In this document: positions 1 to 64,000 of the stretch, in pieces
Layout of the letters: each line of letters starts with the position of its first letter
Position numbering within the stretch: the stretch's first letter is position 1
Source: Escherichia phage T4
Sequence record: OL964735.1
DNA length: 64,000 nt
Strand: one strand, 5' to 3'
Notes under the pieces: model-generated
The model's input: only the letters and a program-made list of their open reading frames with translations
What the model was told of the DNA's origin: nothing
Databases searched by the model: none
Made by a program: the position numbers and the translations under genes

Positions 1-15
1 TAAAGAGGATTAAAA

Positions 16-1995
16 ATGACTTTATTATCTCCGGGCATTGAGCTCAAAGAAACTACGGTTCAAAGCACCGTAGTTAATAACTCTACTGGTACAGCAGCTT
101 TGGCCGGTAAATTCCAGTGGGGTCCTGCTTTTCAGATTAAACAGGTTACAAATGAAGTAGATTTAGTTAATACTTTTGGTCAACCAACCGCTGAAACTGC
201 TGACTATTTTATGTCTGCGATGAATTTCTTGCAGTACGGAAATGACTTACGAGTAGTTCGTGCTGTTGATAGAGATACCGCTAAAAACTCATCGCCAATT
301 GCTGGTAATATTGAATACACAATTTCTACCCCAGGTAGTAGCTATGCGGTTGGAGATAAAATCACGGTCAAATATGTTTCAGATGATATTGAAACTGAAG
401 GTAAAATTACTGAAGTAGACGCAGATGGAAAAATTAAGAAAATTAATATTCCTACTGCAAAAATTATCGCTAAAGCGAAAGAAGTCGGTGAATATCCAAC
501 ACTAGGTTCTAACTGGACTGCGGAAATTTCTTCATCTTCCTCTGGTTTAGCTGCAGTAATAACTCTTGGAAAAATTATTACTGATTCTGGTATTTTATTA
601 GCTGAAATTGAAAATGCTGAAGCTGCTATGACAGCGGTTGACTTTCAAGCAAATCTTAAAAAATATGGAATTCCAGGAGTAGTAGCGCTTTATCCAGGCG
701 AATTAGGCGATAAAATTGAAATTGAAATCGTATCTAAAGCTGACTATGCAAAAGGAGCTTCTGCATTACTCCCAATTTATCCAGGTGGTGGTACTCGTGC
801 ATCTACTGCTAAAGCAGTGTTTGGATATGGACCGCAAACTGATTCACAGTACGCTATTATAGTTCGTCGTAATGATGCTATTGTTCAAAGCGTTGTTCTT
901 TCAACTAAGCGTGGTGAAAAAGATATTTACGATAGTAACATCTATATCGATGACTTTTTCGCAAAAGGTGGTTCAGAATATATTTTTGCAACTGCACAAA
1001 ACTGGCCAGAAGGCTTCTCTGGAATTTTAACTCTGTCTGGTGGATTATCATCAAATGCTGAAGTAACAGCAGGAGATTTGATGGAAGCTTGGGACTTCTT
1101 TGCTGACCGTGAATCTGTTGACGTTCAACTGTTTATTGCAGGTTCTTGTGCCGGTGAATCTTTAGAAACAGCATCTACTGTCCAAAAACACGTCGTTTCA
1201 ATTGGGGATGCTCGCCAAGATTGCTTAGTATTGTGCTCTCCTCCGCGTGAAACTGTAGTTGGAATTCCTGTAACCCGTGCTGTTGATAACTTAGTCAATT
1301 GGAGAACTGCGGCAGGTTCATACACTGATAATAACTTTAATATCAGTTCAACCTATGCAGCAATTGATGGTAACTATAAGTATCAGTATGACAAATATAA
1401 TGATGTGAATCGTTGGGTTCCATTAGCAGCTGATATTGCTGGTTTATGCGCAAGAACTGATAACGTATCTCAGACTTGGATGTCTCCAGCTGGTTATAAT
1501 CGTGGTCAGATTCTTAACGTTATTAAACTTGCTATTGAAACTCGCCAGGCTCAGCGCGACCGTTTATACCAAGAAGCTATCAACCCGGTAACCGGTACAG
1601 GTGGTGATGGTTACGTATTGTATGGTGATAAAACAGCTACTTCTGTTCCTTCTCCATTTGATCGTATTAACGTTCGTCGTCTGTTTAATATGTTGAAAAC
1701 GAATATCGGACGTAGTTCAAAATATCGTTTGTTCGAATTAAACAACGCGTTTACTCGTTCATCATTCCGCACAGAAACTGCCCAGTACTTACAGGGAATT
1801 AAAGCTCTCGGTGGAATTTATGAATATCGTGTAGTTTGCGATACAACAAATAACACTCCGTCAGTAATTGATAGAAATGAGTTTGTTGCAACATTCTACA
1901 TCCAACCGGCTAGAAGCATTAACTACATTACCTTAAACTTCGTAGCAACTGCTACTGGTGCAGATTTCGATGAGTTAACTGGTCTTGCTGGTTAA
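16..1995 (+). CDS. 18: tail sheath protein (T4 gp18)
   Basis: 659-aa ORF; sequence and length match recalled T4 gp18; GAGGA RBS at 5-9. Confidence 0.95.
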   Translation: MTLLSPGIELKETTVQSTVVNNSTGTAALAGKFQWGPAFQIKQVTNEVDLVNTFGQPTAETADYFMSAMNFLQYGNDLRVVRAVDRDTAKNSSPIAGNIEYTISTPGSSYAVGDKITVKYVSDDIETEGKITEVDADGKIKKINIPTAKIIAKAKEVGEYPTLGSNWTAEISSSSSGLAAVITLGKIITDSGILLAEIENAEAAMTAVDFQANLKKYGIPGVVALYPGELGDKIEIEIVSKADYAKGASALLPIYPGGGTRASTAKAVFGYGPQTDSQYAIIVRRNDAIVQSVVLSTKRGEKDIYDSNIYIDDFFAKGGSEYIFATAQNWPEGFSGILTLSGGLSSNAEVTAGDLMEAWDFFADRESVDVQLFIAGSCAGESLETASTVQKHVVSIGDARQDCLVLCSPPRETVVGIPVTRAVDNLVNWRTAAGSYTDNNFNISSTYAAIDGNYKYQYDKYNDVNRWVPLAADIAGLCARTDNVSQTWMSPAGYNRGQILNVIKLAIETRQAQRDRLYQEAINPVTGTGGDGYVLYGDKTATSVPSPFDRINVRRLFNMLKTNIGRSSKYRLFELNNAFTRSSFRTETAQYLQGIKALGGIYEYRVVCDTTNNTPSVIDRNEFVATFYIQPARSINYITLNFVATATGADFDELTGLAG

Positions 1996-2011
1996 TACGG
2001 TGCATTCTAAA

Positions 2012-2029
2012 GGCCTGTTTCGGCAGGCC
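2012..2029 (+). terminator. hairpin after gene 18 (GGCCTG/CAGGCC stem), no T-run
   Basis: 6-bp GC stem 17 nt after gene 18 stop; followed directly by late-promoter motif. Confidence 0.35.
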
Positions 2030-2030
2030 A

Positions 2031-2038
2031 TATAAATA
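2031..2038 (+). promoter_or_regulatory. late promoter motif TATAAATA
   Basis: exact TATAAATA between genes 18 and 19. Confidence 0.6.
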
Positions 2039-2089
2039 CACTATATCCTTAATTCTTTAATTCTATATGCCCTAGGTTAAACATAGGGA

Positions 2090-2097
2090 TATAAATA
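2090..2097 (+). promoter_or_regulatory. late promoter motif TATAAATA (gene 19 proximal)
   Basis: exact TATAAATA 15 nt upstream of gene 19 ATG. Confidence 0.65.
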
Positions 2098-2111
2098 CTA
2101 CAGAGGCTAAT

Positions 2112-2603
2112 ATGTTTGTAGATGATGTAACACGAGCGTTTGAATCTGGTGATTTTGCTCGACCTAACTTATTCCAAGTAGAAATTTCTTATCTTGGACA
2201 AAATTTTACGTTCCAATGTAAAGCTACTGCTCTACCAGCTGGTATTGTAGAAAAAATTCCAGTCGGATTTATGAACCGTAAAATTAACGTAGCAGGCGAT
2301 CGTACATTCGATGACTGGACTGTTACAGTAATGAACGATGAAGCTCATGATGCTCGTCAGAAGTTCGTTGATTGGCAAAGCATTGCTGCGGGGCAAGGAA
2401 ACGAAATTACTGGTGGAAAACCTGCAGAGTATAAAAAGAGCGCTATCGTTCGTCAATATGCTCGTGACGCTAAAACAGTAACAAAAGAAATTGAAATTAA
2501 AGGTCTGTGGCCTACTAACGTGGGTGAACTTCAATTAGATTGGGATTCAAACAATGAAATCCAAACTTTTGAAGTAACTCTTGCTCTCGATTATTGGGAA
2601 TAA
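2112..2603 (+). CDS. 19: tail tube protein (T4 gp19)
   Basis: 163-aa ORF matching recalled gp19 length and sequence. Confidence 0.95.
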   Translation: MFVDDVTRAFESGDFARPNLFQVEISYLGQNFTFQCKATALPAGIVEKIPVGFMNRKINVAGDRTFDDWTVTVMNDEAHDARQKFVDWQSIAAGQGNEITGGKPAEYKKSAIVRQYARDAKTVTKEIEIKGLWPTNVGELQLDWDSNNEIQTFEVTLALDYWE

Positions 2604-2610
2604 AATGAAT

Positions 2611-2624
2611 GGGGAGAAATCCCC
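2611..2624 (+). terminator. GAAA-tetraloop hairpin after gene 19
   Basis: GGGGA-GAAA-TCCCC; no T-run, weak terminator. Confidence 0.35.
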
Positions 2625-2635
2625 ATCCTGCTTAA

Positions 2636-4260
<1,625 letters not shown>

Positions 4261-4261
<1 letters not shown>

Positions 4262-4503
4262 TGGAAGGTTTAATTGAAGCTATTAAATCAAACGACCTCG
4301 TAGCCGCTCGTAAATTATTTGCTGAAGCCATGGCTGCAAGAACGATTGATTTAATTAAAGAAGAAAAAATCGCTATCGCTCGCAATTTCTTAATCGAAGG
4401 TGAAGAACCTGAAGACGAGGATGAAGATGAAGATGACGAAGATAGTGATGATAAAGACGACAAAAAAGACGAAGACTCTGACGAAGACGAGGATGATGAA
4501 TAA
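4261..4503 (+). CDS. 67: prohead core protein (T4 gp67) with poly-acidic C-terminus
   Basis: 80-aa ORF, ATGA-type overlap with gene 20 stop; D/E-rich tail. Confidence 0.85.
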
Positions 4504-4928
4504 TGCTTCTGATCCCTGAAACTCATGAATTAGTTCTCGAGAATGTCGAAGCACTTATTCCTGAAGCACAGGGTCGCTTTGACGAATTGTCTTCTGCTTT
4601 AAATAAAGACGATATAAATACAATTGTCGAGAATATGCTTGATGATGAAACTGATTTAGCGGTTGCATTAGCTTCTATTAATGAAAATATGCCGTTAAAT
4701 GAATTCATCGTTAAACATGTTTCTGCCCGTGGTGAAATTACTCGCACTAAAGACCGCAAAACGCGTGAACGAAATGCATTTCAAACCACTGGGCTGTCTA
4801 AAGCAAAACGTAGACAAATTGCTCGTAAAGCTACCAAAACGAAGATTGCCAATCCAGCAGGTCAATCTCGTGCTCAGCGTAAGCGTAAAAAAGCTCTTAA
4901 ACGCCGTAAAGCATTAGGATTAAGCTAA
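4503..4928 (+). CDS. 68: prohead core protein (T4 gp68), basic C-terminus
   Basis: 141-aa ORF, start overlaps gene 67 stop. Confidence 0.85.
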
Positions 4929-5566
4929 TGAATGAACCCCAATTACTAATTGAAACTTGGGGTCAACCTGGCGAAATTATTGATGGCGTACCAATGCTTG
5001 AATCTCATGATGGAAAAGACTTAGGTTTAAAACCGGGTTTATACATCGAAGGAATATTCATGCAAGCGGAAGTCGTCAATAGAAATAAACGTCTTTATCC
5101 AAAACGTATATTAGAAAAAGCGGTAAAAGACTATATTAATGAGCAAGTTTTAACTAAACAAGCTCTCGGAGAATTAAATCATCCTCCACGCGCTAATGTT
5201 GACCCGATGCAAGCCGCTATCATTATAGAAGATATGTGGTGGAAAGGAAATGACGTATACGGACGAGCTCGTGTTATTGAAGGTGACCATGGTCCTGGAG
5301 ATAAATTAGCAGCTAATATTCGTGCCGGATGGATTCCAGGAGTTTCTTCTCGTGGATTAGGTTCATTGACTGACACAAATAAAGGTTATCGTATCGTAAA
5401 CGAAGGATTCAAATTAACTGTAGGTGTTGATGCAGTATGGGGTCCAAGTGCTCCAGATGCATGGGTAACTCCTAAGGAAATTACCGAATCACAGACGGCG
5501 GAAGCCGATACAAGTGCCGATGACGCCTATATGGCTCTCGCAGAGGCCATGAAAAAAGCGTTATAA
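4928..5566 (+). CDS. 21: prohead core scaffold protein and protease (T4 gp21)
   Basis: 212-aa ORF, sequence recognised as gp21. Confidence 0.93.
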   Translation: MNEPQLLIETWGQPGEIIDGVPMLESHDGKDLGLKPGLYIEGIFMQAEVVNRNKRLYPKRILEKAVKDYINEQVLTKQALGELNHPPRANVDPMQAAIIIEDMWWKGNDVYGRARVIEGDHGPGDKLAANIRAGWIPGVSSRGLGSLTDTNKGYRIVNEGFKLTVGVDAVWGPSAPDAWVTPKEITESQTAEADTSADDAYMALAEAMKKAL

Positions 5567-5569
5567 ATA
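5562..5569 (+). promoter_or_regulatory. late promoter TATAAATA for gene 22
   Basis: motif overlaps gene 21 stop codon, 27 nt upstream of gene 22 ATG. Confidence 0.65.
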
Positions 5570-5596
5570 TTATTATCTAAACAACAGGACTACAAA

Positions 5597-6406
5597 ATGC
5601 TTAAAGAACAACTGATTGCCGAAGCGCAGAAAATTGATGCTTCCGTTGCTCTTGATAGTATTTTCGAATCAGTTAATATTTCTCCGGAAGCAAAAGAAAC
5701 TTTCGGCACTGTATTCGAAGCTACCGTCAAGCAGCACGCCGTTAAATTAGCTGAATCTCATATCGCTAAAATTGCTGAAAAAGCAGAAGAAGAAGTAGAA
5801 AAAAATAAAGAAGAAGCCGAAGAAAAAGCTGAGAAGAAAATCGCTGAGCAAGCTTCTAAATTCATTGACCATCTTGCAAAAGAATGGCTCGCTGAAAATA
5901 AATTAGCAGTTGATAAAGGCATCAAAGCCGAACTGTTTGAATCCATGCTTGGTGGATTAAAAGAGCTCTTTGTTGAACACAACGTTGTTGTTCCAGAAGA
6001 ATCAGTTGATGTTGTAGCTGAAATGGAAGAAGAGCTGCAAGAACATAAAGAAGAATCAGCTCGTCTGTTCGAAGAACTCAATATGCGCGACGCATATATC
6101 AATTATGTGCAGCGTGAAGTGGCATTGAGCGAAAGTACTAAAGATCTGACTGAGTCTCAAAAAGAAAAAGTCTCTGCTCTGGTCGAAGGTATGGATTATT
6201 CAGATGCATTCTCAAGTAAATTGAGTGCAATCGTAGAAATGGTGAAGAAATCTAATAAAGATGAAAGCACTATTACTGAGAGTATAAATACTCCTGATAC
6301 TGAAGCAGCCGGACTGAATTTCGTCACTGAAGCTGTAGAAGATAAAGCTGCACAGGGTGCAGAAGATATTGTAAGTGTATATGCGAAAGTCGCATCTCGT
6401 TTCTAA
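5597..6406 (+). CDS. 22: prohead core scaffold protein (T4 gp22)
   Basis: 269-aa E/K-rich coiled-coil-like ORF. Confidence 0.93.
   Translation: MLKEQLIAEAQKIDASVALDSIFESVNISPEAKETFGTVFEATVKQHAVKLAESHIAKIAEKAEEEVEKNKEEAEEKAEKKIAEQASKFIDHLAKEWLAENKLAVDKGIKAELFESMLGGLKELFVEHNVVVPEESVDVVAEMEEELQEHKEESARLFEELNMRDAYINYVQREVALSESTKDLTESQKEKVSALVEGMDYSDAFSSKLSAIVEMVKKSNKDESTITESINTPDTEAAGLNFVTEAVEDKAAQGAEDIVSVYAKVASRF
6283..6290 (+). promoter_or_regulatory. late promoter TATAAATA (P23) inside 3' end of gene 22
   Basis: exact motif about 135 nt upstream of gene 23 ATG, within gene 22 coding sequence. Confidence 0.7.
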
Positions 6407-6424
6407 TTTTAAAGGTTAACACAA

Positions 6425-7990
6425 ATGACTATCAAAACTAAAGCTGAACTTTTGAACAAATGGAAGCCATTACTGGAAGGTGAAGGTTTACCGGAAATTG
6501 CTAATAGCAAACAAGCGATTATCGCTAAAATCTTTGAAAACCAGGAAAAAGATTTCCAGACAGCTCCGGAATATAAAGACGAAAAAATTGCTCAGGCATT
6601 CGGTTCTTTCTTAACAGAAGCTGAAATCGGTGGTGACCACGGTTACAATGCTACCAACATCGCTGCAGGTCAGACTTCTGGCGCAGTAACTCAGATTGGC
6701 CCAGCTGTTATGGGTATGGTACGTCGTGCTATTCCTAACCTGATTGCTTTCGATATTTGTGGTGTTCAGCCGACGAACAGCCCGACTGGCCAGGTATTCG
6801 CACTGCGCGCAGTATATGGTAAAGACCCAGTGGCTGCCGGTGCTAAAGAAGCATTCCACCCAATGTATGGTCCAGATGCAATGTTCTCTGGTCAGGGTGC
6901 TGCTAAGAAATTCCCAGCTCTGGCTGCTAGCACACAAACCACAGTAGGTGATATCTATACTCACTTCTTCCAGGAAACTGGTACTGTATATCTGCAAGCT
7001 TCTGTTCAAGTAACAATCGATGCTGGTGCGACTGATGCTGCTAAATTAGATGCTGAAATTAAGAAACAAATGGAAGCTGGTGCACTGGTAGAAATCGCTG
7101 AAGGTATGGCTACTTCTATCGCTGAACTCCAGGAAGGTTTCAATGGTTCTACCGATAACCCATGGAATGAAATGGGCTTCCGTATCGATAAGCAAGTTAT
7201 CGAAGCTAAATCTCGTCAGCTGAAAGCTGCTTACTCTATTGAATTAGCACAAGACCTCCGCGCTGTTCACGGTATGGATGCTGATGCTGAACTGTCTGGT
7301 ATTCTGGCTACAGAAATTATGCTGGAAATCAACCGTGAAGTTGTTGATTGGATTAACTACTCAGCTCAGGTTGGTAAATCTGGTATGACCCTGACTCCGG
7401 GTTCTAAAGCTGGTGTATTTGACTTCCAGGACCCAATTGATATTCGTGGTGCTCGCTGGGCGGGTGAATCCTTTAAAGCTCTGTTGTTCCAGATTGACAA
7501 AGAAGCAGTTGAAATTGCTCGTCAGACCGGTCGTGGTGAAGGTAACTTCATTATCGCTTCCCGTAACGTAGTTAACGTTCTGGCTTCAGTTGATACCGGC
7601 ATTTCTTATGCTGCACAGGGTCTGGCTACCGGCTTTAACACTGATACTACCAAGTCAGTATTTGCTGGTGTTCTGGGTGGTAAATACCGCGTATATATCG
7701 ACCAGTATGCTAAACAGGATTATTTCACTGTAGGTTATAAAGGTCCGAACGAAATGGATGCTGGTATTTACTATGCTCCATATGTAGCTCTGACTCCGCT
7801 GCGTGGTTCCGATCCGAAGAACTTCCAACCGGTAATGGGATTCAAAACTCGTTACGGTATCGGTATCAACCCATTTGCAGAATCCGCTGCTCAGGCTCCG
7901 GCTTCTCGCATCCAGAGCGGTATGCCTTCTATTCTGAATAGCCTTGGTAAAAACGCTTACTTTAGACGTGTATATGTTAAAGGTATCTAA
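6425..7990 (+). CDS. 23: major capsid protein (T4 gp23)
   Basis: 521-aa ORF, recognised gp23 sequence; codon usage typical of highly expressed gene. Confidence 0.97.
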   Translation: MTIKTKAELLNKWKPLLEGEGLPEIANSKQAIIAKIFENQEKDFQTAPEYKDEKIAQAFGSFLTEAEIGGDHGYNATNIAAGQTSGAVTQIGPAVMGMVRRAIPNLIAFDICGVQPTNSPTGQVFALRAVYGKDPVAAGAKEAFHPMYGPDAMFSGQGAAKKFPALAASTQTTVGDIYTHFFQETGTVYLQASVQVTIDAGATDAAKLDAEIKKQMEAGALVEIAEGMATSIAELQEGFNGSTDNPWNEMGFRIDKQVIEAKSRQLKAAYSIELAQDLRAVHGMDADAELSGILATEIMLEINREVVDWINYSAQVGKSGMTLTPGSKAGVFDFQDPIDIRGARWAGESFKALLFQIDKEAVEIARQTGRGEGNFIIASRNVVNVLASVDTGISYAAQGLATGFNTDTTKSVFAGVLGGKYRVYIDQYAKQDYFTVGYKGPNEMDAGIYYAPYVALTPLRGSDPKNFQPVMGFKTRYGIGINPFAESAAQAPASRIQSGMPSILNSLGKNAYFRRVYVKGI

Positions 7991-8016
7991 TCTCTAACGA
8001 TAGAAACACAATTTTA

Positions 8017-8039
8017 GGGAACCTTCGGGTTCCCTTTTT
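8017..8039 (+). terminator. intrinsic terminator after gene 23
   Basis: GGGAACC-TTCG-GGTTCCC hairpin followed by TTTTT. Confidence 0.75.
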
Positions 8040-8714
8040 CTATTTTATACGATAGCAATCAGGCATATCATCCGCATTTATCCAATTGCGAATAGTTTTA
8101 GGACTAACTTTAAAATGCTCCGCTGCGTAATCAGGATTATCAAATTTAACGCCCTTTATACATATTGGAATAAATTTTTTAATACCACCAAGTTTTTCAG
8201 AAATAGCTTTACGATGTGAAATCGATATAGGTTTGTTTTTTCGTGGATGAACATGTGTTTTATAATATTCATTGCGCCCTTTAACTCGCTTCGCAATAGT
8301 TTCATCAGATTGCTTAACGCCTGTTTTTGCCTTTGATATTTTTCGTTTAGCTTCCACAGTCATTCCTTCTTTTGTTCGTATTGATAACATATTACGATAT
8401 GAAGGATCTTGCAAATGAACTATAACTGGATTTCCTCTGCCACCAATAGCAGCATTATAGGTATCAGTTCTCATAACGAATTCCTCATTAACTAGTAAAG
8501 CTTCCATTTTATACATCTCCTCAGATGAGGAGAAAGAATAAAGAATTTCTTTTTTAAAGTTATGAATACCATATTTTTTGATGGATTTTTTGATGTTTAC
8601 GCCAGAACCCATATAACCATCGTTTTCGTCAAGAGTAGCATGAGCTCCGATGTAAATTTTTCCATTGATGATATTAGTAATTTGATATATTAAATATTTC
8701 ATTTTAAACATCAC
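8040..8714 (-). CDS. segD: GIY-YIG homing endonuclease-like protein (SegD-like)
   Basis: 224-aa ORF with N-terminal YLIYQITN...NGKIYIGA GIY-YIG motif; sits between genes 23 and 24 on opposite strand. Confidence 0.8.
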   Translation of the reverse strand: MMFKMKYLIYQITNIINGKIYIGAHATLDENDGYMGSGVNIKKSIKKYGIHNFKKEILYSFSSSEEMYKMEALLVNEEFVMRTDTYNAAIGGRGNPVIVHLQDPSYRNMLSIRTKEGMTVEAKRKISKAKTGVKQSDETIAKRVKGRNEYYKTHVHPRKNKPISISHRKAISEKLGGIKKFIPICIKGVKFDNPDYAAEHFKVSPKTIRNWINADDMPDCYRIK

Positions 8715-8766
8715 TCCGTTTGTATATGATTATAATATCATATTACTTTGGTCTTGTAAATAACTT

Positions 8767-8774
8767 TATAAATA
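8767..8774 (+). promoter_or_regulatory. late promoter TATAAATA for gene 24
   Basis: exact motif 27 nt upstream of ATG 8802. Confidence 0.7.
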
Positions 8775-8801
8775 GTATTATATTTCAACAAGGAAAATAC
8801 A

Positions 8802-10085
8802 ATGGCTAAAATCAACGAACTTCTGCGCGAATCAACCACAACGAATAGCAACTCAATCGGTCGCCCAAATCTCGTTGCTTTGACTCGCGCTACCACTAAA
8901 TTAATATATTCTGACATTGTAGCAACGCAAAGAACTAATCAACCTGTTGCTGCTTTTTATGGTATCAAATACCTTAACCCAGACAACGAATTTACATTTA
9001 AAACTGGTGCTACTTACGCTGGCGAAGCTGGATATGTAGACCGAGAACAAATCACAGAATTAACAGAAGAGTCTAAATTAACTCTCAATAAAGGCGATTT
9101 ATTCAAATATAATAATATCGTTTATAAAGTATTAGAAGATACTCCATTTGCTACTATCGAAGAAAGTGATTTAGAATTAGCTCTTCAGATTGCAATCGTT
9201 CTTTTAAAGGTTCGTCTATTTTCTGACGCAGCGTCAACAAGCAAATTTGAAAGCTCTGATAGTGAAATTGCGGATGCTAGATTCCAGATTAATAAATGGC
9301 AAACTGCAGTTAAATCTCGTAAACTTAAAACTGGCATCACAGTTGAATTAGCGCAAGATTTAGAAGCAAATGGATTCGATGCTCCTAATTTCTTGGAAGA
9401 TTTGCTTGCAACTGAAATGGCAGATGAAATCAATAAAGACATTCTGCAGTCTTTGATTACAGTGTCAAAACGCTATAAAGTTACAGGAATTACTGATAGT
9501 GGATTCATCGATTTGAGTTATGCATCTGCTCCTGAAGCTGGTCGTTCATTATACCGAATGGTATGTGAAATGGTTTCGCATATCCAAAAAGAATCAACTT
9601 ATACAGCAACGTTCTGTGTTGCTTCAGCTCGTGCCGCTGCGATTCTTGCTGCATCAGGCTGGTTAAAACATAAACCAGAAGATGACAAATATCTTTCACA
9701 AAATGCCTACGGGTTCTTAGCTAATGGTTTACCGCTTTATTGCGATACTAACAGCCCATTAGATTATGTAATCGTTGGCGTAGTAGAAAATATCGGTGAA
9801 AAAGAAATTGTTGGATCAATTTTCTATGCTCCGTATACAGAAGGTCTCGACTTAGATGACCCTGAACATGTAGGTGCATTTAAAGTTGTTGTTGATCCAG
9901 AAAGCTTACAACCATCTATCGGTTTATTAGTTAGATATGCTTTATCAGCAAATCCTTATACTGTAGCAAAAGATGAAAAAGAAGCAAGAATAATTGACGG
10001 TGGAGACATGGATAAAATGGCAGGTCGTTCAGATTTGTCTGTTTTATTAGGTGTTAAGCTACCAAAAATTATCATTGATGAATAA
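8802..10085 (+). CDS. 24: capsid vertex protein (T4 gp24)
   Basis: 427-aa ORF, recognised gp24 sequence. Confidence 0.95.
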   Translation: MAKINELLRESTTTNSNSIGRPNLVALTRATTKLIYSDIVATQRTNQPVAAFYGIKYLNPDNEFTFKTGATYAGEAGYVDREQITELTEESKLTLNKGDLFKYNNIVYKVLEDTPFATIEESDLELALQIAIVLLKVRLFSDAASTSKFESSDSEIADARFQINKWQTAVKSRKLKTGITVELAQDLEANGFDAPNFLEDLLATEMADEINKDILQSLITVSKRYKVTGITDSGFIDLSYASAPEAGRSLYRMVCEMVSHIQKESTYTATFCVASARAAAILAASGWLKHKPEDDKYLSQNAYGFLANGLPLYCDTNSPLDYVIVGVVENIGEKEIVGSIFYAPYTEGLDLDDPEHVGAFKVVVDPESLQPSIGLLVRYALSANPYTVAKDEKEARIIDGGDMDKMAGRSDLSVLLGVKLPKIIIDE

Positions 10086-10090
10086 AACAA

Positions 10091-10112
10091 AGGGACCTTT
10101 CGGTCCCTTTTT
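10091..10112. terminator. bidirectional intrinsic terminator between gene 24 and rnlB
   Basis: AGGGACC-TTTC-GGTCCCT hairpin flanked by T-runs on both strands; convergent genes. Confidence 0.75.
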
Positions 10113-10114
10113 AT

Positions 10115-11119
10115 TTAACTTACCAACTCAATCCAAGCTGGACGAAGTACATCTTGTACCATTTTAACTAATTCCTTTTTAATCAAAGAAGGATTATCTG
10201 CTTGAGTTAGAGTAATACCTTCACGAGAAGTTTCTTCCAAAATATCTTGAACAGTTAGCCCCATCACCTTTCCAAAATCCTTTGGACCAATTTCGCCAAT
10301 TTTAGAAATAACGTTATTTACGCGGTTCAGTGTAACGTAACAAGCTAAAATTCCCACCAATTTGTTATCAGCTTCTGATAGCTCAACTTTAGCTTTAATA
10401 GGCTTATCAGACTTTTTCTTTTCACTAAATTTAGAGTTCTTGCATTTAATCGCTACACGATTTCCATTACGAAGCCAAGAAGGATAACAAGGTTTCAATA
10501 CATATCCTTCAGCAGTAAATACTTCGCCTTTTGCTTCGGCATTCCAAACGCATTTATTTGCATCAACTAATCCAGCATGGTCTACTGTAAAATTATAATC
10601 TTGGACGACAGAATCTAAATCATTTGGCAATTTAATAAGCTCTTCAAATTTACCGCGACCTAAAAGTGGAGCCATTTTAAATTTAAATGTATTACAGAAT
10701 GATTCCATCATATAATCATCTACATAAGTCACATCACCGCTTTCTGTAGTAACAATAATGTCAAATACATAAAAATCTTTATCACCATAATCAACATTCT
10801 TCTGAATGCCAGGTCCAGCGAATTCGCCAAAGACTTGATAAGATACAACCGCTGAGGTTTCCATAATATCTTGTACAGCTTTAATGGAATCAGCATAATT
10901 CTTCAAAATAATTTCATACCCAAAGAAATCTTCAGCAGGAAGAATCGGTCCAGTGCGTTTAGCGCAAGTCACTTTATCACGCTCAATAATCAATGAGAAA
11001 TTTGTGCCGTGAATCTTTTCACGAGCTACCCACTCCCCACCAGTCAATCCCAAGCTATAAAGTTTTTCAATAAATTTAGAGTTGTAATGATTTTCAAGAC
11101 TGCTATACTTTTTAAACAT
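10115..11119 (-). CDS. rnlB: RNA ligase 2
   Basis: 334-aa ORF; nucleotidyltransferase motif I lysine in EKIHGTNFS. Confidence 0.93.
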
Positions 11120-11128
11120 AATTAATCC

Positions 11129-11407
11129 TCAAAATGTAATTTCTAACCAATCACCATCACGCTGATCACTATTGACTTTAAAGCTGAATCCTTCTTTTCT
11201 CAGCCAATCACCAATTTCTTCTGTAATCAATTTATCACGAGCAATACAATAATAATTAAAATGTGTTTTACCTTGTTCAGCTGCTTTATTAGCAAGTTCT
11301 GAAAAATCTTTAATAAAACACTCTAGCTTAAACTGTTTACTTTTTAATGCTTTTTCGCGTAATTGATTAGCAAAAGATTCATTTTCATAAAGATCATACT
11401 GTTCCAT
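11129..11407 (-). CDS. hypothetical protein (T4 24.2 position)
   Basis: 92-aa ORF in conserved position. Confidence 0.7.
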   Translation of the reverse strand: MEQYDLYENESFANQLREKALKSKQFKLECFIKDFSELANKAAEQGKTHFNYYCIARDKLITEEIGDWLRKEGFSFKVNSDQRDGDWLEITF

Positions 11408-11609
11408 TTTTCACCTTTTTATTGATATGTCTTTTTCTATAGACAACTTTTTCTCGAGTTTCAAATTTATTCTTAGCAGTCATAGCTCGAGCCCATAATA
11501 CAGCCACTTCTTTTGCCTGTAAGTTTAATTCACGAGCAATTTCAATGAATGACTTTCCAGACTCATGAAGAGTAAACACCACAACCTCAGTTCTCATAAT
11601 CAATCTCAT
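11394..11609 (-). CDS. hypothetical small protein, possible HTH (T4 24.3 position)
   Basis: 71-aa ORF overlapping the next ORF by 14 nt. Confidence 0.65.
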   Translation of the reverse strand: MRLIMRTEVVVFTLHESGKSFIEIARELNLQAKEVAVLWARAMTAKNKFETREKVVYRKRHINKKVKNGTV

Positions 11610-11677
11610 GTTATCGAGTTGGTGCCATTATATACATCATTTTCTGATTGTGTTTTGTGTGCTTTCAAAATGAAGAA

Positions 11678-11693
11678 AGGGGCCGAAGCCCCT
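11678..11693 (-). terminator. intrinsic terminator after hoc
   Basis: GGGGC-TTCG-GCCCC hairpin on minus strand followed by TTTCTTCATTTT. Confidence 0.6.
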
Positions 11694-11698
11694 TATGA

Positions 11699-12829
11699 TT
11701 ATGGATAGGTATAGATGATACCAGTTTCTAAAGCAGTTTTATGAATGATGTATCCATTACGCGATTCTTGGACATCAACTTCTGGATAGTCTTTCATCAT
11801 CTTCTGGAGAGTGTAACGATGCAGGTAATATTTACTATCTGGGTCGTCAGTTTTCCAATCTTTACCTTCTTCGGTCATTTTTTGGATTTCATCCATAACC
11901 CACCAACCGCACCAGATGTAAGCTGAGCTACGGTGTGGAAGAGGATGAACATAAGGTAATTCACCTTCTGGTTCTGGAGCAACTTTAGCCGTGACTGTTA
12001 CATTACCAGTTTTGGTAACGGTTACAGGGTTATAATCTGCAGCAGTAACAGTTGCAGTAACTTCAATAGTTTGACTTCCAACAGATGAGGTATCGACAGT
12101 ATATACGTTAGTTGACCCTTCTACAGGAGAAGAATCTTTCTTCCATGAGTAAGTAATTTGTGCTTCTTCTGGAGCACCCGTAACATTAGCCGTAAATGTA
12201 GCCGAAGCATCTTGCTGAACATTAATAGAAGGAGGAGTCAATGTAACCTGTGGATTCATTGTCTTCTTATTAACCGTTAATGATACTTCATTAGAAGTAA
12301 CGCTTAGTGCATCATAATCTGTCGCGGTTACTTGGGCTACGCATTTAATTCTTTTTACTCCACTTGTAGTTGGAGTATAGCTAAATGTAGAGTTAGTTTC
12401 TCCACCAACTTGTGAATCATCTACATACCACTGATACGTAGCAGATGCTCCATCAGGTTGAGAAGCTAAGGCAGCAGTAAATTGAACTGGGGTTCCAATC
12501 ACTCCAGCCGCAGGACTAGCAGGAGTTACGGCTAAGGTAGTCGTCTGTGTCTTATTTTTAACTGTGATAGTTGTTGTCGCTTCAGCCGTTTCCGGGCCTC
12601 CTTCAGAAAGTGTATTTGTTGCAACTACTTTAATAGTCTTTTGACCGGCAGGTCCTTTTAGTACATAACTAAAAGTTGCTTCAGCTCCATCTTGTGGAAC
12701 ATTATCTACGCTCCAAGCATATGTAATAGTTCCGCCTCCAGTTTGACCACTGGGTGTAGCAGTAAACTGCTTAGTTTCATCAATAACCCCTGTAGGTGTT
12801 TTAGGAGTTATATCAACTGTAAAAGTCAT
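11699..12829 (-). CDS. hoc: highly antigenic outer capsid protein Hoc (Ig-like repeats)
   Basis: 376-aa ORF with repeated T/V-rich Ig-like segments. Confidence 0.93.
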   Translation of the reverse strand: MTFTVDITPKTPTGVIDETKQFTATPSGQTGGGTITYAWSVDNVPQDGAEATFSYVLKGPAGQKTIKVVATNTLSEGGPETAEATTTITVKNKTQTTTLAVTPASPAAGVIGTPVQFTAALASQPDGASATYQWYVDDSQVGGETNSTFSYTPTTSGVKRIKCVAQVTATDYDALSVTSNEVSLTVNKKTMNPQVTLTPPSINVQQDASATFTANVTGAPEEAQITYSWKKDSSPVEGSTNVYTVDTSSVGSQTIEVTATVTAADYNPVTVTKTGNVTVTAKVAPEPEGELPYVHPLPHRSSAYIWCGWWVMDEIQKMTEEGKDWKTDDPDSKYYLHRYTLQKMMKDYPEVDVQESRNGYIIHKTALETGIIYTYP

Positions 12830-12838
12830 AAGTTATCC

Positions 12839-13519
12839 TTATTTTAATGTTACGAAAGAAGAGTTGCGTGTTTCACGAATTAAAACTGATCCATCGCGAT
12901 TAATGTAATAAATTAAGCTAAATAAAGTTTGGTGTGCTGACGCATGTTCAAAACTAGTTGGGTGAGATTTCCAATCAGGAGTTTCAGCAATCCATTGATA
13001 AATCCACCAAGGAACAGTACAGAATCCTGGATTTTTTCCAATCAGTTGAAGATTCGGACTAAAGTTTTCCGGAAGAGTAAATACAGACGGCTTTTCAGAT
13101 TCAATAATCTCAGCTACAGCCTGTTCGAATTTTTCTTCAACAAAAGGAGTATCTTCAATCAAAACATCGGTATTTTCAGGAATTTTATCCGTTTCTACTA
13201 CTTCAATTTTAATGTCAGATTTAATCGGAGAATCAATCAGAAGTGCTGCTTCTGGATTGACTTCTTCATCGTCATATTTTAATCCCTCTGCGGCATCAGC
13301 AGCATCAATTAAGTCTTTAATAGATAACCCATCAGTCTCTGGCATAGGTTCACTAGCGAGCTTCTGGAGGGCTTCTTCAATATCAACAACGATATTATCA
13401 AAAGATTTATTCTTTTTGACCTTTATACCAAACTGTTCAGCATATTCAGCTAATTTAGCTTTAGCTTCTTTGTTATCATCAAGAGCCTTCAGCTCTGCAA
13501 TATAATCTTTATCTATCAT
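12839..13519 (-). CDS. inh: inhibitor of prohead protease (Inh)
   Basis: 226-aa ORF, recognised by position and sequence. Confidence 0.85.
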   Translation of the reverse strand: MIDKDYIAELKALDDNKEAKAKLAEYAEQFGIKVKKNKSFDNIVVDIEEALQKLASEPMPETDGLSIKDLIDAADAAEGLKYDDEEVNPEAALLIDSPIKSDIKIEVVETDKIPENTDVLIEDTPFVEEKFEQAVAEIIESEKPSVFTLPENFSPNLQLIGKNPGFCTVPWWIYQWIAETPDWKSHPTSFEHASAHQTLFSLIYYINRDGSVLIRETRNSSFVTLK

Positions 13520-13532
13520 AATATTTCCTCAG

Positions 13533-13540
13533 TATAAATA
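13533..13540 (+). promoter_or_regulatory. late promoter TATAAATA upstream of segE
   Basis: exact motif 28 nt upstream of segE ATG. Confidence 0.55.
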
Positions 13541-13568
13541 TAGATATATTTATTACTCGGAAAATAGT

Positions 13569-14186
13569 ATGTACCACTTTGTATATGAAACAACAAATCT
13601 AATAAATGGTAAAAAGTATATAGGAAAGCACTCTACTGATGACTTGAATGATGGTTACCTTGGTTCCGGTAAGGCAATTCAGCAGGCTATAAAGAAATAT
13701 GGTGAAAACAATTTCTCTAGAACAATACTAAAAGAGTTTAAAACTTCCGAAGAAGCGTACATGTATGAAGAAGAAATTATAACTCCTGAACTAATAAAAA
13801 GCAAAAATTATTATAATATGAAACCTGGTGGAATTGGTGGAATTGTTATGACTACAGATGTTATAGCAAAGATGAAAGAATCTTCCGCTAAAAGATTTGA
13901 AAACTCACCGGGCACGGTATTAGGTAAAACTTGTTATACTAATGGAACTAAAAATATTTTTATTAAACCTGGAGAACTTGTTCCAGAAGGATTTGTAAAA
14001 GGGATGGTTCATCCTAATAGAAAGTCCAGAAAAGGATGTAAAGTCAAACCGACTACCACAGGAACTTTTTGGGTCAATAATGGCGCAATAAATAAATTAA
14101 TACAACCAGACGGTATTATTCCCGACGGATTTATTAAAGGTCGTCTCATGAAAAGAGATTCTAAAGGCAAATTTAGTAAGGCATAA
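13569..14186 (+). CDS. segE: GIY-YIG homing endonuclease SegE
   Basis: 205-aa ORF; N-terminal MYHFVYETTNLINGKKYIGK GIY-YIG motif. Confidence 0.88.
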   Translation: MYHFVYETTNLINGKKYIGKHSTDDLNDGYLGSGKAIQQAIKKYGENNFSRTILKEFKTSEEAYMYEEEIITPELIKSKNYYNMKPGGIGGIVMTTDVIAKMKESSAKRFENSPGTVLGKTCYTNGTKNIFIKPGELVPEGFVKGMVHPNRKSRKGCKVKPTTTGTFWVNNGAINKLIQPDGIIPDGFIKGRLMKRDSKGKFSKA

Positions 14187-14188
14187 TT

Positions 14189-15697
14189 ATGGATATTAAA
14201 GTACATTTTCACGACTTCAGTCATGTACGCATCGATTGTGAAGAGAGCACGTTCCACGAATTAAGAGATTTCTTTTCGTTTGAGGCCGATGGATATAGAT
14301 TTAATCCTCGCTTCAGATATGGCAACTGGGATGGACGAATCCGTCTTTTAGATTATAATCGTCTTCTTCCATTCGGCTTAGTCGGGCAAATTAAAAAATT
14401 CTGTGATAATTTTGGCTATAAAGCCTGGATTGACCCACAAATTAACGAAAAAGAAGAATTATCAAGAAAAGATTTTGATGAATGGCTTTCTAAATTAGAA
14501 ATCTATTCAGGAAATAAAAGAATTGAACCGCACTGGTATCAAAAAGATGCAGTGTTCGAAGGATTAGTTAATCGTCGTAGAATTCTTAATCTTCCAACAT
14601 CTGCAGGTAAATCTTTAATTCAAGCTTTGCTTGCGCGATATTATTTGGAAAATTATGAAGGTAAAATTCTTATCATTGTTCCAACAACTGCTCTGACAAC
14701 TCAGATGGCTGATGACTTCGTCGACTATCGTTTATTCAGCCATGCAATGATAAAGAAAATTGGTGGCGGAGCATCAAAAGATGATAAATATAAAAATGAT
14801 GCACCAGTCGTTGTTGGTACATGGCAAACTGTAGTAAAACAACCGAAAGAATGGTTCTCACAGTTTGGAATGATGATGAATGATGAATGCCATCTTGCTA
14901 CAGGAAAAAGTATTTCATCTATCATATCAGGTTTAAATAACTGCATGTTCAAATTCGGTTTGTCTGGTTCATTACGTGATGGCAAAGCCAATATCATGCA
15001 GTATGTTGGAATGTTTGGTGAAATATTTAAACCAGTAACGACTTCTAAATTAATGGAAGATGGACAAGTAACTGAGCTAAAAATTAATAGTATTTTTCTT
15101 CGCTATCCCGATGAGTTCACTACTAAATTAAAGGGAAAAACTTACCAAGAAGAAATAAAAATTATTACTGGGCTTAGTAAAAGAAATAAATGGATCGCTA
15201 AATTAGCTATTAAGCTTGCGCAAAAAGATGAAAACGCTTTTGTCATGTTTAAACATGTATCGCATGGTAAAGCTATTTTCGATTTAATTAAAAATGAATA
15301 CGATAAAGTTTATTACGTATCAGGGGAAGTTGATACCGAAACCCGCAATATAATGAAAACCTTAGCTGAAAATGGTAAAGGAATAATTATAGTAGCTAGT
15401 TATGGTGTATTTTCTACTGGTATTTCAGTTAAAAATCTGCATCACGTTGTTTTAGCGCACGGTGTTAAATCAAAAATCATTGTATTACAAACAATCGGTC
15501 GTGTATTACGTAAGCATGGTTCTAAGACAATAGCAACAGTCTGGGACCTCATAGATGACGCAGGCGTCAAGCCAAAATCTGCTAATACGAAAAAGAAATA
15601 TGTTCATTTGAACTATCTTTTAAAACACGGCATTGATCGTATTCAGCGCTACGCAGATGAAAAATTTAATTACGTAATGAAAACAGTTAATTTATAA
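14189..15697 (+). CDS. uvsW: UvsW RNA-DNA and DNA helicase
   Basis: 502-aa ORF; Walker A PTSAGKS and DECH box. Confidence 0.93.
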   Translation: MDIKVHFHDFSHVRIDCEESTFHELRDFFSFEADGYRFNPRFRYGNWDGRIRLLDYNRLLPFGLVGQIKKFCDNFGYKAWIDPQINEKEELSRKDFDEWLSKLEIYSGNKRIEPHWYQKDAVFEGLVNRRRILNLPTSAGKSLIQALLARYYLENYEGKILIIVPTTALTTQMADDFVDYRLFSHAMIKKIGGGASKDDKYKNDAPVVVGTWQTVVKQPKEWFSQFGMMMNDECHLATGKSISSIISGLNNCMFKFGLSGSLRDGKANIMQYVGMFGEIFKPVTTSKLMEDGQVTELKINSIFLRYPDEFTTKLKGKTYQEEIKIITGLSKRNKWIAKLAIKLAQKDENAFVMFKHVSHGKAIFDLIKNEYDKVYYVSGEVDTETRNIMKTLAENGKGIIIVASYGVFSTGISVKNLHHVVLAHGVKSKIIVLQTIGRVLRKHGSKTIATVWDLIDDAGVKPKSANTKKKYVHLNYLLKHGIDRIQRYADEKFNYVMKTVNL

Positions 15698-15712
15698 GGG
15701 CTTCGGCCCTTT
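15697..15712 (+). terminator. UUCG-tetraloop hairpin at uvsW stop
   Basis: AGGGC-TTCG-GCCCT followed by TT; overlaps RBS region of next ORF. Confidence 0.5.
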
Positions 15713-15722
15713 GGAGAAAAAG

Positions 15723-15953
15723 ATGTTACTAGAATTTAAACAATTTCTTTATGAAGCTTCTATTGATGAATTTATGGGTAAAATTGCCTCTTGTCAAACA
15801 TTAGAAGGTTTAGAAGAACTTGAAGCTTATTATAAGAAAAGAGTCAAAGAAACTGAATTAAAAGATACTGATGACATCTCTGTGAGAGATGCTTTGGCAG
15901 GAAAAAGAGCTGAATTAGAAGATTCAGACGATGAAGTAGAAGAAAGCTTTTAA
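15723..15953 (+). CDS. hypothetical acidic protein (T4 uvsW.1 position)
   Basis: track starts at TTG 15711; ATG 15723 preceded by GGAG gives 76 aa. Confidence 0.75.
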   Translation: MLLEFKQFLYEASIDEFMGKIASCQTLEGLEELEAYYKKRVKETELKDTDDISVRDALAGKRAELEDSDDEVEESF

Positions 15954-16008
15954 ATTAAAAAAGGCCCAACCAAAAAGGAAGGGCCAAAACTATAGACTAA
16001 AGGTCACA

Positions 16009-16176
16009 CTATAGCAAAAGTTGTGTTTCATTTAATTGTTCTTCCGAACTTTCTGAAACTGGTAGTTCTTTAATGTAATTATAGCAAGGCCCAGGATGTA
16101 CAGGACCTTTGTCTGTTTCAACAACCAATGCAGAATCGATTGGAGTTTTACAGACAACACAAATCTTATCTGACAT
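16009..16176 (-). CDS. hypothetical 55-aa CxxC protein (T4 uvsY.-2 position)
   Basis: ORF below the track's 60-aa cutoff; GAGGAG RBS upstream of ATG; CVVC and PGPC motifs. Confidence 0.55.
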   Translation of the reverse strand: MSDKICVVCKTPIDSALVVETDKGPVHPGPCYNYIKELPVSESSEEQLNETQLLL

Positions 16177-16202
16177 GATTGTCTCCTCTGAATTATATCT
16201 AT

Positions 16203-16427
16203 TTATACAACTCTCATATGCATATCAATGCCCATATCTTTAGAATAAAAATATTCATCAAGATATCCGGCAAATTTTCCTTTAATATAAAGGACATCTT
16301 CACCACACGGGTGGTCGGCCAGGATACGAATATCCTGACGCTTAAGATTATGCTTTTTCATTAAGAATTGAATTTCCGTTTCAAATTCTTCTTCATAATT
16401 AAAAGCATCATCAATGCTATATCTCAT
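16203..16427 (-). CDS. hypothetical protein (T4 uvsY.-1 position)
   Basis: 74-aa ORF. Confidence 0.65.
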   Translation of the reverse strand: MRYSIDDAFNYEEEFETEIQFLMKKHNLKRQDIRILADHPCGEDVLYIKGKFAGYLDEYFYSKDMGIDMHMRVV

Positions 16428-16840
16428 TATTTTCCAGCCTCAAATGCTCGCATGTCTTGAATATGCTTAATAGCAAATCCACGTGATTTAATAGCATCAA
16501 GAGCTCCGCTACAGAAATCTAATAAAATCCCCCAATACTGCAACGAGGTATCAACCTTTAAAACATCCTTATCCGCTGATAGAACTGTCTTCATTTCTGA
16601 TTTCTCGTAACGATCCATACTAAATTCATCACCATCTCCTCGTCCCGAGTAGTAGTCTAATCTAGCTTTAAGAGCAACTTTTTTCTGTGCTTCAATTCTA
16701 AGCATTTCCTTTTTAATACTTGAATGCTTATTAAGCCATTTACTATATAACATCACATTATTAGCTGCTTCATACTGTAATTTAGTCGAATCTATAAACA
16801 CATCTTTCTTCAATTCTTCTTGAAGATCTTCTAATCTCAT
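16427..16840 (-). CDS. uvsY: recombination mediator UvsY
   Basis: 137-aa ORF, recognised sequence. Confidence 0.93.
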   Translation of the reverse strand: MRLEDLQEELKKDVFIDSTKLQYEAANNVMLYSKWLNKHSSIKKEMLRIEAQKKVALKARLDYYSGRGDGDEFSMDRYEKSEMKTVLSADKDVLKVDTSLQYWGILLDFCSGALDAIKSRGFAIKHIQDMRAFEAGK

Positions 16841-16888
16841 ATTGTTCTCTATTCAATTGTTATTGGTTGTTATTGGATGGACTTAGAT

Positions 16889-16918
16889 TCATTATACCAC
16901 GTTTTAACGTGAAGCATT
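16889..16918 (-). promoter_or_regulatory. middle (MotA-dependent) promoter for uvsY
   Basis: minus strand TGCTTCA MotA box, 13-nt spacer, TATAAT -10; about 50 nt upstream of uvsY ATG. Confidence 0.65.
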
Positions 16919-17315
16919 ATACTCTATTACTGGAAGCCAGCTGCAGTTTTATCTGCTCAATATCATCAGGATTATCGATGACCGAAAAGCGTATTTCTAC
17001 TATCAGAGTATAATCGTCATAAACGGGTATCACATTAACTGCTAATTTATCAATACGTGGCTCATAGTTTCTTACTGCGCTTTCGATATTGCGTTCAACC
17101 GTGTCAGCAGTAAGAGGAGTCATATTTTCAAAAAGCTGGTCTGATAAATCACATCCAAATTCAGGGTCAAACGGTCTTGAACCTTTTCTTGTTGTAATAA
17201 TTCCCAAAAGACTGTTTTTAATTGACCTTAATCCAAGCGATCTGGAAACGTCTTTGTTCCAATCCATTTTCATTTCCGGGTCAATATCAGAATAAAGCTT
17301 ATTAATATTTGCCAT
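16917..17315 (-). CDS. 25: baseplate wedge protein (T4 gp25)
   Basis: 132-aa ORF, recognised sequence. Confidence 0.93.
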   Translation of the reverse strand: MANINKLYSDIDPEMKMDWNKDVSRSLGLRSIKNSLLGIITTRKGSRPFDPEFGCDLSDQLFENMTPLTADTVERNIESAVRNYEPRIDKLAVNVIPVYDDYTLIVEIRFSVIDNPDDIEQIKLQLASSNRV

Positions 17316-17941
17316 TATAGTAACTCAAAGAACTCTTTGAGGCCTCTTATTACGTGAGCATGGGTTTTTCCACACTCTGGACACTTAATTGGAACAGCCA
17401 AATAAACGGTAGGCTTTAAAAGCATATCTTTTATAGCTACAATATCTGACTCTGTGATGATAGAATATAAATCTTCTAGTTCCTTTTCATTTAAGTCTTC
17501 AACTGGAATGCTTTCCCCGTTAGCATGAATCGTTTCTATACATGATACTATCATGTGGGCTATATTTTTATCATCAAAAATTTTAGGGTATCGGAATTTA
17601 ATTTTAATGTCACCTAGTGTATACCAGAGGTCTTCTGGTGCATCTATTTGTGTATGTAATAGATTTATATGGGTTGGTATTTCAGTTCCACAGGTGCACT
17701 TCCAGGAGTTTTCGTGATTAACTTCACCGAGAGAATGTGCCCATAAATGAATCAACAATAGTTCTGATTCTTGGCGGTTTAAATCTTTTGCATTTGTGCA
17801 GTCTTTGATTAGCTTTTTAACAATTACTTCTACGGAACCATTATTTTTGGCAGTAATAAGTTCTAGATATTCTTTAAGCGTGAATGCGCGACAATTGATT
17901 ATTTTAGAACCAACTCTCACATCAAATTTGTATTCATACAT
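17315..17941 (-). CDS. 26: baseplate hub protein (T4 gp26)
   Basis: 208-aa ORF; stop overlaps gene 25 start. Confidence 0.9.
17316..17347 (-). promoter_or_regulatory. structured translation initiation region of gene 25 (hairpin between SD and AUG)
   Basis: minus strand GAGG is about 27 nt from the AUG, with a 7-bp hairpin CTCAAAG-AGTT-CTTTGAG in between. Confidence 0.6.
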
Positions 17942-17962
17942 ATTTAGCTCCTTTATTTATCA

Positions 17963-17970
17963 TATTTATA
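17963..17970 (-). promoter_or_regulatory. late promoter TATAAATA for gene 26
   Basis: part of palindrome TATTTATAAATA at 17963-17974. Confidence 0.6.
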
Positions 17971-17974
17971 AATA
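17967..17974 (+). promoter_or_regulatory. late promoter TATAAATA for gene 51
   Basis: part of palindrome TATTTATAAATA; 17 nt upstream of gene 51 ATG. Confidence 0.65.
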
Positions 17975-17991
17975 GAATAAAAGGAGCATCT

Positions 17992-18741
17992 ATGGCAAAC
18001 ATTATTCGTTGTAAATTACCAGATGGTGTTCATCGTTTTAAACCATTTACGGTAGAAGATTATCGAGATTTTTTGTTAGTTCGAAACGATATAGAACATC
18101 GGTCACCACAAGAACAAAAAGAAATAATTACTGATTTAATTGATGATTATTTTGGAGACTATCCGAAGACTTGGCAACCATTTATATTTTTGCAGGTATT
18201 TGTAGGGTCAATAGGTAAAACTAAAGTACCGGTCACATTTATATGTCCAAAATGTAAAAAAGAAAAGACAGTTCCATTTGAAATATATCAAAAAGAATTA
18301 AAGGAACCTGTTTTTGATGTAGCTAATGTTAAAATTAAATTAAAGTTTCCTTCTGAGTTTTATGAAAATAAAGCAAAGATGATTACTGAAAATATTCATT
18401 CTGTTCAAGTAGATGAAATATGGTATGATTGGAAGGAAATTAGCGAGTCCAGTCAAATAGAACTAGTTGACGCCATCGAGATAGAAACATTAGAAAAAAT
18501 TCTCGATGCAATGAATCCTATTAATTTAACTCTACACATGTCATGCTGTAATAAGTACATTAAAAAATACACTGATATAGTAGACGTGTTTAAGCTATTA
18601 GTTAACCCAGATGAGATATTTACTTTTTATCAAATTAATCACACACTCGTAAAAAGTAATTATAGCTTAAATTCAATAATGAAAATGATTCCTGCCGAGC
18701 GCGGATTCGTATTAAAACTGATTGAGAAGGATAAACAATAA
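17992..18741 (+). CDS. 51: baseplate hub assembly catalyst (T4 gp51)
   Basis: 249-aa ORF. Confidence 0.9.
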
Positions 18742-19916
18742 TGAGTATGTTGCAACGCCCCGGATATCCAAATCTCAGCGTTAAATTATTTGATAGCTAC
18801 GACGCTTGGAGTAATAATAGATTTGTTGAATTAGCTGCTACTATTACCACATTAACTATGCGGGATTCTCTTTATGGCCGAAATGAAGGAATGCTGCAGT
18901 TTTATGATTCTAAAAACATCCATACAAAAATGGATGGAAATGAAATAATTCAGATTTCTGTAGCTAATGCAAATGATATTAATAATGTTAAAACACGAAT
19001 TTATGGATGTAAGCATTTTTCCGTGTCAGTAGATTCAAAAGGTGATAACATCATTGCTATTGAATTGGGAACTATTCATTCTATAGAAAATCTTAAATTT
19101 GGTAGACCATTTTTCCCTGATGCAGGTGAATCTATAAAAGAAATGCTTGGTGTCATTTATCAGGATCGCACATTATTAACTCCAGCAATAAATGCTATAA
19201 ATGCTTATGTTCCTGATATTCCATGGACTAGCACATTTGAAAACTATTTGTCATATGTAAGAGAAGTTGCTCTAGCTGTAGGAAGCGACAAATTTGTATT
19301 TGTATGGCAAGACATCATGGGCGTTAACATGATGGACTATGATATGATGATAAATCAAGAACCATATCCAATGATTGTCGGTGAGCCATCTTTAATAGGT
19401 CAATTCATCCAAGAATTAAAATATCCATTAGCATATGATTTCGTTTGGTTGACTAAATCGAATCCTCACAAACGTGACCCAATGAAAAACGCTACTATCT
19501 ATGCGCATTCATTTTTAGATTCTTCAATACCAATGATTACTACAGGAAAGGGTGAAAACTCTATTGTGGTGTCAAGGTCAGGTGCTTATTCTGAAATGAC
19601 TTATAGGAATGGATATGAAGAAGCTATTCGTCTTCAAACTATGGCACAATATGACGGCTATGCTAAATGTTCTACTATCGGTAATTTTAACTTGACTCCT
19701 GGTGTTAAAATTATTTTTAATGATAGTAAAAACCAATTTAAAACAGAATTTTACGTTGATGAAGTTATCCATGAATTATCCAATAATAATTCAGTAACTC
19801 ATCTATATATGTTCACTAATGCAACGAAACTGGAAACAATAGACCCAGTTAAGGTTAAAAATGAATTTAAATCTGATACTACCACTGAAGAAAGTAGTTC
19901 TTCCAATAAGCAATAA
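18741..19916 (+). CDS. 27: baseplate hub protein (T4 gp27)
   Basis: 391-aa ORF. Confidence 0.93.
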
Positions 19917-20394
19917 AGAAGTTTCTATTCCTAAAATGGGTCTTAAACATTATAACATTTTAAAAGATGTTAAAGGTCCTGATGAAAATTTAAAACTTCT
20001 CATTGATTCTATTTGTCCGAATTTATCACCGGCAGAAGTTGATTTCGTTTCTATTCATTTATTGGAATTTAATGGAAAGATTAAATCTCGTAAAGAAATA
20101 GATGGTTATACTTATGACATTAATGATGTTTATGTATGCCAAAGATTGGAATTTCAATACCAAGGAAATACATTTTATTTTAGACCTCCTGGAAAATTTG
20201 AACAATTTTTAACGGTGAGCGATATGTTATCTAAATGCTTACTTAGGGTCAACGATGAAGTTAAAGAAATTAATTTTCTTGAGATGCCAGCATTCGTTTT
20301 AAAATGGGCAAATGATATTTTTACAACTTTAGCAATTCCTGGCCCTAATGGTCCAATAACTGGAATTGGCAATATTATTGGATTATTTGAATGA
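19861..20394 (+). CDS. 28: baseplate hub distal protein (T4 gp28)
   Basis: 177-aa ORF overlapping gene 27 by 56 nt in another frame. Confidence 0.88.
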
Positions 20395-22163
20395 AAAAGC
20401 CACAAGAAATGCAAACGATGCGTAGAAAAGTTATTTCAGATAATAAACCAACACAGGAAGCGGCTAAATCCGCTTCTAATACTTTATCTGGGCTTAATGA
20501 CATATCTACGAAATTGGATGATGCTCAAGCTGCTTCTGAATTAATAGCTCAAACTGTCGAAGAAAAATCGAATGAAATAATTGGAGCAATTGACAATGTA
20601 GAAAGCGCAGTGAGTGATACTACTGCCGGTTCTGAGTTAATTGCTGAAACTGTCGAAATTGGCAACAATATTAATAAAGAAATCGGTGAATCGCTCGGAA
20701 GCAAATTAGATAAATTAACAAGTTTACTAGAGCAAAAAATCCAGACAGCTGGAATTCAACAGACTGGAACTAGTTTAGCTACGGTTGAAAGCGCTATTCC
20801 TGTTAAAGTCGTTGAGGATGATACTGCTGAATCTGTGGGTCCTTTATTACCAGCTCCTGAAGCAGTTAATAATGATCCTGACGCTGATTTTTTCCCTACC
20901 CCTCAGCCAGTTGAGCCAAAGCAAGAATCACCAGAAGAAAAACAGAAAAAAGAAGCATTTAACTTAAAATTATCTCAAGCTTTAGATAAATTAACGAAGA
21001 CTGTTGATTTTGGATTTAAAAAATCCATTTCAATTACTGATAAAATATCAAGCATGCTATTTAAGTACACCGTCAGTGCTGCTATTGAAGCTGCTAAAAT
21101 GACTGCAATGATATTGGCTGTTGTTGTTGGAATAGACCTTTTGATGATTCACTTTAAATACTGGTCAGATAAATTTTCAAAAGCCTGGGATTTGTTTAGT
21201 ACAGACTTTACCAAATTCTCTAGCGAAACCGGAACTTGGGGTCCTTTATTACAGAGCATCTTTGATTCTATTGATAAAATTAAACAACTTTGGGAAGCGG
21301 GAGATTGGGGTGGATTGACAGTAGCTATTGTTGAAGGGCTTGGAAAGGTTCTTTTTAATTTAGGTGAACTTATTCAATTAGGTATGGCTAAATTATCTGC
21401 AGCAATTCTTCGAGTCATTCCTGGTATGAAGGATACTGCTGATGAAGTAGAAGGAAGAGCATTAGAAAATTTCCAAAATTCTACTGGAGCATCTCTCAAT
21501 AAAGAAGACCAAGAAAAAGTAGCAAATTATCAAGATAAACGAATGAATGGAGACCTTGGCCCAATAGCAGAAGGACTAGACAAAATCTCTAACTGGAAAA
21601 CTCGTGCATCTAACTGGATTCGTGGTGTAGATAATAAAGAAGCGCTGACTACCGACGAAGAGCGTGCGGCAGAAGAAGAAAAATTAAAGCAACTTTCACC
21701 GGAAGAAAGAAAAAATGCTTTAATGAAGGCTAATGAAGCTCGTGCTGCGATGATTCGTTTTGAAAAATATGCCGATTCAGCTGATATGAGTAAAGACTCA
21801 ACGGTTAAATCAGTTGAAGCTGCCTATGAAGACCTTAAAAAACGGATGGATGACCCGGATTTAAATAATTCACCGGCAGTTAAAAAAGAACTTGCTGCTA
21901 GATTTTCTAAAATTGATGCTACTTATCAAGAGCTCAAGAAAAATCAGCCTAATGCCAAACCTGAAACTTCTGCTAAATCACCAGAAGCGAAACAAGTCCA
22001 GGTGATTGAAAAGAACAAAGCACAGCAAGCTCCTGTTCAACAAGCATCTCCTTCGATCAATAATACTAATAATGTTATTAAGAAAAATACTGTCGTTCAT
22101 AATATGACACCTGTAACGAGCACGACTGCTCCTGGTGTATTTGATGCGACTGGAGTTAATTAA
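20391..22163 (+). CDS. 29: baseplate hub / tail length determinator (T4 gp29)
   Basis: 590-aa ORF. Confidence 0.93.
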   Translation: MKKPQEMQTMRRKVISDNKPTQEAAKSASNTLSGLNDISTKLDDAQAASELIAQTVEEKSNEIIGAIDNVESAVSDTTAGSELIAETVEIGNNINKEIGESLGSKLDKLTSLLEQKIQTAGIQQTGTSLATVESAIPVKVVEDDTAESVGPLLPAPEAVNNDPDADFFPTPQPVEPKQESPEEKQKKEAFNLKLSQALDKLTKTVDFGFKKSISITDKISSMLFKYTVSAAIEAAKMTAMILAVVVGIDLLMIHFKYWSDKFSKAWDLFSTDFTKFSSETGTWGPLLQSIFDSIDKIKQLWEAGDWGGLTVAIVEGLGKVLFNLGELIQLGMAKLSAAILRVIPGMKDTADEVEGRALENFQNSTGASLNKEDQEKVANYQDKRMNGDLGPIAEGLDKISNWKTRASNWIRGVDNKEALTTDEERAAEEEKLKQLSPEERKNALMKANEARAAMIRFEKYADSADMSKDSTVKSVEAAYEDLKKRMDDPDLNNSPAVKKELAARFSKIDATYQELKKNQPNAKPETSAKSPEAKQVQVIEKNKAQQAPVQQASPSINNTNNVIKKNTVVHNMTPVTSTTAPGVFDATGVN

Positions 22164-22171
22164 GGAATAAT

Positions 22172-23266
22172 ATGGCAATTGTTAAAGAAATAACTGCTGA
22201 TTTAATTAAAAAGTCCGGTGAGAAAATTTCAGCCGGACAGAGTACTAAATCAGAAGTAGGAACTAAAACATACACAGCCCAGTTTCCAACTGGGCGTGCT
22301 AGTGGTAATGACACTACAGAGGACTTCCAGGTAACAGATCTATATAAGAATGGATTATTATTTACTGCATACAATATGTCATCTAGGGATTCTGGAAGTC
22401 TTAGATCGATGAGATCTAACTACTCTTCTTCATCTTCGAGTATTTTACGTACAGCTAGAAACACTATTAGTAGTACAGTATCAAAACTATCAAATGGATT
22501 AATATCAAATAATAATTCAGGAACAATAAGTAAATCTCCTATCGCAAACATTCTTTTACCGAGATCTAAATCTGATGTTGATACATCATCACATAGATTT
22601 AATGATGTTCAAGAAAGCCTTATCAGTAGAGGCGGAGGTACTGCTACTGGTGTGCTAAGTAATATTGCTTCAACCGCAGTATTTGGGGCACTGGAAAGTA
22701 TAACACAAGGTATAATGGCTGATAATAATGAACAGATTTATACGACAGCCAGAAGTATGTATGGTGGTGCTGAAAATAGAACTAAAGTGTTTACATGGGA
22801 TTTGACTCCACGTTCAACAGAAGATTTAATGGCTATTATTAATATCTATCAATATTTTAACTATTTTTCTTATGGTGAAACGGGTAAATCTCAATATGCT
22901 GCTGAAATAAAGGGGTATTTAGATGATTGGTATCGTTCTACGTTAATTGAACCTTTATCTCCGGAAGACGCAGCTAAAAATAAAACACTATTTGAGAAAA
23001 TGACATCGAGTTTAACTAACGTTCTAGTAGTTTCAAACCCGACAGTTTGGATGGTGAAAAACTTTGGCGCAACATCTAAGTTTGATGGAAAAACGGAAAT
23101 ATTTGGTCCATGTCAAATACAGAGCATTAGATTTGATAAAACACCTAATGGTAACTTTAACGGATTAGCTATTGCTCCAAACCTCCCTAGTACATTTACT
23201 CTCGAGATTACTATGAGAGAAATTATCACGTTAAACCGTGCTTCTTTATATGCGGGGACTTTTTAA
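22172..23266 (+). CDS. 48: baseplate tail tube cap (T4 gp48)
   Basis: 364-aa ORF. Confidence 0.92.
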   Translation: MAIVKEITADLIKKSGEKISAGQSTKSEVGTKTYTAQFPTGRASGNDTTEDFQVTDLYKNGLLFTAYNMSSRDSGSLRSMRSNYSSSSSSILRTARNTISSTVSKLSNGLISNNNSGTISKSPIANILLPRSKSDVDTSSHRFNDVQESLISRGGGTATGVLSNIASTAVFGALESITQGIMADNNEQIYTTARSMYGGAENRTKVFTWDLTPRSTEDLMAIINIYQYFNYFSYGETGKSQYAAEIKGYLDDWYRSTLIEPLSPEDAAKNKTLFEKMTSSLTNVLVVSNPTVWMVKNFGATSKFDGKTEIFGPCQIQSIRFDKTPNGNFNGLAIAPNLPSTFTLEITMREIITLNRASLYAGTF

Positions 23267-24231
23267 TGTATTCTTTAGAGGAATTTAATAATCAAGCAAT
23301 AAACGCAGATTTCCAACGTAATAATATGTTTAGCTGCGTTTTTGCGACAACTCCATCAACTAAAAGCTCTTCGTTGATAAGTTCAATTAGCAACTTTTCT
23401 TATAATAACTTGGGCCTAAATTCAGATTGGTTAGGATTAACTCAAGGTGATATTAATCAGGGAATTACCACGCTAATTACAGCTGGCACACAAAAACTGA
23501 TAAGAAAATCAGGAGTCAGTAAATATCTTATTGGTGCCATGAGTCAACGTACAGTTCAAAGTTTATTAGGCTCATTTACAGTTGGTACATATTTAATTGA
23601 CTTCTTTAACATGGCATATAACTCATCTGGATTGATGATATACTCTGTAAAAATGCCAGAGAATAGATTATCCTATGAAACTGACTGGAACTATAATTCT
23701 CCTAATATTCGTATAACCGGAAGAGAATTAGACCCTTTGGTTATTTCATTTAGAATGGATTCAGAAGCTTGTAACTATCGTGCAATGCAAGACTGGGTTA
23801 ACTCCGTTCAAGACCCAGTAACTGGACTGCGTGCTTTGCCACAAGATGTCGAGGCAGATATTCAGGTTAATCTTCATTCTCGCAATGGATTACCTCATAC
23901 TGCGGTGATGTTCACCGGATGCATTCCAATATCAGTGAGCGCTCCTGAGTTATCATATGATGGAGATAACCAAATAACTACATTTGATGTTACTTTTGCG
24001 TACAGAGTGATGCAGGCTGGAGCAGTTGATAGGCAAGCTGCGCTTGAATGGCTTGAATCTGCTGCTATAAATGGTATTCAAAGCGTTCTCGGAAATAGTG
24101 GAGGTGTTACTGGACTATCTAATTCGCTTTCACGACTTAGTAGATTAGGGGGAACTGCAGGAAGCATTTCAAACATTAATACTATGACAGGAATTGTCAA
24201 TTCGCAGAGTAAAATATTAGGAGCAATATAA
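23266..24231 (+). CDS. 54: baseplate tail tube initiator (T4 gp54)
   Basis: 321-aa ORF, TAATG overlap with gene 48. Confidence 0.92.
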   Translation: MYSLEEFNNQAINADFQRNNMFSCVFATTPSTKSSSLISSISNFSYNNLGLNSDWLGLTQGDINQGITTLITAGTQKLIRKSGVSKYLIGAMSQRTVQSLLGSFTVGTYLIDFFNMAYNSSGLMIYSVKMPENRLSYETDWNYNSPNIRITGRELDPLVISFRMDSEACNYRAMQDWVNSVQDPVTGLRALPQDVEADIQVNLHSRNGLPHTAVMFTGCIPISVSAPELSYDGDNQITTFDVTFAYRVMQAGAVDRQAALEWLESAAINGIQSVLGNSGGVTGLSNSLSRLSRLGGTAGSISNINTMTGIVNSQSKILGAI

Positions 24232-24235
24232 CAAT

Positions 24236-24260
24236 GGGGACCGAAAGGTCCCCATATTTT
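24236..24260 (+). terminator. intrinsic terminator after gene 54
   Basis: GGGGACC-GAAA-GGTCCCC hairpin followed by ATATTTTTATTT. Confidence 0.7.
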
Positions 24261-24550
24261 TATTTACGGAATGAAATGAAAGCAGCAACTGAAGCAACTA
24301 AACTGTCTTCAATATAAACTTCAATTTTTACAGGAGCTTCTGACTCAAATTTACCTGTTACTACACCCTGAAAAATACTTTCAGTCTGTTCTGGCTTTGA
24401 AAAATTTTCAGAAGGAAAAATTCCGAACTTTTTATCTGTTCCAAAAATTTTGATAAATTCATCGTAAACCGCTTCGTTAAAAGCATTATCAGCAGGAATA
24501 ACGCCTTCAACTACAAGTTCTTGACCTAAAAAGCGTAAAGAAGATTTCAT
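24260..24550 (-). CDS. hypothetical protein (T4 alt.-3 position)
   Basis: 96-aa ORF downstream of early promoter cassette. Confidence 0.7.
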   Translation of the reverse strand: MKSSLRFLGQELVVEGVIPADNAFNEAVYDEFIKIFGTDKKFGIFPSENFSKPEQTESIFQGVVTGKFESEAPVKIEVYIEDSLVASVAAFISFRK

Positions 24551-24557
24551 TTTGTGT

Positions 24558-24611
24558 TCCTCATGTTATGTTAGTAAGACTACTATAACACAACACGAGG
24601 GACTTGTAAAC
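24558..24611. repeat. 54-bp promoter/RBS cassette, copy 1 (pairs with 37700-37753)
   Basis: 53 of 54 identical to 37700-37753. Confidence 0.85.
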
Positions 24612-24612
24612 T
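24575..24612 (-). promoter_or_regulatory. early promoter (GTTTACA -35, 17-nt spacer, TGTTATAGT extended -10)
   Basis: minus strand motifs with sigma70-like spacing upstream of alt.-3 ORF. Confidence 0.6.
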
Positions 24613-24786
24613 ACATTTTGAACTTTTTAGTACGCGTAATAGGCATGCGTCGATTTTATACTGTTTCATTGTTTGAAGAGCAGTATCAAAAACAGCATTA
24701 ATGACACCAATTGGATTTCCACCCAAGTTTTTAAGCTTAACTAATGATAGTTTCTCATTAACACCTATCATTACGATATGCATCAT
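24583..24786 (-). CDS. Alt-like fragment ORF (T4 alt.-2 position), paralog of Alt residues ~65-125
   Basis: 67-aa ORF; MMHIV...QTMKQYKIDACLLRVLKS aligns to Alt MMHIV...QTMRQYKIDACMLRILKS. Confidence 0.6.
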   Translation of the reverse strand: MMHIVMIGVNEKLSLVKLKNLGGNPIGVINAVFDTALQTMKQYKIDACLLRVLKSSKCSLQVPRVVL

Positions 24787-24968
24787 TTTATCGCCTGGTT
24801 TAACGTTTTATTTGTATCACCGCCAGAGGTGTATGTACAAAATCTAAATCCAGGAAGTACACTTTCTTCACCGGCTTGAATAGCAAAAATTTGTGGTATT
24901 TTATGCTTAGGATTTAAGTTAACAACCGGCGCCGAAGCGCCGTCAAATAATTCTGTAATAAGTTCCAT
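24783..24968 (-). CDS. Alt-like fragment ORF (T4 alt.-1 position), paralog of Alt residues ~2-62
   Basis: 61-aa ORF; MELITELFD...KIPQIF...PGFRFCTYTSGGDTN aligns to Alt N-terminus. Confidence 0.6.
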   Translation of the reverse strand: MELITELFDGASAPVVNLNPKHKIPQIFAIQAGEESVLPGFRFCTYTSGGDTNKTLNQAIK

Positions 24969-24971
24969 GAT

Positions 24972-27020
24972 TTATCCTTGAACGAACTTGTAAGGCATGT
25001 TTGCAATATCTATGCAAGACGCAATAATTCCAAGAGATGATTCTACTTTCTGTTTAACATTTGATGAAACAAATGATGCAAAGTCAACTCTATCTTCTAT
25101 ATCACCTGTCATTGTAACCAATTCACCAGTTTCCATTAAATGGTCTCCGTCATAGATTACCGATTCGGTGAGTTCTTCTGTGGTCATAACTTCAGCTTGA
25201 ATAAGCTTGTTGTTAGTTTTAACTGTTCCATCATTGTAAGATGCATCGGTTATTTTATTAACTTTGACCATTAATCCACGTGGCAAAATGACTTCCATTT
25301 CATTTGAAGGCGCTAAACTTCCACCGGGTAAAACAACATTGACCTTATCAGCCCCAGTAATAACCCATCCAATTCCAACTAAATTATCGCTAGAATTTAC
25401 AAGTCCTTCATCAGTTTTATCAATAGAAACGCTTAAACGCTTTTCGTCTGGTAAAACACCTATAGATGAATCAGTCATCCAAGTACCAAAAATATTTGGA
25501 TATAATGATGTTGACACAAAGTTTCTAAAATAAAAAACTCGATTTTTTACCATTGCTTCGTATATTGAAGGTAACATTCGTTGTGAACGATACAAAGTAA
25601 TACCTTTTGGTAATCGTTCACCATTTTTAAAGGCTGAATCTAAATTATCAATAGCTTTTTCTATGTCAGATGCTGTCAAAATACTTGTACGCTCATCTGG
25701 ATTATATAATCCCAAAAGAGCATTATTTATGTCTACATATCCTGAACCTACGTATTCACGAATTCCGCGTTTTTGCGCTGGTGTGTATTTAGATGAATCT
25801 TTATTTTCGACTATAGGATGTAATGACCATCCAGCGGTAAGAGCATATCCACGTAATTCTCTTCGAATAATCTTTGTTTTTATTGCATTCCAAGAATTTT
25901 GTACTAACTCATTTGCAGCATCTTGGTTTAAATGCGAATGTTTGTTAATATTTCTTTCAAACCAAGCACCCTTATATTTTTCTAAAGTATCATCGACGAT
26001 AGAAGCAATAGTTTCTAAGGTTTTTATTGAAGTAATAGATTCTTTTCGTAATCTTTCTAAAGCTTTATTTTTTATTTCTGCGTTAATAATGGATTCTTTA
26101 TCTTCAGGAATTATAGAAGCTTCTCTGAATGCCATCCCAGCTGTAACACTGCTAAGAGCATTCTCTAGTGCAAATCCTGAAGTAGAAATTACCGTTAATT
26201 CATTAGAATCAGAAATTAAAGGCGCGTCCGCTGGTTTATTTAATTCGGCCGCTGAAGCCTCAAATTTTTGAAACATTGGTGTTTCAAATCTAGAAGATTC
26301 CAATGACTGACTTTGCGCAATTGCTCTACGGGAAATTTTAACTTTAACGATTACAGCTTGGTCAGAACGTTTATCATTTTCTTGCGCAATAGATGCTGCA
26401 ATTGCCTCATTTTTAGTTACTTGAGCCCCAGTATCTTTATTGATATAAACATCACCGACCTTCGATTCAACTTTAGTAAAGAGCTCGGTACTAATTTCCG
26501 GAACTCCTGGAATGTCTTCTAGTGATACATTTTTGCGATGTATAAGAATATATGCATACTTTTTATCGTAATCCCAGAGTTCCTTAAGAAGGACGTATCT
26601 ACCACCTGAACGACTACGGATAAGTCTATCAGCAATAACTTGAATTTGTCGAGCTTGGCCAGCAGTTTTAGACTTAAGAATACGGAGCATACAGGCATCA
26701 ATTTTATACTGGCGCATTGTTTGCATTGCAACAGTAAAAACTGAATTGATATAATTAATTGGGCTTGGACCAAGACCTTTTAATTTAGCAATTGAACCTT
26801 TAGCAGTTAATGTAAAAGGAACAATATGCATCATTTTATCGCCCATCTTTAAATCACGATTAGTATCACCTCCAGATGTATAGGTACATAAACGAAAGCC
26901 TGGTTGTTCAATTGCATCATCAACATGAACTGAAAAAATTTGCGGTATTTTCTTCTTTGGATATAAGTTTGTAATTGGAAGAGTAGTATCTTCGTCAAAT
27001 AATTCTGTAATAAGTTCCAT
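24972..27020 (-). CDS. alt: Alt ADP-ribosyltransferase (virion-packaged)
   Basis: track gives 683 aa from the first of two ATGs; GAGG RBS spacing favours the second ATG (682 aa). Confidence 0.93.
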   Translation of the reverse strand: MELITELFDEDTTLPITNLYPKKKIPQIFSVHVDDAIEQPGFRLCTYTSGGDTNRDLKMGDKMMHIVPFTLTAKGSIAKLKGLGPSPINYINSVFTVAMQTMRQYKIDACMLRILKSKTAGQARQIQVIADRLIRSRSGGRYVLLKELWDYDKKYAYILIHRKNVSLEDIPGVPEISTELFTKVESKVGDVYINKDTGAQVTKNEAIAASIAQENDKRSDQAVIVKVKISRRAIAQSQSLESSRFETPMFQKFEASAAELNKPADAPLISDSNELTVISTSGFALENALSSVTAGMAFREASIIPEDKESIINAEIKNKALERLRKESITSIKTLETIASIVDDTLEKYKGAWFERNINKHSHLNQDAANELVQNSWNAIKTKIIRRELRGYALTAGWSLHPIVENKDSSKYTPAQKRGIREYVGSGYVDINNALLGLYNPDERTSILTASDIEKAIDNLDSAFKNGERLPKGITLYRSQRMLPSIYEAMVKNRVFYFRNFVSTSLYPNIFGTWMTDSSIGVLPDEKRLSVSIDKTDEGLVNSSDNLVGIGWVITGADKVNVVLPGGSLAPSNEMEVILPRGLMVKVNKITDASYNDGTVKTNNKLIQAEVMTTEELTESVIYDGDHLMETGELVTMTGDIEDRVDFASFVSSNVKQKVESSLGIIASCIDIANMPYKFVQG

Positions 27021-27048
27021 CATATCCTCTCTAGTGTTTATTCTATTC

Positions 27049-27056
27049 TATTTATA
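27049..27056 (-). promoter_or_regulatory. late promoter TATAAATA upstream of alt
   Basis: minus strand exact motif about 29 nt upstream of alt ATG. Confidence 0.55.
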
Positions 27057-27077
27057 AAATTAAAGGCCCGAAGGCCT

Positions 27078-27266
27078 TTAATAATCTATTGGTAAGAGAG
27101 TACGATATATTTCAAACTTTGGACCTTTTTCATAAGCATCAAATGTTTCTGTGAATTTATTATAAGCATATGCATCTATAAATTCAATCATGATTTGTGA
27201 TACAGAAGTAGAAACATCTCCACCTTCTTTTTGAGCCACGACAATTGTTTCTAAGTAAGCTTTCAT
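27078..27266 (-). CDS. hypothetical protein (T4 alt.1 position)
   Basis: 62-aa ORF. Confidence 0.65.
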   Translation of the reverse strand: MKAYLETIVVAQKEGGDVSTSVSQIMIEFIDAYAYNKFTETFDAYEKGPKFEIYRTLLPIDY

Positions 27267-28726
27267 AGACCAGTTACCTCATGAAAATCACCAAATACAT
27301 CTTCGAATGTATTAGCTTTAGTTTTATCTTCACGTAAACGAATCGCAATCGGAAGAAATAATTTAACGTAATCAGTGCGGCCATCAGATTTTAACCAACC
27401 GTTGCATTCGCACTCTAGAATTTTTCCAATATAATAATTTTGGTTTTCCATAATGCGAGTACGGTCAAGTTCATGCGATTTTACACCGGCTTTATCTTTT
27501 AAGCCTGAACCAGCATTTACCTTAATTTTTCCACACTCTGACTCAAGAATAAATCCACCCGCTTTAGTAGGGTCTTTACGGTGAGGATAAATTCCTACAA
27601 TTTTTAAATCAACATCAATTACTTCTTTAAATTTATAAAGATTTTTTGAACGAGCATTTTCCCATAATCCATCGATATTTTTGAGAATAATACCTTCAAG
27701 ACCTTGGTCAATATACTTTTTATAAATTACCTTAGCTTCATCTAGGTTATTTACTACCTGGTTTTCAATTAAAATTACTTTATCATATCCAGATGTCATT
27801 TGTTCTAGTTTAGAAAAACGTACATCATATTTCAAACGAAATGCAGGAAGACTGTATATTTCTACCAACGGGACATAATCCCAGACCTGAAACTTCATGC
27901 ATTGTGCTTCTTTTTCAGAAATGGTTCCCTTTAAAGATTTATTGGCGATTCCATTAGAAGCAGTACGTGATTCAGCTACTTCGGCGAATTCTTTAGCTTT
28001 ACTGTTTTCAGGATAAGCATCAAAAAGAAAATCTAGGCCTTCTGGCTCCTTTTTAACTTGCTCATGGTATACCAATTCGCCATCAATCAACACACCTTCT
28101 GGATGAATCTGGCGGGCTTCAGCGGTCATTTTAATTAACTCTTCCTTAAGAAGATCTAATCCTAGATATTCATTACCAGCTCGTGATAAAAGACGAACAT
28201 CATCTAATTCATCACCTCTAACTTCAGCAAAACACCGAGCTCCATCAGCTTTTAACTGAGCAAAGGCTGGAAATTTGATATTCTTATTAATGCCTTTTTC
28301 ATCATAAGAACTTGCGAGCATTTGAGGTTGTTCAGGAATTAAACCTGGCCAAACTTTGTTTGCAATAGATACTGAAGCACCACATTCAAGGTCTCGCATC
28401 ATCACTCGACGCAAAACTTCAACATCATCTTTTTTACCATCGGTGATATATCCAGTTAATTCCTCAATTGCTGCATTTCCAGTCAATTTCCGAGTAGCTA
28501 ATGTGAATTCAATGAAGTCAAGCATATCGGTAAGAGTCAACATTCCAAAACTCTGGGTAGCAATACCAGGTTTAGGCCATTTCTTGATATAATACTGTAA
28601 CCCACGAGAATAAGTCAGACGATATACTCGTTTAAGCAATTCATTATCTTTATTCTTTTCAAGAATTGCTTGCTTCTGTTTAGTTGAACCAATAGATGCT
28701 ATTTCGTTCAGAATTTTAAGAATCAT
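27263..28726 (-). CDS. 30: ATP-dependent DNA ligase (T4 gp30)
   Basis: 487-aa ORF; KxDG adenylation motif in QLKADGARCF. Confidence 0.96.
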   Translation of the reverse strand: MILKILNEIASIGSTKQKQAILEKNKDNELLKRVYRLTYSRGLQYYIKKWPKPGIATQSFGMLTLTDMLDFIEFTLATRKLTGNAAIEELTGYITDGKKDDVEVLRRVMMRDLECGASVSIANKVWPGLIPEQPQMLASSYDEKGINKNIKFPAFAQLKADGARCFAEVRGDELDDVRLLSRAGNEYLGLDLLKEELIKMTAEARQIHPEGVLIDGELVYHEQVKKEPEGLDFLFDAYPENSKAKEFAEVAESRTASNGIANKSLKGTISEKEAQCMKFQVWDYVPLVEIYSLPAFRLKYDVRFSKLEQMTSGYDKVILIENQVVNNLDEAKVIYKKYIDQGLEGIILKNIDGLWENARSKNLYKFKEVIDVDLKIVGIYPHRKDPTKAGGFILESECGKIKVNAGSGLKDKAGVKSHELDRTRIMENQNYYIGKILECECNGWLKSDGRTDYVKLFLPIAIRLREDKTKANTFEDVFGDFHEVTGL

Positions 28727-28992
28727 TGTTCATCCTTTAGAGTTTGGTTTACAGCTCTATTATAAATCAATTCATCATTAAGCTCAGTCAAAGACCTGTG
28801 GTACGTGGTTCTAACTTTATTTCCTTGCATCCAGTGCTTGATATAAATGAAACCTTGCTCTACACATTTTTTAAAAATTCGTTCGTCTTTTTGAGCTCGG
28901 AATTCTGGATTGCATCTAAAAAATTGATTTACGTGACCGTAATCACGTGTAGTATTACCTTCATTTTCATAAATAGTGTGAACAACAAACAT
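28723..28992 (-). CDS. hypothetical protein (30.1 position)
   Basis: 89-aa ORF. Confidence 0.65.
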   Translation of the reverse strand: MFVVHTIYENEGNTTRDYGHVNQFFRCNPEFRAQKDERIFKKCVEQGFIYIKHWMQGNKVRTTYHRSLTELNDELIYNRAVNQTLKDEQ

Positions 28993-29828
28993 TAGAATGC
29001 TCCTTGGAAAATATTATCACCACAAGTAGGTCTATTATACAAATACTCTATACCGCCGGGCTTAATATAGTTCCATGTCTGAAACGGATGCGTCTGATAT
29101 GGATGATATGGATTATAAGGATTAAATCCAGGAGTTCTCCAGGTAGTGTTCCAAGGAAAAGAATCGTTTTTAATCATCTTTTCAATTACATCTTTTATAG
29201 CTTTTTCACTATCAAAACTTTCTTTATTTTCCTTTGGTGAAAAAAGCTTATTCTCTACATCGTTCCATGTATAAACTCGCTGAGCAGTTTTTGGAATATT
29301 GTCACGCTCTCCTCGAGCCATCCAATACACAGGAACACGTAATATTTCACTCGCGTGATCGCAGTGGTGAGCGAGATCGTCAATATAACAAATTACGTTA
29401 TATTTCTCTTTTGCTTTTTTGAACAACTCTTCTTTTGAAGAATCATGACTACACATCAGTACTTCTGAGAAAGCACCAGGAAAAAGAGCATTCAAATTAA
29501 ATTGACGATTTAATAGAGCGTCAATAGAATCACCCAATGCTGTAACAGCAACAAAATTATAATCTTCTTTTAATTTGTTAATTACACACAGAGCATCTTT
29601 ATATGGAGACAAGTAACGAATAAAATCCGAACGATTGTATTTTTCAATTAACTTGACGCCAAGTTCTTCATCACAGTTAAAGAGTTTACCAGGAGAAATA
29701 AATTTCTCATCTTGGATCATTTTTAAAATATGTTCTAACGGAAGATTATATTTCTGAGCAAAATAAGGAAGGCCTGATTGCCAGCTTAAACATACTCCAT
29801 CAATATCAGTTAAAATAGTAGGCTTCAT
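28992..29828 (-). CDS. HAD-superfamily hydrolase-like protein (30.2 position)
   Basis: 278-aa ORF; N-terminal TDIDGV (HAD motif I-like) and YIDD (motif IV-like). Confidence 0.7.
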   Translation of the reverse strand: MKPTILTDIDGVCLSWQSGLPYFAQKYNLPLEHILKMIQDEKFISPGKLFNCDEELGVKLIEKYNRSDFIRYLSPYKDALCVINKLKEDYNFVAVTALGDSIDALLNRQFNLNALFPGAFSEVLMCSHDSSKEELFKKAKEKYNVICYIDDLAHHCDHASEILRVPVYWMARGERDNIPKTAQRVYTWNDVENKLFSPKENKESFDSEKAIKDVIEKMIKNDSFPWNTTWRTPGFNPYNPYHPYQTHPFQTWNYIKPGGIEYLYNRPTCGDNIFQGAF

Positions 29829-30289
29829 AGAGAGTCTCTTAATAGGTTTAACACATCAATAAATTCAGCTTCGGTTAGTATTGTATCATCTTTTGTTAGA
29901 CCACTAGCAATGCTGTGCTTCAAAACTTTTCCTTTCGAGGCTTGTAATGCATCACGAAAGCCCTTGTTTTGAATCGCTGCTTCAAAATATGCATTTGTGT
30001 ATAATTCTTTCCACGCCGGGGAGTATCTTGAAAACGGAACTCCAAGCCAAAAGAGGGTCCCACGGTCCTGAGCTCTAGCATAAGACCTTCCAGCTTGTTG
30101 GGCGGCAAGCCCGGATAACCCAAATATACGACGTTGTTGTTCAACATTTTTCACCTTACACCCTTGGAGGAATCCTTCAAGACCTCCAAATTGAATACCA
30201 TCCATAACGAAAGGCCATTGGGCGAAATTACTTAATGCACATGATGGCCACCTAAAATTGCTTCTAATCTCTAACTCAGACATTTTCAA
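29825..30289 (-). CDS. NADAR/YbiA-like domain protein (30.3 position)
   Basis: 154-aa ORF with ALSNFAQWPF...DG and EGFLQGCK motifs resembling the NADAR family. Confidence 0.65.
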   Translation of the reverse strand: MKMSELEIRSNFRWPSCALSNFAQWPFVMDGIQFGGLEGFLQGCKVKNVEQQRRIFGLSGLAAQQAGRSYARAQDRGTLFWLGVPFSRYSPAWKELYTNAYFEAAIQNKGFRDALQASKGKVLKHSIASGLTKDDTILTEAEFIDVLNLLRDSL

Positions 30290-30482
30290 TGCTTATAATT
30301 TCAACATCAGCCCAATGACCATAGCAAGGAAGACGAAATTCAACTGGCCAGTTAGGGTCCTTTTCTAATATAATAGACTCAACTTGTGGTTCTTCGTGTT
30401 CATCAGTATACGGATTTTTATCTGTTACTTTATATGTGACCTTAATGTACTGAATTCCAAAAATCTTATTAATTATATTCAT
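30276..30482 (-). CDS. hypothetical protein (30.x region)
   Basis: 68-aa ORF. Confidence 0.55.
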   Translation of the reverse strand: MNIINKIFGIQYIKVTYKVTDKNPYTDEHEEPQVESIILEKDPNWPVEFRLPCYGHWADVEIISIENV

Positions 30483-30676
30483 ACTAATTCCTTTAATCCG
30501 TAGATAGGAGATAATTCATCACCCATACGAAGGTCTTCATTTCCATCTACCCAGGAAACAATATAAGCCTCTTTTATTTGAATACCACTCCATTTAAATG
30601 GAGGTAGAACCTTAGAAATTAATCCAGGTATACCAACTCCCTTTAATTCAACAGTTTGACCTAAAAAGAATTTCAT
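30479..30676 (-). CDS. hypothetical protein (30.x region)
   Basis: 65-aa ORF. Confidence 0.55.
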   Translation of the reverse strand: MKFFLGQTVELKGVGIPGLISKVLPPFKWSGIQIKEAYIVSWVDGNEDLRMGDELSPIYGLKELV

Positions 30677-30963
30677 TAGAACCTCATCTGAAAACCGTGC
30701 GATTTAACATTACCGCCGCCAATATCAGAAATGTTAATTTCACGCGCAATTGAAGGGTCAATGTCAATTTCACGATTGAGTTTAGTGATAGCTAAAGTAT
30801 CACGCCCATTTACAGTACGGAACTCTAAAGGACAAACCACATCAACGTAGTTTTTAATCGATTCGCTAGTAAGTTGCAAATGTGCAGGAAGGTCTTTAGG
30901 TGCCTTTGAGAAAACCACTTCACAGAAATTTTTGCGGGTATCAAAATAAGTAGTCATAAACAT
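30676..30963 (-). CDS. hypothetical protein (30.x region)
   Basis: 95-aa ORF with GAGGA RBS. Confidence 0.6.
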   Translation of the reverse strand: MFMTTYFDTRKNFCEVVFSKAPKDLPAHLQLTSESIKNYVDVVCPLEFRTVNGRDTLAITKLNREIDIDPSIAREINISDIGGGNVKSHGFQMRF

Positions 30964-31004
30964 AATATTTTCCTCAGTAAGGGGCTGAAGCCCCTCATTT
31001 TATT

Positions 31005-31370
31005 TTAAATATCAAATTCATTAAGAACTACATCAAAGATTGCTTCAAGATGCTCAGGTTTAGCTCTGTTACTCAGAATATGACGAATCCAAGTTTTAAC
31101 TAAGAGTTTACGATTAGCACCATTCCAGCAAGGATGAGTCCCTAAATCGCGTTGGCGGAAATCATCATCCAGAGCGATTTTGAAGTTGGAACCTTTCATC
31201 GTGATTGAAACCGTGATACCGTTTTCAAATCGCATATAAACGTAGTTAGGAGTCATATACTGTTCAATTTCGCATACTGATCCATTTTGATGTTTCCAGA
31301 GGCAAATAGTATCAATAGAACCTGCAATACCATTAGAAACATATTTACGTTCAAAGTTAATGTAGTTCAT
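31005..31370 (-). CDS. hypothetical protein (30.x region)
   Basis: 121-aa ORF. Confidence 0.6.
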   Translation of the reverse strand: MNYINFERKYVSNGIAGSIDTICLWKHQNGSVCEIEQYMTPNYVYMRFENGITVSITMKGSNFKIALDDDFRQRDLGTHPCWNGANRKLLVKTWIRHILSNRAKPEHLEAIFDVVLNEFDI

Positions 31371-31438
31371 TTTTATTCTCCGAGATGTTTAATTGCGGTA
31401 CAGGTATATAATATCATATCCTGTACCAAAGTAAACAA

Positions 31439-31771
31439 TTATTTTACTACTTTCCAATGCTGCATGTCAAGTTTACCAACTTTTTTCATCTTCTCAATTA
31501 AGCGTTCTGCACGTTGGCGAGCTGTAACATAATGCCATTCGCCTAATTCATTTTGTTCAATTTTTCCAACGATTACTGTATTCAATTCATAAATCCAACC
31601 AGTAAAGAAATTATGAACTTGAATTGTAAAGGTGAAATCTGTTCCCATACCTTCTGTTGTTTCTACTTCAATAATATCACCTTCAACTGCCATTAAGAAC
31701 CACATAGTTTCATCATATTTACCATTGAAGCATTTAGTTTTAACTGCAGCGTTCAGATTAATCGTTTTCAT
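31439..31771 (-). CDS. hypothetical protein (30.x region)
   Basis: 110-aa ORF. Confidence 0.6.
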   Translation of the reverse strand: MKTINLNAAVKTKCFNGKYDETMWFLMAVEGDIIEVETTEGMGTDFTFTIQVHNFFTGWIYELNTVIVGKIEQNELGEWHYVTARQRAERLIEKMKKVGKLDMQHWKVVK

Positions 31772-31845
31772 TTTATTCTCCTTTGTTTGTGTAAGATAAT
31801 ACTATCACAAAGGAACTATACTGTAAACAACTTTGTGCAATCTTT

Positions 31846-31876
31846 GGAAAATAAAAAAGGACTCCCGAAGGAGTCC
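31846..31876 (-). terminator. intrinsic terminator downstream of small basic ORF
   Basis: minus strand GGACTCC-TTCG-GGAGTCC hairpin followed by TTTTTTATTTTCC. Confidence 0.65.
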
Positions 31877-31881
31877 TCAAC

Positions 31882-32058
31882 TTATGCTTTCTGCTTACCA
31901 AAACGAGAAGCATCATCTCGAAGAACCGCACGTGCTCGGCGCATGATCTTCTCAACAGTTTGATTGATACGAGAGTTCGACCCACGCTTGTAGCCAGCGC
32001 GTTTAGAATCACCAACTTTCTTTTCAACTGCTTTCTTTGCTTTAGCTTGTTTTGCCAT
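31882..32058 (-). CDS. hypothetical small basic protein (58 aa, 30.9-like position)
   Basis: track ORF starts at non-ATG 32100; first in-frame ATG at 32058 gives 58 aa rich in K/R. Confidence 0.5.
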   Translation of the reverse strand: MAKQAKAKKAVEKKVGDSKRAGYKRGSNSRINQTVEKIMRRARAVLRDDASRFGKQKA

Positions 32059-32302
32059 TATAAATTCTCTTTTAAATGAAAATGCAGGACTTATTGGCAT
32101 TGCCTGCGCAAGCCCTCAAGGGGAACATAGGTTTTTGGATATTTAACGACCAGGATAACCATAAACCCGTCATCATTCACATTCAAGAGGTACACCGTAA
32201 AACTGTCGGGGTCTTAAAACTATAATGATTCGCAAATCATTAATCAGACAGTTCGACGGCTCCTCGATTTAGCTCACACTAAGGCAGTGAATCTCCAATA
32301 AA

Positions 32303-32551
32303 TTACTTCAGTGTTACCACAAAGTGACGAACTGCTTTTCGTGCAGCAGAAGCCAGAGGCTTAGCATATTTAAGTTCATCTTTTTCCTGAAGCTCAGCAG
32401 CTAATGCAGTTTGAGCAGGATTCAGATGTTTGAAATAACGCAGGATTTCAAGAGCTTCGGCTTCAACATCAATAGATGCGCCATAGTTTTCGTGACCATT
32501 ATTCCATGCGTTTCGTTGCAGTTCAAGAGCGTGTTGTAATTGTTTAATCAT
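32303..32551 (-). CDS. rIII: rIII lysis-inhibition accessory protein
   Basis: 82-aa ORF. Confidence 0.9.
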   Translation of the reverse strand: MIKQLQHALELQRNAWNNGHENYGASIDVEAEALEILRYFKHLNPAQTALAAELQEKDELKYAKPLASAARKAVRHFVVTLK

Positions 32552-32690
32552 TTAAAAATTCTCGTTAGAGATTAAAACTCGGTAGTCACGTTCTTCTGAA
32601 TTTCATCTTCTTTCGACAGATCTCTCAGTTGTAGACTACCACATAGAATTGTTCGGTTAACTTATTATTCCGACACCCAATTCATATTAT

Positions 32691-32698
32691 TATTTATA
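32691..32698 (-). promoter_or_regulatory. late promoter TATAAATA upstream of rIII
   Basis: minus strand exact motif adjacent to gene 31 stop; about 140-nt leader to rIII. Confidence 0.55.
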
Positions 32699-33034
32699 TC
32701 ACTTATAAAGACACGGAATAGCTTTATAGTGACAGGTAACGAATTTTTGTTTAATTTCTTTTGGCTGCTTAAGACCCAGAGCTACAAAAGGATGCGGAAC
32801 ATTTCGAATTTGACCAACTGGAAGAGAAGTCAAATCACCAACTTCGCAGAAACCTTCAGGAACATCAGGACCGACAGAGTGAACTACACACAGTTCAGGA
32901 ACTTCACCTTGAACACGTTTACCGATAATAAGTCCTGATTCTGTAACTTCTTCATCACCGGCTTGTGCAGGTTCAGAAACTAAAATAACATATTCACCGA
33001 CAGCACGAATTGGTAGCTGTTGTACTTCAGACAT
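32699..33034 (-). CDS. 31: head assembly co-chaperonin (T4 gp31, GroES-like)
   Basis: 111-aa ORF. Confidence 0.93.
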
Positions 33035-33061
33035 CGTTTTTCCTTTTTGTTAACAGATGAA

Positions 33062-33092
33062 TTAATAATAACAAATAGTTCTTAAAGCATTT
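33062..33092 (-). promoter_or_regulatory. middle promoter for gene 31 (MotA box TGCTTTA)
   Basis: minus strand TGCTTTA, 12-nt spacer, TATTAT; about 30 nt upstream of ATG. Confidence 0.55.
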
Positions 33093-33399
33093 ATTTACCA
33101 ATAAATTGAAGCAAATGCTCAACTTTCATACCATTAACGGAAATCAATTTGTCAATAGAAAAACCTCGCCACGCACCAAGCTCAACATCAAATACTGGAA
33201 TCATGTCAGTAGATTCTTTCCGAGTAGATTCAGTCAATTTGCCAGTTTGCATGGTTGGCATAAAGTCTGCATCACGAGTACCTTTCATAGTACGAATAGT
33301 ACCATCAGACTTTTCAAAAACTACGTTTGAAACACCCATGGACAATTTAGTTTTCAAAATTTCACGAATTGCTACTTTCTGCTCAGTTGTCAGTTTCAT
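33091..33399 (-). CDS. hypothetical protein (31.1 position)
   Basis: 102-aa ORF. Confidence 0.65.
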   Translation of the reverse strand: MKLTTEQKVAIREILKTKLSMGVSNVVFEKSDGTIRTMKGTRDADFMPTMQTGKLTESTRKESTDMIPVFDVELGAWRGFSIDKLISVNGMKVEHLLQFIGK

Positions 33400-33636
33400 T
33401 TATTTACCTATTACAGTTTTAATATGAGTTGTTCCACGTTCTTTAAGGGTGGAAAGTAATTTTTGGCATTTTTCTAAATCAGATTTCCAACTATATGGTC
33501 TATCAATACAAACCCAATTTGTCTTATAATACTGTTTCCATTTAGAGAAAAAATATTTCTTATACTCTACAGCAAATGAGATGTTCTCGTTAGAATAAGA
33601 ACTAATTGCTGTGAGTTTTACCAAACGAAATTTCAT
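33400..33636 (-). CDS. hypothetical protein (31.2 position)
   Basis: 78-aa ORF. Confidence 0.6.
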   Translation of the reverse strand: MKFRLVKLTAISSYSNENISFAVEYKKYFFSKWKQYYKTNWVCIDRPYSWKSDLEKCQKLLSTLKERGTTHIKTVIGK

Positions 33637-34217
33637 TATTCACCACAGAATTCGTTGATATTTTCCCAGTTTAACTTATTCAAGTTTTTCTTAGGAACAT
33701 TAAACACTTCAATACCTGCATTTCGCAGAATATCATCCCAACCGGGTTTATTTTTGTCGTATGTTTCACAATAAACCAGCTTTTTAATACCAGATTGAGC
33801 TATCGCTTTTGCGCAATCTGGACAAGGAGAAAGTGTTACATACATAGTAGCACCTTCAATAGAAGAACCATTTCGTGCAGCAAACAAAATTGCATTTAGT
33901 TCAGCATGAATTTCATTTTTAGATGACCATTCCGAGTGAGCACTACGATGTTCTTTCGCCAAAACAAAACGATCAGTTGAACCAAATGATACGCATTCAG
34001 GCTTATGACCTTGAATGATAGCATGTTTAGGCTTATTCAACAACCATCCTTGCTCAGCAGCATAATCACAACAGTTCACACCCCCTGCGGGTGAACCATT
34101 ATACCCAGTAGAAATAATACGTCCATTCTTTTCAATTACTGCTCCTACCTTCCAGGAGCAACATTTTGATTCCTGCGATACTAAATATGCAATTTGAAGT
34201 ACTGTACTCGCTTTCAT
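33636..34217 (-). CDS. cd: dCMP deaminase
   Basis: 193-aa ORF; HAE and PCPDC zinc-binding deaminase motifs. Confidence 0.95.
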   Translation of the reverse strand: MKASTVLQIAYLVSQESKCCSWKVGAVIEKNGRIISTGYNGSPAGGVNCCDYAAEQGWLLNKPKHAIIQGHKPECVSFGSTDRFVLAKEHRSAHSEWSSKNEIHAELNAILFAARNGSSIEGATMYVTLSPCPDCAKAIAQSGIKKLVYCETYDKNKPGWDDILRNAGIEVFNVPKKNLNKLNWENINEFCGE

Positions 34218-34552
34218 TTCATAATCACCAGATAAGCAGATTTAGCAGTTTCAACACGATAAATTTCGTGACGAAGTTTAGTTATACTTTTAATAACAGA
34301 ACTAATTATATTCTGCCCATCTTTAAAGCGGTTTTTCTTATCAATAAAAACTGCGCCAGTCATCTTTTTGTGAAGCTCAACTGGATACTTCGTCACAATA
34401 ATAGCATCATACACAGAAGGATGAATACTATTCACCAGAGTATCATTCATTAAAGTTATTCTAATGAACTGTGCTGTTTCAGAATCAAGCGCTCTATGAT
34501 CGCCAGTATCATTTTCAAGACAATTATCAATTATATCAGTTAAATTCATCAT
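34214..34552 (-). CDS. hypothetical protein (cd.1 position)
   Basis: 112-aa ORF. Confidence 0.6.
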   Translation of the reverse strand: MMNLTDIIDNCLENDTGDHRALDSETAQFIRITLMNDTLVNSIHPSVYDAIIVTKYPVELHKKMTGAVFIDKKNRFKDGQNIISSVIKSITKLRHEIYRVETAKSAYLVIMK

Positions 34553-34788
34553 AGTACGCCATACACCCTTTGTGCTTCAACTAATCCATCAAAATCCAGT
34601 TTAAGATGCGATATTTGATCGCCATCACCTGGATTCACAATTACTAATACTGAACGAGGAGTTTCGGTAATAACACGAACCGATGTTTCAGGAAATCGTT
34701 CAGAAACCTTATTTACTAATTCCTGCGCAAATAGTTTAACTTTTTCTTGGAATTCTTTAACAGTAATCGGTTTTTCACTTAGCAACAT
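34549..34788 (-). CDS. hypothetical protein (cd.2 position)
   Basis: 79-aa ORF. Confidence 0.6.
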   Translation of the reverse strand: MLLSEKPITVKEFQEKVKLFAQELVNKVSERFPETSVRVITETPRSVLVIVNPGDGDQISHLKLDFDGLVEAQRVYGVL

Positions 34789-34816
34789 TTTGTTTTCCTC
34801 ATTTGTTTTGGTAGAG

Positions 34817-35026
34817 CTATAATATCACAACTCTACCGTAAAGTAAACCATTAAATCGCTTTGAATTCCGCAGTTTGAGATTCAAATCTGGAAGCAAAGT
34901 GTTCAATACATGAGTCACTTGAGCATGGATTCGAAGCTCAGCTGCGTTATCAAGTTTTTCAAACATATTATTAGCGATAATTTGGCTAAACACTACTTCT
35001 ACGATTTTAGAGTAAGTCGGAAACAT
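34817..35026 (-). CDS. hypothetical protein (cd.3 position)
   Basis: 69-aa ORF. Confidence 0.55.
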   Translation of the reverse strand: MFPTYSKIVEVVFSQIIANNMFEKLDNAAELRIHAQVTHVLNTLLPDLNLKLRNSKRFNGLLYGRVVIL

Positions 35027-35028
35027 AT

Positions 35029-35221
35029 TTACCTCACATAATTTTCTTCAAGCCAATCAATAACATCCAACGCATTATCAAAAGTTGAACCATCTACTCT
35101 GTCTTCTGTTTCATAATCAAGAACATCTAGGCCTACTCTTCCGTCAACAATAGGCCATAGACAAAATAGATATTTCTTTTCTTTTTCAATTTTATCACAA
35201 AGACGATAAATCTTTTCTAGG

Positions 35222-35229
<8 letters not shown>
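35029..35229 (-). CDS. hypothetical protein (cd.4 position)
   Basis: 66-aa ORF. Confidence 0.55.
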
Positions 35230-36548
<1,319 letters not shown>

Positions 36549-36552
<4 letters not shown>

Positions 36553-36848
36553 TTACATTTATCCTCTTTTAGCTCTTGACGATAATAACATATCATAGTT
36601 TTCTGGTCATGTACATATCGTTTTACATCATTAAGCCAAATACGAAATTCCTGAGAATCTTCAAATGGCATACCGACCCAGGCTTTACCATCAATAACTT
36701 TAACTTGCCAAGATAGTTTAGCTTCATCATATGACTTTATTTGCACAGGCCAATTAGGATGAACTGTTTCTTTCTTTACTTCTAGAGGCTTTGTCGAACA
36801 ACCAACTAGAAGACCAATAGATAATATTACTGCTGATAGTTTAATCAT
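36549..36848 (-). CDS. putative lipoprotein (pseT.2 position)
   Basis: 99-aa ORF; signal peptide ending in lipobox-like LVGC. Confidence 0.6.
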
Positions 36849-37198
36849 TTAGAAAGGTCCTGGATGTCTTCTGCGAACTTGTTGAAGGAGTTGTTGATTT
36901 GTTTTTCAACCAATCCTGGCTTATGAGCCACCACATCCGCCTTCTTTGCATCTTTGCGCAGTTTTTCATTTTCACGCTCAATAGCAGCAATTGCCTCACG
37001 ATTTTTATTATTCATCGCATCAATATAATTATACTGAATTCGCAAATTATTTAATGCTAAGGCGTTTTCATTGGCCGTTTTTGTAATTTCAGTAACTGAT
37101 GTTTCTAATCTTTCTACCTTATGTTTTAAAATAATAGATGTTCCGCCAAATGCTATTACAAGTAATAGCAATCCAGCTGTAAAATTACTTACATGCAT
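36845..37198 (-). CDS. putative membrane-anchored protein (pseT.3 position)
   Basis: 117-aa ORF with N-terminal hydrophobic helix. Confidence 0.6.
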   Translation of the reverse strand: MHVSNFTAGLLLLVIAFGGTSIILKHKVERLETSVTEITKTANENALALNNLRIQYNYIDAMNNKNREAIAAIERENEKLRKDAKKADVVAHKPGLVEKQINNSFNKFAEDIQDLSK

Positions 37199-37695
37199 AA
37201 AGTTTTAATAACCTCTACAATATCGTCTTGAGAAAGACCGTTAATTAAAATATGATGTTCAGCTGGAGATTTAGAAATTTTAAAGCATGCCTCAACATCT
37301 TCTGCCATATCCGATGCACTACGATTTGGATTACTAATACCAAGGCGATGTTTTCCCGTCAAAGGATTAACGATGATATAGCATTTGCAGCTATTGATAT
37401 GAACATTGGGTTGAGTCTGATTAATGAACACTTCACAATCATACTTAGCAAGTTGATTTTCTAAAAAGACTTTCATCTCTTCAACCGCATCAGGAAGCAT
37501 ATCACGGGCTTGCTCAAGACGACGATTTCGATATTCTTTAATGGTCGTTTTCCGCTTGACTTGCTTAGCTAAATCTTTCTTAAGATCAGTGATATATCCA
37601 ACTCGACGATTTCCTTTGAATACAGAAATCCCATCTGTAGTATCACCGTATGCTTCAACGACCATTTCAGTAGTAATAAGTTGTAAATCCATCAT
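37189..37695 (-). CDS. alc: Alc, inhibitor of host transcription on cytosine DNA
   Basis: 168-aa ORF (two consecutive ATGs); downstream of early promoter cassette. Confidence 0.88.
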   Translation of the reverse strand: MMDLQLITTEMVVEAYGDTTDGISVFKGNRRVGYITDLKKDLAKQVKRKTTIKEYRNRRLEQARDMLPDAVEEMKVFLENQLAKYDCEVFINQTQPNVHINSCKCYIIVNPLTGKHRLGISNPNRSASDMAEDVEACFKISKSPAEHHILINGLSQDDIVEVIKTLCM

Positions 37696-37699
37696 AAAG

Positions 37700-37753
37700 T
37701 CCTCATGTTATGTCAGTAAGACTACTATAACACAACACGAGGGACTTGTAAAC
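37700..37753. repeat. 54-bp promoter/RBS cassette, copy 2 (pairs with 24558-24611)
   Basis: 53 of 54 identical to copy 1. Confidence 0.85.
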
Positions 37754-37754
37754 A
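37717..37754 (-). promoter_or_regulatory. early promoter for alc (GTTTACA -35, 17-nt spacer, TGTTATAGT)
   Basis: identical motifs to the promoter at 24575-24612. Confidence 0.6.
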
Positions 37755-37756
37755 AC

Positions 37757-39344
<1,588 letters not shown>

Positions 39345-39371
39345 AATAAAATGGGCCTTGCGGCCCACTCC

Positions 39372-39874
39372 TTAAAAGTATTTTTTAAAACTCATCATAA
39401 CTTTATCATCAACATCATTATCAATCTGTGCAACAAGGTAAGATGACAGTTCTACTTCTTGCGGCGCGGATTGAACATTATCAGAATTAAGATATTCACG
39501 AATCCAAGGATATGGATGTTTAACCGGAGCATCGGTAATTGGGCATGGAAGACCGCACTGTTTCATACGAGATACAGTTAAGTAATCAATAAAGCTCCAC
39601 ATGCTATTTGTATTTAATCCAGGAACATCACCATCTTTAAATAAATGAACTGCCCAGTCTTTTTCCTGGCGGTTAACTTCCATGAAAATATCAACTGCTT
39701 CTTGTTCACACTCTTGGGCAATTTTAACCCATTCATCACCATCAGTACCGGATTGAAGTTGACGAATAATATATTGGGTGCCTTTAAGGTGAAGCTGTTC
39801 ATCACGTGCAATGAACTTCATAATCTTGGCATTACCTTCCATGATTTCCATGTTCTTATGGAAGTTAAAGGTAC
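39372..39874 (-). CDS. nrdB: ribonucleotide reductase small subunit NrdB, exon 2
   Basis: exon boundary inferred from frame, intron ending in G, and restoration of conserved YVSFACTFNF...MEGNAK sequence. Confidence 0.88.
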
Positions 39875-40472
39875 CGTATGTTCGATTGAGCTCGCTAATT
39901 CTCAACCCGTTCTCTTATGAACTGCTGCATGTTACCATGCAGTCCAGACTATATCACAATCCCGGAGGGATTCTCCCCATTTCGAGTCGCTTGACCCTAC
40001 GTCCGAAGACTAGTCGTTGAACCTTGTTTTGCAATTGTCGCCGTGCCATCGTTTATATGTTGATGGTGATAAATCTTTCTTATCACAATATGGACAATTC
40101 AATTGAATTCTATTTGGATTTAATTTACATCTGTCATTATGTTTTAGATAAAATCCAGGACCTTTACCAATGTGACCACAGAAATCACATGTGATTTCTT
40201 TTTGTGCAGGATGGGTCCCGTTCTTAACCATTTCTAATGTTTTTGCTGATGTTCTTTTCTTATGTTCTTCCATCAGAATCTTTAGGTATAGGTCCGTTAG
40301 CATCTATCCAAATTTTTCTATAGTTCAATTGTGCATCCTCTTAAAAGTATAATCATATTTATATTATACTAATTAAAGGTGCAAGCAAAACCTTGGCTGC
40401 TAGTTTTCCATAAAGGACTTTCCAGCAATTAAAGGAGTTTTCGATAAACGTTACCGTTTAAAGGCGCATTTT
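39875..40472 (-). mobile_element. group I intron in nrdB (598 nt) with degenerate homing endonuclease ORF
   Basis: in-frame stop directly after exon 1 U; core shared with td intron (TTTCGAGTC.CTTGACCCTAC); intron ends in G. Confidence 0.85.
40010..40303 (-). CDS. truncated intron-encoded endonuclease (I-TevIII remnant)
   Basis: 97-aa ORF inside intron with CxxC/HxxC zinc-finger-like motifs only; no catalytic domain. Confidence 0.75.
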   Translation of the reverse strand: MLTDLYLKILMEEHKKRTSAKTLEMVKNGTHPAQKEITCDFCGHIGKGPGFYLKHNDRCKLNPNRIQLNCPYCDKKDLSPSTYKRWHGDNCKTRFND

Positions 40473-41136
40473 ACGCAAAAGATACATAAAAACGAATAGC
40501 TTCTAAGGCATTAATAACGTGCAAACAGAGGTAAAGAGATTTCATCAGATCTCGTTTAGCTCTTTGCTCAACGTCTTTATCAGCTAGAATTAGACCTTGG
40601 TCTTTATAATATTCAACCATGTCTTTAGCATTTTCCCATTCACGGGTTTTAACCAAGACATCATCGTAATATCGCCCAATGGACTCAGCACGTTTCATAA
40701 TAGCTTCATCTAATACAATCTCATCAAACACCTTCGATGGATCAGTATAAAGATTTCGCATGATATGAGTATATGAACGACTGTGAATAGTTTCACTAAA
40801 AGTCCATGTAGCAACCCATGTATCAAGGCTTGGGTCTGAAATTAATGACATAAGTACAGCAGATGGCGCACGACCCTGAATGCTATCCAAAAGTGATTGA
40901 TACTTCAGGTTGTTAGTAAAAATATTTTGCTGATACTGAGGAAGCTTATTAAATTGCGCAGCATCCATCATTAAGTTTACTTCTTCAGGACGCCAAAAAA
41001 AACTGATCTGCCGCTCAATGAGTTCTTCAAATACTCGATGTCGTTGAATATCATATCGAGCTAAACCTAATCCAGAACCAAAGAACATCGGTTCATTCAA
41101 AACATCAACTGGATTTGTATTAAAAACTGTACTCAT
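40473..41136 (-). CDS. nrdB: ribonucleotide reductase small subunit NrdB, exon 1
   Basis: exon 1 plus exon 2 total 1167 nt = 388 aa plus stop. Confidence 0.88.
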
Positions 41137-41831
41137 TTAGAATCCTTAAATTTACATTTATCATAATGCCATCTTAAAGCATTGCCTTTATTAACTTTCT
41201 TACCACAGTGCGGGCAAGGTGGATACTCTGCTCCTTGTTTAGTTCTCAAAGAAATCAAATCACGGGTTTCTTTAGTATGAGGAACATCTCTTGTCGGAGA
41301 AATTGTACCATACATCGGATTAAGCACGCCGACTTTAGCAGCAGCTATATTCTTTTTAGCTTCTTCAGTTTTAGGCTTTCTCATCTTTTTCTTAGTTTCT
41401 TCGCTTTTAGCCCTTCCTTTGGTTGCCGCCGATATTTTGTGTTTGGTTTCTTCTGTTAAACGCAGACCTGTTTTCGCTTTTGACATTTTCAGTCTCGTTT
41501 CTTCAGAAATGACCGTACCTTTGCGAAATTGCGAATTTAACTTCTTTGCATGGGCATATATTTTAGAATGAACTTTATAATGACGTTTCTTAGTTCCTTT
41601 CATATTGCACATCATGAAAAATGCGAATATAACAGATTTTACCGGATAAATCTTTGATAAAATAGCATGCGCTATAAAATGCTCTCTAGCTGTTAATTCA
41701 ACTAAATTTTCTTTATCATCAGAACCTCCCATGCATCTAGGGATTATATGATGTGTCTCTTTATATTCGGATAAAGGTTCCCGAGCCTGAGCTCGGGAAA
41801 TTAGGTCGTTATAGATTTTTTGATAATTCAT
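41133..41831 (-). CDS. mobE: HNH homing endonuclease-like protein MobE
   Basis: 232-aa ORF; HHIIPRCMGGSDDKENLVELTAREH HNH motif; wedged between nrdA and nrdB with overlapping start/stop. Confidence 0.85.
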   Translation of the reverse strand: MNYQKIYNDLISRAQAREPLSEYKETHHIIPRCMGGSDDKENLVELTAREHFIAHAILSKIYPVKSVIFAFFMMCNMKGTKKRHYKVHSKIYAHAKKLNSQFRKGTVISEETRLKMSKAKTGLRLTEETKHKISAATKGRAKSEETKKKMRKPKTEEAKKNIAAAKVGVLNPMYGTISPTRDVPHTKETRDLISLRTKQGAEYPPCPHCGKKVNKGNALRWHYDKCKFKDSK

Positions 41832-44095
41832 TACAATTTACACGCTGCACAATCATCGGCTTTAGGAGTTTCTATTTCATAATCATCAGTACCAGAACCA
41901 TCACGGGTATTATGATAATAGAAATTTTTAATGCCATAATACCATCCGTATAGCATGTCATCAATCATTATTGACATTGGAACCTTTCCTTTTGGAAAAA
42001 TCTGCGGGTCATAATATGTATTCGCTGAAGCTGATTGACATACCCATTTCAGCATAATAGCTACCTGCGTAAGATAAGGTTTATTACCTTTCTTAGCTAA
42101 TTTCCATGTATAATCATAGAGGTCTATGTTATGCTCAATATTGGGCACGACTTGATTAAAGGAACCCTCTTTTGATTCTTTAACACTTACCGGTCCACGT
42201 GGAGGCTCGATGCCGTTTGTACTGTTAGAAACTTGGGAAGATGACTCACATGGCATAAGTGCTGATAATGTGCTATTACGGATGCCAAATAGCTTAAGGT
42301 CTTCCCGCAGCGCCGACCAGTCACAAACGTATTTTGGAGCTGCGATTTGGTCAATCTTTTTATTGTACCAGTCGATAGGTAATTCGCCTCGAGACCAACG
42401 AGTGTCTGAATAATATTCGCAAGGTCCTTTTTCTTTGGCGAGCTTAATGGATGCTTTAATGAGTCCATACTGTAATCTCTCAAATAGTTCATGTGTTAAA
42501 TCGTTAGCATCTTCATAAGAAGCAAAGTTACTTGCCAGCCAAGCTGCATAGTTGGTAACACCTACACCGAGGTTACGACGCTTTTTAGCTTTTTCTGCTT
42601 CAGGAACCGGATATCCTTGGTAATCCAACAGATTATCAAGAGCACGAACTTGAACTTCTGCCAATTCATTAATTTTATCTTGGTCTTGCCAGTCAAAATT
42701 ATCTAATACGAATGCAGAGAGAGTACACAATCCAATTTCAGCATCAGGGCTATTCACATCATTTGTTGGAATAGCAATTTCACAGCACAAGTTACTCTGA
42801 CGAATAGGTGCCTTTTCACGAATAAACGGAGTATAGTTATTCGTATTATCAATGAACTGCACATAAATCCTTGCTGTTCCTGAACGTTCAGTCATGAGCA
42901 ATTCAAATAGTTCACGGGCTTTAATACGCTTTTTACGAATATTAGGGTCTTTTTCTGCTGCTTCGTATAATTCACGGAAACGGTCTTGGTCTTTAAAATA
43001 AGAATAATAAAGCTCGCCACCCATTTCATGCGGACTGAACAAAGTAATGTAATCGTTTTTTCCAAAACGTTCCATCATCAAATCATTCAGTTGAACACCA
43101 TAATCCATATGACGAATGCGGTTTTCTTCTACGCCTTTGTTATTTTTCAAAACGAGAAGATTTTCAACTTCCAAATGCCAAATAGGATAATAAGCAGTAG
43201 CAGCGCCGCCACGAATTCCACCCTGTGAACATGATTTAACTGCAGTCTGAAAATGTTTCCAAAAAGGAATAACACCAGTATGGCGTACTTCACCCATGCC
43301 AATCTTAGAACCTTCGGCACGAATCATACCAACGTTAATACCAATTCCAGCGCGTTTAGAGATATATTCAACAATTGAAGCAGAAGCCTTATTGATAGAC
43401 TTCAATGAATCTCCTGCCTCAATAACAACACATGAACTAAACTGTCGAGTCGGAGTACGACAACCAGCCATAATAGGAGTTGGCAATGAAATCTGTCGAG
43501 TAGATACTGCTTCATAAAAACGGATAACATGTTTTAATCTATCAACAGGTTCATCTTGATGCAGTGCCATTCCAATAGTCATAAATGCAAACTGTGGAGT
43601 TTCATAAATTTGACCAGTGGTTTTATCTTTAACTAGATATTTTTCTTTTAATTGCATTGCCCCGGAATAAGTAAATTCCATATCCCGTTCGTGCTTAATT
43701 TTTGATTCTAAAAATGTAATTTCTTCTGCTGAATATTTTGACAATAATTCAGGGTCGTATTTACCTGCATTTACACAATAAGAAATATGGTCAATAAATG
43801 AACGTGGTTCATACTGCCCATAAACATGCTTACGAAGAGCAAACATTAAACAGCGTGCAGCTACATATTGATAATCAGGTTCTTCAACCGAAATAGAATT
43901 CGCAGCAGCCTTAATGACAATAGTCTGAATATCATCAGTTGTCATTCCATCACGGAGATAAGATTTAATATTTTCATATAATTCATAAGGATCTACTGAT
44001 GTTCCTTCAGCTGCCCAAGATAAAACTTTAATAATTTTTTGTGGGTCAAAGCTCTGAGAAACACCACTACTTTTGATAACATTAATTAATTGCAT
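41831..44095 (-). CDS. nrdA: ribonucleotide reductase large subunit NrdA
   Basis: 754-aa ORF. Confidence 0.96.
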   Translation of the reverse strand: MQLINVIKSSGVSQSFDPQKIIKVLSWAAEGTSVDPYELYENIKSYLRDGMTTDDIQTIVIKAAANSISVEEPDYQYVAARCLMFALRKHVYGQYEPRSFIDHISYCVNAGKYDPELLSKYSAEEITFLESKIKHERDMEFTYSGAMQLKEKYLVKDKTTGQIYETPQFAFMTIGMALHQDEPVDRLKHVIRFYEAVSTRQISLPTPIMAGCRTPTRQFSSCVVIEAGDSLKSINKASASIVEYISKRAGIGINVGMIRAEGSKIGMGEVRHTGVIPFWKHFQTAVKSCSQGGIRGGAATAYYPIWHLEVENLLVLKNNKGVEENRIRHMDYGVQLNDLMMERFGKNDYITLFSPHEMGGELYYSYFKDQDRFRELYEAAEKDPNIRKKRIKARELFELLMTERSGTARIYVQFIDNTNNYTPFIREKAPIRQSNLCCEIAIPTNDVNSPDAEIGLCTLSAFVLDNFDWQDQDKINELAEVQVRALDNLLDYQGYPVPEAEKAKKRRNLGVGVTNYAAWLASNFASYEDANDLTHELFERLQYGLIKASIKLAKEKGPCEYYSDTRWSRGELPIDWYNKKIDQIAAPKYVCDWSALREDLKLFGIRNSTLSALMPCESSSQVSNSTNGIEPPRGPVSVKESKEGSFNQVVPNIEHNIDLYDYTWKLAKKGNKPYLTQVAIMLKWVCQSASANTYYDPQIFPKGKVPMSIMIDDMLYGWYYGIKNFYYHNTRDGSGTDDYEIETPKADDCAACKL

Positions 44096-44412
44096 AAGTC
44101 CTCAACTTGAAAATCGTCTTTAAACAATCGGTTAACTATATGAGCTATTATATCACCATGACACGGCTTTGGTTTACATGTGCATCCTAGCCTCATTCCA
44201 CGTAAAGGCTCTAAATGTGCTTTAGTTATTTCTCCGGATTTAATTCGACGTATAAAATCTTTTTTGAATAATTCAATGGCAGCCTCCCGGCTGCCAGCAT
44301 CTTTACCGACGTAATTTCCCCAAAATGTACCGCGGTGAATATTAACATCAAAGTCGGATTTATATTTATTCACTACCCGGCATAGACGGCCCACGCTGGA
44401 ATAATTCGTCAT
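44086..44412 (-). CDS. hypothetical protein (nrdA.1 position)
   Basis: 108-aa ORF overlapping nrdA start by 10 nt. Confidence 0.6.
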
Positions 44413-44641
44413 ATTGTTTTTCCGTTAAAACAGTAATATCGTAGTAACAGTCAGAAGAAGTTTTAACTGTGGAAATTTTATTATCAAAATACTCACGAGT
44501 CATTTTATGAGTATAGTATTTTTTACCATAAATGGTAATAGGCTGTTCTGGTCCTGGAACTTCTAACTCGCTTGGGTTAGGAAGTGTAAAAAGAACTACA
44601 CCAGAAGTATCTTTAAATCGTAAAATCATATATCCTCGCAA
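44366..44641 (-). CDS. hypothetical protein (nrdA.2 position)
   Basis: 91-aa ORF. Confidence 0.6.
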
Positions 44642-44649
44642 TAATAAAA

Positions 44650-44961
44650 TTACACCGCCATCTTTCCTTTAATAGGAGGGTGTGATACATAGTTGTTAAG
44701 AACGAAATCTTTAGGCCTAAGTTTAAGAACATATTTTAATTGTTCTTTAGTAGAAAGATATCGGAATTTATAAGGTAGACCACTTATTACCAGCTCACAA
44801 AGCTCTTTAGGTTCACGCCTCAAAATTTCTTTACATTGTTCTACGTGATTCATATAGATATGAGTATTACCACCAGAAAATATCAAATCCCCTGGAATAA
44901 GATTACACATCTTAGCTACAATATGAACTAACGTAGCATATGACGCAATATTAAACGGTAG
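44650..44961 (-). CDS. td: thymidylate synthase, exon 2
   Basis: exon starts at Leu codon after intron terminal G (44962); junction VDVFLG|LPFNIASYA. Confidence 0.93.
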
Positions 44962-45977
44962 CATTATGTTCAGATAAGGTCGTTAATCTTACCCCGGAAT
45001 TATATCCAGCTGCATGTCACCATGCAGAGCAGACTATATCTCCAACTTGTTAAAGCAAGTTGTCTATCGTTTCGAGTCACTTGACCCTACTCCCCAAAGG
45101 GATAGTCGTTAGGCATTTATGTAGAACCAATTCCATTTATCAGATTTTACACGATAAGTAACTAATCCAGACGAAATTTTAAAATGTCTAGCTGCATCTG
45201 CTGCACAATCAAAAATAACCCCATCACATGAAATCTTTTTAATATTACTAGGCTTTTTACCTTTCATCTTTTCTGATATTTTAGATTTAGTTATGTCTGA
45301 ATGCTTATGATTAAAGAATGAATTATTTTCACCTGAACGATTTCTGCATTTACTACAAGTATAAGCAGAAGTTTGTATGCGAACACCGCACTTACAAAAC
45401 TTATGGGTTTCTGGATTCCAACGCCCGTTTTTACTTCCGGGTTTACTGTAAAGAGCTTTCCGACCATCAGGTCCAAGTTTAAGCATCTTAGCTTTAACAG
45501 TTTCAGAACGTTTCTTAATAATTTCTTCTTTTAATGGATGCGTAGAACATGTATCACCAAACGTTGCATCAGCAATATTGTATCCATTAATTTTAGAATT
45601 AAGCTCTTTAATCCAAAAATTTTCTCGTTCAATAATCAAATCTTTCTCATATGGAATTTCTTCCAAAATAGAACATTCAAACACATTACCATGTTTGTTA
45701 AAAGACCTCTGAAGTTTTATAGAAGAATGGCATCCTTTTTCTAAATCTTTAAAATGCCTCTTCCATCTCTTTTCAAAATCTTTAGCACTTCCTACATATA
45801 CTTTATTGTTTAAAGTATTTTTAATCTGATAAATTCCGCTTTTCATAAATACCTCTTTAAATATAGAAGTATTTATTAAAGGGCAGTCCTACAATTTAGC
45901 ACGGGATTGTCTACTAGAGAGGTTCCCCGTTTAGATAGATTACAAGTATAAGTCACCTTATACTCAGGCCTCAATTA
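44962..45977 (-). mobile_element. group I intron in td (1016 nt) carrying I-TevI
   Basis: intron begins UAAUUGAGGCCUGAG immediately after exon 1 GGU and ends in G; contains GIY-YIG ORF. Confidence 0.93.
45109..45846 (-). CDS. intron-encoded GIY-YIG homing endonuclease I-TevI
   Basis: 245-aa ORF starting MKSGIYQIKN...KVYVGSA. Confidence 0.95.
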   Translation of the reverse strand: MKSGIYQIKNTLNNKVYVGSAKDFEKRWKRHFKDLEKGCHSSIKLQRSFNKHGNVFECSILEEIPYEKDLIIERENFWIKELNSKINGYNIADATFGDTCSTHPLKEEIIKKRSETVKAKMLKLGPDGRKALYSKPGSKNGRWNPETHKFCKCGVRIQTSAYTCSKCRNRSGENNSFFNHKHSDITKSKISEKMKGKKPSNIKKISCDGVIFDCAADAARHFKISSGLVTYRVKSDKWNWFYINA

Positions 45978-47119
<1,142 letters not shown>

Positions 47120-47175
47120 TTAATTGAAAACGAATGCTTACTTGGATAATTTCAATGACATACATAATATTTTCC

Positions 47176-47418
47176 TCAAACAGACTTTTTCACAATTTTC
47201 CAATCAGCTTTAAACTGCTCGACGTCAGAATGGTAAATCCAAAATCCTGCGCTTTCTCCGTCTTCATAAAGAGGACATCCATCGCATTCATCTTCCCATC
47301 CCATATCACGTAAAAGATGTTCAGCTTTTTCAACAAGTTCAGAATCTTTACCGATGATATTAAAATACCATTTACCTCTAACTTCTGAATCTTTGATGCT
47401 CTGGCGTTGTAATCTCAT
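47176..47418 (-). CDS. hypothetical protein (frd.1 position)
   Basis: 80-aa ORF. Confidence 0.6.
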   Translation of the reverse strand: MRLQRQSIKDSEVRGKWYFNIIGKDSELVEKAEHLLRDMGWEDECDGCPLYEDGESAGFWIYHSDVEQFKADWKIVKKSV

Positions 47419-47524
47419 TTTATTCTCCTTAGCAAGCTTTAATCAAAAGATATAAACAGACCAACATAACTGCTGCCATAATATAAGGTGCGAACATTTT
47501 CTTTTCTCCATTAGTTTTGATAGG

Positions 47525-47558
47525 GTAATAGTATCACACTACTACCCTGATGTAAACT
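47525..47558 (-). promoter_or_regulatory. early promoter (GTTTACA, 17-nt spacer, TACTAT)
   Basis: minus strand motifs overlapping the frd.2-position ORF stop. Confidence 0.45.
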
Positions 47559-47958
47559 ACTTTTTGAAAGTTTTTCGCAAAAGTTCAATGATTTCATCTA
47601 CATTGTTTTCGTCAACAATGCAGTGAATTTTTGTTACGCCAGAAACCTTGTCTTTGACTTCATCTTCTTCAGAAGTCGGTTCTTTATATTCGCGGAAACA
47701 ATAAAACTCTTCTTCACTAAGTTCAAAATAATCATCACCCATACCATCATCATTATAGATTTCACCATTAGCACAAATGATTTCGGTTACATAATCAAAG
47801 CCATCTAAACTTGATATTGATTTAACTTCAAACCAACCGCCATTTTCTTGAATGATGCCGACCATACTAGCATTTGATGAACTAATATCAATGAAAGATT
47901 TAATACGATGTGGATTTAACTCGTATTTTTTGCCGATTTCCATTTTGATTTTCCTCAT
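47557..47958 (-). CDS. hypothetical protein (frd.2 position)
   Basis: 133-aa ORF. Confidence 0.6.
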   Translation of the reverse strand: MRKIKMEIGKKYELNPHRIKSFIDISSSNASMVGIIQENGGWFEVKSISSLDGFDYVTEIICANGEIYNDDGMGDDYFELSEEEFYCFREYKEPTSEEDEVKDKVSGVTKIHCIVDENNVDEIIELLRKTFKK

Positions 47959-47988
47959 TTTAATAGGGGCTTGATAGCCCCTTGATAA

Positions 47989-48216
47989 TTATTGTTCAAT
48001 CAGTCCCATGTAAAATTCTGCGTCTTCAGAATCCATGCCATCACAATATTCATTAGCCATAAAGCGGGTGAGGTCTTCAAGAGGACCTTCAATAACGATT
48101 TGAATACTCCAAAACTTAGAATCTTGCACGCTTGTGATACTAAGTTCAGGATAACGATTACGAATAATCTCTTCAATATATTCAAAATCAACGATGTCAA
48201 TATCAACTTTAGCCAT
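47989..48216 (-). CDS. hypothetical protein (frd.3 position)
   Basis: 75-aa ORF. Confidence 0.55.
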
Positions 48217-48254
48217 ATTATTTTCCTCTTTAATTATTAGCAGTATTGCCGATA

Positions 48255-48291
48255 GTTGTATAGTACCATAAAGCTTTATGCTTGTAAACCG
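48255..48291 (-). promoter_or_regulatory. early promoter (GTTTACA, 17-nt spacer, TACTAT)
   Basis: minus strand motifs about 40 nt upstream of the frd.3-position ORF. Confidence 0.5.
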
Positions 48292-48310
48292 TTTTGTGAA
48301 AAAATTTTTA

Positions 48311-48339
48311 AAATAAAAAAGGGGACCTCTAGGGTCCCC
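48311..48339 (-). terminator. intrinsic terminator after gene 32
   Basis: minus strand GGGGACC-CTAGA-GGTCCCC hairpin followed by TTTTTTATTTT. Confidence 0.75.
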
Positions 48340-48361
48340 AATTAATTAGTAATATAATCTA

Positions 48362-49267
48362 TTAAAGGTCATTCAAAAGGTCATCCAGGTCCGTGTCATC
48401 AGCACTAGATGAACTACCAGAGCTTGAGCTCATAAAATCATCTTCAGTTTTTGTATTGAAGTCATCAACATTGAATGCATCCAAATCATCAGCAACTTTA
48501 TCAGCTTTCTTAGCAGCAGTTGCAGCAGCACCGCCCATCACAGCAGTTCCCATAACTTGACCGAATTTAGTATTAAGTTCTTCAAACGATTTGAATTTAT
48601 CTTTAGAAGTCATTTCAGAAAGGTCAACCATTTGTTCGAACAGTTCTTTCTGGAAAGATTCATCGTCAATGTTTGGAATCGCAGATTGATTCAGGAATTT
48701 AGATTCATCGTAGTTACTAAATCCAGAAACTTGTTTAACTTTCAGTACAAAGTTAGCACCTTCCCACGGACAAGTTACATCAACTGGAGTTTCACCCATT
48801 TCAACATCAACCGCAATCATTGCATTGATTTTATCCCAGATTTTCTTACCGAAACGGTATTTAAATACTTTACCTTCGTTTTCTGGAGCAGCTGGGTCTT
48901 TTACTACAAGAATGTTAGCCCAGTAAGAAGTTTTACGTTTAACAAGACTGTACTCTTTATTGTCAGTGTTGTATAGATCATTTTTACTGATGTATTGACA
49001 TACTGGGCAAGAATCGTAATCACCATGGGTAGATGAACATGTTTCAATATACCATTTACCATTTTTCTTGAAACCGTGATTTACAAGAATTGCGAATGGT
49101 GCTTGTTCATCATTTTTAGACGGAAGAAAACGAATTACTGCTTGACCGTTACCCGCATTATCGAGTTTCAGTTTCCACTCGCCTTTATCTTCAGAAGAAA
49201 AACCTTTATTGCCATTCAGTTTAGCCATTTGTGCAGCGAGTTCAGCAGTAGATTTACGTTTAAACAT
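48362..49267 (-). CDS. 32: single-stranded DNA-binding protein (T4 gp32)
   Basis: 301-aa ORF; zinc site H...CPVC; acidic C-terminal tail. Confidence 0.96.
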
Positions 49268-49337
49268 TTTTATTTCCTTTTTAATTTAATTTAATTAACA
49301 GTTGGTGCTATGACACTTTACCTCATAGCTGGCATAA
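49268..49337 (-). promoter_or_regulatory. gene 32 autoregulatory translational operator (AU-rich tract plus upstream pseudoknot-forming hairpin)
   Basis: mRNA-sense leader GCUAUGAGGUAAAGUGUCAUAGC then UUAAUUAAAUUAAAUUAAAAAGGAAAUAAAAAUG. Confidence 0.7.
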
Positions 49338-49955
49338 TTCGCAATACTCTGGGTCTTCGAGAGGTATCCAACCTGAGTTGAAATACTTTACCATCGATTT
49401 AGCAGTTGTATCAGTTATATTTATATTACCTTTAACTCTTCGCCATCCAGGAGTTTTACCGTACAGATTAGAGGATAATAATAACACATAATTCTCGTAA
49501 GCAATATGAGATAATTTCCAAGACTCTATATTAGCTCGTGATGTTTTCCAAGGTCTAAAATCGTCACGGTTCATATAATTAGCCAATCTCATATGCTCTC
49601 TAACTTCCGGGTCTTTGGCTGGATGAGTTTCACCACTCACACCAAATCCACCACCAGCATATACCAGATTAAAATAGTCTGGATTATCTCTGGCATTTAC
49701 TTCAAGTTGGTATTTTCGTTCTGCTTCAATAACATCCAAGTCATCATCAATTTGAATTATTTTAACGCTCGGTTTTTGAAGCATTAGCGCATTCAAAAAT
49801 CTTTTTTGTTTACATGAGCTCCAGTATTCCTTTCCGGAAGAGTCATATATTATTCCGTTCTCAAATGAGCAATTTAATTTACTACCGATATAGTAGTATG
49901 GCGGAGTCTTATTTTTGACACGGTCTTCAAATGTAAACCAATATACTATATTCAT
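49323..49955 (-). CDS. segG: GIY-YIG-like homing endonuclease (SegG-like)
   Basis: 210-aa ORF; N-terminal IVYWFTF...PPYYYIGSK; inserted between genes 32 and 59. Confidence 0.8.
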   Translation of the reverse strand: MNIVYWFTFEDRVKNKTPPYYYIGSKLNCSFENGIIYDSSGKEYWSSCKQKRFLNALMLQKPSVKIIQIDDDLDVIEAERKYQLEVNARDNPDYFNLVYAGGGFGVSGETHPAKDPEVREHMRLANYMNRDDFRPWKTSRANIESWKLSHIAYENYVLLLSSNLYGKTPGWRRVKGNINITDTTAKSMVKYFNSGWIPLEDPEYCELCQL

Positions 49956-49956
49956 A

Positions 49957-50610
49957 TCAATACTTGCAAGATTTCACAGTTTCAATGAAAACATTTTTAG
50001 CTTTCTGTGAATCAATATTTAAAATTTTTCTATAAGCCTTTAACTTTATAGAATAATTATTCCAGACTAAATTATCAGTCTGTTCATCATGTTTATCAAT
50101 TATATTTAAAAACGAATCAAGCAAGATAAACGTCTCAAACGAAATTATGTTCGATTGCAGAAGTTTAAAAATATAACTTGATTGAACTTTTGGATTATAC
50201 TCAAAAATTTCTTTAAAAGCAGAAACTTCAACTTTTTTACTAAAATAATAAATGTTGCGAATATCTTCTTCAAACTTAAATTTAATTTGCTTTAAGCGTC
50301 CGATATATTCACGATAAAACACAAGTGCATCAGCGTCAGAGATGTCACCAATCCAAGCATCTTGGTTAGCAACCAAATTGCTTATAAAGATTAAAGCAAG
50401 TTCCTTTAATTTATATTTTTCTGATAACTTCTGGAAAAAATACTTATCCCTTCGCTTTTGATAAGCGGCATCAGACACCCGCATGCACCAATTATACTTA
50501 ATTACATCATACTTTCCATTCATATGTTGTTTTATCATTAAGTATAATTTATAAACTGATTTACCATCAATGTATCTTTCACCACCAGCAGGCATGCGGA
50601 GTTTAATCAT
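49957..50610 (-). CDS. 59: helicase loader (T4 gp59)
   Basis: 217-aa ORF. Confidence 0.92.
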   Translation of the reverse strand: MIKLRMPAGGERYIDGKSVYKLYLMIKQHMNGKYDVIKYNWCMRVSDAAYQKRRDKYFFQKLSEKYKLKELALIFISNLVANQDAWIGDISDADALVFYREYIGRLKQIKFKFEEDIRNIYYFSKKVEVSAFKEIFEYNPKVQSSYIFKLLQSNIISFETFILLDSFLNIIDKHDEQTDNLVWNNYSIKLKAYRKILNIDSQKAKNVFIETVKSCKY

Positions 50611-50945
50611 AGTAGAAAATCTAATGTATTAGTTTTTTCACAACGAACAACAGAAGGACGTAAAAGATTTTCGTCAATAGCTTCTGACTGAATTTTTTCA
50701 ATTATACCCGAAGGAATAAATTTAGCAAATTGAGTTTCAGGAATAGAATTTTCTTCTAAGAATGCTGTTGTAGCTTCAAGATAACTCATTCCAAACTCTT
50801 CTACCATTTTTTCAATAATAAATCCATTTTCTTGGCGGTCAAGAAGCTTTGCTATTTCATCCTTTTCTTTCTTAATTGAAAGTTCTTTTTCTGAAAGACC
50901 GGTCTCATCGACCGGACGAATATCATTTAGAGAAAACTGTGTCAT
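50607..50945 (-). CDS. 33: late transcription co-activator (T4 gp33)
   Basis: track starts at TTG 50954; ATG 50945 gives 112 aa. Confidence 0.88.
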   Translation of the reverse strand: MTQFSLNDIRPVDETGLSEKELSIKKEKDEIAKLLDRQENGFIIEKMVEEFGMSYLEATTAFLEENSIPETQFAKFIPSGIIEKIQSEAIDENLLRPSVVRCEKTNTLDFLL

Positions 50946-51192
50946 AAAGTTCAACTACCTCTTCAGTTTCAGCTTCAAACACATCACGGTTATCTTTATG
51001 ATACAAAGCTAATAGACGATTAAACATCTTACCATCAACGCCAAGTTCATCTTTAGCACGAATTCGAATATCTTTAATCAGTTCATTATAACCGGAAATT
51101 TTCAGTTTATGATCAGATGCTTCTTTAATAAATTTAGCCAAGTCTTCGCCATGGATAGCTTCATCAAATTCAACCATTTCTTTTTTAGCCAT
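50923..51192 (-). CDS. dsbA: dsDNA-binding late transcription protein DsbA
   Basis: 89-aa ORF overlapping gene 33 start by 23 nt. Confidence 0.88.
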   Translation of the reverse strand: MAKKEMVEFDEAIHGEDLAKFIKEASDHKLKISGYNELIKDIRIRAKDELGVDGKMFNRLLALYHKDNRDVFEAETEEVVELYDTVFSK

Positions 51193-51200
51193 TATTCACC

Positions 51201-52118
51201 TCAAAATTCATTAATGCTATTAGTTAATTTAGAAAGACCCGCTTTTACAAAATATGAATAAATTTTGCCACGCGGTGGTAATTTATATGAATTATAGTAA
51301 TTCACAATGTTTGAAGCAATATTATCAGGAATATAATCAAAATCAATTAGAACTAAATTTTCTTTATAACGATTATATTCAGATTCAGTGAGAAGCACCT
51401 TAGCTTGCTCACGGTCATTAGCAATAGCTTCAACGATTGAAGTTTTCATTGAAGGAGTTCGTTCACCTTCAACTCTGGTAAACCAAAAGTCAGATCGTAC
51501 TTTAACTGAAGCAACGTTATCCTTTTTGTCGCCTTTAAGGATTTTAGTCATACAGTCAATTTCAGCAGAACCGCTTTTAATTTTAACCCATTTCTTATGC
51601 ATCGGAGACCATTGCTTAACATTTGGATATTTGTGAAGCTGAGTAAAGTCACCATCTGACGAAATGATTAAAATCTTATGTCCTTCTAAAGAGAACTTTT
51701 TAACAAGAACAGCAATGTGGTCATCTGCTTCATACTTATCAATATCCATAACAATGTATGGCATATAAGCTTTCAATTCATCTATAACTTTATGGCTGGA
51801 TTCAAAATAACCTTCCCAGTCCCAAGTAGATTCTTCTCGTGCTTTTCCACGGTTTTTCTTATAATAATAAGCGAAATCACGACGCCAATATCCAGATTTC
51901 GCGTTATCAATACACAGTACAATTTTAGTGTATCCAAGCGTTTTTGCTTTTTTGACATTAAACTTAATTGAGTTCAATATCAAATGACGAACCATTGATA
52001 AATTAATTTTTTCTTTATCTGGGAAGTTTACCAAAGCAGTTGAAAGCGCAATTTGACTAAAGTCAATTAAGCAGATTCCTTCTTTGTAATCTTCATCCAA
52101 CATCATTTCTAAATCCAT
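51201..52118 (-). CDS. rnh: RNase H (5'-3' exonuclease, FEN family)
   Basis: track starts at TTG 52133; ATG 52118 gives 305 aa. Confidence 0.93.
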   Translation of the reverse strand: MDLEMMLDEDYKEGICLIDFSQIALSTALVNFPDKEKINLSMVRHLILNSIKFNVKKAKTLGYTKIVLCIDNAKSGYWRRDFAYYYKKNRGKAREESTWDWEGYFESSHKVIDELKAYMPYIVMDIDKYEADDHIAVLVKKFSLEGHKILIISSDGDFTQLHKYPNVKQWSPMHKKWVKIKSGSAEIDCMTKILKGDKKDNVASVKVRSDFWFTRVEGERTPSMKTSIVEAIANDREQAKVLLTESEYNRYKENLVLIDFDYIPDNIASNIVNYYNSYKLPPRGKIYSYFVKAGLSKLTNSINEF

Positions 52119-52180
52119 ATGAACCTCGTTCAATTAGTGAGATTTCTATTATATACCATCCAAATCTTAAAGTAAACAAG

Positions 52181-52188
52181 TATAAATA
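52181..52188 (+). promoter_or_regulatory. late promoter TATAAATA for gene 34
   Basis: exact motif 34 nt upstream of ATG 52223. Confidence 0.7.
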
Positions 52189-52222
52189 CTTATTATTGAA
52201 AACACAATAGGAGCCCGGGAGA

Positions 52223-55200
52223 ATGGCCGAGATTAAAAGAAAGTTCAGAGCAGAAGATGGTCTGGACGCAGGTGGTGATAAAATAATCAACGTAGCTTTA
52301 GCTGATCGTACCGTAGGAACTGACGGTGTTAACGTTGATTACTTAATTCAAGAAAACACAGTTCAACAGTATGATCCAACTCGTGGATATTTAAAAGATT
52401 TTGTAATCATTTATGATAACCGCTTTTGGGCTGCTATAAATGATATTCCAAAACCAGCAGGAGCTTTTAATAGCGGACGCTGGAGAGCATTACGTACCGA
52501 TGCTAACTGGATTACGGTTTCATCTGGTTCATATCAATTAAAATCTGGTGAAGCAATTTCGGTTAACACCGCAGCTGGAAATGACATCACGTTTACTTTA
52601 CCATCTTCTCCAATTGATGGTGATACTATCGTTCTCCAAGATATTGGAGGAAAACCTGGAGTTAACCAAGTTTTAATTGTAGCTCCAGTACAAAGTATTG
52701 TAAACTTTAGAGGTGAACAGGTACGTTCAGTACTAATGACTCATCCAAAGTCACAGCTAGTTTTAATTTTTAGTAATCGTCTGTGGCAAATGTATGTTGC
52801 TGATTATAGTAGAGAAGCTATAGTTGTAACACCAGCGAATACTTATCAAGCGCAATCCAACGATTTTATCGTACGTAGATTTACTTCTGCTGCACCAATT
52901 AATGTCAAACTTCCAAGATTTGCTAATCATGGCGATATTATTAATTTCGTCGATTTAGATAAACTAAATCCGCTTTATCATACAATTGTTACTACATACG
53001 ATGAAACGACTTCAGTACAAGAAGTTGGAACTCATTCCATTGAAGGCCGTACATCGATTGACGGTTTCTTGATGTTTGATGATAATGAGAAATTATGGAG
53101 ACTGTTTGACGGGGATAGTAAAGCGCGTTTACGTATCATAACGACTAATTCAAACATTCGTCCAAATGAAGAAGTTATGGTATTTGGTGCGAATAACGGA
53201 ACAACTCAAACAATTGAGCTTAAGCTTCCAACTAATATTTCTGTTGGTGATACTGTTAAAATTTCCATGAATTACATGAGAAAAGGACAAACAGTTAAAA
53301 TCAAAGCTGCTGATGAAGATAAAATTGCTTCTTCAGTTCAATTGCTGCAATTCCCAAAACGCTCAGAATATCCACCTGAAGCTGAATGGGTTACAGTTCA
53401 AGAATTAGTTTTTAACGGTGAAACTAATTATGTTCCAGTTTTGGAGCTTGCTTACATAGAAGATTCTGATGGAAAATATTGGGTTGTACAGCAAAACGTT
53501 CCAACTGTAGAAAGAGTAGATTCTTTAAATGATTCTACTAGAGCAAGATTAGGCGTAATTGCTTTAGCTACACAAGCTCAAGCTAATGTCGATTTAGAAA
53601 ATTCTCCACAAAAAGAATTAGCAATTACTCCAGAAACGTTAGCTAATCGTACTGCTACAGAAACTCGCAGAGGTATTGCAAGAATAGCAACTACTGCTCA
53701 AGTGAATCAGAACACCACATTCTCTTTTGCTGATGATATTATCATCACTCCTAAAAAGCTGAATGAAAGAACTGCTACAGAAACTCGTAGAGGTGTCGCA
53801 GAAATTGCTACGCAGCAAGAAACTAATGCAGGAACCGATGATACTACAATCATCACTCCTAAAAAGCTTCAAGCTCGTCAAGGTTCTGAATCATTATCTG
53901 GTATTGTAACCTTTGTATCTACTGCAGGTGCTACTCCAGCTTCTAGCCGTGAATTAAATGGTACGAATGTTTATAATAAAAACACTGATAATTTAGTTGT
54001 TTCACCTAAAGCTTTGGATCAGTATAAAGCTACTCCAACACAGCAAGGTGCAGTAATTTTAGCAGTTGAAAGTGAAGTAATTGCTGGACAAAGTCAGCAA
54101 GGATGGGCAAATGCTGTTGTAACGCCAGAAACGTTACATAAAAAGACATCAACTGATGGAAGAATTGGTTTAATTGAAATTGCTACGCAAAGTGAAGTTA
54201 ATACAGGAACTGATTATACTCGTGCAGTCACTCCTAAAACTTTAAATGACCGTAGAGCAACTGAAAGTTTAAGTGGTATAGCTGAAATTGCTACACAAGT
54301 TGAATTCGACGCAGGCGTCGACGATACTCGTATCTCTACACCATTAAAAATTAAAACCAGATTTAATAGTACTGATCGTACTTCTGTTGTTGCTCTATCT
54401 GGATTAGTTGAATCAGGAACTCTCTGGGACCATTATACACTTAATATTCTTGAAGCAAATGAGACACAACGTGGTACACTTCGTGTAGCTACGCAGGTCG
54501 AAGCTGCTGCGGGAACATTAGATAATGTTTTAATAACTCCTAAAAAGCTTTTAGGTACTAAATCTACTGAAGCGCAAGAGGGTGTTATTAAAGTTGCAAC
54601 TCAGTCTGAAACTGTGACTGGAACGTCAGCAAATACTGCTGTATCTCCAAAAAATTTAAAATGGATTGCGCAGAGTGAACCTACTTGGGCAGCTACTACT
54701 GCAATAAGAGGTTTTGTTAAAACTTCATCTGGTTCAATTACATTCGTTGGTAATGATACAGTCGGTTCTACCCAAGATTTAGAACTGTATGAGAAAAATA
54801 GCTATGCGGTATCACCATATGAATTAAACCGTGTATTAGCAAATTATTTGCCACTAAAAGCAAAAGCTGCTGATACAAATTTATTGGATGGTCTAGATTC
54901 ATCTCAGTTCATTCGTAGGGATATTGCACAGACGGTTAATGGTTCACTAACCTTAACCCAACAAACGAATCTGAGTGCCCCTCTTGTATCATCTAGTACT
55001 GGTGAATTTGGTGGTTCATTGGCCGCTAATAGAACATTTACCATCCGTAATACAGGAGCCCCGACTAGTATCGTTTTCGAAAAAGGTCCTGCATCCGGGG
55101 CAAATCCTGCACAGTCAATGAGTATTCGTGTATGGGGTAACCAATTTGGCGGCGGTAGTGATACGACCCGTTCGACAGTGTTTGAAGTTGGCGATGACAC

Positions 55201-56092
55201 ATCTCATCACTTTTATTCTCAACGTAATAAAGACGGTAATATAGCGTTTAACATTAATGGTACTGTAATGCCAATAAACATTAATGCTTCCGGTTTGATG
55301 AATGTGAATGGCACTGCAACATTCGGTCGTTCAGTTACAGCCAATGGTGAATTCATCAGCAAGTCTGCAAATGCTTTTAGAGCAATAAACGGTGATTACG
55401 GATTCTTTATTCGTAATGATGCCTCTAATACCTATTTTTTGCTCACTGCAGCCGGTGATCAGACTGGTGGTTTTAATGGATTACGCCCATTATTAATTAA
55501 TAATCAATCCGGTCAGATTACAATTGGTGAAGGCTTAATCATTGCCAAAGGTGTTACTATAAATTCAGGCGGTTTAACTGTTAACTCGAGAATTCGTTCT
55601 CAGGGTACTAAAACATCTGATTTATATACCCGTGCGCCAACATCTGATACTGTAGGATTCTGGTCAATCGATATTAATGATTCAGCCACTTATAACCAGT
55701 TCCCGGGTTATTTTAAAATGGTTGAAAAAACTAATGAAGTGACTGGGCTTCCATACTTAGAACGTGGCGAAGAAGTTAAATCTCCTGGTACACTGACTCA
55801 GTTTGGTAACACACTTGATTCGCTTTACCAAGATTGGATTACTTATCCAACGACGCCAGAAGCGCGTACCACTCGCTGGACACGTACATGGCAGAAAACC
55901 AAAAACTCTTGGTCAAGTTTTGTTCAGGTATTTGACGGAGGTAACCCTCCTCAACCATCTGATATCGGTGCTTTACCATCTGATAATGCTACAATGGGGA
56001 ATCTTACTATTCGTGATTTCTTGCGAATTGGTAATGTTCGCATTGTTCCTGACCCAGTGAATAAAACGGTTAAATTTGAATGGGTTGAATAA
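52223..56092 (+). CDS. 34: long tail fibre proximal subunit (T4 gp34)
   Basis: 1289-aa ORF with internal ATETRRG...TPKKL repeats. Confidence 0.96.
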   Translation: MAEIKRKFRAEDGLDAGGDKIINVALADRTVGTDGVNVDYLIQENTVQQYDPTRGYLKDFVIIYDNRFWAAINDIPKPAGAFNSGRWRALRTDANWITVSSGSYQLKSGEAISVNTAAGNDITFTLPSSPIDGDTIVLQDIGGKPGVNQVLIVAPVQSIVNFRGEQVRSVLMTHPKSQLVLIFSNRLWQMYVADYSREAIVVTPANTYQAQSNDFIVRRFTSAAPINVKLPRFANHGDIINFVDLDKLNPLYHTIVTTYDETTSVQEVGTHSIEGRTSIDGFLMFDDNEKLWRLFDGDSKARLRIITTNSNIRPNEEVMVFGANNGTTQTIELKLPTNISVGDTVKISMNYMRKGQTVKIKAADEDKIASSVQLLQFPKRSEYPPEAEWVTVQELVFNGETNYVPVLELAYIEDSDGKYWVVQQNVPTVERVDSLNDSTRARLGVIALATQAQANVDLENSPQKELAITPETLANRTATETRRGIARIATTAQVNQNTTFSFADDIIITPKKLNERTATETRRGVAEIATQQETNAGTDDTTIITPKKLQARQGSESLSGIVTFVSTAGATPASSRELNGTNVYNKNTDNLVVSPKALDQYKATPTQQGAVILAVESEVIAGQSQQGWANAVVTPETLHKKTSTDGRIGLIEIATQSEVNTGTDYTRAVTPKTLNDRRATESLSGIAEIATQVEFDAGVDDTRISTPLKIKTRFNSTDRTSVVALSGLVESGTLWDHYTLNILEANETQRGTLRVATQVEAAAGTLDNVLITPKKLLGTKSTEAQEGVIKVATQSETVTGTSANTAVSPKNLKWIAQSEPTWAATTAIRGFVKTSSGSITFVGNDTVGSTQDLELYEKNSYAVSPYELNRVLANYLPLKAKAADTNLLDGLDSSQFIRRDIAQTVNGSLTLTQQTNLSAPLVSSSTGEFGGSLAANRTFTIRNTGAPTSIVFEKGPASGANPAQSMSIRVWGNQFGGGSDTTRSTVFEVGDDTSHHFYSQRNKDGNIAFNINGTVMPININASGLMNVNGTATFGRSVTANGEFISKSANAFRAINGDYGFFIRNDASNTYFLLTAAGDQTGGFNGLRPLLINNQSGQITIGEGLIIAKGVTINSGGLTVNSRIRSQGTKTSDLYTRAPTSDTVGFWSIDINDSATYNQFPGYFKMVEKTNEVTGLPYLERGEEVKSPGTLTQFGNTLDSLYQDWITYPTTPEARTTRWTRTWQKTKNSWSSFVQVFDGGNPPQPSDIGALPSDNATMGNLTIRDFLRIGNVRIVPDPVNKTVKFEWVE

Positions 56093-56100
56093 GAGGTATT

Positions 56101-57219
56101 ATGGAAAAATTTATGGCAGAGTTTGGACAAGGATATGTCCAAACGCCATTTTTATCGGAAAGTAATTCAGTAAGATATAAAATAAGTATAGCGGGTTCTT
56201 GCCCGCTTTCTACAGCAGGACCATCATATGTTAAATTTCAGGATAATCCTGTAGGAAGTCAAACATTTAGCGCAGGCCTTCATTTAAGAGTTTTTGACCC
56301 TTCCACCGGAGCATTAGTTGATAGTAAGTCATATGCTTTTTCGACTTCAAATGATACTACATCAGCTGCTTTTGTTAGTTTCATGAATTCTTTGACGAAT
56401 AATCGAATTGTTGCTATATTAACTAGTGGAAAGGTTAATTTTCCTCCTGAAGTAGTATCTTGGTTAAGAACCGCCGGAACGTCTGCCTTTCCATCTGATT
56501 CTATATTGTCAAGATTTGACGTATCATATGCTGCTTTTTATACTTCTTCTAAAAGAGCTATCGCATTAGAGCATGTTAAACTGAGTAATAGAAAAAGCAC
56601 AGATGATTATCAAACTATTTTAGATGTTGTATTTGACAGTTTAGAAGATGTAGGAGCTACCGGGTTTCCAAGAAGAACGTATGAAAGTGTTGAGCAATTC
56701 ATGTCGGCAGTTGGTGGAACTAATAACGAAATTGCGAGATTGCCAACTTCAGCTGCTATAAGTAAATTATCTGATTATAATTTAATTCCTGGAGATGTTC
56801 TTTATCTTAAAGCTCAGTTATATGCTGATGCTGATTTACTTGCTCTTGGAACTACAAATATATCTATCCGTTTTTATAATGCATCTAACGGATATATTTC
56901 TTCAACACAAGCTGAATTTACTGGGCAAGCTGGGTCATGGGAATTAAAGGAAGATTATGTAGTTGTTCCAGAAAACGCAGTAGGATTTACGATATACGCA
57001 CAGAGAACTGCACAAGCTGGCCAAGGTGGCATGAGAAATTTAAGCTTTTCTGAAGTATCAAGAAATGGCGGCATTTCGAAACCTGCTGAATTTGGCGTCA
57101 ATGGTATTCGTGTTAATTATATCTGCGAATCCGCTTCACCTCCGGATATAATGGTACTTCCTACGCAAGCATCGTCTAAAACTGGTAAAGTGTTTGGGCA
57201 AGAATTTAGAGAAGTTTAA
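56101..57219 (+). CDS. 35: long tail fibre hinge protein (T4 gp35)
   Basis: 372-aa ORF. Confidence 0.93.
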   Translation: MEKFMAEFGQGYVQTPFLSESNSVRYKISIAGSCPLSTAGPSYVKFQDNPVGSQTFSAGLHLRVFDPSTGALVDSKSYAFSTSNDTTSAAFVSFMNSLTNNRIVAILTSGKVNFPPEVVSWLRTAGTSAFPSDSILSRFDVSYAAFYTSSKRAIALEHVKLSNRKSTDDYQTILDVVFDSLEDVGATGFPRRTYESVEQFMSAVGGTNNEIARLPTSAAISKLSDYNLIPGDVLYLKAQLYADADLLALGTTNISIRFYNASNGYISSTQAEFTGQAGSWELKEDYVVVPENAVGFTIYAQRTAQAGQGGMRNLSFSEVSRNGGISKPAEFGVNGIRVNYICESASPPDIMVLPTQASSKTGKVFGQEFREV

Positions 57220-57224
57220 ATTGA

Positions 57225-57247
57225 GGGAGCCTTCGGGTTCCCTTTTT
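57225..57247 (+). terminator. intrinsic terminator after gene 35
   Basis: GGGAGCC-TTCG-GGTTCCC hairpin (one GU pair) followed by TTTTTCTT. Confidence 0.75.
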
Positions 57248-57250
57248 CTT

Positions 57251-57258
57251 TATAAATA
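57251..57258 (+). promoter_or_regulatory. late promoter TATAAATA for gene 36
   Basis: exact motif 23 nt upstream of ATG 57282. Confidence 0.7.
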
Positions 57259-57281
57259 CTATTAAAATAAAGGGGCATACA

Positions 57282-57947
57282 ATGGCTGATTTAAAAGTAG
57301 GTTCAACAACTGGAGGCTCTGTCATTTGGCATCAAGGAAATTTTCCATTGAATCCAGCCGGTGACGATGTACTCTATAAATCATTTAAAATATATTCAGA
57401 ATATAACAAACCACAAGCTGCTGATAACGATTTCGTTTCTAAAGCTAATGGTGGTACTTATGCATCAAAGGTAACATTTAACGCTGGCATTCAAGTCCCA
57501 TATGCTCCAAACATCATGAGCCCATGCGGGATTTATGGGGGTAACGGTGATGGTGCTACTTTTGATAAAGCAAATATCGATATTGTTTCATGGTATGGCG
57601 TAGGATTTAAATCGTCATTTGGTTCAACAGGCCGAACTGTTGTAATTAATACACGCAATGGTGATATTAACACAAAAGGTGTTGTGTCGGCAGCTGGTCA
57701 AGTAAGAAGTGGTGCGGCTGCTCCTATAGCAGCGAATGACCTTACTAGAAAGGACTATGTTGATGGAGCAATAAATACTGTTACTGCAAATGCAAACTCT
57801 AGGGTGCTACGGTCTGGTGACACCATGACAGGTAATTTAACAGCGCCAAACTTTTTCTCGCAGAATCCTGCATCTCAACCCTCACACGTTCCACGATTTG
57901 ACCAAATCGTAATTAAGGATTCTGTTCAAGATTTCGGCTATTATTAA
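57282..57947 (+). CDS. 36: long tail fibre distal connector (T4 gp36)
   Basis: 221-aa ORF. Confidence 0.93.
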
Positions 57948-57955
57948 GAGGACTT

Positions 57956-60900
57956 ATGGCTACTTTAAAACAAATACAATTTAAAAGAAGCAAAATCGCA
58001 GGAACACGTCCTGCTGCTTCAGTATTAGCCGAAGGTGAATTGGCTATAAACTTAAAAGATAGAACAATTTTTACTAAAGATGATTCAGGAAATATCATCG
58101 ATCTAGGTTTTGCTAAAGGCGGGCAAGTTGATGGCAACGTTACTATTAACGGACTTTTGAGATTAAATGGCGATTATGTACAAACAGGTGGAATGACTGT
58201 AAACGGACCCATTGGTTCTACTGATGGCGTCACTGCAAAAATTTTCAGATCTACACAGGGTTCATTTTATGCAAGAGCAACAAACGATACTTCAAATGCC
58301 CATTTATGGTTTGAAAATGCCGATGGCACTGAACGTGGCGTTATATATGCTCGCCCTCAAACTACAACTGACGGTGAAATACGCCTTAGGGTTAGACAAG
58401 GAACAGGAAGCACTGCCAACAGTGAATTCTATTTCCGCTCTATAAATGGAGGCGAATTTCAGGCTAACCGTATTTTAGCATCAGATTCGTTAGTAACAAA
58501 ACGCATTGCGGTTGATACCGTTATTCATGATGCCAAAGCATTTGGACAATATGATTCTCACTCTTTGGTTAATTATGTTTATCCTGGAACCGGTGAAACA
58601 AATGGTGTAAACTATCTTCGTAAAGTTCGCGCTAAGTCCGGTGGTACAATTTATCATGAAATTGTTACTGCACAAACAGGCCTGGCTGATGAAGTTTCTT
58701 GGTGGTCTGGTGATACACCAGTATTTAAACTATACGGTATTCGTGACGATGGCAGAATGATTATCCGTAATAGCCTTGCATTAGGTACATTCACTACAAA
58801 TTTCCCGTCTAGTGATTATGGCAACGTCGGTGTAATGGGCGATAAGTATCTTGTTCTCGGCGACACTGTAACTGGCTTGTCATACAAAAAAACTGGTGTA
58901 TTTGATCTAGTTGGCGGTGGATATTCTGTTGCTTCTATTACTCCTGACAGTTTCCGTAGTACTCGTAAAGGTATATTTGGTCGTTCTGAGGACCAAGGCG
59001 CAACTTGGATAATGCCTGGTACAAATGCTGCTCTCTTGTCTGTTCAAACACAAGCTGATAATAACAATGCTGGAGACGGACAAACCCATATCGGGTACAA
59101 TGCTGGCGGTAAAATGAACCACTATTTCCGTGGTACAGGTCAGATGAATATCAATACCCAACAAGGTATGGAAATTAACCCGGGTATTTTGAAATTGGTA
59201 ACTGGCTCTAATAATGTACAATTTTACGCTGACGGAACTATTTCTTCCATTCAACCTATTAAATTAGATAACGAGATATTTTTAACTAAATCTAATAATA
59301 CTGCGGGTCTTAAATTTGGAGCTCCTAGCCAAGTTGATGGCACAAGGACTATCCAATGGAACGGTGGTACTCGCGAAGGACAGAATAAAAACTATGTGAT
59401 TATTAAAGCATGGGGTAACTCATTTAATGCCACTGGTGATAGATCTCGCGAAACGGTTTTCCAAGTATCAGATAGTCAAGGATATTATTTTTATGCTCAT
59501 CGTAAAGCTCCAACCGGCGACGAAACTATTGGACGTATTGAAGCTCAATTTGCTGGGGATGTTTATGCTAAAGGTATTATTGCCAACGGAAATTTTAGAG
59601 TTGTTGGATCAAGCGCTTTAGCCGGCAATGTTACTATGTCTAACGGTTTGTTTGTCCAAGGTGGTTCTTCTATTACTGGACAAGTTAAAATTGGCGGAAC
59701 AGCAAACGCACTGAGAATTTGGAACGCTGAATATGGTGCTATTTTCCGTCGTTCGGAAAGTAACTTTTATATTATTCCAACCAATCAAAATGAAGGAGAA
59801 AGTGGAGACATTCACAGCTCTTTGAGACCTGTGAGAATAGGATTAAACGATGGCATGGTTGGGTTAGGAAGAGATTCTTTTATAGTAGATCAAAATAATG
59901 CTTTAACTACGATAAACAGTAACTCTCGCATTAATGCCAACTTTAGAATGCAATTGGGGCAGTCGGCATACATTGATGCAGAATGTACTGATGCTGTTCG
60001 CCCGGCGGGTGCAGGTTCATTTGCTTCCCAGAATAATGAAGACGTCCGTGCGCCGTTCTATATGAATATTGATAGAACTGATGCTAGTGCATATGTTCCT
60101 ATTTTGAAACAACGTTATGTTCAAGGCAATGGCTGCTATTCATTAGGGACTTTAATTAATAATGGTAATTTCCGAGTTCATTACCATGGCGGCGGAGATA
60201 ACGGTTCTACAGGTCCACAGACTGCTGATTTTGGATGGGAATTTATTAAAAACGGTGATTTTATTTCACCTCGCGATTTAATAGCAGGCAAAGTCAGATT
60301 TGATAGAACTGGTAATATCACTGGTGGTTCTGGTAATTTTGCTAACTTAAACAGTACAATTGAATCACTTAAAACTGATATCATGTCGAGTTACCCAATT
60401 GGTGCTCCGATTCCTTGGCCGAGTGATTCAGTTCCTGCTGGATTTGCTTTGATGGAAGGTCAGACCTTTGATAAGTCCGCATATCCAAAGTTAGCTGTTG
60501 CATATCCTAGCGGTGTTATTCCAGATATGCGCGGGCAAACTATCAAGGGTAAACCAAGTGGTCGTGCTGTTTTGAGCGCTGAGGCAGATGGTGTTAAGGC
60601 TCATAGCCATAGTGCATCGGCTTCAAGTACTGACTTAGGTACTAAAACCACATCAAGCTTTGACTATGGTACGAAGGGAACTAACAGTACGGGTGGACAC
60701 ACTCACTCTGGTAGTGGTTCTACTAGCACAAATGGTGAGCACAGCCACTACATCGAGGCATGGAATGGTACTGGTGTAGGTGGTAATAAGATGTCATCAT
60801 ATGCCATATCATACAGGGCGGGTGGGAGTAACACTAATGCAGCAGGGAACCACAGTCACACTTTCTCTTTTGGGACTAGCAGTGCTGGCGACCATTCCCA

Positions 60901-61036
60901 CTCTGTAGGTATTGGTGCTCATACCCACACGGTAGCAATTGGATCACATGGTCATACTATCACTGTAAATAGTACAGGTAATACAGAAAACACGGTTAAA
61001 AACATTGCTTTTAACTATATCGTTCGTTTAGCATAA
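57956..61036 (+). CDS. 37: long tail fibre distal subunit, receptor-binding (T4 gp37)
   Basis: 1026-aa ORF; C-terminal HxH repeat region. Confidence 0.96.
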
Positions 61037-61063
61037 GGAGAGGGGCTTCGGCCCCTTCTAAAT
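61036..61063 (+). promoter_or_regulatory. structured translation initiation region of gene 38 (hairpin between SD and AUG)
   Basis: AAGGAG at 61036-61041 is 22 nt from ATG 61064; AGGGGC-TTCG-GCCCCT hairpin at 61041-61056 lies between. Confidence 0.6.
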
Positions 61064-61615
61064 ATGAAAATATATCATTATTATTTTGACACTAAAGAAT
61101 TTTACAAAGAAGAAAATTACAAACCGGTTAAAGGCCTCGGTCTTCCTGCTCATTCAACAATTAAAAAACCTTTAGAACCTAAAGAAGGATACGCGGTTGT
61201 ATTTGATGAACGTACTCAGGATTGGATTTATGAAGAAGACCATCGCGGAAAACGCGCATGGACTTTTAATAAAGAAGAAATTTTTATAAGTGACATTGGA
61301 AGCCCGGTTGGTATAACTTTCGATGAGCCCGGCGAATTTGATATATGGACTGATGACGGTTGGAAAGAAGACGAAACATATAAGCGAGTTTTAATTCGTA
61401 ATAGAAAAATTGAAGAATTATATAAAGAGTTCCAAGTTTTAAATAATATGATTGAAGCTTCTGTCGCCAATAAAAAGGAAAAATTCTATTATAAAAACCT
61501 TAAGCGGTTCTTTGCTCTTTTAGAAAAGCATGAGCATTTAGGTGGTGAATTCCCTTCATGGCCTGAAAAAGAACAGAAGCCTTGGTATAAGCGTTTATTC
61601 AAGCATTACGTATAA
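61064..61615 (+). CDS. 38: tail fibre assembly chaperone / adhesin (T4 gp38)
   Basis: 183-aa ORF. Confidence 0.93.
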   Translation: MKIYHYYFDTKEFYKEENYKPVKGLGLPAHSTIKKPLEPKEGYAVVFDERTQDWIYEEDHRGKRAWTFNKEEIFISDIGSPVGITFDEPGEFDIWTDDGWKEDETYKRVLIRNRKIEELYKEFQVLNNMIEASVANKKEKFYYKNLKRFFALLEKHEHLGGEFPSWPEKEQKPWYKRLFKHYV

Positions 61616-61618
61616 ATA
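61611..61618 (+). promoter_or_regulatory. late promoter TATAAATA for holin gene t
   Basis: exact motif overlapping gene 38 stop, 17 nt upstream of t ATG. Confidence 0.65.
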
Positions 61619-61635
61619 TCTTAAAAGGAGGGTCT

Positions 61636-62292
61636 ATGGCAGCACCTAGAATATCATTTTCACCCTCTGATATTCTATTTGGTGTTCTAGATCGCTTGTT
61701 CAAAGATAACGCTACCGGGAAGGTTCTTGCTTCCCGGGTAGCTGTCGTAATTCTTTTGTTTATAATGGCGATTGTTTGGTATAGGGGAGATAGTTTCTTT
61801 GAGTACTATAAGCAATCAAAGTATGAAACATACAGTGAAAATATTGAAAAGGAAAGAACTGCACGCTTTGAATCTGTCGCCCTGGAACAACTCCAGATAG
61901 TTCATATATCATCTGAGGCAGACTTTAGTGCGGTGTATTCTTTCCGCCCTAAAAACTTAAACTATTTTGTTGATATTATAGCATACGAAGGAAAATTACC
62001 TTCAACAATAAGTGAAAAATCACTTGGAGGATATCCTGTTGATAAAACTATGGATGAATATACAGTTCATTTAAATGGACGTCATTATTATTCCAACTCA
62101 AAATTTGCTTTTTTACCAACTAAAAAGCCTACTCCCGAAATAAACTACATGTACAGTTGTCCATATTTTAATTTGGATAATATCTATGCTGGAACGATAA
62201 CCATGTACTGGTATAGAAATGATCATATAAGTAATGACCGCCTTGAATCAATATGTGCTCAGGCGGCCAGAATATTAGGAAGGGCTAAATAA
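61636..62292 (+). CDS. t: holin T (lysis timing, lysis inhibition)
   Basis: 218-aa ORF with single TM helix VAVVILLFIMAIVWY and large C-terminal domain. Confidence 0.93.
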   Translation: MAAPRISFSPSDILFGVLDRLFKDNATGKVLASRVAVVILLFIMAIVWYRGDSFFEYYKQSKYETYSENIEKERTARFESVALEQLQIVHISSEADFSAVYSFRPKNLNYFVDIIAYEGKLPSTISEKSLGGYPVDKTMDEYTVHLNGRHYYSNSKFAFLPTKKPTPEINYMYSCPYFNLDNIYAGTITMYWYRNDHISNDRLESICAQAARILGRAK

Positions 62293-62565
62293 TTATTTGT
62301 TCGTATACATCTCTAGATATCGATATACACCCTCAAAACCCTCGTTGAATTCGTCGATGAGGGTTTTCTTATCTTCTTGAGTTAATTCAGAAACAATTTT
62401 ACGGAATGAATTTTGATTTAACTTTCTACCTTCATGCGTTACTCCAATCTCATTTAGAAATGCAATAAAATTAGCACGATTCTCAACAATATCTTCTCTG
62501 GAAAATTTAATCAAAATAGATGCAACAGTAATAATTTCACGAACTGTATCAATGTTTTTATTCAT
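62293..62565 (-). CDS. asiA: anti-sigma70 factor AsiA
   Basis: 90-aa ORF, recognised sequence. Confidence 0.93.
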   Translation of the reverse strand: MNKNIDTVREIITVASILIKFSREDIVENRANFIAFLNEIGVTHEGRKLNQNSFRKIVSELTQEDKKTLIDEFNEGFEGVYRYLEMYTNK

Positions 62566-62577
62566 TAACTATACCAC

Positions 62578-62730
62578 TCAATTAGTTGACTTTGTTATAA
62601 TATCATCAGACGCTTGATTTGTAAACTGGTCTGTGTAATTTTCTTCAAAAATTTTTTCTACGAATTCCTTGAACGATTCACGTTCCTGAGCTACATTATG
62701 CTCGATTACCTTTTCAAGATTATGACTCAT
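62578..62730 (-). CDS. hypothetical small protein (50 aa) between asiA and arn
   Basis: ORF below track cutoff; ATG overlaps arn stop (ATGA); acidic. Confidence 0.4.
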   Translation of the reverse strand: MSHNLEKVIEHNVAQERESFKEFVEKIFEENYTDQFTNQASDDIITKSTN

Positions 62731-63005
62731 TCGAAATAATCTTCAATTTCATAATCATGGACATAAATCATTATAGTTTTTAATACATCATCAATATTTT
62801 TTCCTGGAGCTGGAATTACGTAAAAATACCCTGCTTTTGAGAGGTCTTTATAAGTTCCAATCAAGAAATCATTATTCTCAAGATGTAACTCTTCAACTAA
62901 TTCATTGACAATTGAATGGTATAGGTTTGGCAGAAACTTATATAGCTTTTCTAGAATATCAATTTTGAATGTATATTGAACCACGGACTGAGAATCAATA
63001 ATCAT
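62727..63005 (-). CDS. arn: Arn, anti-restriction (McrBC inhibitor)
   Basis: 92-aa acidic ORF. Confidence 0.88.
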   Translation of the reverse strand: MIIDSQSVVQYTFKIDILEKLYKFLPNLYHSIVNELVEELHLENNDFLIGTYKDLSKAGYFYVIPAPGKNIDDVLKTIMIYVHDYEIEDYFE

Positions 63006-63088
63006 AGACCTTCCCCTTATGTTTCTGTTTGCGATTAGATTCTTTAAACGCTTTCTTCTTATCCTTATGAACAGAAGCTTTATTAAAA

Positions 63089-63307
63089 TTATGCTTTGCG
63101 ACTAAATTGTTCATAGTGCTGAATTACCTCTCTTAAACATTTGCATGTGAATGAAAACTTTTTAGCTACACCACATTCAAATATATGTTCTCTTAAATCG
63201 CGTGTATCGGTATATCCCATCTCAACAATAAAATGCCGTATTAGATTTTTATCTTTATCGTTTAGAGAATTAAAATAATCAGATTTTGAATTAATTTCCC
63301 TGGCCAA
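63089..63307 (-). CDS. hypothetical protein (arn.x / motA-proximal region)
   Basis: 72-aa ORF. Confidence 0.55.
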   Translation of the reverse strand: MAREINSKSDYFNSLNDKDKNLIRHFIVEMGYTDTRDLREHIFECGVAKKFSFTCKCLREVIQHYEQFSRKA

Positions 63308-63486
63308 ATTGAATCACCTTCAGTTGACGTTTTAACTCTTTTATCATCTCTTCGTTCATCGCAATATAAAGATCGCGTAGAGCAGGTTTTAGCATTCCAT
63401 TTACTGGAGAACTAAATGGACATACATAATCTTTTCCTACTGGATTTGATTCATAATTCCATCAATTTGAAACTTTTTAATATTCA

Positions 63487-63945
63487 TTAGTAAAGGTCCT
63501 CAGAGTAAAGTTCTTTTTCACTACCACGTTCAATACTTACTTGTCCAGCGTAAGTTGCAATAATCATTGCTTCTTCACGTGTCCAATAATTACTATATTG
63601 GTCAATAAACCCTTGGTCATCATCACAAACTTGCTGAGTAACTAATTGAGGTTTAACTACATCTAAAACTTCTGCCATATCTTTAGAATAATGACGAGCA
63701 CCTGGAATAATAAGAGTTCGTCCATCTTTTAATTTAAAACGGTTGGCTGCGCAAACAATTCGTCGTTGATACTTTTGGTTTTCATCCCAGTACGCAGTCT
63801 GCCAACAGATTTCAGGAACTTCTTTCAGAATATCTTCTTCTGTGCATTTATAACCATGCGCTTTAAATTTTTCAACAAGACTTTCTGGAGTTTCACGAGA
63901 TAAAGGAACATTCAGCATTTTTAAACGATTGATAAATGGGTTCAT
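63487..63945 (-). CDS. hypothetical protein (arn.x / motA-proximal region)
   Basis: 152-aa ORF. Confidence 0.6.
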
Positions 63946-64000
63946 TTAAACCATCCTTTAATACGCTGCCACAAAGTTTTCTGTTGAGCTTTGTTGACGC

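Follow-up and report, generated by a model that had tools for sequence, protein, structure and literature searches.

A candidate early-type promoter and a probable start codon for the antisense segD gene of bacteriophage T4

The segD locus and its empty-site alleles

The window analyzed here is a 64,000-nucleotide (nt) stretch of the Escherichia phage T4 genome (OL964735.1). In it, a minus-strand open reading frame (ORF) lies between two plus-strand late genes, those for the major capsid protein and the capsid vertex protein. The main features of this part of the window are as follows:

6425..7990, plus strand: gene 23, major capsid protein, 521 amino acids (aa), the upstream late gene (ORF listing; gp23 in AF158101.6)
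8016..8035, plus strand: intrinsic terminator hairpin of gene 23, UUCG loop followed by a T-run (folding, z-score)
8040..8714, minus strand: segD, longest ORF, from GTG, 224 aa (ORF listing)
8040..8702, minus strand: segD coding sequence including the stop codon, from the conserved ATG, 220 aa (ORF listing, GenBank, multi-phage comparison)
8802..10085, plus strand: gene 24, capsid vertex protein, 427 aa, the downstream late gene (ORF listing, GenBank)

The ORF listing reproduced exactly the coordinates that the initial annotation had given for the 224-aa frame starting at GTG, and its antisense placement between genes 23 and 24 agrees with both the listing and GenBank. Over positions 7900 to 8900 (1,001 nt), several T4 records agree with the window throughout (100% identity), and the reference AF158101.6 reaches 99.9% identity; there, the minus-strand ORF (complement 106561..107232; UniProt P19895) is labeled SegD homing endonuclease, a site-specific DNA endonuclease of the GIY-YIG family. 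The two match in location, strand, and product and differ solely in the assumed start codon. Judged by this nucleotide identity, the ORF is T4 segD itself, which bears out the membership in the segD family that had been proposed for it. The gene, its reversed orientation, and the question of its expression are already known from T4 publications of 2010 or earlier; the review by Edgell, Gibb, and Belfort (PMC2988022) described the antisense position and named segD as the only free-standing Seg gene of T4 opposed in orientation to its neighbors. The enzyme was characterized in 2018 (Sokolov et al. 2018, Virology 515:215, as cited in PMC9523250).

The strong gene 23 terminator noted in the initial annotation proved to be real. 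The hairpin has an 8-bp stem with a folding energy of −13.8 kcal/mol on the plus strand (z = −4.2 against shuffles), and its T-run overlaps the segD stop codon. In the minus-strand reading, this hairpin stands directly 3′ of that stop codon and folds with −14.5 kcal/mol, with a poor U-tract. In the stem of phage ECML-134, an A-U pair has been replaced by G-C in a compensatory manner, and in T2 and G28 the stems differ around the same UUCG loop.

Like segA, segB, segC, segE, segF, and segG, segD is inserted between conserved genes and is missing from close relatives (PMC2988022). A 1-kb query matched 806 phage records, 52 of which contained segD. In most Tequatrovirus relatives (T2, RB6, phiD1, ECO4, and others), only the flanks matched, 273 nt apart. 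Empty-site alleles, which the initial annotation had suggested looking for, were thus found in T2, RB6, phiD1, ECO4, and fHoEco02, all of which have a short spacer between the two genes. The spacer of the segD carriers is the following feature:

7991..8801, no strand: segD-type 23-24 spacer, 811 nt, in place of the 83-nt spacer of relatives without segD

In an alignment of 12 genomes (7 with and 5 without segD), all 20 of the fixed substitutions between the two groups fell at 7994 to 8799, the first lying 4 nt past the stop codon of gene 23 and the last 3 nt short of the ATG of gene 24, and the coding flanks held none. This distribution indicates that the whole spacer was exchanged, 811 nt against 83 nt. 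We considered a co-conversion tract and rejected it, as 250-nt windows over 9 kb (6 phages with and 5 without segD) revealed no segD-linked divergence outside the spacer; with head genes that are 97 to 100% identical, this comparison has low power. Genes 23 and 24 themselves diverge in a mosaic pattern unrelated to segD status. SegD is said to cut a 16-bp site that is identical in phages with and without the gene, and segD is said to be expressed; coding flanks that carry no linked changes would fit such a shared cleavage site. They also fit the report, as cited in PMC9523250, that SegD neither homes nor stimulates recombination (Sokolov et al. 2018).

The segD ORF is intact in six of the seven carriers. 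In PP01 it is frameshifted by a 1-nt deletion in an A-run, a homopolymer in which the deletion may be a sequencing error. Differences among the carriers comprise 16 synonymous and 5 nonsynonymous changes, and pN/pS ranges from 0.07 to 0.20 in the two most divergent ones. By these sequence counts, segD is under purifying selection.

The same gap holds other cargo elsewhere. An antisense ORF of 88 aa (phrog_6003) occupies it in G28, Bp7, IME08, and 88 further records. In the Mosigvirus LF82-1, this ORF is followed by a SegD homologue of 58% identity, which is antisense and shares the promoter module described below with T4 segD but, unlike T4 segD, sits behind the 88-aa ORF and lacks a separate promoter. 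The Pseudotevenvirus iPHaGe-KPN-12i has a SegD homologue of 41% identity in the same gap but in the sense orientation, and SegD has been reported at the same location in the Klebsiella phage vB_KpnM-VAC66 (PMC8778798). The 23-24 gap is therefore a recurrent landing site.

Domain organization of SegD and its relation to I-TevI

Two regions can be distinguished within the SegD protein:

8432..8702, minus strand: N-terminal GIY-YIG catalytic domain, residues ~1 to 90 (Pfam, I-TevI profile matches, AlphaFold2)
8043..8350, minus strand: predicted linker and C-terminal helix-turn-helix DNA-binding region, I-TevI-like (sub-threshold Pfam matches, profile match)

SegD passes the curated cutoff of the Pfam family PF19835, SegE_GIY-YIG (27.5 bits against 25), stays under that of the general family PF01541 (19.2 against 22.6 bits), and matches PHROG 314, "homing endonuclease," with an E value of 6.5e-56. 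The linker holds a weak, sub-threshold NUMOD3 motif (15.5 against 20.4), and the C terminus a sub-threshold HTH_17 match (18.5 against 27). When SegD alone was searched against the PDB, the match was marginal (E = 0.43), so that a profile of seven sequences, SegD and six phage homologues of 33 to 59% identity, was needed to match I-TevI. This profile matched the I-TevI DNA-binding domain (1i3j) with an E value of 6.8e-4 and the I-TevI catalytic domain (1mk0 and 1ln0) with E values of 0.012 to 0.023, the lower one for 1mk0. Together with the PF19835 and PHROG matches, these profile matches uphold the GIY-YIG assignment made in the initial annotation.

The SegD N terminus reads MKYLIYQITNIINGKIYIGAH and contains both the GIY and the YIG motifs (spacing criterion, ~10 residues). 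Residues Y6, Y17, G19, E67, and N83 are invariant among the homologues of 33 to 59% identity, and Y6, Y17, G19, and N83 align with I-TevI Y6, Y17, G19, and N90. By HMM as well as by MAFFT alignment, E67 is one residue off the catalytic E75 of I-TevI and stands opposite R74. At the position of the catalytic R27 of I-TevI, SegD and SegE share a 9-residue gap, because of which the sequence assigns no equivalent arginine to SegD; K43 and H21, both invariant, are candidates in its place.

The AlphaFold2 model predicts a beta-beta-alpha-beta-alpha order for the N-terminal domain (strands 2 to 10, 16 to 23, and 49 to 57; helices 35 to 44 and 60 to 71), with pLDDT values of 66 to 84. The model as a whole has a mean pLDDT of 48.8 and is usable for residues 1 to 70 alone, the C-terminal region being of low confidence. 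In a Foldseek search with this model, the best three hits were I-TevI structures (1mk0/1ln0; probability, 1.00; target-normalised TM-score, 0.56), and every other PDB chain scored 0.2 or less. The input alignment consisted of three sequences taken from the window, I-TevI among them, and the fold match to I-TevI is accordingly supportive rather than independent.

SegD resembles I-TevI in having an N-terminal GIY-YIG domain and, by prediction, a long linker and a C-terminal helix-turn-helix DNA-binding domain. Unlike I-TevI, which is encoded within the td intron, it is free-standing; the two proteins share only ~29% identity across the alignment, and SegD lacks both the zinc-finger stretch of the I-TevI linker and the nine residues that hold Arg27. 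The I-TevI gene itself also lies in the window (45112-45846, minus strand). Another family member encoded there, SegE, shares 35% identity with SegD (phmmer E = 1.4e-24). Homing has been demonstrated for SegA, SegB, SegC, SegE, SegF, and SegG (PMC2988022), whereas SegD is reported, in PMC9523250, to lack it, which also sets it apart from I-TevI. In the explanation that we favor, SegD is a free-standing protein with an N-terminal GIY-YIG catalytic domain and a predicted I-TevI-like helix-turn-helix DNA-binding region at its C terminus.

Candidate promoter and translation start of segD

The initial annotation saw no clear minus-strand promoter upstream of segD. This does not hold, as a consensus scan of positions 7700 to 9100 returned its best sigma-70-like match, an extended −10 promoter with 10 of 12 matching positions, just upstream of the gene. 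The features that bear on the transcription and translation of segD are as follows:

8732..8760, minus strand: proposed segD early promoter, −35 TTTACA at 8760-8755, 17-nt spacer, TGa, −10 TATTAT at 8737-8732
8767..8774, plus strand: gene 24 late promoter TATAAATA (late consensus of PMC1524935), back-to-back with the segD −35 element
8714..8717, minus strand: Shine-Dalgarno sequence GGAG of segD (read from sequence), 11 nt upstream of ATG 8702 and 2 nt upstream of ATG 8711
10089..10110, no strand: bidirectional terminator between gene 24 and rnlB, 9-bp stem with a T-run on the minus strand

The −10 element of the match, TTTACA-17-TGaTATTAT, ends approximately 30 nt upstream of the conserved ATG 8702. 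In the consensus of T4 early promoters, GTTTAC occupies −36 to −31 and is preceded by A-rich sequence, and a GT-rich run lies ahead of −12 (Nolan et al. 2006, PMC1524935). The segD motif agrees with this consensus in the −35 element (context aTTTACa), the 17-nt spacer, the TAnnnT form of the −10 element, the TG upstream of it, and the A-rich upstream sequence (tataaagtta). When the whole 64-kb window was scanned at a threshold of at least 10 of 12 positions plus TGn, seven matches were obtained, compared with 2.4 ± 1.6 in Markov shuffles. All four of the minus-strand matches have the form TTTACA-17-TGnTATnnT and precede asiA, alc, alt.-3, and segD, with the −10 element ending 29 to 32 nt before the respective start codon (ATG 8702 for segD). 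Both hexamers of the asiA match are identical to those of segD, and asiA, alc, and alt.-3 belong to the early class for RNA and protein alike (PMC9697503).

The gene 24 late promoter TATAAATA is also present in spacers that do not carry segD. In a comparison across genera limited to three sequences, G28 (Tequatrovirus) and LF82-1 (Mosigvirus) kept the −35 element as GTTTACA and the extended −10 element as TGnTACTAT around a diverged 17-nt spacer, and the distance of this module from TATAAATA is the same in G28, LF82-1, and T4. Because the segD-carrying phages share at least 98.6% identity in this region, conservation of the promoter among them is of little informative value.

A middle, MotA-dependent promoter and a minus-strand late promoter were also considered for segD and rejected. 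The 1.2 kb upstream of the gene contain no MotA-box promoter, the sole MotA-like match being a weak one at 9986, inside antisense gene 24, and the stretch from rnlB to segD contains no late promoter on the minus strand. Earlier bioinformatic searches gave no segD-specific promoter (PMC2988022), and we found no T4 transcription start site map, and hence no mapped segD start, in the literature. Collectively, these comparisons lead us to infer that the conserved candidate promoter of T4 early type at 8760..8732 is the one that would drive segD.

The 224-aa frame of the initial annotation stands as the longest frame but not as the protein. Three of the seven segD-carrying phages compared (PP01, ECML-134, and SHFML-11) have lost its GTG at 8714, and the ATG annotated in GenBank, at 8711 (223 aa), is GTG in SHFML-11 and OES_C-2. 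ATG 8702 (220 aa) is the sole candidate start that is invariant in all seven. The N termini of homologues coincide with it (MNYLIYKITN in LF82-1, MKYLIYQITN in T4), and the GenBank records of SHFML-11 and OES_C-2 already annotate a 220-aa SegD. Initiation at ATG 8702 gives the N terminus (M)KYLIYQITNIINGK, and initiation at ATG 8711 gives MFKMK.... The distance of only 2 nt between GGAG and ATG 8711 was pointed out as a problem in PMC2988022. Sequence conservation thus makes ATG 8702 the probable translation start of segD, with somewhat less assurance than we attach to the explanation as a whole, and the annotated start probably lies three codons too far upstream. The 11 nt between GGAG and ATG 8702 exceed the optimum, and this spacing counts against that start. 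A hairpin sequestering the ribosome-binding site, as in I-TevI and segB, was rejected as well: the leader (8727..8670) folds with −4.2 kcal/mol (z = 0.11), no better than shuffles.

Expression timing and competing explanations

Published time courses of T4 infection place segD RNA in the early class and SegD protein in the middle class (Wolfram-Schauerte et al. 2022, PMC9697503). The RNA class rests on counts not split by strand, as the library was directional and featureCounts was run at default settings. In the three replicates of the protein data, LFQ values for SegD were 0, 0, and 0 before infection; 9.4e6, 0, and 9.9e6 at 1 min; 2.4e6, 7.4e6, and 9.8e6 at 3 min; 3.1e7, 5.4e7, and 4.4e7 at 5 min; and 0.9e8, 1.2e8, and 1.2e8 at 8 min, with a plateau of ~1.5e8 from 12 min. 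The values of ~1e7 at 1 to 3 min are near the detection limit, and one replicate has no value. In the same data, SegD was the earliest of the Seg proteins (first appearance at 5 min for SegA, 12 min for SegE, and 12 to 20 min for SegB), and its plateau was at about the level of SegA and above those of SegB, SegC, and MobE. RnlB, whose gene would be upstream on any read-through transcript, had an LFQ of 0 at 1 min. As its plateau equals that of SegA, SegD cannot be called vanishingly low in expression. Even taken alone, the protein data exclude an unexpressed segD, and they argue against dependence on promoters in the rnlB region. With its apparently early promoter, segD would differ from the other free-standing endonuclease genes of T4, the Seg genes among them, to which middle or late promoters have been assigned (PMC2988022).

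Our preferred explanation, to which we assign a probability of roughly 75%, is that segD is an early-expressed unit on an alternative spacer, with its own promoter and a start at 8702. The 811-nt form of the spacer would bring a complete, reverse-oriented expression unit consisting of the early-type sigma-70 promoter at 8760..8732 on the minus strand, a short, unstructured leader with GGAG, ATG 8702, and the coding sequence, with the gene 23 terminator hairpin serving as the 3′ end. Given an early-type promoter in the spacer, we propose that host RNA polymerase would transcribe segD in the first minutes of infection, ahead of the switch-on of the late genes. In the published time course, SegD builds up from ~1 to 12 min and then reaches its plateau, and convergent late transcription may help to shut the gene off.

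The initial annotation had suggested that expression may be low or depend on antisense read-through, an idea that repeats almost verbatim PMC2988022, which proposed read-through and a "vanishingly low" transcript. In this alternative, segD has no promoter of its own and is reached by weak transcription antisense through gene 24, from middle promoters near 24.2 or from the late promoter upstream of inh. The failure of the earlier searches to find a segD-specific promoter is in its favor, as is the assignment of segD, rnlB, 24.2, and 24.3 alike to early RNA and middle protein (PMC9697503). Sigma-70-like matches are, moreover, common in AT-rich T4 DNA, and at the level of 9 of 12 positions, 7700-9100 holds 7 against 5.6 expected. 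The match at 8760..8732, however, shares its form and its distance to the start codon with those of asiA, alc, and alt.-3 and is conserved across genera, and the minus-strand terminator at 10110..10089, with its 9-bp stem and T-run between rnlB and segD, would stop read-through from rnlB toward segD. In addition, SegD was detected from 1 to 5 min, at 1 min while RnlB was 0, and reached the SegA level (PMC9697503). Low or read-through expression is consequently contradicted on several sides, and we regard it as unlikely.

The remaining alternatives concern what SegD does once it is made. It may be the relic of a homing endonuclease in decay, still transcribed and translated but without an activity of consequence for either the phage or the spread of the gene itself. 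The lack of homing reported for it (Sokolov et al. 2018, as cited in PMC9523250), the PP01 frameshift, the occurrence in only 52 of 806 matching records, and coding flanks with no visible co-conversion tract would all suit such a relic. We nevertheless consider decay improbable, as the ORF is intact in six of seven carriers, the 16 synonymous against 5 nonsynonymous changes and the pN/pS of 0.07 to 0.20 speak for constraint, homologues of 33 to 59% identity all keep the GIY, YIG, Glu, and Asn positions, promoter and start codon are conserved, and the PP01 deletion, being in a homopolymer, could reflect a sequencing error. The same purifying selection could instead mean that segD has been domesticated as an early site-specific nuclease retained because the phage gains from it, for instance by countering co-infecting relatives or by processing DNA, and not because the gene copies itself; that SegD is the earliest Seg protein (PMC9697503) while other free-standing genes have middle or late promoters (PMC2988022) would agree with this, and so would the reported lack of homing (PMC9523250) and the unlinked coding flanks. 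Against domestication, segD has no known phenotype, its patchy spread over 52 of 806 records and its location in a hot spot open to other cargo are typical traits of selfish elements, and early expression may stem simply from the promoter of the landing cassette. It is a doubtful reading for these reasons. Equally tentative is a broader version, in which segD is immediate-early, the conserved module beside the gene 24 late promoter drives any antisense cargo of the gap (segD, the 88-aa ORF, or both), and SegD is kept for an early, non-homing role, for example, on co-infecting or host DNA.

An early-expressed unit on an alternative spacer is thus the explanation that we retain. The plausible, conserved segD promoter agrees with the published proteomics, in which SegD appears early and at normal levels for a Seg protein. 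To the standard account of T4, the analysis adds small corrections but no new kind of biology; its modest by-products, namely the candidate promoter, the better start codon, and the cassette nature of the spacer, are of use for re-annotation and for the design of segD knockouts. In the T4-like phages more widely, the 23-24 spacer is a site into which cassettes are swapped, with four or more allelic states.

Sequence differences in segD, 24.3 and neighboring genes

The segD gene of phage PP01 lacks 1 nt of an A6 run (corresponding to window positions 8550-8555), which results in a frameshift, and the GenBank annotation of this gene comprises only a 477-nt remnant (L015:4141-4617, PP01). The frameshift could reflect either genuine decay of the gene or a homopolymer sequencing error.

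Differences from the T4 GenBank reference genome (AF158101.6) were also identified. The reference lacks 33 nt found at positions 11453-11485, inside gene 24.3 on the minus strand. Because this segment opens with CTCGAG (XhoI) and a second CTCGAG follows directly after it, a small XhoI fragment was probably missed in the old reference. With the 33 nt included, the 24.3 ORF encodes 71 aa, compared with the 56 aa annotated. At position 8034, in the terminator region of gene 23, AF158101.6 contains one T more than the window; the T4 records with 100% identity to the window over 7900-8900 likewise lack this extra T.

Amid otherwise near-identical head genes, gene 23 (6900-7150) and rnlB (10400-10900) constitute local hot spots of divergence. 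In gene 23 the number of differences reaches 53 within 250 nt (SHFML-11, T2, phiD1, and fHoEco02); in PP01, rnlB has 68-72 over the same length. This divergence is mosaic and bears no relation to the presence or absence of segD.

Early-type promoter matches and a bidirectional terminator

Matches to TTTACA-17-TGnTATnnT, the pattern of the promoter module proposed for segD, are located approximately 30 nt upstream of three other genes:

62625-62597, minus strand, upstream of asiA
37752-37724, minus strand, upstream of alc
24610-24582, minus strand, upstream of alt.-3

The 29-nt promoter sequence is identical at the alc and alt.-3 sites, and the leader of approximately 20 nt downstream of it is near-identical. 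The following terminator lies within the 29-nt gap that separates the convergent genes 24 and rnlB:

10089-10110, both strands, perfect bidirectional terminator with a 9-bp stem and T-runs on each strand

SegD relatives and other occupants of the 23-24 gap

Two GIY-YIG relatives of SegD are encoded within the window:

13569-14183, plus strand, segE (phmmer E = 1.4e-24)
45112-45846, minus strand, I-TevI ORF of the td intron (phmmer E = 6.8e-6)

In 91 phage records (G28, Bp7, IME08, Mosigvirus), the 23-24 gap holds an antisense 88-aa ORF that matches phrog_6003 (E = 5.8e-50) and is preceded by the same early-type promoter module as that proposed for T4 segD. In LF82-1, a SegD homologue (58% identical) directly follows this ORF. 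In Klebsiella phage iPHaGe-KPN-12i, a SegD homologue occupies the gap in sense orientation.

L004:1141-1407, minus strand, 88-aa ORF of Escherichia phage vB_EcoM-G28
L003:2231-2497, plus strand, 88-aa ORF of LF82-1
L008:2501-3136, plus strand, SegD homologue (41% identical) between genes 23 and 24 of iPHaGe-KPN-12i

Given the sense-oriented homologue, the SegD endonuclease family has evidently come into the 23-24 gap in both orientations in different genera.

Follow-up and report, generated by a model that had tools for sequence, protein, structure and literature searches.

The short gap between inh and the GIY-YIG gene that precedes uvsW in the phage T4 genome holds a late-promoter motif, and the question raised by this locus is whether that promoter came with the mobile gene or was already in place when the gene arrived. 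The locus was analysed within a stretch of 64,000 nucleotides of T4 DNA (OL964735.1; the window, to which all coordinates refer unless another record is named) and was compared with the same region of phages that carry or lack the gene. The outcome is a correction of detail, in that the late promoter appears to belong to the locus, and specifically to uvsW, and not to the mobile gene. The comparative evidence for this refinement is clear; the refinement itself is minor and may already have been published. The segE gene, its activity, its uvsW target, the presence of a promoter upstream, and its late expression are all already known in the literature.

The segE gene and the late-promoter motif before it

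The window is phage T4, and positions 13400-14300 have 100% DNA identity with twelve T4-type records, including AF158101.6 and NC_000866.4. The segE coding sequence is located at 13569..14186 on the + strand (ATG start, stop codon included; 205 aa) and corresponds to T4 CDS 112057..112674, which is annotated as 'SegE homing endonuclease, GIY-YIG family' (AAD42658.1). Its divergent neighbour is inh (hoc.1), at 12839..13519 on the - strand, which is separated from the segE ATG by a gap of 49 bp. On the other side, the helicase gene uvsW is located at 14189..15697 on the + strand, with its ATG 2 nt after the segE stop codon. The initial annotation described a GIY-YIG ORF of 205 aa between divergent inh and uvsW, and this was confirmed by the ORF list, Pfam, and PHROG 314. 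Its label, 'segE-like', named the correct homing endonuclease family but fell short in one respect: because the window is T4 itself, with 100% DNA identity and the same CDS coordinates, the gene is segE and not merely a relative. The DNA, the CDS, and the neighbours inh (hoc.1) and uvsW were the same as those of the known T4 SegE (UniProt P18060; Kadyrov et al. 1994, 1997), and no difference was found.

The SegE protein was matched by the Pfam model PF19835 (SegE_GIY-YIG) with 36.5 bits (cut-off 25) and by PHROG 314, 'homing endonuclease', with E = 2.6e-43; the generic GIY-YIG model PF01541 gave 21.6 bits, 1 bit short of its cut-off of 22.6. The N-terminal GIY-YIG domain is recognizable as VY-x10-YIG in residues 5-19. 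Comparison with solved structures by sequence gave chance-level matches only, and I-TevI was not among them. The C-terminal half of the protein contains a motif, (C/F)(Y/W)xNNG/TNG...N..I.P....P(E/D)GF(V/I)KG, in two copies at residues 116-155 and 161-200 (window 13914-14033 and 14049-14168). The motif is matched by no Pfam family and is presumably the DNA-binding module.

On the + strand, positions 13533-13540 match the T4 late promoter -10 element TATAAATA exactly; this octamer and the segE ATG are separated by 28 nt, as had been stated at the outset for the short gap after inh. Exact copies of TATAAATA are enriched 2-fold in the window: there are 19 of them, dinucleotide shuffles contained 9.3 +/- 3.0, and a count of 19 was reached in none of 100 shuffles. 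Arithmetic from the shuffle rate gives a chance of approximately 0.3% that an exact copy falls on one given strand of the 49-bp spacer. Twelve of the 19 sites are located 14-34 nt upstream of a same-strand ORF (ORFs of at least 80 aa were considered), and the 28-nt spacing at segE is in line with the 27-28 nt observed at three other sites in the window. The motif upstream of segE is thus more than a chance occurrence. Variants of TATAAATA with one mismatch were at chance level in the window (196 observed, 191 expected) and therefore, by count alone, only the exact motif carries weight.

The segE site shares with T4 late promoters (TATAAATA; gp55/gp33/gp45-dependent) the exact octamer, the usual distance to the gene, and the late timing of RNA and protein, and no difference from them was found. 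It has the sequence of a T4 late promoter, with an exact -10 octamer, no -35 element, and neither sigma-70-like sites nor MotA boxes nearby. The geometry of T4 late promoters places the transcript start a few bases downstream of the -10 element, and the predicted start at segE is accordingly near 13546. No promoter is annotated at segE in the T4 GenBank records AF158101.6, MT984581.1, and HM137666.1.

The late expression of segE that had been proposed initially agrees with published RNA-seq and proteomics data, in which segE, uvsW, and inh are all classed as 'late-RNA_late-Protein' (PMC9697503 supplementary tables), a class that describes timing and not the start site. By RNA-seq, segE is among only 38 genes classed as late. 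The SegE protein signal is zero at 0, 1, 3, 5, and 8 min, first appears at 12 min, and increases at 20 and 30 min in parallel with UvsW (PMC9697503). With respect to timing, these data run counter to the refuting case named at the outset, in which no late transcript would initiate here. An early or middle promoter for segE was considered and rejected: no sigma-70-like site was found on the + strand from 12700 to the uvsW start, and no MotA box was found in 9944-16910. In a 2010 review of T4 mobile elements, segE is described as transcribed from a promoter in the non-coding DNA upstream of its ORF, which is grouped with 'endonuclease-specific' promoters, and the promoters of these endonucleases are said to be middle or late, never early (PMC2988022). 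It is reasonable to suppose that late timing places cleavage at a stage when co-infecting genomes are replicating and recombining, and this matches the remark on middle and late promoters in that review.

Occupied and empty alleles of the locus

The region was matched by 565 phage records, of which 158 carry segE. Most of the remaining records gave a two-piece match with 59% query coverage and a span 616 bp shorter. Approximately 340 of the segE-less records are Tequatrovirus, a figure obtained by leaving out records with 60-80% identity. Six empty alleles (T2, fPS-90, RB51, UFV09, HY01, and IME339) were examined and aligned with four genomes that carry segE (T4, RB14, EP01, and PhiZZ30). In all six empty alleles the spacer between inh and uvsW is 50 bp and contains TATAAATA 29 nt before the uvsW ATG; the record of fPS-90 annotates this octamer as a 'predicted late promoter'. 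All six match T4 base for base from within inh, across TATAAATA, as far as window position 13556 (...TATAAATATAGATATATTTATTAC), and divergence starts at 13557.

Homology between occupied and empty alleles resumes at ATTAAAGT, position 14195. The segE cassette therefore spans approximately 13557-14194 on the + strand and replaces 22 bp of the empty allele (ATGGTATTTAGACATGACTGAC). Among related genomes segE is thus present or absent at one defined position flanked by conserved genes, a polymorphism typical of homing endonuclease genes, and each of the six empty alleles has precise junctions. Besides the ribosome-binding region and ORF of segE, the cassette carries at its 3' end a ribosome-binding site, an ATG, and a second codon that are new to uvsW. 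T4 UvsW therefore begins with MDIK..., compared with MTDIK... in T2.

The octamer is also present in other genera. In a Klebsiella Jiaodavirus no endonuclease gene is present at this position, and TATAAATA is located 29 nt before the uvsW GTG. The Gelderlandvirus Salmonella phage NP4 has a SegE homologue with 64% protein identity in the same slot, behind the same octamer (piece coordinates 848-1520), and the Krischvirus Escherichia phage AV108 has a seg-like protein with 37% identity in the same slot, again behind the same octamer (piece coordinates 843-1630). The endonuclease stop codons of NP4 and AV108 are 2-4 nt before the uvsW start. In a five-way alignment covering the four genera Tequatrovirus, Jiaodavirus, Gelderlandvirus, and Krischvirus, the sole invariant islands of the spacer were TATAAATAT and TATTTAT; the octamer is exact in all four genera, and the neighbouring spacer varies. 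In all genomes examined, 28-38 nt separate the octamer from the + strand gene that follows first. The occurrence of SegE-family genes in the same slot of Gelderlandvirus and Krischvirus points to repeated or ancient colonisation.

Because the promoter is kept before uvsW in genomes that lack segE, it is older than the insertion and belongs to uvsW. On this comparison, segE is best read as a promoter-less insert that captured the resident late promoter of uvsW. The initial annotation had given segE 'its own late promoter': a late-promoter motif does precede segE, and the gene is expressed late, but the promoter is not segE's own, since the same promoter stands before uvsW in segE-less relatives and in a Jiaodavirus. 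Ownership by uvsW also fits the late promoter from which UvsW is reported to be expressed in PMC3016281, which cites Derr and Kreuzer 1990. In this sense segE is a further example of homing endonuclease genes that lodge in a host transcription unit and leave it undisturbed.

A further reading, put forward tentatively and with somewhat less than even confidence, is that at least three genera have segE-family genes settled at the same fixed position, downstream of the uvsW late promoter and ahead of the uvsW start codon, and that uvsW translation may now depend on the cassette, so that its loss would be harmful. Such dependence is possible because the ribosome-binding site and start codon of uvsW itself have been replaced, and translational coupling may add to it. 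The replacement can be followed by comparison in T4, where empty alleles exist. If the reading is true, precise loss of segE would damage a helicase of repair and replication control, which would act as a retention device. Retention of segG is attributed to an 'embedded promoter' device; for segE the dependence would instead operate via the translation signals of uvsW.

A promoter for the downstream gene has been described as embedded in segE (PMC2988022), and, if so, uvsW may depend on more than the upstream promoter. T4 uvsW could then be transcribed mainly from a separate promoter in the 3' part of segE, and segE and uvsW would not form a single operon. The only candidate is a copy of AATAAATA at 14087-14094, 94 nt before the uvsW ATG; the same octamer seems to serve inh on the other strand. 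However, octamers with one mismatch occur at chance frequency (196 versus 191 expected) and are uninformative by count. In addition, SegE and UvsW appear at the same time point, only 2 nt separate the segE stop from the uvsW start, and no terminator-like site was found between the two genes by a simple scan, which missed the hairpins at 15697-15710 and 15963-15985. An internal promoter would, moreover, add to read-through from 13533 and not replace it. An arrangement in which it is the main source of uvsW transcripts is considered unlikely, though not negligible.

The motif could also be a late promoter that is specific to the endonuclease and carried along by the segE cassette, as its position in non-coding DNA directly upstream of segE and the grouping of segE with 'endonuclease-specific' upstream promoters (PMC2988022) would suggest. 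This is quite improbable: the insertion junction at 13557 is downstream of the promoter, and in the six segE-less genomes the octamer, 29 nt before uvsW, is followed by the same 16 bp as in T4. The conservation of the promoter before uvsW in a Jiaodavirus, without an endonuclease, tells against a promoter of this kind and also against the view that the segE-less alleles are deletion derivatives that kept a cassette-borne promoter.

The diverged uvsW block and homing

Adjacent to the cassette, the 5' end of uvsW contains a diverged block linked to segE (14194..14324, + strand). Alignment of T4 with T2 in this interval showed 34 differences in 131 nt, comprising 20 synonymous codon changes and 5 conservative replacements. 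Genomes with and without segE differ at 5-10 positions per 30 nt for approximately 130 nt past the junction; beyond the block there are 0-1 differences per 30 nt in most genomes compared, and the left flank of the insertion is essentially identical in all of them. The T4 form of the block is present in four of the four genomes with segE, and the T2 form extends across the whole block in five of the six without it. The block is what would be expected as the footprint of a homing endonuclease with its target at the uvsW 5' end and a resistant carrier allele. Phage vB_EcoM-UFV09 (UFV09), which lacks segE, changes type in the region of uvsW codons ~20-45: roughly the initial 60-70 nt of the gene are T2-type, and the sequence after them is T4-type. 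This phage looks like a recombinant with a breakpoint within the diverged block.

Published work (PMC2330249, PMC2988022) reports that SegE cuts the hoc.1-uvsW region (5' end of uvsW) of phages RB30 and RB52 and that homing is nearly 100% efficient in T4 x RB30 crosses, with co-conversion of the flanks; segE is also listed as active and targeting uvsW (PMC2988022). The diverged block appears to span the region of this target in segE-less phages, and we infer that it overlaps the position of cleavage. It is presumably a cleavage-resistant allele carried with the cassette. The 1997 study by Kadyrov is said to have placed the SegE target at the uvsW 5' end, in the hoc.1-uvsW region of RB30, with T4 DNA reportedly cut less efficiently.

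Taken as a whole, the picture of a promoter-less segE behind the uvsW late promoter, late co-transcription of the two genes, and cleavage followed by repair that copies the cassette together with a resistant uvsW block is regarded as very probable. The analysis established which gene this is, that the motif is there, that the gene is polymorphic for presence and absence with exact junctions, that the promoter is conserved where segE is lacking, and that a diverged block is linked to segE; endonuclease activity, homing, the uvsW target, and the late timing of RNA and protein were taken from the literature. Late in infection, the T4-modified RNA polymerase (gp55/gp33, with the gp45 clamp on replicating DNA as activator) would start near 13546, and one late transcript would span segE, uvsW, and probably uvsW.1. 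SegE would be translated via its own ribosome-binding region on an unstructured 23-nt leader, and uvsW from the ribosome-binding site and ATG that the cassette carries at its 3' end. When a segE-less relative infects the same cell, SegE would cut the genome of that relative near the uvsW 5' end, and the phage recombination machinery would repair the cut, copying segE and the adjacent diverged uvsW block (14194-14324). The differences at 34 of 131 positions in the uvsW 5' end, most of them synonymous, would protect the T4 copy to a large extent. The exact transcript start, the co-transcription, and the protective role of the block are the steps that we infer. By adopting the late timing of a recombination helicase, segE would have its double-strand break fall when recombination-dependent replication is active.

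The locus resembles the intronless homing systems SegG (32.1) and SegF, in which a free-standing GIY-YIG gene adjoins a conserved gene that is cut in relatives without it, flanking markers are co-converted, and expression signals of the downstream host gene are located inside the endonuclease cassette (PMC2988022). It differs from segG in that the middle and late promoters of gene 32 are inside the segG ORF, whereas the host promoter at segE remains upstream of the cassette, from which uvsW receives only its ribosome-binding site and start codon. The cleavage sites of free-standing endonucleases are described as hundreds to thousands of bp away from the endonuclease genes (PMC2988022); the SegE target would be within approximately 130 bp of the insertion point, a distance that depends on the presumed target position.

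The td intron endonuclease I-TevI likewise belongs to the GIY-YIG family, has a late promoter immediately upstream, and is translated late (PMC2988022). Unlike segE, it is intron-encoded, and a hairpin hides its ribosome-binding site on early and middle transcripts. A hairpin hiding the segE ribosome-binding site in the late leader was rejected, since the folding energy of the leader (-7.9 kcal/mol, z = -0.17) indicated no more structure than in shuffles. I-TevI also represses its own late promoter via an operator that resembles its homing site, and segE shows no such likeness: in a comparison of the promoter and leader (13520-13600) with both strands of the T2 target region, no 20-mer matched at more than 13 of 20 positions and 97 of 100 shuffles did equally well, and autorepression of the I-TevI kind was rejected for segE.

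A probable divergent inh promoter and annotation of the region

A probable late promoter of inh, AATAAATA, which has one mismatch, is located at 13547..13554 on the - strand and is followed after 27 nt by the inh ATG (13519). In the + strand reading, the corresponding island is TATTTAT(T/A); it is invariant in the four genera and reads [A/T]ATAAATA on the - strand, where Jiaodavirus and Gelderlandvirus have an exact TATAAATA. PMC2988022 also mentions that inh has a late promoter upstream. The late promoters of inh and of segE/uvsW are thus arranged back to back, 6 bp apart (window 13533-13554). Their predicted starts cross (~13546 on the + strand, ~13541 on the - strand), so that the two open complexes are probably not formed at once, and competition between late transcription of inh and of segE/uvsW is a possibility.

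That TATAAATA is conserved for a role on the - strand, within the predicted inh 5' leader, with its + strand match coincidental and segE and uvsW reached by read-through, is scarcely credible: an inh start near 13541 (~6 nt downstream of the - strand AATAAATA) would indeed place the complement of 13533-13540 in the leader, and X14869 annotates only - strand promoters here, but the octamer is exact in four genera where adjacent leader bases vary, its spacing to the gene is 28-38 nt throughout, no other + strand promoter-like site was found for more than 800 nt upstream, in the ORF list the upstream DNA is antisense to - strand ORFs back to 10085, where a + strand ORF ends, segE and uvsW are strictly late, and UvsW is reported with a late promoter in PMC3016281.

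The 1990 hoc-region record X14869.1 contains two putative promoters, both on the - strand, of which one lies over window 13541-13571. The - strand 'put. promoter' at 2031-2061 of that record (window 13516-13546) extends over both the inh start codon and the + strand copy of TATAAATA. The strand given for this feature is doubtful, and either the assignment is wrong or the promoter was meant for ORF 3 (segE).

A second divergent pair of late promoters was observed at 17963-17974, where two exact copies of TATAAATA on opposite strands overlap by 4 bp between ORFs at 17315..17941 (- strand) and 17992..18741 (+ strand), which by gene order appear to be T4 genes 26 and 51. This pair is tighter than the inh/segE pair, in which the octamers are 6 bp apart.

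The window does not have the AF158101.6 version of the T4 sequence. The blastn alignment breaks near gene 24.3 (~11460-11490), with a 33-base register shift, and uvsW (502 aa) and uvsW.1 are separate ORFs in the window (15697-15953 region), compared with a fused uvsW of 587 aa in AF158101.6. The separate ORFs match the resequencing reported in PMC1524935. A GGGC-UUCG-GCCC tetraloop hairpin at 15697-15710 precedes the ribosome-binding site of uvsW.1, and its first base is the final base of the uvsW stop codon. After uvsW.1, a GGCCC...GGGCC hairpin at 15963-15985 has a T-run on the - strand only; it matches a terminator that Nolan et al. 2006 predicted to be bidirectional.

Follow-up and report, generated by a model that had tools for sequence, protein, structure and literature searches.

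The element at the junction of genes 26 and 25 is, we are highly confident, the split (noncontiguous) translation initiation region of phage T4 gene 25, which was shown experimentally in 1999 and 2009. In this region a strong Shine-Dalgarno (SD) sequence, too far from the gene 25 AUG in the linear sequence, is separated from it by a hairpin. The site is already known and is the type example in the type phage. It lies on the minus strand of a 64,000-nt stretch of Escherichia phage T4 DNA (sequence record OL964735.1), hereafter called the window. A sequence search with a 1,061-nt stretch spanning genes 26-25 gave 100% identity to Escherichia phage T4, and the same query matched approximately 500 Tequatrovirus-like records at an identity of at least 90%. 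In the T4 record, uvsY is located downstream of gene 25, and genes 51, 27 and 28 are on the opposite strand in divergent orientation; this gene order (uvsY-25-26 / 51-27), together with the sequence identity, identifies the locus as the published T4 gene 26-25 junction.

The features of the locus are as follows, all coordinates being those of the window.

16917..17315, minus strand: gene 25, encoding a baseplate wedge subunit of 132 aa; the gene whose initiation is controlled.
17315..17941, minus strand: gene 26, encoding the baseplate hub (208 aa), with SD, hairpin and spacer all in its last 11 codons.
17963..17970, minus strand: late-promoter consensus TATAAATA upstream of gene 26, found by motif scan.
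17343..17349, minus strand: distal SD UAAGAGG (core GAGG at 17346..17343), in gene 26 codons I198-R199-G200.
17335..17341, minus strand: 5' arm of the hairpin, CUCAAAG, in L201, K202 and the first base of E203 of gene 26.
17331..17334, minus strand: tetraloop AGUU between the hairpin arms.
17324..17330, minus strand: 3' arm of the hairpin, CUUUGAG, in the last base of F204, F205 and E206; it holds the weak proximal GAG.
17316..17323, minus strand: single-stranded 8-nt spacer UUACUAUA (DNA TTACTATA) from the stem to the AUG, in L207, L208 and the start of the stop codon.
17313..17317, minus strand: UAAUG, composed of the gene 26 stop codon (17317..17315) and the gene 25 ATG (17315..17313), which share one base.

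Read along the minus strand, the layout is ...AUAAGAGG C CUCAAAG AGUU CUUUGAG UUACUAUA AUG G.... The initial annotation of this DNA had described, on the minus strand, a GAGG about 27 nt upstream of the gene 25 AUG, a 7-bp hairpin (CTCAAAG-AGTT-CTTTGAG) between the two, and an overlap of the gene 25 start with the gene 26 stop. All three were found: the GAGG is present at 17346-17343, at a distance from the AUG of exactly 27 nt, the hairpin is present at 17341-17324, and the overlap is seen as TAATG. The annotation had also regarded the GAGG as the sole SD-like element. Upstream of the AUG no other 4-nt SD core is in fact present, but a pair of weaker GAG triplets lie 17 nt (at the junction of the 5' arm and the loop) and 8 nt (in the 3' arm) upstream. 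The interval given for the site, 17316-17347, places the elements correctly but ends one base before the AUG. The abstract of the 1999 report is said to list candidate SDs at three distances (8, 17 and 27 nt), the same as those of the three GAG positions found here.

The hairpin has seven base pairs without mismatch and a 4-nt loop; folded in isolation it has an energy of -6.4 kcal/mol, and it sits entirely between the SD and the AUG. When the stem is folded, 1 + 8 = 9 nt remain unpaired between SD and AUG, or 11 nt if the closing pair is counted or open, which leaves a canonical effective spacing of 9-11 nt; in the linear sequence the strong SD UAAGAGG is at a non-functional distance of 27 nt. 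The duplex predicted between the distal site (UAAGAGGC) and the anti-SD has an energy of -5.8 kcal/mol, the best in the upstream region, compared with -2.2 kcal/mol for the proximal GAG. No GAGG, GGAG, AGGA or AAGG was found within 4-13 nt of the gene 25 AUG; that is, this interval holds no adequate canonical SD.

These features are those of the published site. The primary reports (Nivinskas et al. 1999, J Mol Biol 288:291; Malys and Nivinskas 2009, Mol Microbiol 73:1115) are cited here as summarised in a review (PMC3014915). According to the review's account, the hairpin shortens the SD-AUG spacing of gene 25 from 27 to about 11 nt, mutations destabilising the structure reduce initiation, so that the structure enhances translation, and the structure was shown to form, with lacZ fusions and DMS probing as confirmation that the site is split. 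Sequence and phage are the same, and the 27-nt distance, the hairpin and the 26-25 junction all match the review (PMC3014915). There is no difference at the locus; the review gives a spacing of 11 nt, against the 9 unpaired nucleotides counted here, and its value fits our count if the two bases of the closing pair are counted or the outermost C-G pair is open. The statement in the initial annotation that folding of the hairpin would give a functional SD-AUG spacing thus matches the literature on the same T4 sequence, and the synonymous-site, codon-choice and SD-reciprocity tests described below agree with it. Stem disruption, which had been proposed as the check, lowered translation as predicted in the published work, as the review (PMC3014915) relates it. 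The sites of gene 25 and gene 38 have been termed 'noncontiguous or split' in a further article (PMC7297116). The 'gene 25' of PMC9239132 is that of phage Mu and is irrelevant to the T4 site. When 17100-17600 was searched against Rfam, nothing relevant was obtained at E of 1 or less; one unrelated lncRNA model scored 13.8 bits against a gathering score of 40, and no Rfam family covers the gene 25 or the gene 38 split site.

The only TATAAATA on the minus strand near genes 26 and 25 is the one at 17970..17963, and a scan of the minus strand at 17316-17941 showed that the motif is absent inside gene 26; therefore, judging from the promoter motifs, the late mRNA that carries gene 25 appears to be bicistronic (26-25). 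The same scan gave no support to a late promoter inside gene 26, from which a monocistronic gene 25 mRNA would arise, and this possibility was rejected. The 50 nt that separate the divergent genes 26 and 51 contain two TATAAATA motifs in back-to-back overlap, one on the minus strand (17970..17963) and the other on the plus strand (17967-17974); the whole window has 19 such motifs, with 9.3 expected. Gene 26 itself contains an in-frame ATG at 17554..17552 (minus strand, codon 130), which corresponds to the CDS annotated in a T2 record as "gp26' internal in-frame translation initiation"; no obvious SD-like motif was seen in the 30 nt preceding it. In Shigella phage sb4 (PQ666542; locus L071, 20-646) the gene 26 frame is broken by an internal stop and two CDSs are annotated, 20-274 and 407-646, the second of which begins at the gp26' internal ATG. 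Two explanations fit this stop: an error in sequencing, or a naturally occurring nonsense mutation in a phage that retains both gp26' and the split site of gene 25.

The junction was compared in a set of 69 loci, representing 36 distinct junctions and including 9 loci from a metagenome scan and 10 named T-even records. Four states were distinguished.

Split: intact 7-bp stem, distal SD of -5.3 to -7.3 kcal/mol (GAGG, GAGGGG, AAGGGG or AAAGGA), proximal SD of -2.4 kcal/mol or weaker; Tequatrovirus, an NHEP11-like group, Gelderlandvirus, Moonvirus, Kagamiyamavirus, Jiaodavirus, Gaprivervirus and Kanagawavirus.
Dual: intact stem, strong distal SD, strong proximal SD (AAGGUGAU); Dhakavirus and one further lineage (L032).
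Weakened: mismatched stem, weak distal SD, intermediate proximal SD; Karamvirus and the L038 type.
Canonical: no stem, weak distal SD, proximal SD of -6.4 to -10.1 kcal/mol where scored; Acinetobacter phage 133, Proteus phage phiP4-3 and several others.

In these sequences, junctions with an intact stem mostly combine a strong distal SD with a weak proximal one, and those that have lost the stem mostly have a strong SD in the proximal position. This reciprocity is as the split-site model predicts, and it agrees with a survey of 38 T4-related phages, in which, as the review reports it, the close T-even phages have the split arrangement and the distant T4-like phages are without it (PMC3014915). 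Compared with that study, the newer genomes used here place the split arrangement in more genera of the Tevenvirinae. Slopekvirus and Pseudotevenvirus are without the stem and have AAAGGTGG near the AUG, and Tulanevirus is without the stem and has a GGGGG run near the AUG; both motifs were recognised by eye. In the stem-less junctions L030, L043, L047 and L048 no clear strong SD was found at either the distal or the proximal position.

The viruses of the dual state, Dhakavirus (JS98-like and IME341; L026-L031 and L076) and L032, have the same 7-bp hairpin together with a distal GAGGG or AAGGG. Their proximal SD, AAGGUGAU or AAGGUGU, has an energy of -6.4 to -6.9 kcal/mol and begins inside the 3' arm of the stem, and an alternative fold of 9 or 10 bp is predicted in which the distal SD region is paired with GUUCUUU. 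In the record of Citrobacter phage Moon (NC_027331, L082) the gp25 start is annotated at position 350 of the locus, and the 3 nt at 341-343 are marked as a 'ribosome_binding_site'; the homologue of the T4 start ATG lies 48 nt further upstream than the annotated start (302, in a TAATG overlap with gp26). The split site of Moon, which is without a proximal SD, probably misled the start caller.

The tight stop/start junction is also the basis of another explanation, in which termination-reinitiation at UAAUG accounts for most of the translation of gene 25, and neither the hairpin nor the distal GAGG plays a real part. The gene 26 stop and the gene 25 start share one base, the mRNA appears always to be bicistronic given that there is no late-promoter motif inside gene 26, and a TAATG, ATGA or TAAATG junction is kept in most relatives, all of which would suit reinitiation. 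We nevertheless consider this explanation improbable, since mutations destabilising the structure cut initiation and reporter fusions confirm that the split SD is used, as summarised in the review (PMC3014915), and since coupling alone leaves the synonymous freezing of the stem (see below) unexplained. Moreover, most stem-less lineages with a tight stop/start junction have gained a strong proximal SD, which suggests that contact with an SD is still needed and that coupling alone is insufficient. Coupling may well contribute to gene 25 translation, but it is unlikely to be the sole mechanism.

Since the SD, the stem and the spacer are coded by the last 11 codons of gene 26, their conservation alone could be driven by the protein. 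Part of the conservation of the stem is indeed protein-driven, as the stem lies wholly within codons of the peptide motif G-L-K-E-F-F-E/K, which was found across many genera. At the extreme, the hairpin would be a by-product of this conserved C-terminal LKEFFE/K peptide of gp26, and initiation would proceed via the weak GAG located 8 nt upstream of the AUG, which is a canonical spacing. Synonymous sites bear directly on this question. Among 23 distinct T-even gene 26 sequences, including those of T4, T2, T6, RB14, Sf24, phiD1, CrRp10 and NHEP11-like phages, 136 of the 204 degenerate third positions of gene 26 vary. All five such positions of the stem (CTC201, AAA202, TTC204, TTT205 and GAG206) are invariant, and the neighbouring codons outside the stem vary in four cases of four (GGC/GGA200, GAG/GAA203 in the loop, TTA/CTA207 and CTA/TTG208). 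By a simple count that ignores shared ancestry and takes one third as the background invariance, five invariant sites would arise by chance with a probability of 0.33^5, about 0.004. The GAGG is kept in all 23 sequences, even where Arg199 has changed from AGA to CGA.

Codon choice points in the same direction. When the peptide LKEFFE was recoded at random according to the codon usage of 47 long ORFs of the window, a stem of 7/7 Watson-Crick pairs was obtained with P = 0.001, or 0.028 when G-U pairs were allowed. The stem makes use of rare codons: CTC accounts for 6% of Leu codons, GAG for 14% of Glu codons and TTC for 29% of Phe codons. The synonymous freezing and the codon choice together indicate that the pairing is maintained beyond coding need. 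Covariation was assessed over 22 aligned junctions, in which 92.9% of the cells were paired and the shuffle controls were only modestly exceeded. A clean double change was seen at one pair only (pair 3, C-G in T4-like sequences and U-A in other genera), and it is probably a single event; covariation is too weak to stand alone. That the hairpin is merely a by-product of the gp26 peptide is therefore very improbable: the stem requires rare codons under T4 usage, its five synonymous sites are frozen while the neighbours vary, the proximal GAG gives only -2.2 kcal/mol with the anti-SD and is itself inside the stem, and mutagenesis, as summarised in the review (PMC3014915), showed that the structure enhances translation. 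The one further point in favour of a by-product is that the folding z-scores are not significant.

These scores, calculated against dinucleotide shuffles in contexts of 41-141 nt, ranged from -0.3 to -1.4, and folding energy alone cannot establish the gene 25 element. In 64 kb of DNA with 36% GC, the occurrence of a 7-bp hairpin is not by itself notable. In all contexts folded, from 41 to 301 nt, the centroid is the 7-bp stem, and its pairs have probabilities of 0.7-0.99; the least probable of the seven is the outermost C-G pair, at 0.5-0.8 compared with about 0.7-0.99 for the others. The minimum free energy (MFE) structure in the 101- and 141-nt contexts is a competing fold, in which GUAAU is paired with GUUAC, AGAGG with UCUUU and CUC with GAG (17349..17318, minus strand of the window). 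According to this model, the AGAGG:UCUUU pairing would sequester the distal SD; the pair probabilities of the 7-bp hairpin are about 0.8 in both of these contexts. The idea that the hairpin is a negative element, which hides proximal SD-like triplets or alternates with a GAGG-hiding fold and so limits or times gp25 production, draws on this MFE fold and on the overlap of the Dhakavirus-type 3' arm with the strong proximal SD, but it has very little probability, because destabilising the T4 structure lowers rather than raises translation in the review's account (PMC3014915) and the 7-bp stem dominates the ensemble. A second hairpin, GAGUGUGG-AAAAAC-CCAUGCUC, of 8 bp including G-U pairs, is predicted just upstream of the SD at 17377..17356 (minus strand), in the gene 26 codons E-C-G-K-T-H-A-H. 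All MFE and centroid folds computed for at least 101 nt contain it, and this stretch varies among relatives.

The arrangement as a whole is rare in the window. Each of the 2,490 ATGs on the two strands was checked for three features: a GAGG 16-35 nt away, the absence of SD 4-mers from the interval of 4-13 nt, and a stem of 7 bp or more whose folding leaves 4-12 nt; a single ATG passed, that of gene 25. When the criteria were relaxed to accept any SD 4-mer and stems of 6 bp or more, nine ATGs passed. Seven of the nine head ORFs of 43 aa or less, and the real gene starts among the nine are those of gene 25 and gene 38 (61064), the two published split sites of T4.

The gene 38 site, the nearest analogue of that of gene 25, is situated in the same window, 44 kb away.

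61035-61066, plus strand: gene 38 split site, with AAGGAG at 61035-61040, the hairpin GGGGC-UUCG-GCCCC at 61042-61055, an 8-nt spacer and the AUG at 61064.

The two sites share the principle of a distant SD bridged by a hairpin; at gene 38 the spacing is shortened from 22 to 5 nt (Gold 1988, cited in PMC3014915 and PMC7297116; the spacing is that given in the review PMC3014915). The gene 38 hairpin is intergenic and GC-rich, has a UUCG tetraloop and is far more stable, whereas that of gene 25 is AU-rich and lies inside the frame of the upstream gene. The 41-nt context of gene 38 folds with -15.6 kcal/mol (z = -2.75), compared with -7.7 kcal/mol (z = -0.74) for gene 25. At gene 38, a tail fibre assembly gene, the stop codon TAA of gene 37 is at 61034-61036. 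More distant likeness is found in the E. coli rpmE and threonyl-tRNA synthetase mRNAs, whose initiation regions are discussed in PMC7297116 as noncontiguous and as accommodating or exploiting a stem-loop where the ribosome binds. What is shared with gene 25 is a stable stem-loop that is tolerated or positively arranges the initiation elements; as described there, the two E. coli examples are cellular regulatory leaders with autogenous protein binding, and the gene 25 element is in a coding region.

Initiation at gene 25 is best explained as follows. On the 26-25 mRNA, UAAGAGG is the only strong element complementary to the anti-SD and, at 27 nt, is too distant to act linearly. The 18 nt starting one base after the SD, provided by the codons for L-K-E-F-F-E, fold into the 7-bp stem and 4-nt loop. 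The folded hairpin would be looped out between the SD:anti-SD duplex and the P site, so that, as the review (PMC3014915) has it, 16-18 nt are removed, and the effective spacer of about 9-11 nt would allow the 30S subunit to hold the SD and the AUG together and to initiate. We infer this geometry on the ribosome. The hairpin also buries both weak GAG triplets. The structure thus activates rather than represses translation. Ribosomes translating gene 26 would have to melt the hairpin transiently, and the UAAUG overlap would allow some termination-reinitiation. To our knowledge, the gene 25 element has no known protein ligand.

An extension of this picture is that the hairpin could gate the share of gene 25 initiation that is independent of, as opposed to coupled to, translation of gene 26, and thereby tune the gp26:gp25 stoichiometry; the LKEFF(E/K) palindrome may also predate the split arrangement and serve for more than shortening the spacer. 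This is suggested by the Dhakavirus/L032 hairpin, which partly occludes a strong proximal SD, and by the alternative T4 fold, which can hide the GAGG. We regard the extension as speculative and rather unlikely. If it were true, the T-even state would be one end-point of a series of SD relocations that could be traced genus by genus.

What is new here is the synonymous-site and codon-choice tests and the wider survey at genus level; otherwise the analysis adds no new biology to the split initiation region of gene 25. Split sites have a practical consequence for annotation, since start-codon callers that require a nearby SD can misplace starts at them. The gene 25 site is a classic case of mRNA secondary structure that, within a bacterial initiation region, activates translation by looping out an over-long SD-AUG spacer instead of obstructing the ribosome.

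Follow-up and report, generated by a model that had tools for sequence, protein, structure and literature searches.

The 12-bp palindrome that lies between the divergent baseplate genes 26 and 51 of T4 very probably serves as a compact bidirectional T4 late promoter, built from two back-to-back gp55-dependent elements that overlap. We analyzed this site within a 64,000-nucleotide stretch of the Escherichia phage T4 record OL964735.1 (hereafter the window). Positions 17963–17974 of the window read TATTTATAAATA, which is its own reverse complement. The octamer TATAAATA is present on both strands, at 17967–17974 on the plus strand and at 17963–17970 on the minus strand, such that the two copies are offset by 4 bp and have TATA in common. 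The gap that holds them is exactly 50 bp long (17942–17991), running between the minus-strand gene 26, which starts at 17941, and the plus-strand gene 51, which starts at 17992. Annotation in the T4 record AF158101 names the flanking genes as 25 and 26 (minus strand) and 51, 27, and 28 (plus strand). A preliminary description of this DNA had claimed a perfect 12-bp palindrome at 17963–17974, the octamer on both strands at a 4-bp offset, and a 50-bp gap between divergently oriented baseplate genes, and each of these claims is borne out by the positions just given. Its reading of the site as overlapping divergent late promoters for 26 and 51 is supported by the octamers, the geometry of the leaders, conservation, and a prediction for the related phage RB69 in a promoter table of Nolan et al. 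(2006; PMC1524935). The features of the gap are as follows.

17963–17974, no strand: palindrome TATTTATAAATA, the core common to the two probable late promoters, invariant in 12 of 15 junctions.
17967–17974, plus strand: TATAAATA (−13 to −6), probable late promoter of gene 51 and the rightward hub cluster, from octamer match and geometry.
17963–17970, minus strand: TATAAATA (−13 to −6), probable late promoter of gene 26 and the leftward unit 26-25, from octamer match and geometry.
17980, plus strand: predicted start of the gene 51 late transcript, an A, giving a 12-nt leader (NC_000866 position 116467).
17957, minus strand: predicted start of the gene 26 late transcript, an A, giving a 16-nt leader (NC_000866 position 116444).
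17981–17986, plus strand: Shine-Dalgarno sequence (SD) AAGGAG of gene 51, in the outer palindrome arm AAAGGAGC.
17948–17953, minus strand: SD AAGGAG of gene 26, in the outer palindrome arm that reads GCTCCTTT on the plus strand.

T4 late promoters carry TATAAATA at −13 to −6, with about 50 such sites listed (PMC1524935, PMC2988020), and have no −35 requirement (PMC2988020). They are recognized with gp55 as the sigma factor and gp33 as co-activator, while the gp45 sliding clamp acts as the activator at the upstream end of the complex (PMC2988020, PMC7892883); the late open complex is melted from −12 to +2 (PMC7892883). Geiduschek and Kassavetis caution that in vivo activity has been proven for not all of the 50 listed T4 late sites (PMC2988020). 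At the 26|51 junction, the perfect consensus octamer is found on both strands of the palindrome, and the sequence just 3′ of each copy is A/T-rich (GAATAA on the plus strand and TGATAA on the minus strand, five of six bases being A or T in each). The predicted starts at 17957 and 17980 are 23 bp apart, and the predicted leaders, 12 nt for gene 51 and 16 nt for gene 26, both contain AAGGAG and are unstructured. A scan of the gap (17942–17991) found no sigma-70-type hexamer pair, and the GenBank T4 records AF158101, HM137666, and KJ477684 annotate no promoter feature at 26|51. This geometry is common in the window, where 14 of the 19 perfect TATAAATA sites have A/T-rich sequence just downstream and a predicted leader of 9–29 nt (measured from the predicted start to the next start codon of an ORF of at least 40 amino acids); the site at 61611 has a leader of 12 nt, equal to that of the gene 51 site. 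One further candidate, GATAAATA at 17954–17961 on the minus strand, was discounted as a promoter because its start would fall within the gene 26 SD.

In the arrangement we propose, RNA polymerase carrying gp55 and gp33 and activated by gp45 would start leftward at about 17957 into 26-25 and rightward at about 17980 into 51-27-28-29-48-54, and either late transcript would have a short unstructured leader with its SD exposed. The octamers overlap by their first four bases, TATA, the largest overlap that the consensus allows. Because T4 late promoters need no −35 element, each promoter can occupy the upstream region of the other. The pair resembles canonical T4 late promoters, such as P23 (6283–6290), in having TATAAATA at −13 to −6, A/T-rich sequence downstream, no −35 element, and a short leader with an SD. 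Canonical promoters, however, mostly stand alone, whereas the 26|51 pair sits on opposite strands with four common bases. The window also holds a tandem pair of perfect TATAAATA sites, at 2031–2038 and 2090–2097, which lie 59 bp apart upstream of a 163-amino-acid ORF at 2112.

The T4 pair reportedly was mapped by S1 or primer extension by Scarlato, Storlazzi, Gargano, and Cascino in 1989 (Virology 171:475), in a paper whose title is said to include 'overlapping promoters direct divergent transcription of the base plate gene cluster'. The overlapping 26|51 late promoters are real, strongly conserved, and already known T4 biology. In RB69, additional file 5 of Nolan et al. (2006; PMC1524935) predicts the late promoters Pl:118620(+) and Pl:118672(−), and we checked that these tabulated positions lie in the RB69 26|51 gap, on the same palindrome as in T4. 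For Aeh1, the same table predicts Pl:122785(+) and Pl:122835(−), positions that correspond to the Aeh1 4|48 gap. Both pairs appear there as coordinates in a table, which carries no discussion of the palindrome or its conservation.

Judged by its count alone, the 12-mer is only marginal against chance: the window contains one exact copy of TATTTATAAATA where 0.07 are expected, and at least one copy arose in 7 of 100 shuffles. The perfect octamer is clearly enriched, with 19 copies against 9.3 expected and none of 100 shuffles reaching 19. Variants of TATAAATA with one mismatch are at background (196 against 191 expected in the window), which makes them unusable for finding extra promoters. The case that the palindrome is not a chance occurrence comes instead from its position and its conservation. 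Two near-copies of the palindrome, each reading TCTTTATAAATA with one mismatch, are present at 38289–38300 and 57247–57258 in the window. In the latter, an ORF at 57282 has a normal late promoter at 57251, 18 nt upstream, and in the former, the perfect TATAAATA at 38293 is without a plus-strand ORF downstream.

For a view of the junction across related phages, a tblastn search with gp51 returned 1379 phage records, and the locus was taken from 16 lineages with gp51 identities from 96% to 28%. The head-to-head 26|51 layout occurs in 14 of these 16 lineages, which together with T4 itself makes 15 junctions. The identical 12-mer is present in 12 of the 15, representing 11 non-redundant lineages and reaching down to 35% gp51 identity. 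The carriers are Tequatrovirus (T4, AR1), Mosigvirus, Karamvirus, Jiaodavirus, Gaprivervirus, Marfavirus, Dhakavirus, Winklervirus, Acinetobacter Zedzedvirus, Serratia phage 4S, and Proteus Bragavirus. When these junctions are aligned on the palindrome, the core is 100% identical, and the 20-nt flanks are 36% and 38% identical. The base quartet TATT (17963–17966) corresponds to −17 to −14 of the gene 51 promoter, a position that is variable in the other late promoters of the window; its invariance here argues for selection on the gene 26 direction itself.

The remaining junctions of the 15 keep a late-type motif on each strand but alter the spacing. In Aeromonas phages 44RR2.8t and 50AhydR13PP, the palindrome is 10 bp long, TATTTAAATA, and the half-sites overlap by 6 bp in the 44RR type. 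Krischvirus keeps TATAAATA on the gene 51 side, and its gene 26 motif, which resembles ACTAAATA, stands apart. That the spacing drifts while the halves keep matching the late promoter of their lineage indicates two promoters rather than a single dyad operator. Pseudotevenvirus and Slopekvirus carry 54-51-26-25 on one strand, with no divergent junction; a late motif is absent upstream of their gene 51, where there is just a terminator-like hairpin. A comparable element occurs at a different junction of Aeh1, whose 4|48 gap (NC_005260 122786–122837) holds a 14-bp palindrome, TATTTAGCTAAATA, composed of two back-to-back copies of CTAAATA, the sequence given as the Aeh1 late consensus in the promoter listings of PMC1524935.

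The palindrome also recurs at other divergent junctions. A scan of IMG/VR for copies of the palindrome with CTCC and GGAG as flanks yielded at least 120 loci, a count without a denominator, and 20 of the 120 matches listed are 26|51 junctions. Among the other 100 matches listed, at least 58 have divergent ORFs with SDs around the palindrome, and 34 have clear homologs of T4 ORFs. Ten flanking proteins were sampled from the matches listed, and eight match annotated virion-protein families; the families found among these matches are tail-tube cap (gp48-type), head closure (gp4-type), head-tail adaptor, tail tube, portal, and virion structural protein. Other opposite-strand pairs in these loci were few among the matches listed, too rare for comparison.

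The two directions lead into the following units and genes.

17992–24255, plus strand: rightward unit 51-27-28-29-48-54, ending at the strong terminator-like hairpin at 24234–24255.
16917–17941, minus strand: leftward unit 26-25; the next perfect minus-strand TATAAATA is at 16200–16207.
17315–17941, minus strand: gene 26, 208 amino acids, PF12322 (T4_baseplate), paralog of gp51 by Pfam, profile searches, and BLASTP.
17992–18741, plus strand: gene 51, 249 amino acids, PF12322 (T4_baseplate), paralog of gp26 by Pfam, profile searches, and BLASTP.

No other perfect plus-strand TATAAATA occurs between 17974 and the hairpin at 24234–24255, which leaves the palindrome as the sole consensus late promoter for 51, 27, 28, 29, 48, and 54. 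The hairpin, directly after gene 54, is strong, bidirectional, and terminator-like. A second hairpin, of the form GGCCC...GGGCC, lies at about 15960–15990 between the convergent ends of uvsW.1 and uvsY.-2, and together the two hairpins bound two divergent late units. 

Sequence comparison shows gp26 and gp51 to be paralogs, encoded head to head with the promoter on the axis between them. Both are full-length members of Pfam PF12322 (E values of 9e-64 and 8e-55, respectively), profiles built from the gp26 family and the gp51 family find each other with E values of 1e-8 to 1e-24, and BLASTP aligns the two proteins at 20% identity (E value 1e-5). Both are listed as baseplate hub assembly chaperones. 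The symmetric layout may reflect this head-to-head placement of two paralogous hub-chaperone genes. Outside the gap, we found no trace of a 26/51 duplication at the DNA level, the proteins being 20% identical, so the gap may have gained its symmetry by functional convergence rather than kept it as a relic. The window differs from AF158101.6 at 10 positions over 1.5 kb around the palindrome, all of them inside gene 51 (18120–18681) and clustered as swaps of 2–4 bases, and the intergenic 26|51 region is identical in the two. Over this 1.5 kb, the window has 100% identity with several resequenced T4 genomes and 99.5% with AF158101; because the window matches the resequenced records exactly, the gene 51 differences look like old sequencing errors in AF158101.6.

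The symmetry of the gap extends beyond the 12-mer, in an element that covers nearly the whole gap.

17945–17992, no strand: imperfect palindrome of 48 bp with 24-nt arms, 71% complementary, from the sequence and its predicted folds.

Its outer arms, GCTCCTTT and AAAGGAGC, are the SDs of genes 26 and 51. In the predicted folds of transcripts that run through the gap on either strand, the energy is −13.0 to −14.7 kcal/mol (z about −2.8 to −2.9) and the downstream SD pairs with an anti-SD, whereas RNAs beginning at the predicted late starts have predicted folds of 0 to −0.3 kcal/mol and a free SD. The SD/anti-SD pairing is predicted in most relatives at variable strength. Such a hairpin is an automatic by-product of two SDs standing head to head. 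The arrangement is like the hairpins that gate translation of gene e and I-TevI in T4 and that late transcripts escape (Uzan and Miller, 2010; PMC3014915): here too, by prediction, the SD pairs when RNA reads through, and late transcripts are without the 5′ arm because their promoter is situated within the hairpin. It is unlike them in that the 5′ arm at 26|51 is the complement of the SD of the opposite gene and the read-through transcripts are hypothetical.

Several other explanations for the palindrome can be weighed against this evidence. There is virtually no chance that it is an accident of A/T-rich DNA. Although the 12-mer did turn up in those seven shuffles of the window, the site falls precisely in the gap of a divergent late gene pair, with an SD correctly spaced on either side, and its invariance across genera whose flanks have diverged effectively refutes a chance origin. 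A perfect palindrome that is invariant in many lineages could also be primarily a dyad-symmetric site for a dimeric DNA-binding protein, such as DsbA or another regulator, with the promoter matches secondary; T4 DsbA does have weak A/T-rich sites that overlap two late promoters (PMC2988020). We consider this very improbable. The spacing of the halves varies, from a 4-bp overlap in T4 and 6 bp in the 44RR type to full separation in Krischvirus, and the halves still match the late consensus. The Aeh1 palindrome is rebuilt from that phage's own late consensus, and T4-like contigs carry the 12-mer between other, unrelated pairs of divergent late genes. Moreover, two TATAAATA octamers that overlap by 4 bp always form a perfect palindrome, and the symmetry needs no extra explanation.

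It is similarly improbable that only the gene 51 direction works, with the minus-strand octamer incidental and gene 26 served by transcripts that start further upstream. Such a reading is consistent with activity having been proven for not every T4 TATAAATA (PMC2988020) and with gene 26 lying on the strand used in early and middle transcription. It does not readily account for TATT at 17963–17966 being invariant in 12 lineages though it falls at −17 to −14 of the gene 51 promoter. In addition, the predicted fold of a read-through RNA hides the gene 26 SD (ΔG −14.7 kcal/mol, z −2.8), an RNA from 17957 is predicted to be unstructured, and there is no sigma-70-like promoter nearby.

Two known arrangements can be set beside the overlapping pair. 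The T4 4|53 junction (AF158101 about 77338–77385, outside the window) is similar in that a 47-bp gap serves divergent late genes with one perfect TATAAATA per strand, and the polymerase footprints must overlap. In the numbering of the extracted locus, in which the gap is 17339–17385, its octamers are these.

17350–17357, plus strand: TATAAATA of the 4|53 junction.
17365–17372, minus strand: TATAAATA of the 4|53 junction.

Unlike those at 26|51, the 4|53 octamers face each other, 7 bp apart, and their predicted starts cross. The 5′ ends of the 4|53 RNAs are accordingly predicted to share a few nucleotides of complementarity, whereas the predicted 26|51 RNAs are back to back and do not overlap. 

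The second arrangement is the class of symmetry-based sigma-70 bidirectional promoters described by Warman, Forrest, Wade, and Grainger (bioRxiv 10.1101/2020.01.31.928960), in which −10 elements overlap on opposite strands, as they do here by 4 bp; in that class the coincidence arises from the partial symmetry of the element. Divergent starts in that class are 7–25 bp apart at preferred intervals, with 23 bp among those enriched (bioRxiv 10.1101/2020.01.31.928960), and the 26|51 separation would be 23 bp if the predicted starts hold. The two starts of a sigma-70 pair stimulate each other reciprocally (bioRxiv 10.1101/2020.01.31.928960). The 26|51 element differs from this class in using phage gp55, an 8-bp element, and clamp-dependent activation, without recognition by housekeeping sigma-70, and in that both of its directions serve essential mRNAs. 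By analogy, then, the element works like a promoter of the Warman type but is not a sigma-70 member.

The preliminary description had also held that the two promoters must compete for the same DNA. This follows from the geometry, as the predicted bubbles for the two directions (17968–17981 and 17956–17969) overlap; with the polymerases covering the same ~60 bp, one polymerase at a time would be accommodated. Published biochemistry establishes a polarity rule for the clamp, namely that the activating strand break must sit in the non-transcribed strand (PMC2988020). The two directions would therefore need opposite clamp orientations, and because of this rule the orientation of the arriving gp45 clamp, rather than free competition, may set the direction in which a given DNA molecule fires.

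Published RNA-seq data at 5 min after infection give mean reads of 122 for gene 26 in wild type and 8.7 in a motA amber mutant, and 287 and 16, respectively, for gene 51 (PMC6024815). Genes 25, 26, 51, and 27 drop ~14- to 18-fold in the motA amber mutant at this time, and 12, wac, and 13 only 2- to 3.4-fold (PMC6024815 Table S1); the 5-min counts for 51 and 27 are low (PMC6024815). The 26 and 51 directions are co-regulated at 5 min, a time too early to bear on the ratio or interplay of the late promoters.

A stronger version of competition is that the promoters interfere with each other and that their relative strengths fix the ratio of 26-25 to 51-54 transcripts; the preliminary description had suggested that competition could set the ratio of the two hub-assembly transcripts. 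The steric overlap of the predicted bubbles and the conservation of the arrangement would fit this idea, as would a per-nucleotide read density for 51 that is ~2x that of 26, albeit at the early 5-min time point. We nevertheless regard it as unlikely. Because the two octamers do not differ, only the flanks could introduce an asymmetry, and these are not conserved. The gp55 polymerase binds promoters weakly, and the site may be occupied too seldom for interference to have an effect. As activation depends on which way the clamp faces, each direction may use a clamp population of its own. The starts of sigma-70 bidirectional promoters, moreover, stimulate rather than hinder each other (bioRxiv 10.1101/2020.01.31.928960). 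Finally, the overlap is dispensable, as Krischvirus separates the motifs and Pseudotevenvirus and Slopekvirus are without a divergent junction.

A more elaborate proposal treats the palindrome as a polarity-sensitive switch, with replication geometry, not promoter strength, balancing the hub-chaperone operons and a hairpin keeping read-through RNA untranslated. On this proposal, gp45 clamps would activate only the promoter that has a 3′-OH loading site on its non-transcribed strand. Behind a fork, the direction of firing would then differ between the two daughters, with 51-54 transcribed from the leading-strand daughter and 26-25 from the lagging-strand one. As a separate part of the proposal, the SD/anti-SD hairpin of the 48-bp palindrome would keep read-through RNA from being translated. 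Taken jointly, these elements make a distinctly unlikely whole.

Beyond T4 biology that was already known, our analysis makes small additions: the 12-mer is invariant in most Straboviridae that have 26 and 51 head to head, the genes on either side encode paralogs, and the palindrome recurs at divergent late junctions. As the sole consensus late promoter of the central-hub cluster (51, 27, 28, 29, 48, and 54 in one direction and 26-25 in the other), the site is a control point for production of the baseplate hub, and it offers a clean natural test bed for clamp-activated polymerases on a shared promoter.

Follow-up and report, generated by a model that had tools for sequence, protein, structure and literature searches.

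The alt.-1 and alt.-2 reading frames of bacteriophage T4 are very probably the 5' stump of a second alt gene that most of its relatives keep complete

Directly downstream of the alt gene of bacteriophage T4 lie two small open reading frames, alt.-1 and alt.-2, whose products resemble the beginning of the Alt protein; the question raised by this locus is where the two frames come from, and whether they still do anything. T4 Alt is an NAD+:arginine ADP-ribosyltransferase that is packaged in the phage head and injected with the DNA. The relation of the two frames to alt is already known in outline: the notes in NC_000866 take alt.-1 and alt.-2 together for an old duplicate of the beginning of alt that has since gained a stop codon and a new start, and Nolan, Petrov, Karam and colleagues listed both as paralogous duplications of alt in 2006 (PMC1524935). 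Working from a window of 64,000 nucleotides (the whole stretch of DNA analysed; sequence record OL964735.1), we arrive at a modest correction of the database notes, namely that the frames are the relic of a whole gene; whereas NC_000866 and AF158101 are annotated with a partial duplication, we describe a deletion stump, and define its breakpoints, the repeats that flank them and the order of its lesions.

Over positions 24200..27100 the window matches several independent T4 genome records without a difference (100% identity), and AF158101 / NC_000866 at 99.9% (megablast). The minus strand carries, in order, gene 30 (DNA ligase), alt.1, alt, alt.-1, alt.-2 and alt.-3 (ORF map with RefSeq names); the baseplate genes 54, 48 and 29 are on the plus strand, convergent with the minus-strand genes. 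The features that matter here are as follows, with alt2 and Alt2 standing for the full-length second paralog of relatives and its product.

27049..27056, minus strand: exact match to the T4 late-promoter consensus TATAAATA, upstream of alt
24972..27020, minus strand: alt, the upstream paralog, a full-length ADP-ribosyltransferase of 682 aa (the ORF call extends to an ATG at 27023)
24783..24968, minus strand: alt.-1, 61 aa; residues 1-54 are the equivalent of Alt2 1-54, after which come the frameshifted tail TLNQAIK and a stop
24806..24809, minus strand: frameshift site, a run of four A (A4) where intact alt2 has five (A5; AAT AAA AAC)
24783..24786, minus strand: ATGA, in which the stop of alt.-1 and the start of alt.-2 overlap, as read from the sequence
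24583..24786, minus strand: alt.-2, 67 aa; residues 1-55 are the equivalent of Alt2 61-115, and the last 12 form a novel tail
24622..24630, minus strand: deletion junction, the sole remaining copy of the 9-nt direct repeat CTAAAAAGT, where the BLAST segments overlap
24583..24621, minus strand: out-of-frame tail of alt.-2, SKCSLQVPRVVL, and stop, from the alignment with full-length alt2 loci
24582..24610, minus strand: predicted early-type sigma-70 promoter for alt.-3 (TTTACA, 17-nt spacer, TATAGT, with TG; 10/12 matches)
24260..24550, minus strand: alt.-3, 96 aa, DUF5498 (Pfam PF17602, E 1.4e-64)

The sequence-only reading had described two back-to-back minus-strand frames of 61 and 67 aa that overlap by 4 nt (ATGA) and together align to Alt residues ~2-125; the frames are exactly as claimed and the homology is real, but the alignment stops at ~118. 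By BLASTP, the 61-aa product matches Alt residues 2-63 with 58% identity (E 2e-22) and the 67-aa product residues 64-118 with 62% identity (E 2e-21), the Alt residue numbers following the 683-aa ORF; the last 12 residues of alt.-2 (SKCSLQVPRVVL) have no counterpart in Alt. Both frames also match the Alt family of PHROGs, phrog_802 (alt.-1 at positions 2-60, E 5e-19; alt.-2 at positions 64-120, E 8e-20), with additional matches to phrog_23015 for alt.-1 and phrog_15247 for alt.-2. The alt product carries the Pfam domain PF03496 at residues 374-614 (E 5.8e-36); neither alt.-1, alt.-2 nor their 128-aa fused form (see below) has any Pfam match, which bears out the further claim that the copy lacks the catalytic remainder. 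The ADP-ribosyltransferase (ART) catalytic domain with its R-S-E motifs is absent from both, the part of alt2 that encodes it (nt 349-2047) having been deleted; alt.-1 and alt.-2 are thus relatives of the Alt-like ADP-ribosyltransferase family and not functional members of it.

The opening of the protein is what has been kept. Alt.-1 begins with MELITE, identical to Alt, and so retains a cleavage motif of the (L/I)-x-E type recognised by gp21. The prohead protease trims Alt itself at both ends, taking off six residues at the N-terminus (at ITE-6) and 63 at the C-terminus (at LTE-619; PMC5694885); the removal of this six-residue propeptide agrees with the role that had been ascribed to the Alt N-terminus, as the virion-targeting end. 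Set against T4 Alt, the remnant is ~60% identical over the N-terminal ~118 residues, the gp21-cleaved MELITE propeptide included, but unlike Alt it lacks both the catalytic domain and the C-terminal propeptide, its frame is split, and no protein from it has been detected.

Comparison with relatives of T4 tells us what the copy once belonged to. The locus spans ~4.6 kb in some of them, against 2.9 kb in T4, and these phages carry two Alt-like genes; in Salmonella phage Jbel, alt (683 aa) is followed three bases on by a second gene of 685 aa, alt2, and then by alt.-3. T4 and Jbel are collinear from window position 27100 to 24622 (97.7% identity) and from 24630 to 24202 (96.5%), two blocks that share 9 bases in T4 and are separated by ~1.7 kb in Jbel; the gap is the body of alt2, and is the sole break between the two phages here. 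Seven full-length alt2 genes, with that of T6 the closest, share 94.8-96.8% identity with the remnant over their nt 1-348. A search with full-length alt2 hit 497 records, of which 402 have a single match over 80% or more of the gene, with T2, T6, RB10, RB14, RB27, RB51 and ime09 among the carriers, and amongst a spread sample of 60 rows of the search results the partial 5' matches all end at alt2 nt 348 (the census is based on GenBank phage records, since an exact-pattern scan of IMG/VR for the junction gave 2 contigs only). In the relatives' loci full-length alt2 sits between alt and alt.-3, which is the position of the T4 remnant, and alt.-3 lies downstream of full-length and shortened alleles alike; it is a conserved downstream neighbour, outside the duplication. 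The sequence-only reading had left to such a comparison whether the copy is intact, fused or absent elsewhere: it is intact, as a complete alt paralog, in ~80% of the relatives. We therefore consider it highly probable that alt.-1 and alt.-2 are the 5' stump of this second paralog, and together a pseudogene.

The stump departs from its intact ortholog by two lesions, a 1,699-bp out-of-frame deletion and a deletion of 1 nt. In six of the seven full-length genes the sequence CTAAAAAGT occurs both at alt2 nt 340 and at nt 2039, with a variant at the first site in G50; the 1,699 bp between the repeat copies are missing in T4, which is without alt2 nt 349-2047. A loss between direct repeats is what slipped-strand or microhomology-mediated deletion classically leaves behind. 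All 18 shortened loci retrieved share this junction exactly, which points to a single deletion event that would have spread via descent and recombination. Because 1,699 bp is not a whole number of codons, the reading frame of the stump departs from that of alt2 at the junction and runs past the old stop: the tail of alt.-2 is the last 11 nt of alt2 in the wrong frame, continued into the DNA between alt2 and alt.-3, and it ends 12 codons on. The predicted alt.-3 promoter lies inside this tail, and the record of phage Lutter has a promoter annotated at the corresponding place. The second lesion lies further upstream, where A4 in T4 in place of the A5 of intact alt2 brings a TGA into frame, overlapping two Met codons. 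This ATG ATG is the native Met61-Met62 of Alt2 (...GDKMMHIV... in Jbel), an old internal methionine pair, so that the start of alt.-2 is not a newly evolved one.

A stop (TAA in place of GAA) at codon 6, Glu6, adds a further variable site, and the 18 shortened loci fall into four classes:

GAA at codon 6 with A5, 3/18 loci (FL44, SYGD1, AV121): a single intact ORF of 128 aa
TAA at codon 6 with A5, 1/18 loci (fPS-90): stop at codon 6
GAA at codon 6 with A4, 6/18 loci (the T4 arrangement): both small ORFs intact
TAA at codon 6 with A4, 8/18 loci: stop at codon 6 and frameshift

Overall, 9/18 loci carry the codon-6 stop, 14/18 have A4 and 4/18 have A5; the A5 and A4 states are both polymorphic across the 18 loci, and recombine with the codon-6 stop. 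Further indels, all on an A4 background, are found in CE1 (-1 nt), HY03 (a 7-nt duplication) and F1 (-9 nt), those of CE1 and HY03 being frameshifts that fall in alt.-2. Amongst the 60 records most similar to T4 over a 451-nt query spanning the junction, 53 equal T4 in length, five fall one base short of it and two exceed it by one base; the frameshift is present in 12/12 T4-type records with 100% identity over this query, and in two T4 reference records at 99.6%. The A-run was also considered as a hypermutable contingency locus, a proposal we set aside: the study that treats such loci (bioRxiv 10.1101/2025.10.21.683753) uses runs of at least 6 nt, and the tract here is A5/A4.

A history that accommodates these states would begin with an ancient event in which the entire alt gene was duplicated in tandem, giving alt and alt2 before the genus Tequatrovirus arose; Alt2 would have kept the N-terminal module (~235 aa) and the R-S-E ADP-ribosyltransferase domain, whilst its middle diverged. 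In one lineage, slipped-strand or microhomology-mediated recombination between the CTAAAAAGT repeats may then have removed 1,699 bp, leaving, out of frame, a 128-aa ORF that runs into the alt.-3 promoter region and would survive in FL44, SYGD1 and AV121. Later loss of one A from the A5 run would have created the TGA at Met-Met and with it the 61-aa and 67-aa ORFs, with neutral decay following this homopolymer slip. We place the deletion before the frameshift because the A5 intermediate exists. That the remnant has not been purged from T4 is an observation we count against the pseudogene reading. T4 packages its DNA by the headful, a mode that puts little pressure on the phage to purge a remnant.

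How selection acts on the remnant can be gauged from variant counts. Over nt 1-348 the seven full-length alt2 genes differ by 39 synonymous variants and 1 nonsynonymous variant (ratio per site ~0.007), against 4 synonymous and 8 nonsynonymous variants, the nonsense codon included, that are private to shortened alleles (ratio per site ~0.56). The two sets differ (Fisher p = 5e-6); the private set fits neutrality (binomial p = 0.31 against an expectation of 78% nonsynonymous) and the full-length set departs from it (p = 5e-25). With 12 private variants, 7 comparators and variants treated as independent though phages recombine, we take this as an indication of relaxed selection on the remnant, from a small sample and from counts made without correction for phylogeny. 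At the level of the protein, the remnant is without detectable constraint. The decaying pseudogene that had been suspected from the T4 sequence is thus upheld, by relaxed selection and by the further inactivating lesions found in relatives.

Small proteins are easily missed in shotgun proteomics, and 'not detected' is correspondingly weak evidence. In the time-course data of Wolfram-Schauerte et al. 2022 (PMC9697503 Table S2), alt.-1 and alt.-2 are assigned to the transcript class 'middle', with protein given as 'NA' (not detected); alt.-3 is early at the RNA and the protein level, and alt is late (PMC9697503). The virion mass spectrometry supplement of PMC5694885 mentions Alt, and neither Alt.-1 nor Alt.-2. 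The late promoter TATAAATA is placed after a hairpin and T-run in the sequence, and late transcripts that pass from alt on into the remnant likely originate there. Inside the remnant we found neither a MotA-box middle promoter nor a late promoter, and the 'middle' class is accordingly probably read-through; the remnant is still transcribed, probably as read-through of the alt unit. An Rfam scan of 24150..25200 gave sub-threshold chance matches only.

Could the two frames nonetheless be functional, as a prohead-targeted module of the Alt type that tunes or competes with the packaging of Alt, or is injected, made either as coupled peptides or as a slippage fusion? Several features would suit such a role: a Shine-Dalgarno-like AAGGA precedes the ATG of alt.-1 by 7 nt, the two frames could be translationally coupled through their ATGA overlap, alt.-1 still has the MELITE cleavage motif, transcripts of both frames have been detected (PMC9697503), both ORFs are intact in T4 and five other sampled loci, and three of the 18 loci keep the single 128-aa ORF. 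Against this, half of the sampled shortened alleles stop at codon 6, alt.-2 is frameshifted by indels in CE1 and HY03, the private variants are mostly nonsynonymous, and the proteins went undetected (PMC9697503). Inspection of the sequence around the shift found no slippery heptamer of the X XXY YYZ type, which together with the polymorphism of A5 and A4 and their recombination with the codon-6 stop gives the locus little resemblance to a programmed ribosomal frameshift or a deliberately split gene. The deletion breakpoint, moreover, falls at residue 116, inside the ~235-aa module common to Alt and Alt2, and the extra paralog of the distant phage RB49 is a copy of the C-terminal catalytic part, so that fragments restricted to the N-terminus are not a design that has evolved repeatedly and independently. 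Small functional proteins of this kind are thus very unlikely in our estimation, and the suggestion that they compete for packaging finds no positive support, the proteins being undetected (PMC9697503) and codon 6 a stop in so many alleles. We would think it similarly improbable that the stump is alive as a late-made module (the 128-aa protein, or coupled Alt.-1/Alt.-2) that enters the prohead core by way of the interactions used by Alt, and so tunes Alt packaging or is injected, or that the repeated, independent loss of alt2 (of the T4 type and the sutha type) was itself adaptive, for example as an escape from a host defence able to sense Alt2.

The reading in the database notes is that the first ~350 nt of alt were duplicated in tandem, and that the copy later drew apart from alt, gaining a stop and a new start; a tandem segmental duplication of the alt 5' end had likewise been proposed from the T4 sequence. 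The copy does lie directly downstream of alt and, within T4, matches only the alt 5' end, as the RefSeq note says. It is, however, 95-97% identical to nt 1-348 of the complete alt2 of relatives and only 67% identical to alt: over alt nt 1-351 we count 238 identities in 353 columns (67.4%), an explicit count used in place of the MAFFT '80% mean column identity', which is not a pairwise identity. DNA to the right of the junction in T4 matches the last ~20 nt of alt2 and its 3' flank, the direct repeats lie at exactly both breakpoints in full-length alt2, and the supposed new start is the native Met-Met of Alt2. We accordingly give a partial duplication only a very slim chance, and prefer the stump of a complete paralog.

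The opposite polarity, in which the short T4 form would be ancestral and phages of the T2/T6 type would carry an insertion in alt.-2, is what the T6 GenBank record implies with its note of an 'apparent insertion in alt.-2'. Yet the long form is an uninterrupted ORF of 685 aa, collinear with Alt from end to end and with a genuine ART domain; purifying selection on it is strong, it is the majority state and it has orthologs in other genera, whereas the C-terminus of the short form is translated promoter and intergenic DNA. We regard an ancestral short form as scarcely credible: the annotations that speak of an 'insertion in alt.-2', or elsewhere of a 'hypothetical protein', have the polarity backwards. 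The ORF split lies in an A-run, which might suggest a homopolymer error made in sequencing or assembly; this has virtually no likelihood given that all independent T4 records, and 14/18 shortened alleles from different laboratories, agree on A4.

The intact paralog itself appears to be a working enzyme. Alt2 (685 aa) matches PF03496 (E 1.7e-19) with the R-S-E motifs present, and aligns end to end with Alt (41% identity, E 4e-156); conservation is strong over residues 1 to ~237, drops in the divergent middle and returns in the C-terminal part, with the motifs LYR(S/G)Q, FVSTS and E-x-E-VILPRG and the YDGDHLMETGE segment. On these grounds Alt2 is apparently a functional, active ADP-ribosyltransferase. 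It has MELITE at the N-terminus and QLEE aligned with LTE-619 of Alt, and from both protease-site contexts we infer that it is probably packaged and processed like Alt. The region unique to the middle of Alt2 is at least 95% conserved in 402 records, and has ~45%-identical counterparts in 44 more distant phages (dhabil, LHE83 and vB_EcoM_005 among them), which places the duplication before the genus Tequatrovirus; that this region differs from its equivalent in Alt suggests that Alt2 may have targets other than those of Alt. A single-sequence AlphaFold2 model of Alt residues 1-260 has a mean pLDDT of 42.7, too low for a domain boundary at 116 to be read from it, and a PDB sequence search with Alt returned zero matches. 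The literature we searched held no paper on Alt2 or its activity, and the gene goes under several names in GenBank: 'alt.-2' in RB14 and ime09, 'alt.-1' in T2 and 'alt_2' in several recent records.

T4 is therefore in the minority state, about four fifths of its close relatives, T2 and T6 included, encoding a second, apparently active enzyme of the Alt type; work on phage ADP-ribosylation that uses T4 alone would miss Alt2, an enzyme that, judged from its sequence, is probably active and probably injected. T4 is also not the only phage with an altered locus. ECML-134 has a single gene of 686 aa in which the N-terminus of Alt (~157 aa) is fused to the body of Alt2, a chimera that arose when the two paralogs recombined by unequal crossing-over. 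In phage sutha, an alt of the T2 type precedes an ORF of 117 nt; this ORF corresponds to the last 128 nt of alt2 at 94.5% identity, and is a 3' stump left by an independent deletion. In RB49, RB49p183 downstream of alt is a catalytic-domain-only ART of 274 aa. Like T4, these three have a rearranged or decayed tandem ART array after alt, but they differ from it, and from each other, in their breakpoints and in the parts that were kept. The locus also shows two allele classes of alt itself; with the chimera and the 3' stump, it looks like a fast-evolving site of an arms race.

Comparison of alt in the window (24972..27020, minus strand) with the corresponding gene in retrieved loci of relatives (L027 and L020-L025) separates two allele classes: a T4-type of 2049 nt and a T2-type of 2088-2094 nt. 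Working from the 5' end, we see that the two are 95% identical at the nucleotide level over the first 807 nt, with identity falling to only ~73% from nt ~1230 to the end of the gene. Both the truncated alt2, a 5' stump with the T4-type deletion, and its full-length counterpart are found alongside each allele class; taken together with the differences between the classes, this distribution points to mosaic recombination at what would be a fast-evolving locus.

Three phages carry other arrangements of this region:

ECML-134 (Escherichia phage, JX128259), locus L026, 960..3020: single gene of 686 aa between alt.1 and alt.-3
sutha (Escherichia phage, PV245934), locus L027, 2425..4628: alt followed by a short ORF
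RB49 (phage, NC_005066), locus L028, 11490..12314: gene for a 274-aa ADP-ribosyltransferase, downstream of alt

The ECML-134 gene is a chimera, joining the N-terminus of Alt (~157 aa) to the body of Alt2; here, the catalytic half of alt itself appears to have been lost, via unequal crossing-over of the tandem paralogs. In sutha, alt is T2-type (696 aa) and the 38-aa ORF after it matches the final 128 nt of alt2 with 94.5% identity—a second, independent route of alt2 loss, in which the remnant is a 3' stump rather than the 5' stump seen in T4. The RB49 enzyme differs again, its similarity to Alt being limited to the C-terminal catalytic part. A second ADP-ribosyltransferase beside alt is common in T4-like phages, with variable architecture.

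A two-gene alt/alt2 arrangement is also present in PV654520.1 (BLAST match H17; 97.7% identity to the T4 alt region), a record titled ‘Pseudomonas phage vB_PSGBLB0006’ with Pseudomonas aeruginosa ATCC 9027 as its stated host. Pseudomonas would be an unusual host for a Tequatrovirus, so this assignment may reflect a labelling or contamination issue.

Beyond the alt2 stump of T4 (alt.-1 and alt.-2), the window contains:

24582..24610: early-type promoter of alt.-3, inside the read-through tail of alt.-2
24260..24550, minus strand: alt.-3, 96 aa, DUF5498 (Pfam E 1.4e-64)
24234..24255: 9-bp GC-rich hairpin (ATGGGGACC...GGTCCCCAT) between alt.-3 and gene 54, which converge here

The position of the promoter means that a deletion of alt.-2 would have to leave 24582..24610 intact. 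Mutations producing a C-terminal extension of alt.-3 allow T4 to escape the CmdTAC defence (Vassallo et al. 2024, PMC11618068). On the plus strand a T-rich tail, ATTTTTATTT, follows the hairpin; a sequence scan also lists the minus-strand orientation, with tail TGTTATATTG, as terminator-like. Phages e11/2 and fPS-90 have annotated bidirectional terminators at the equivalent position.

Two differences from the T4 reference record were seen. At 24918..24919 the plus strand reads GT in the window, in all other T4 records and in all relatives, versus TG in NC_000866 / AF158101, where residue 17 of Alt.-1 consequently becomes Thr instead of Asn; the TG is probably an old sequencing error. Gene 54 is 963 nt long in NC_000866 versus 966 nt in the window.
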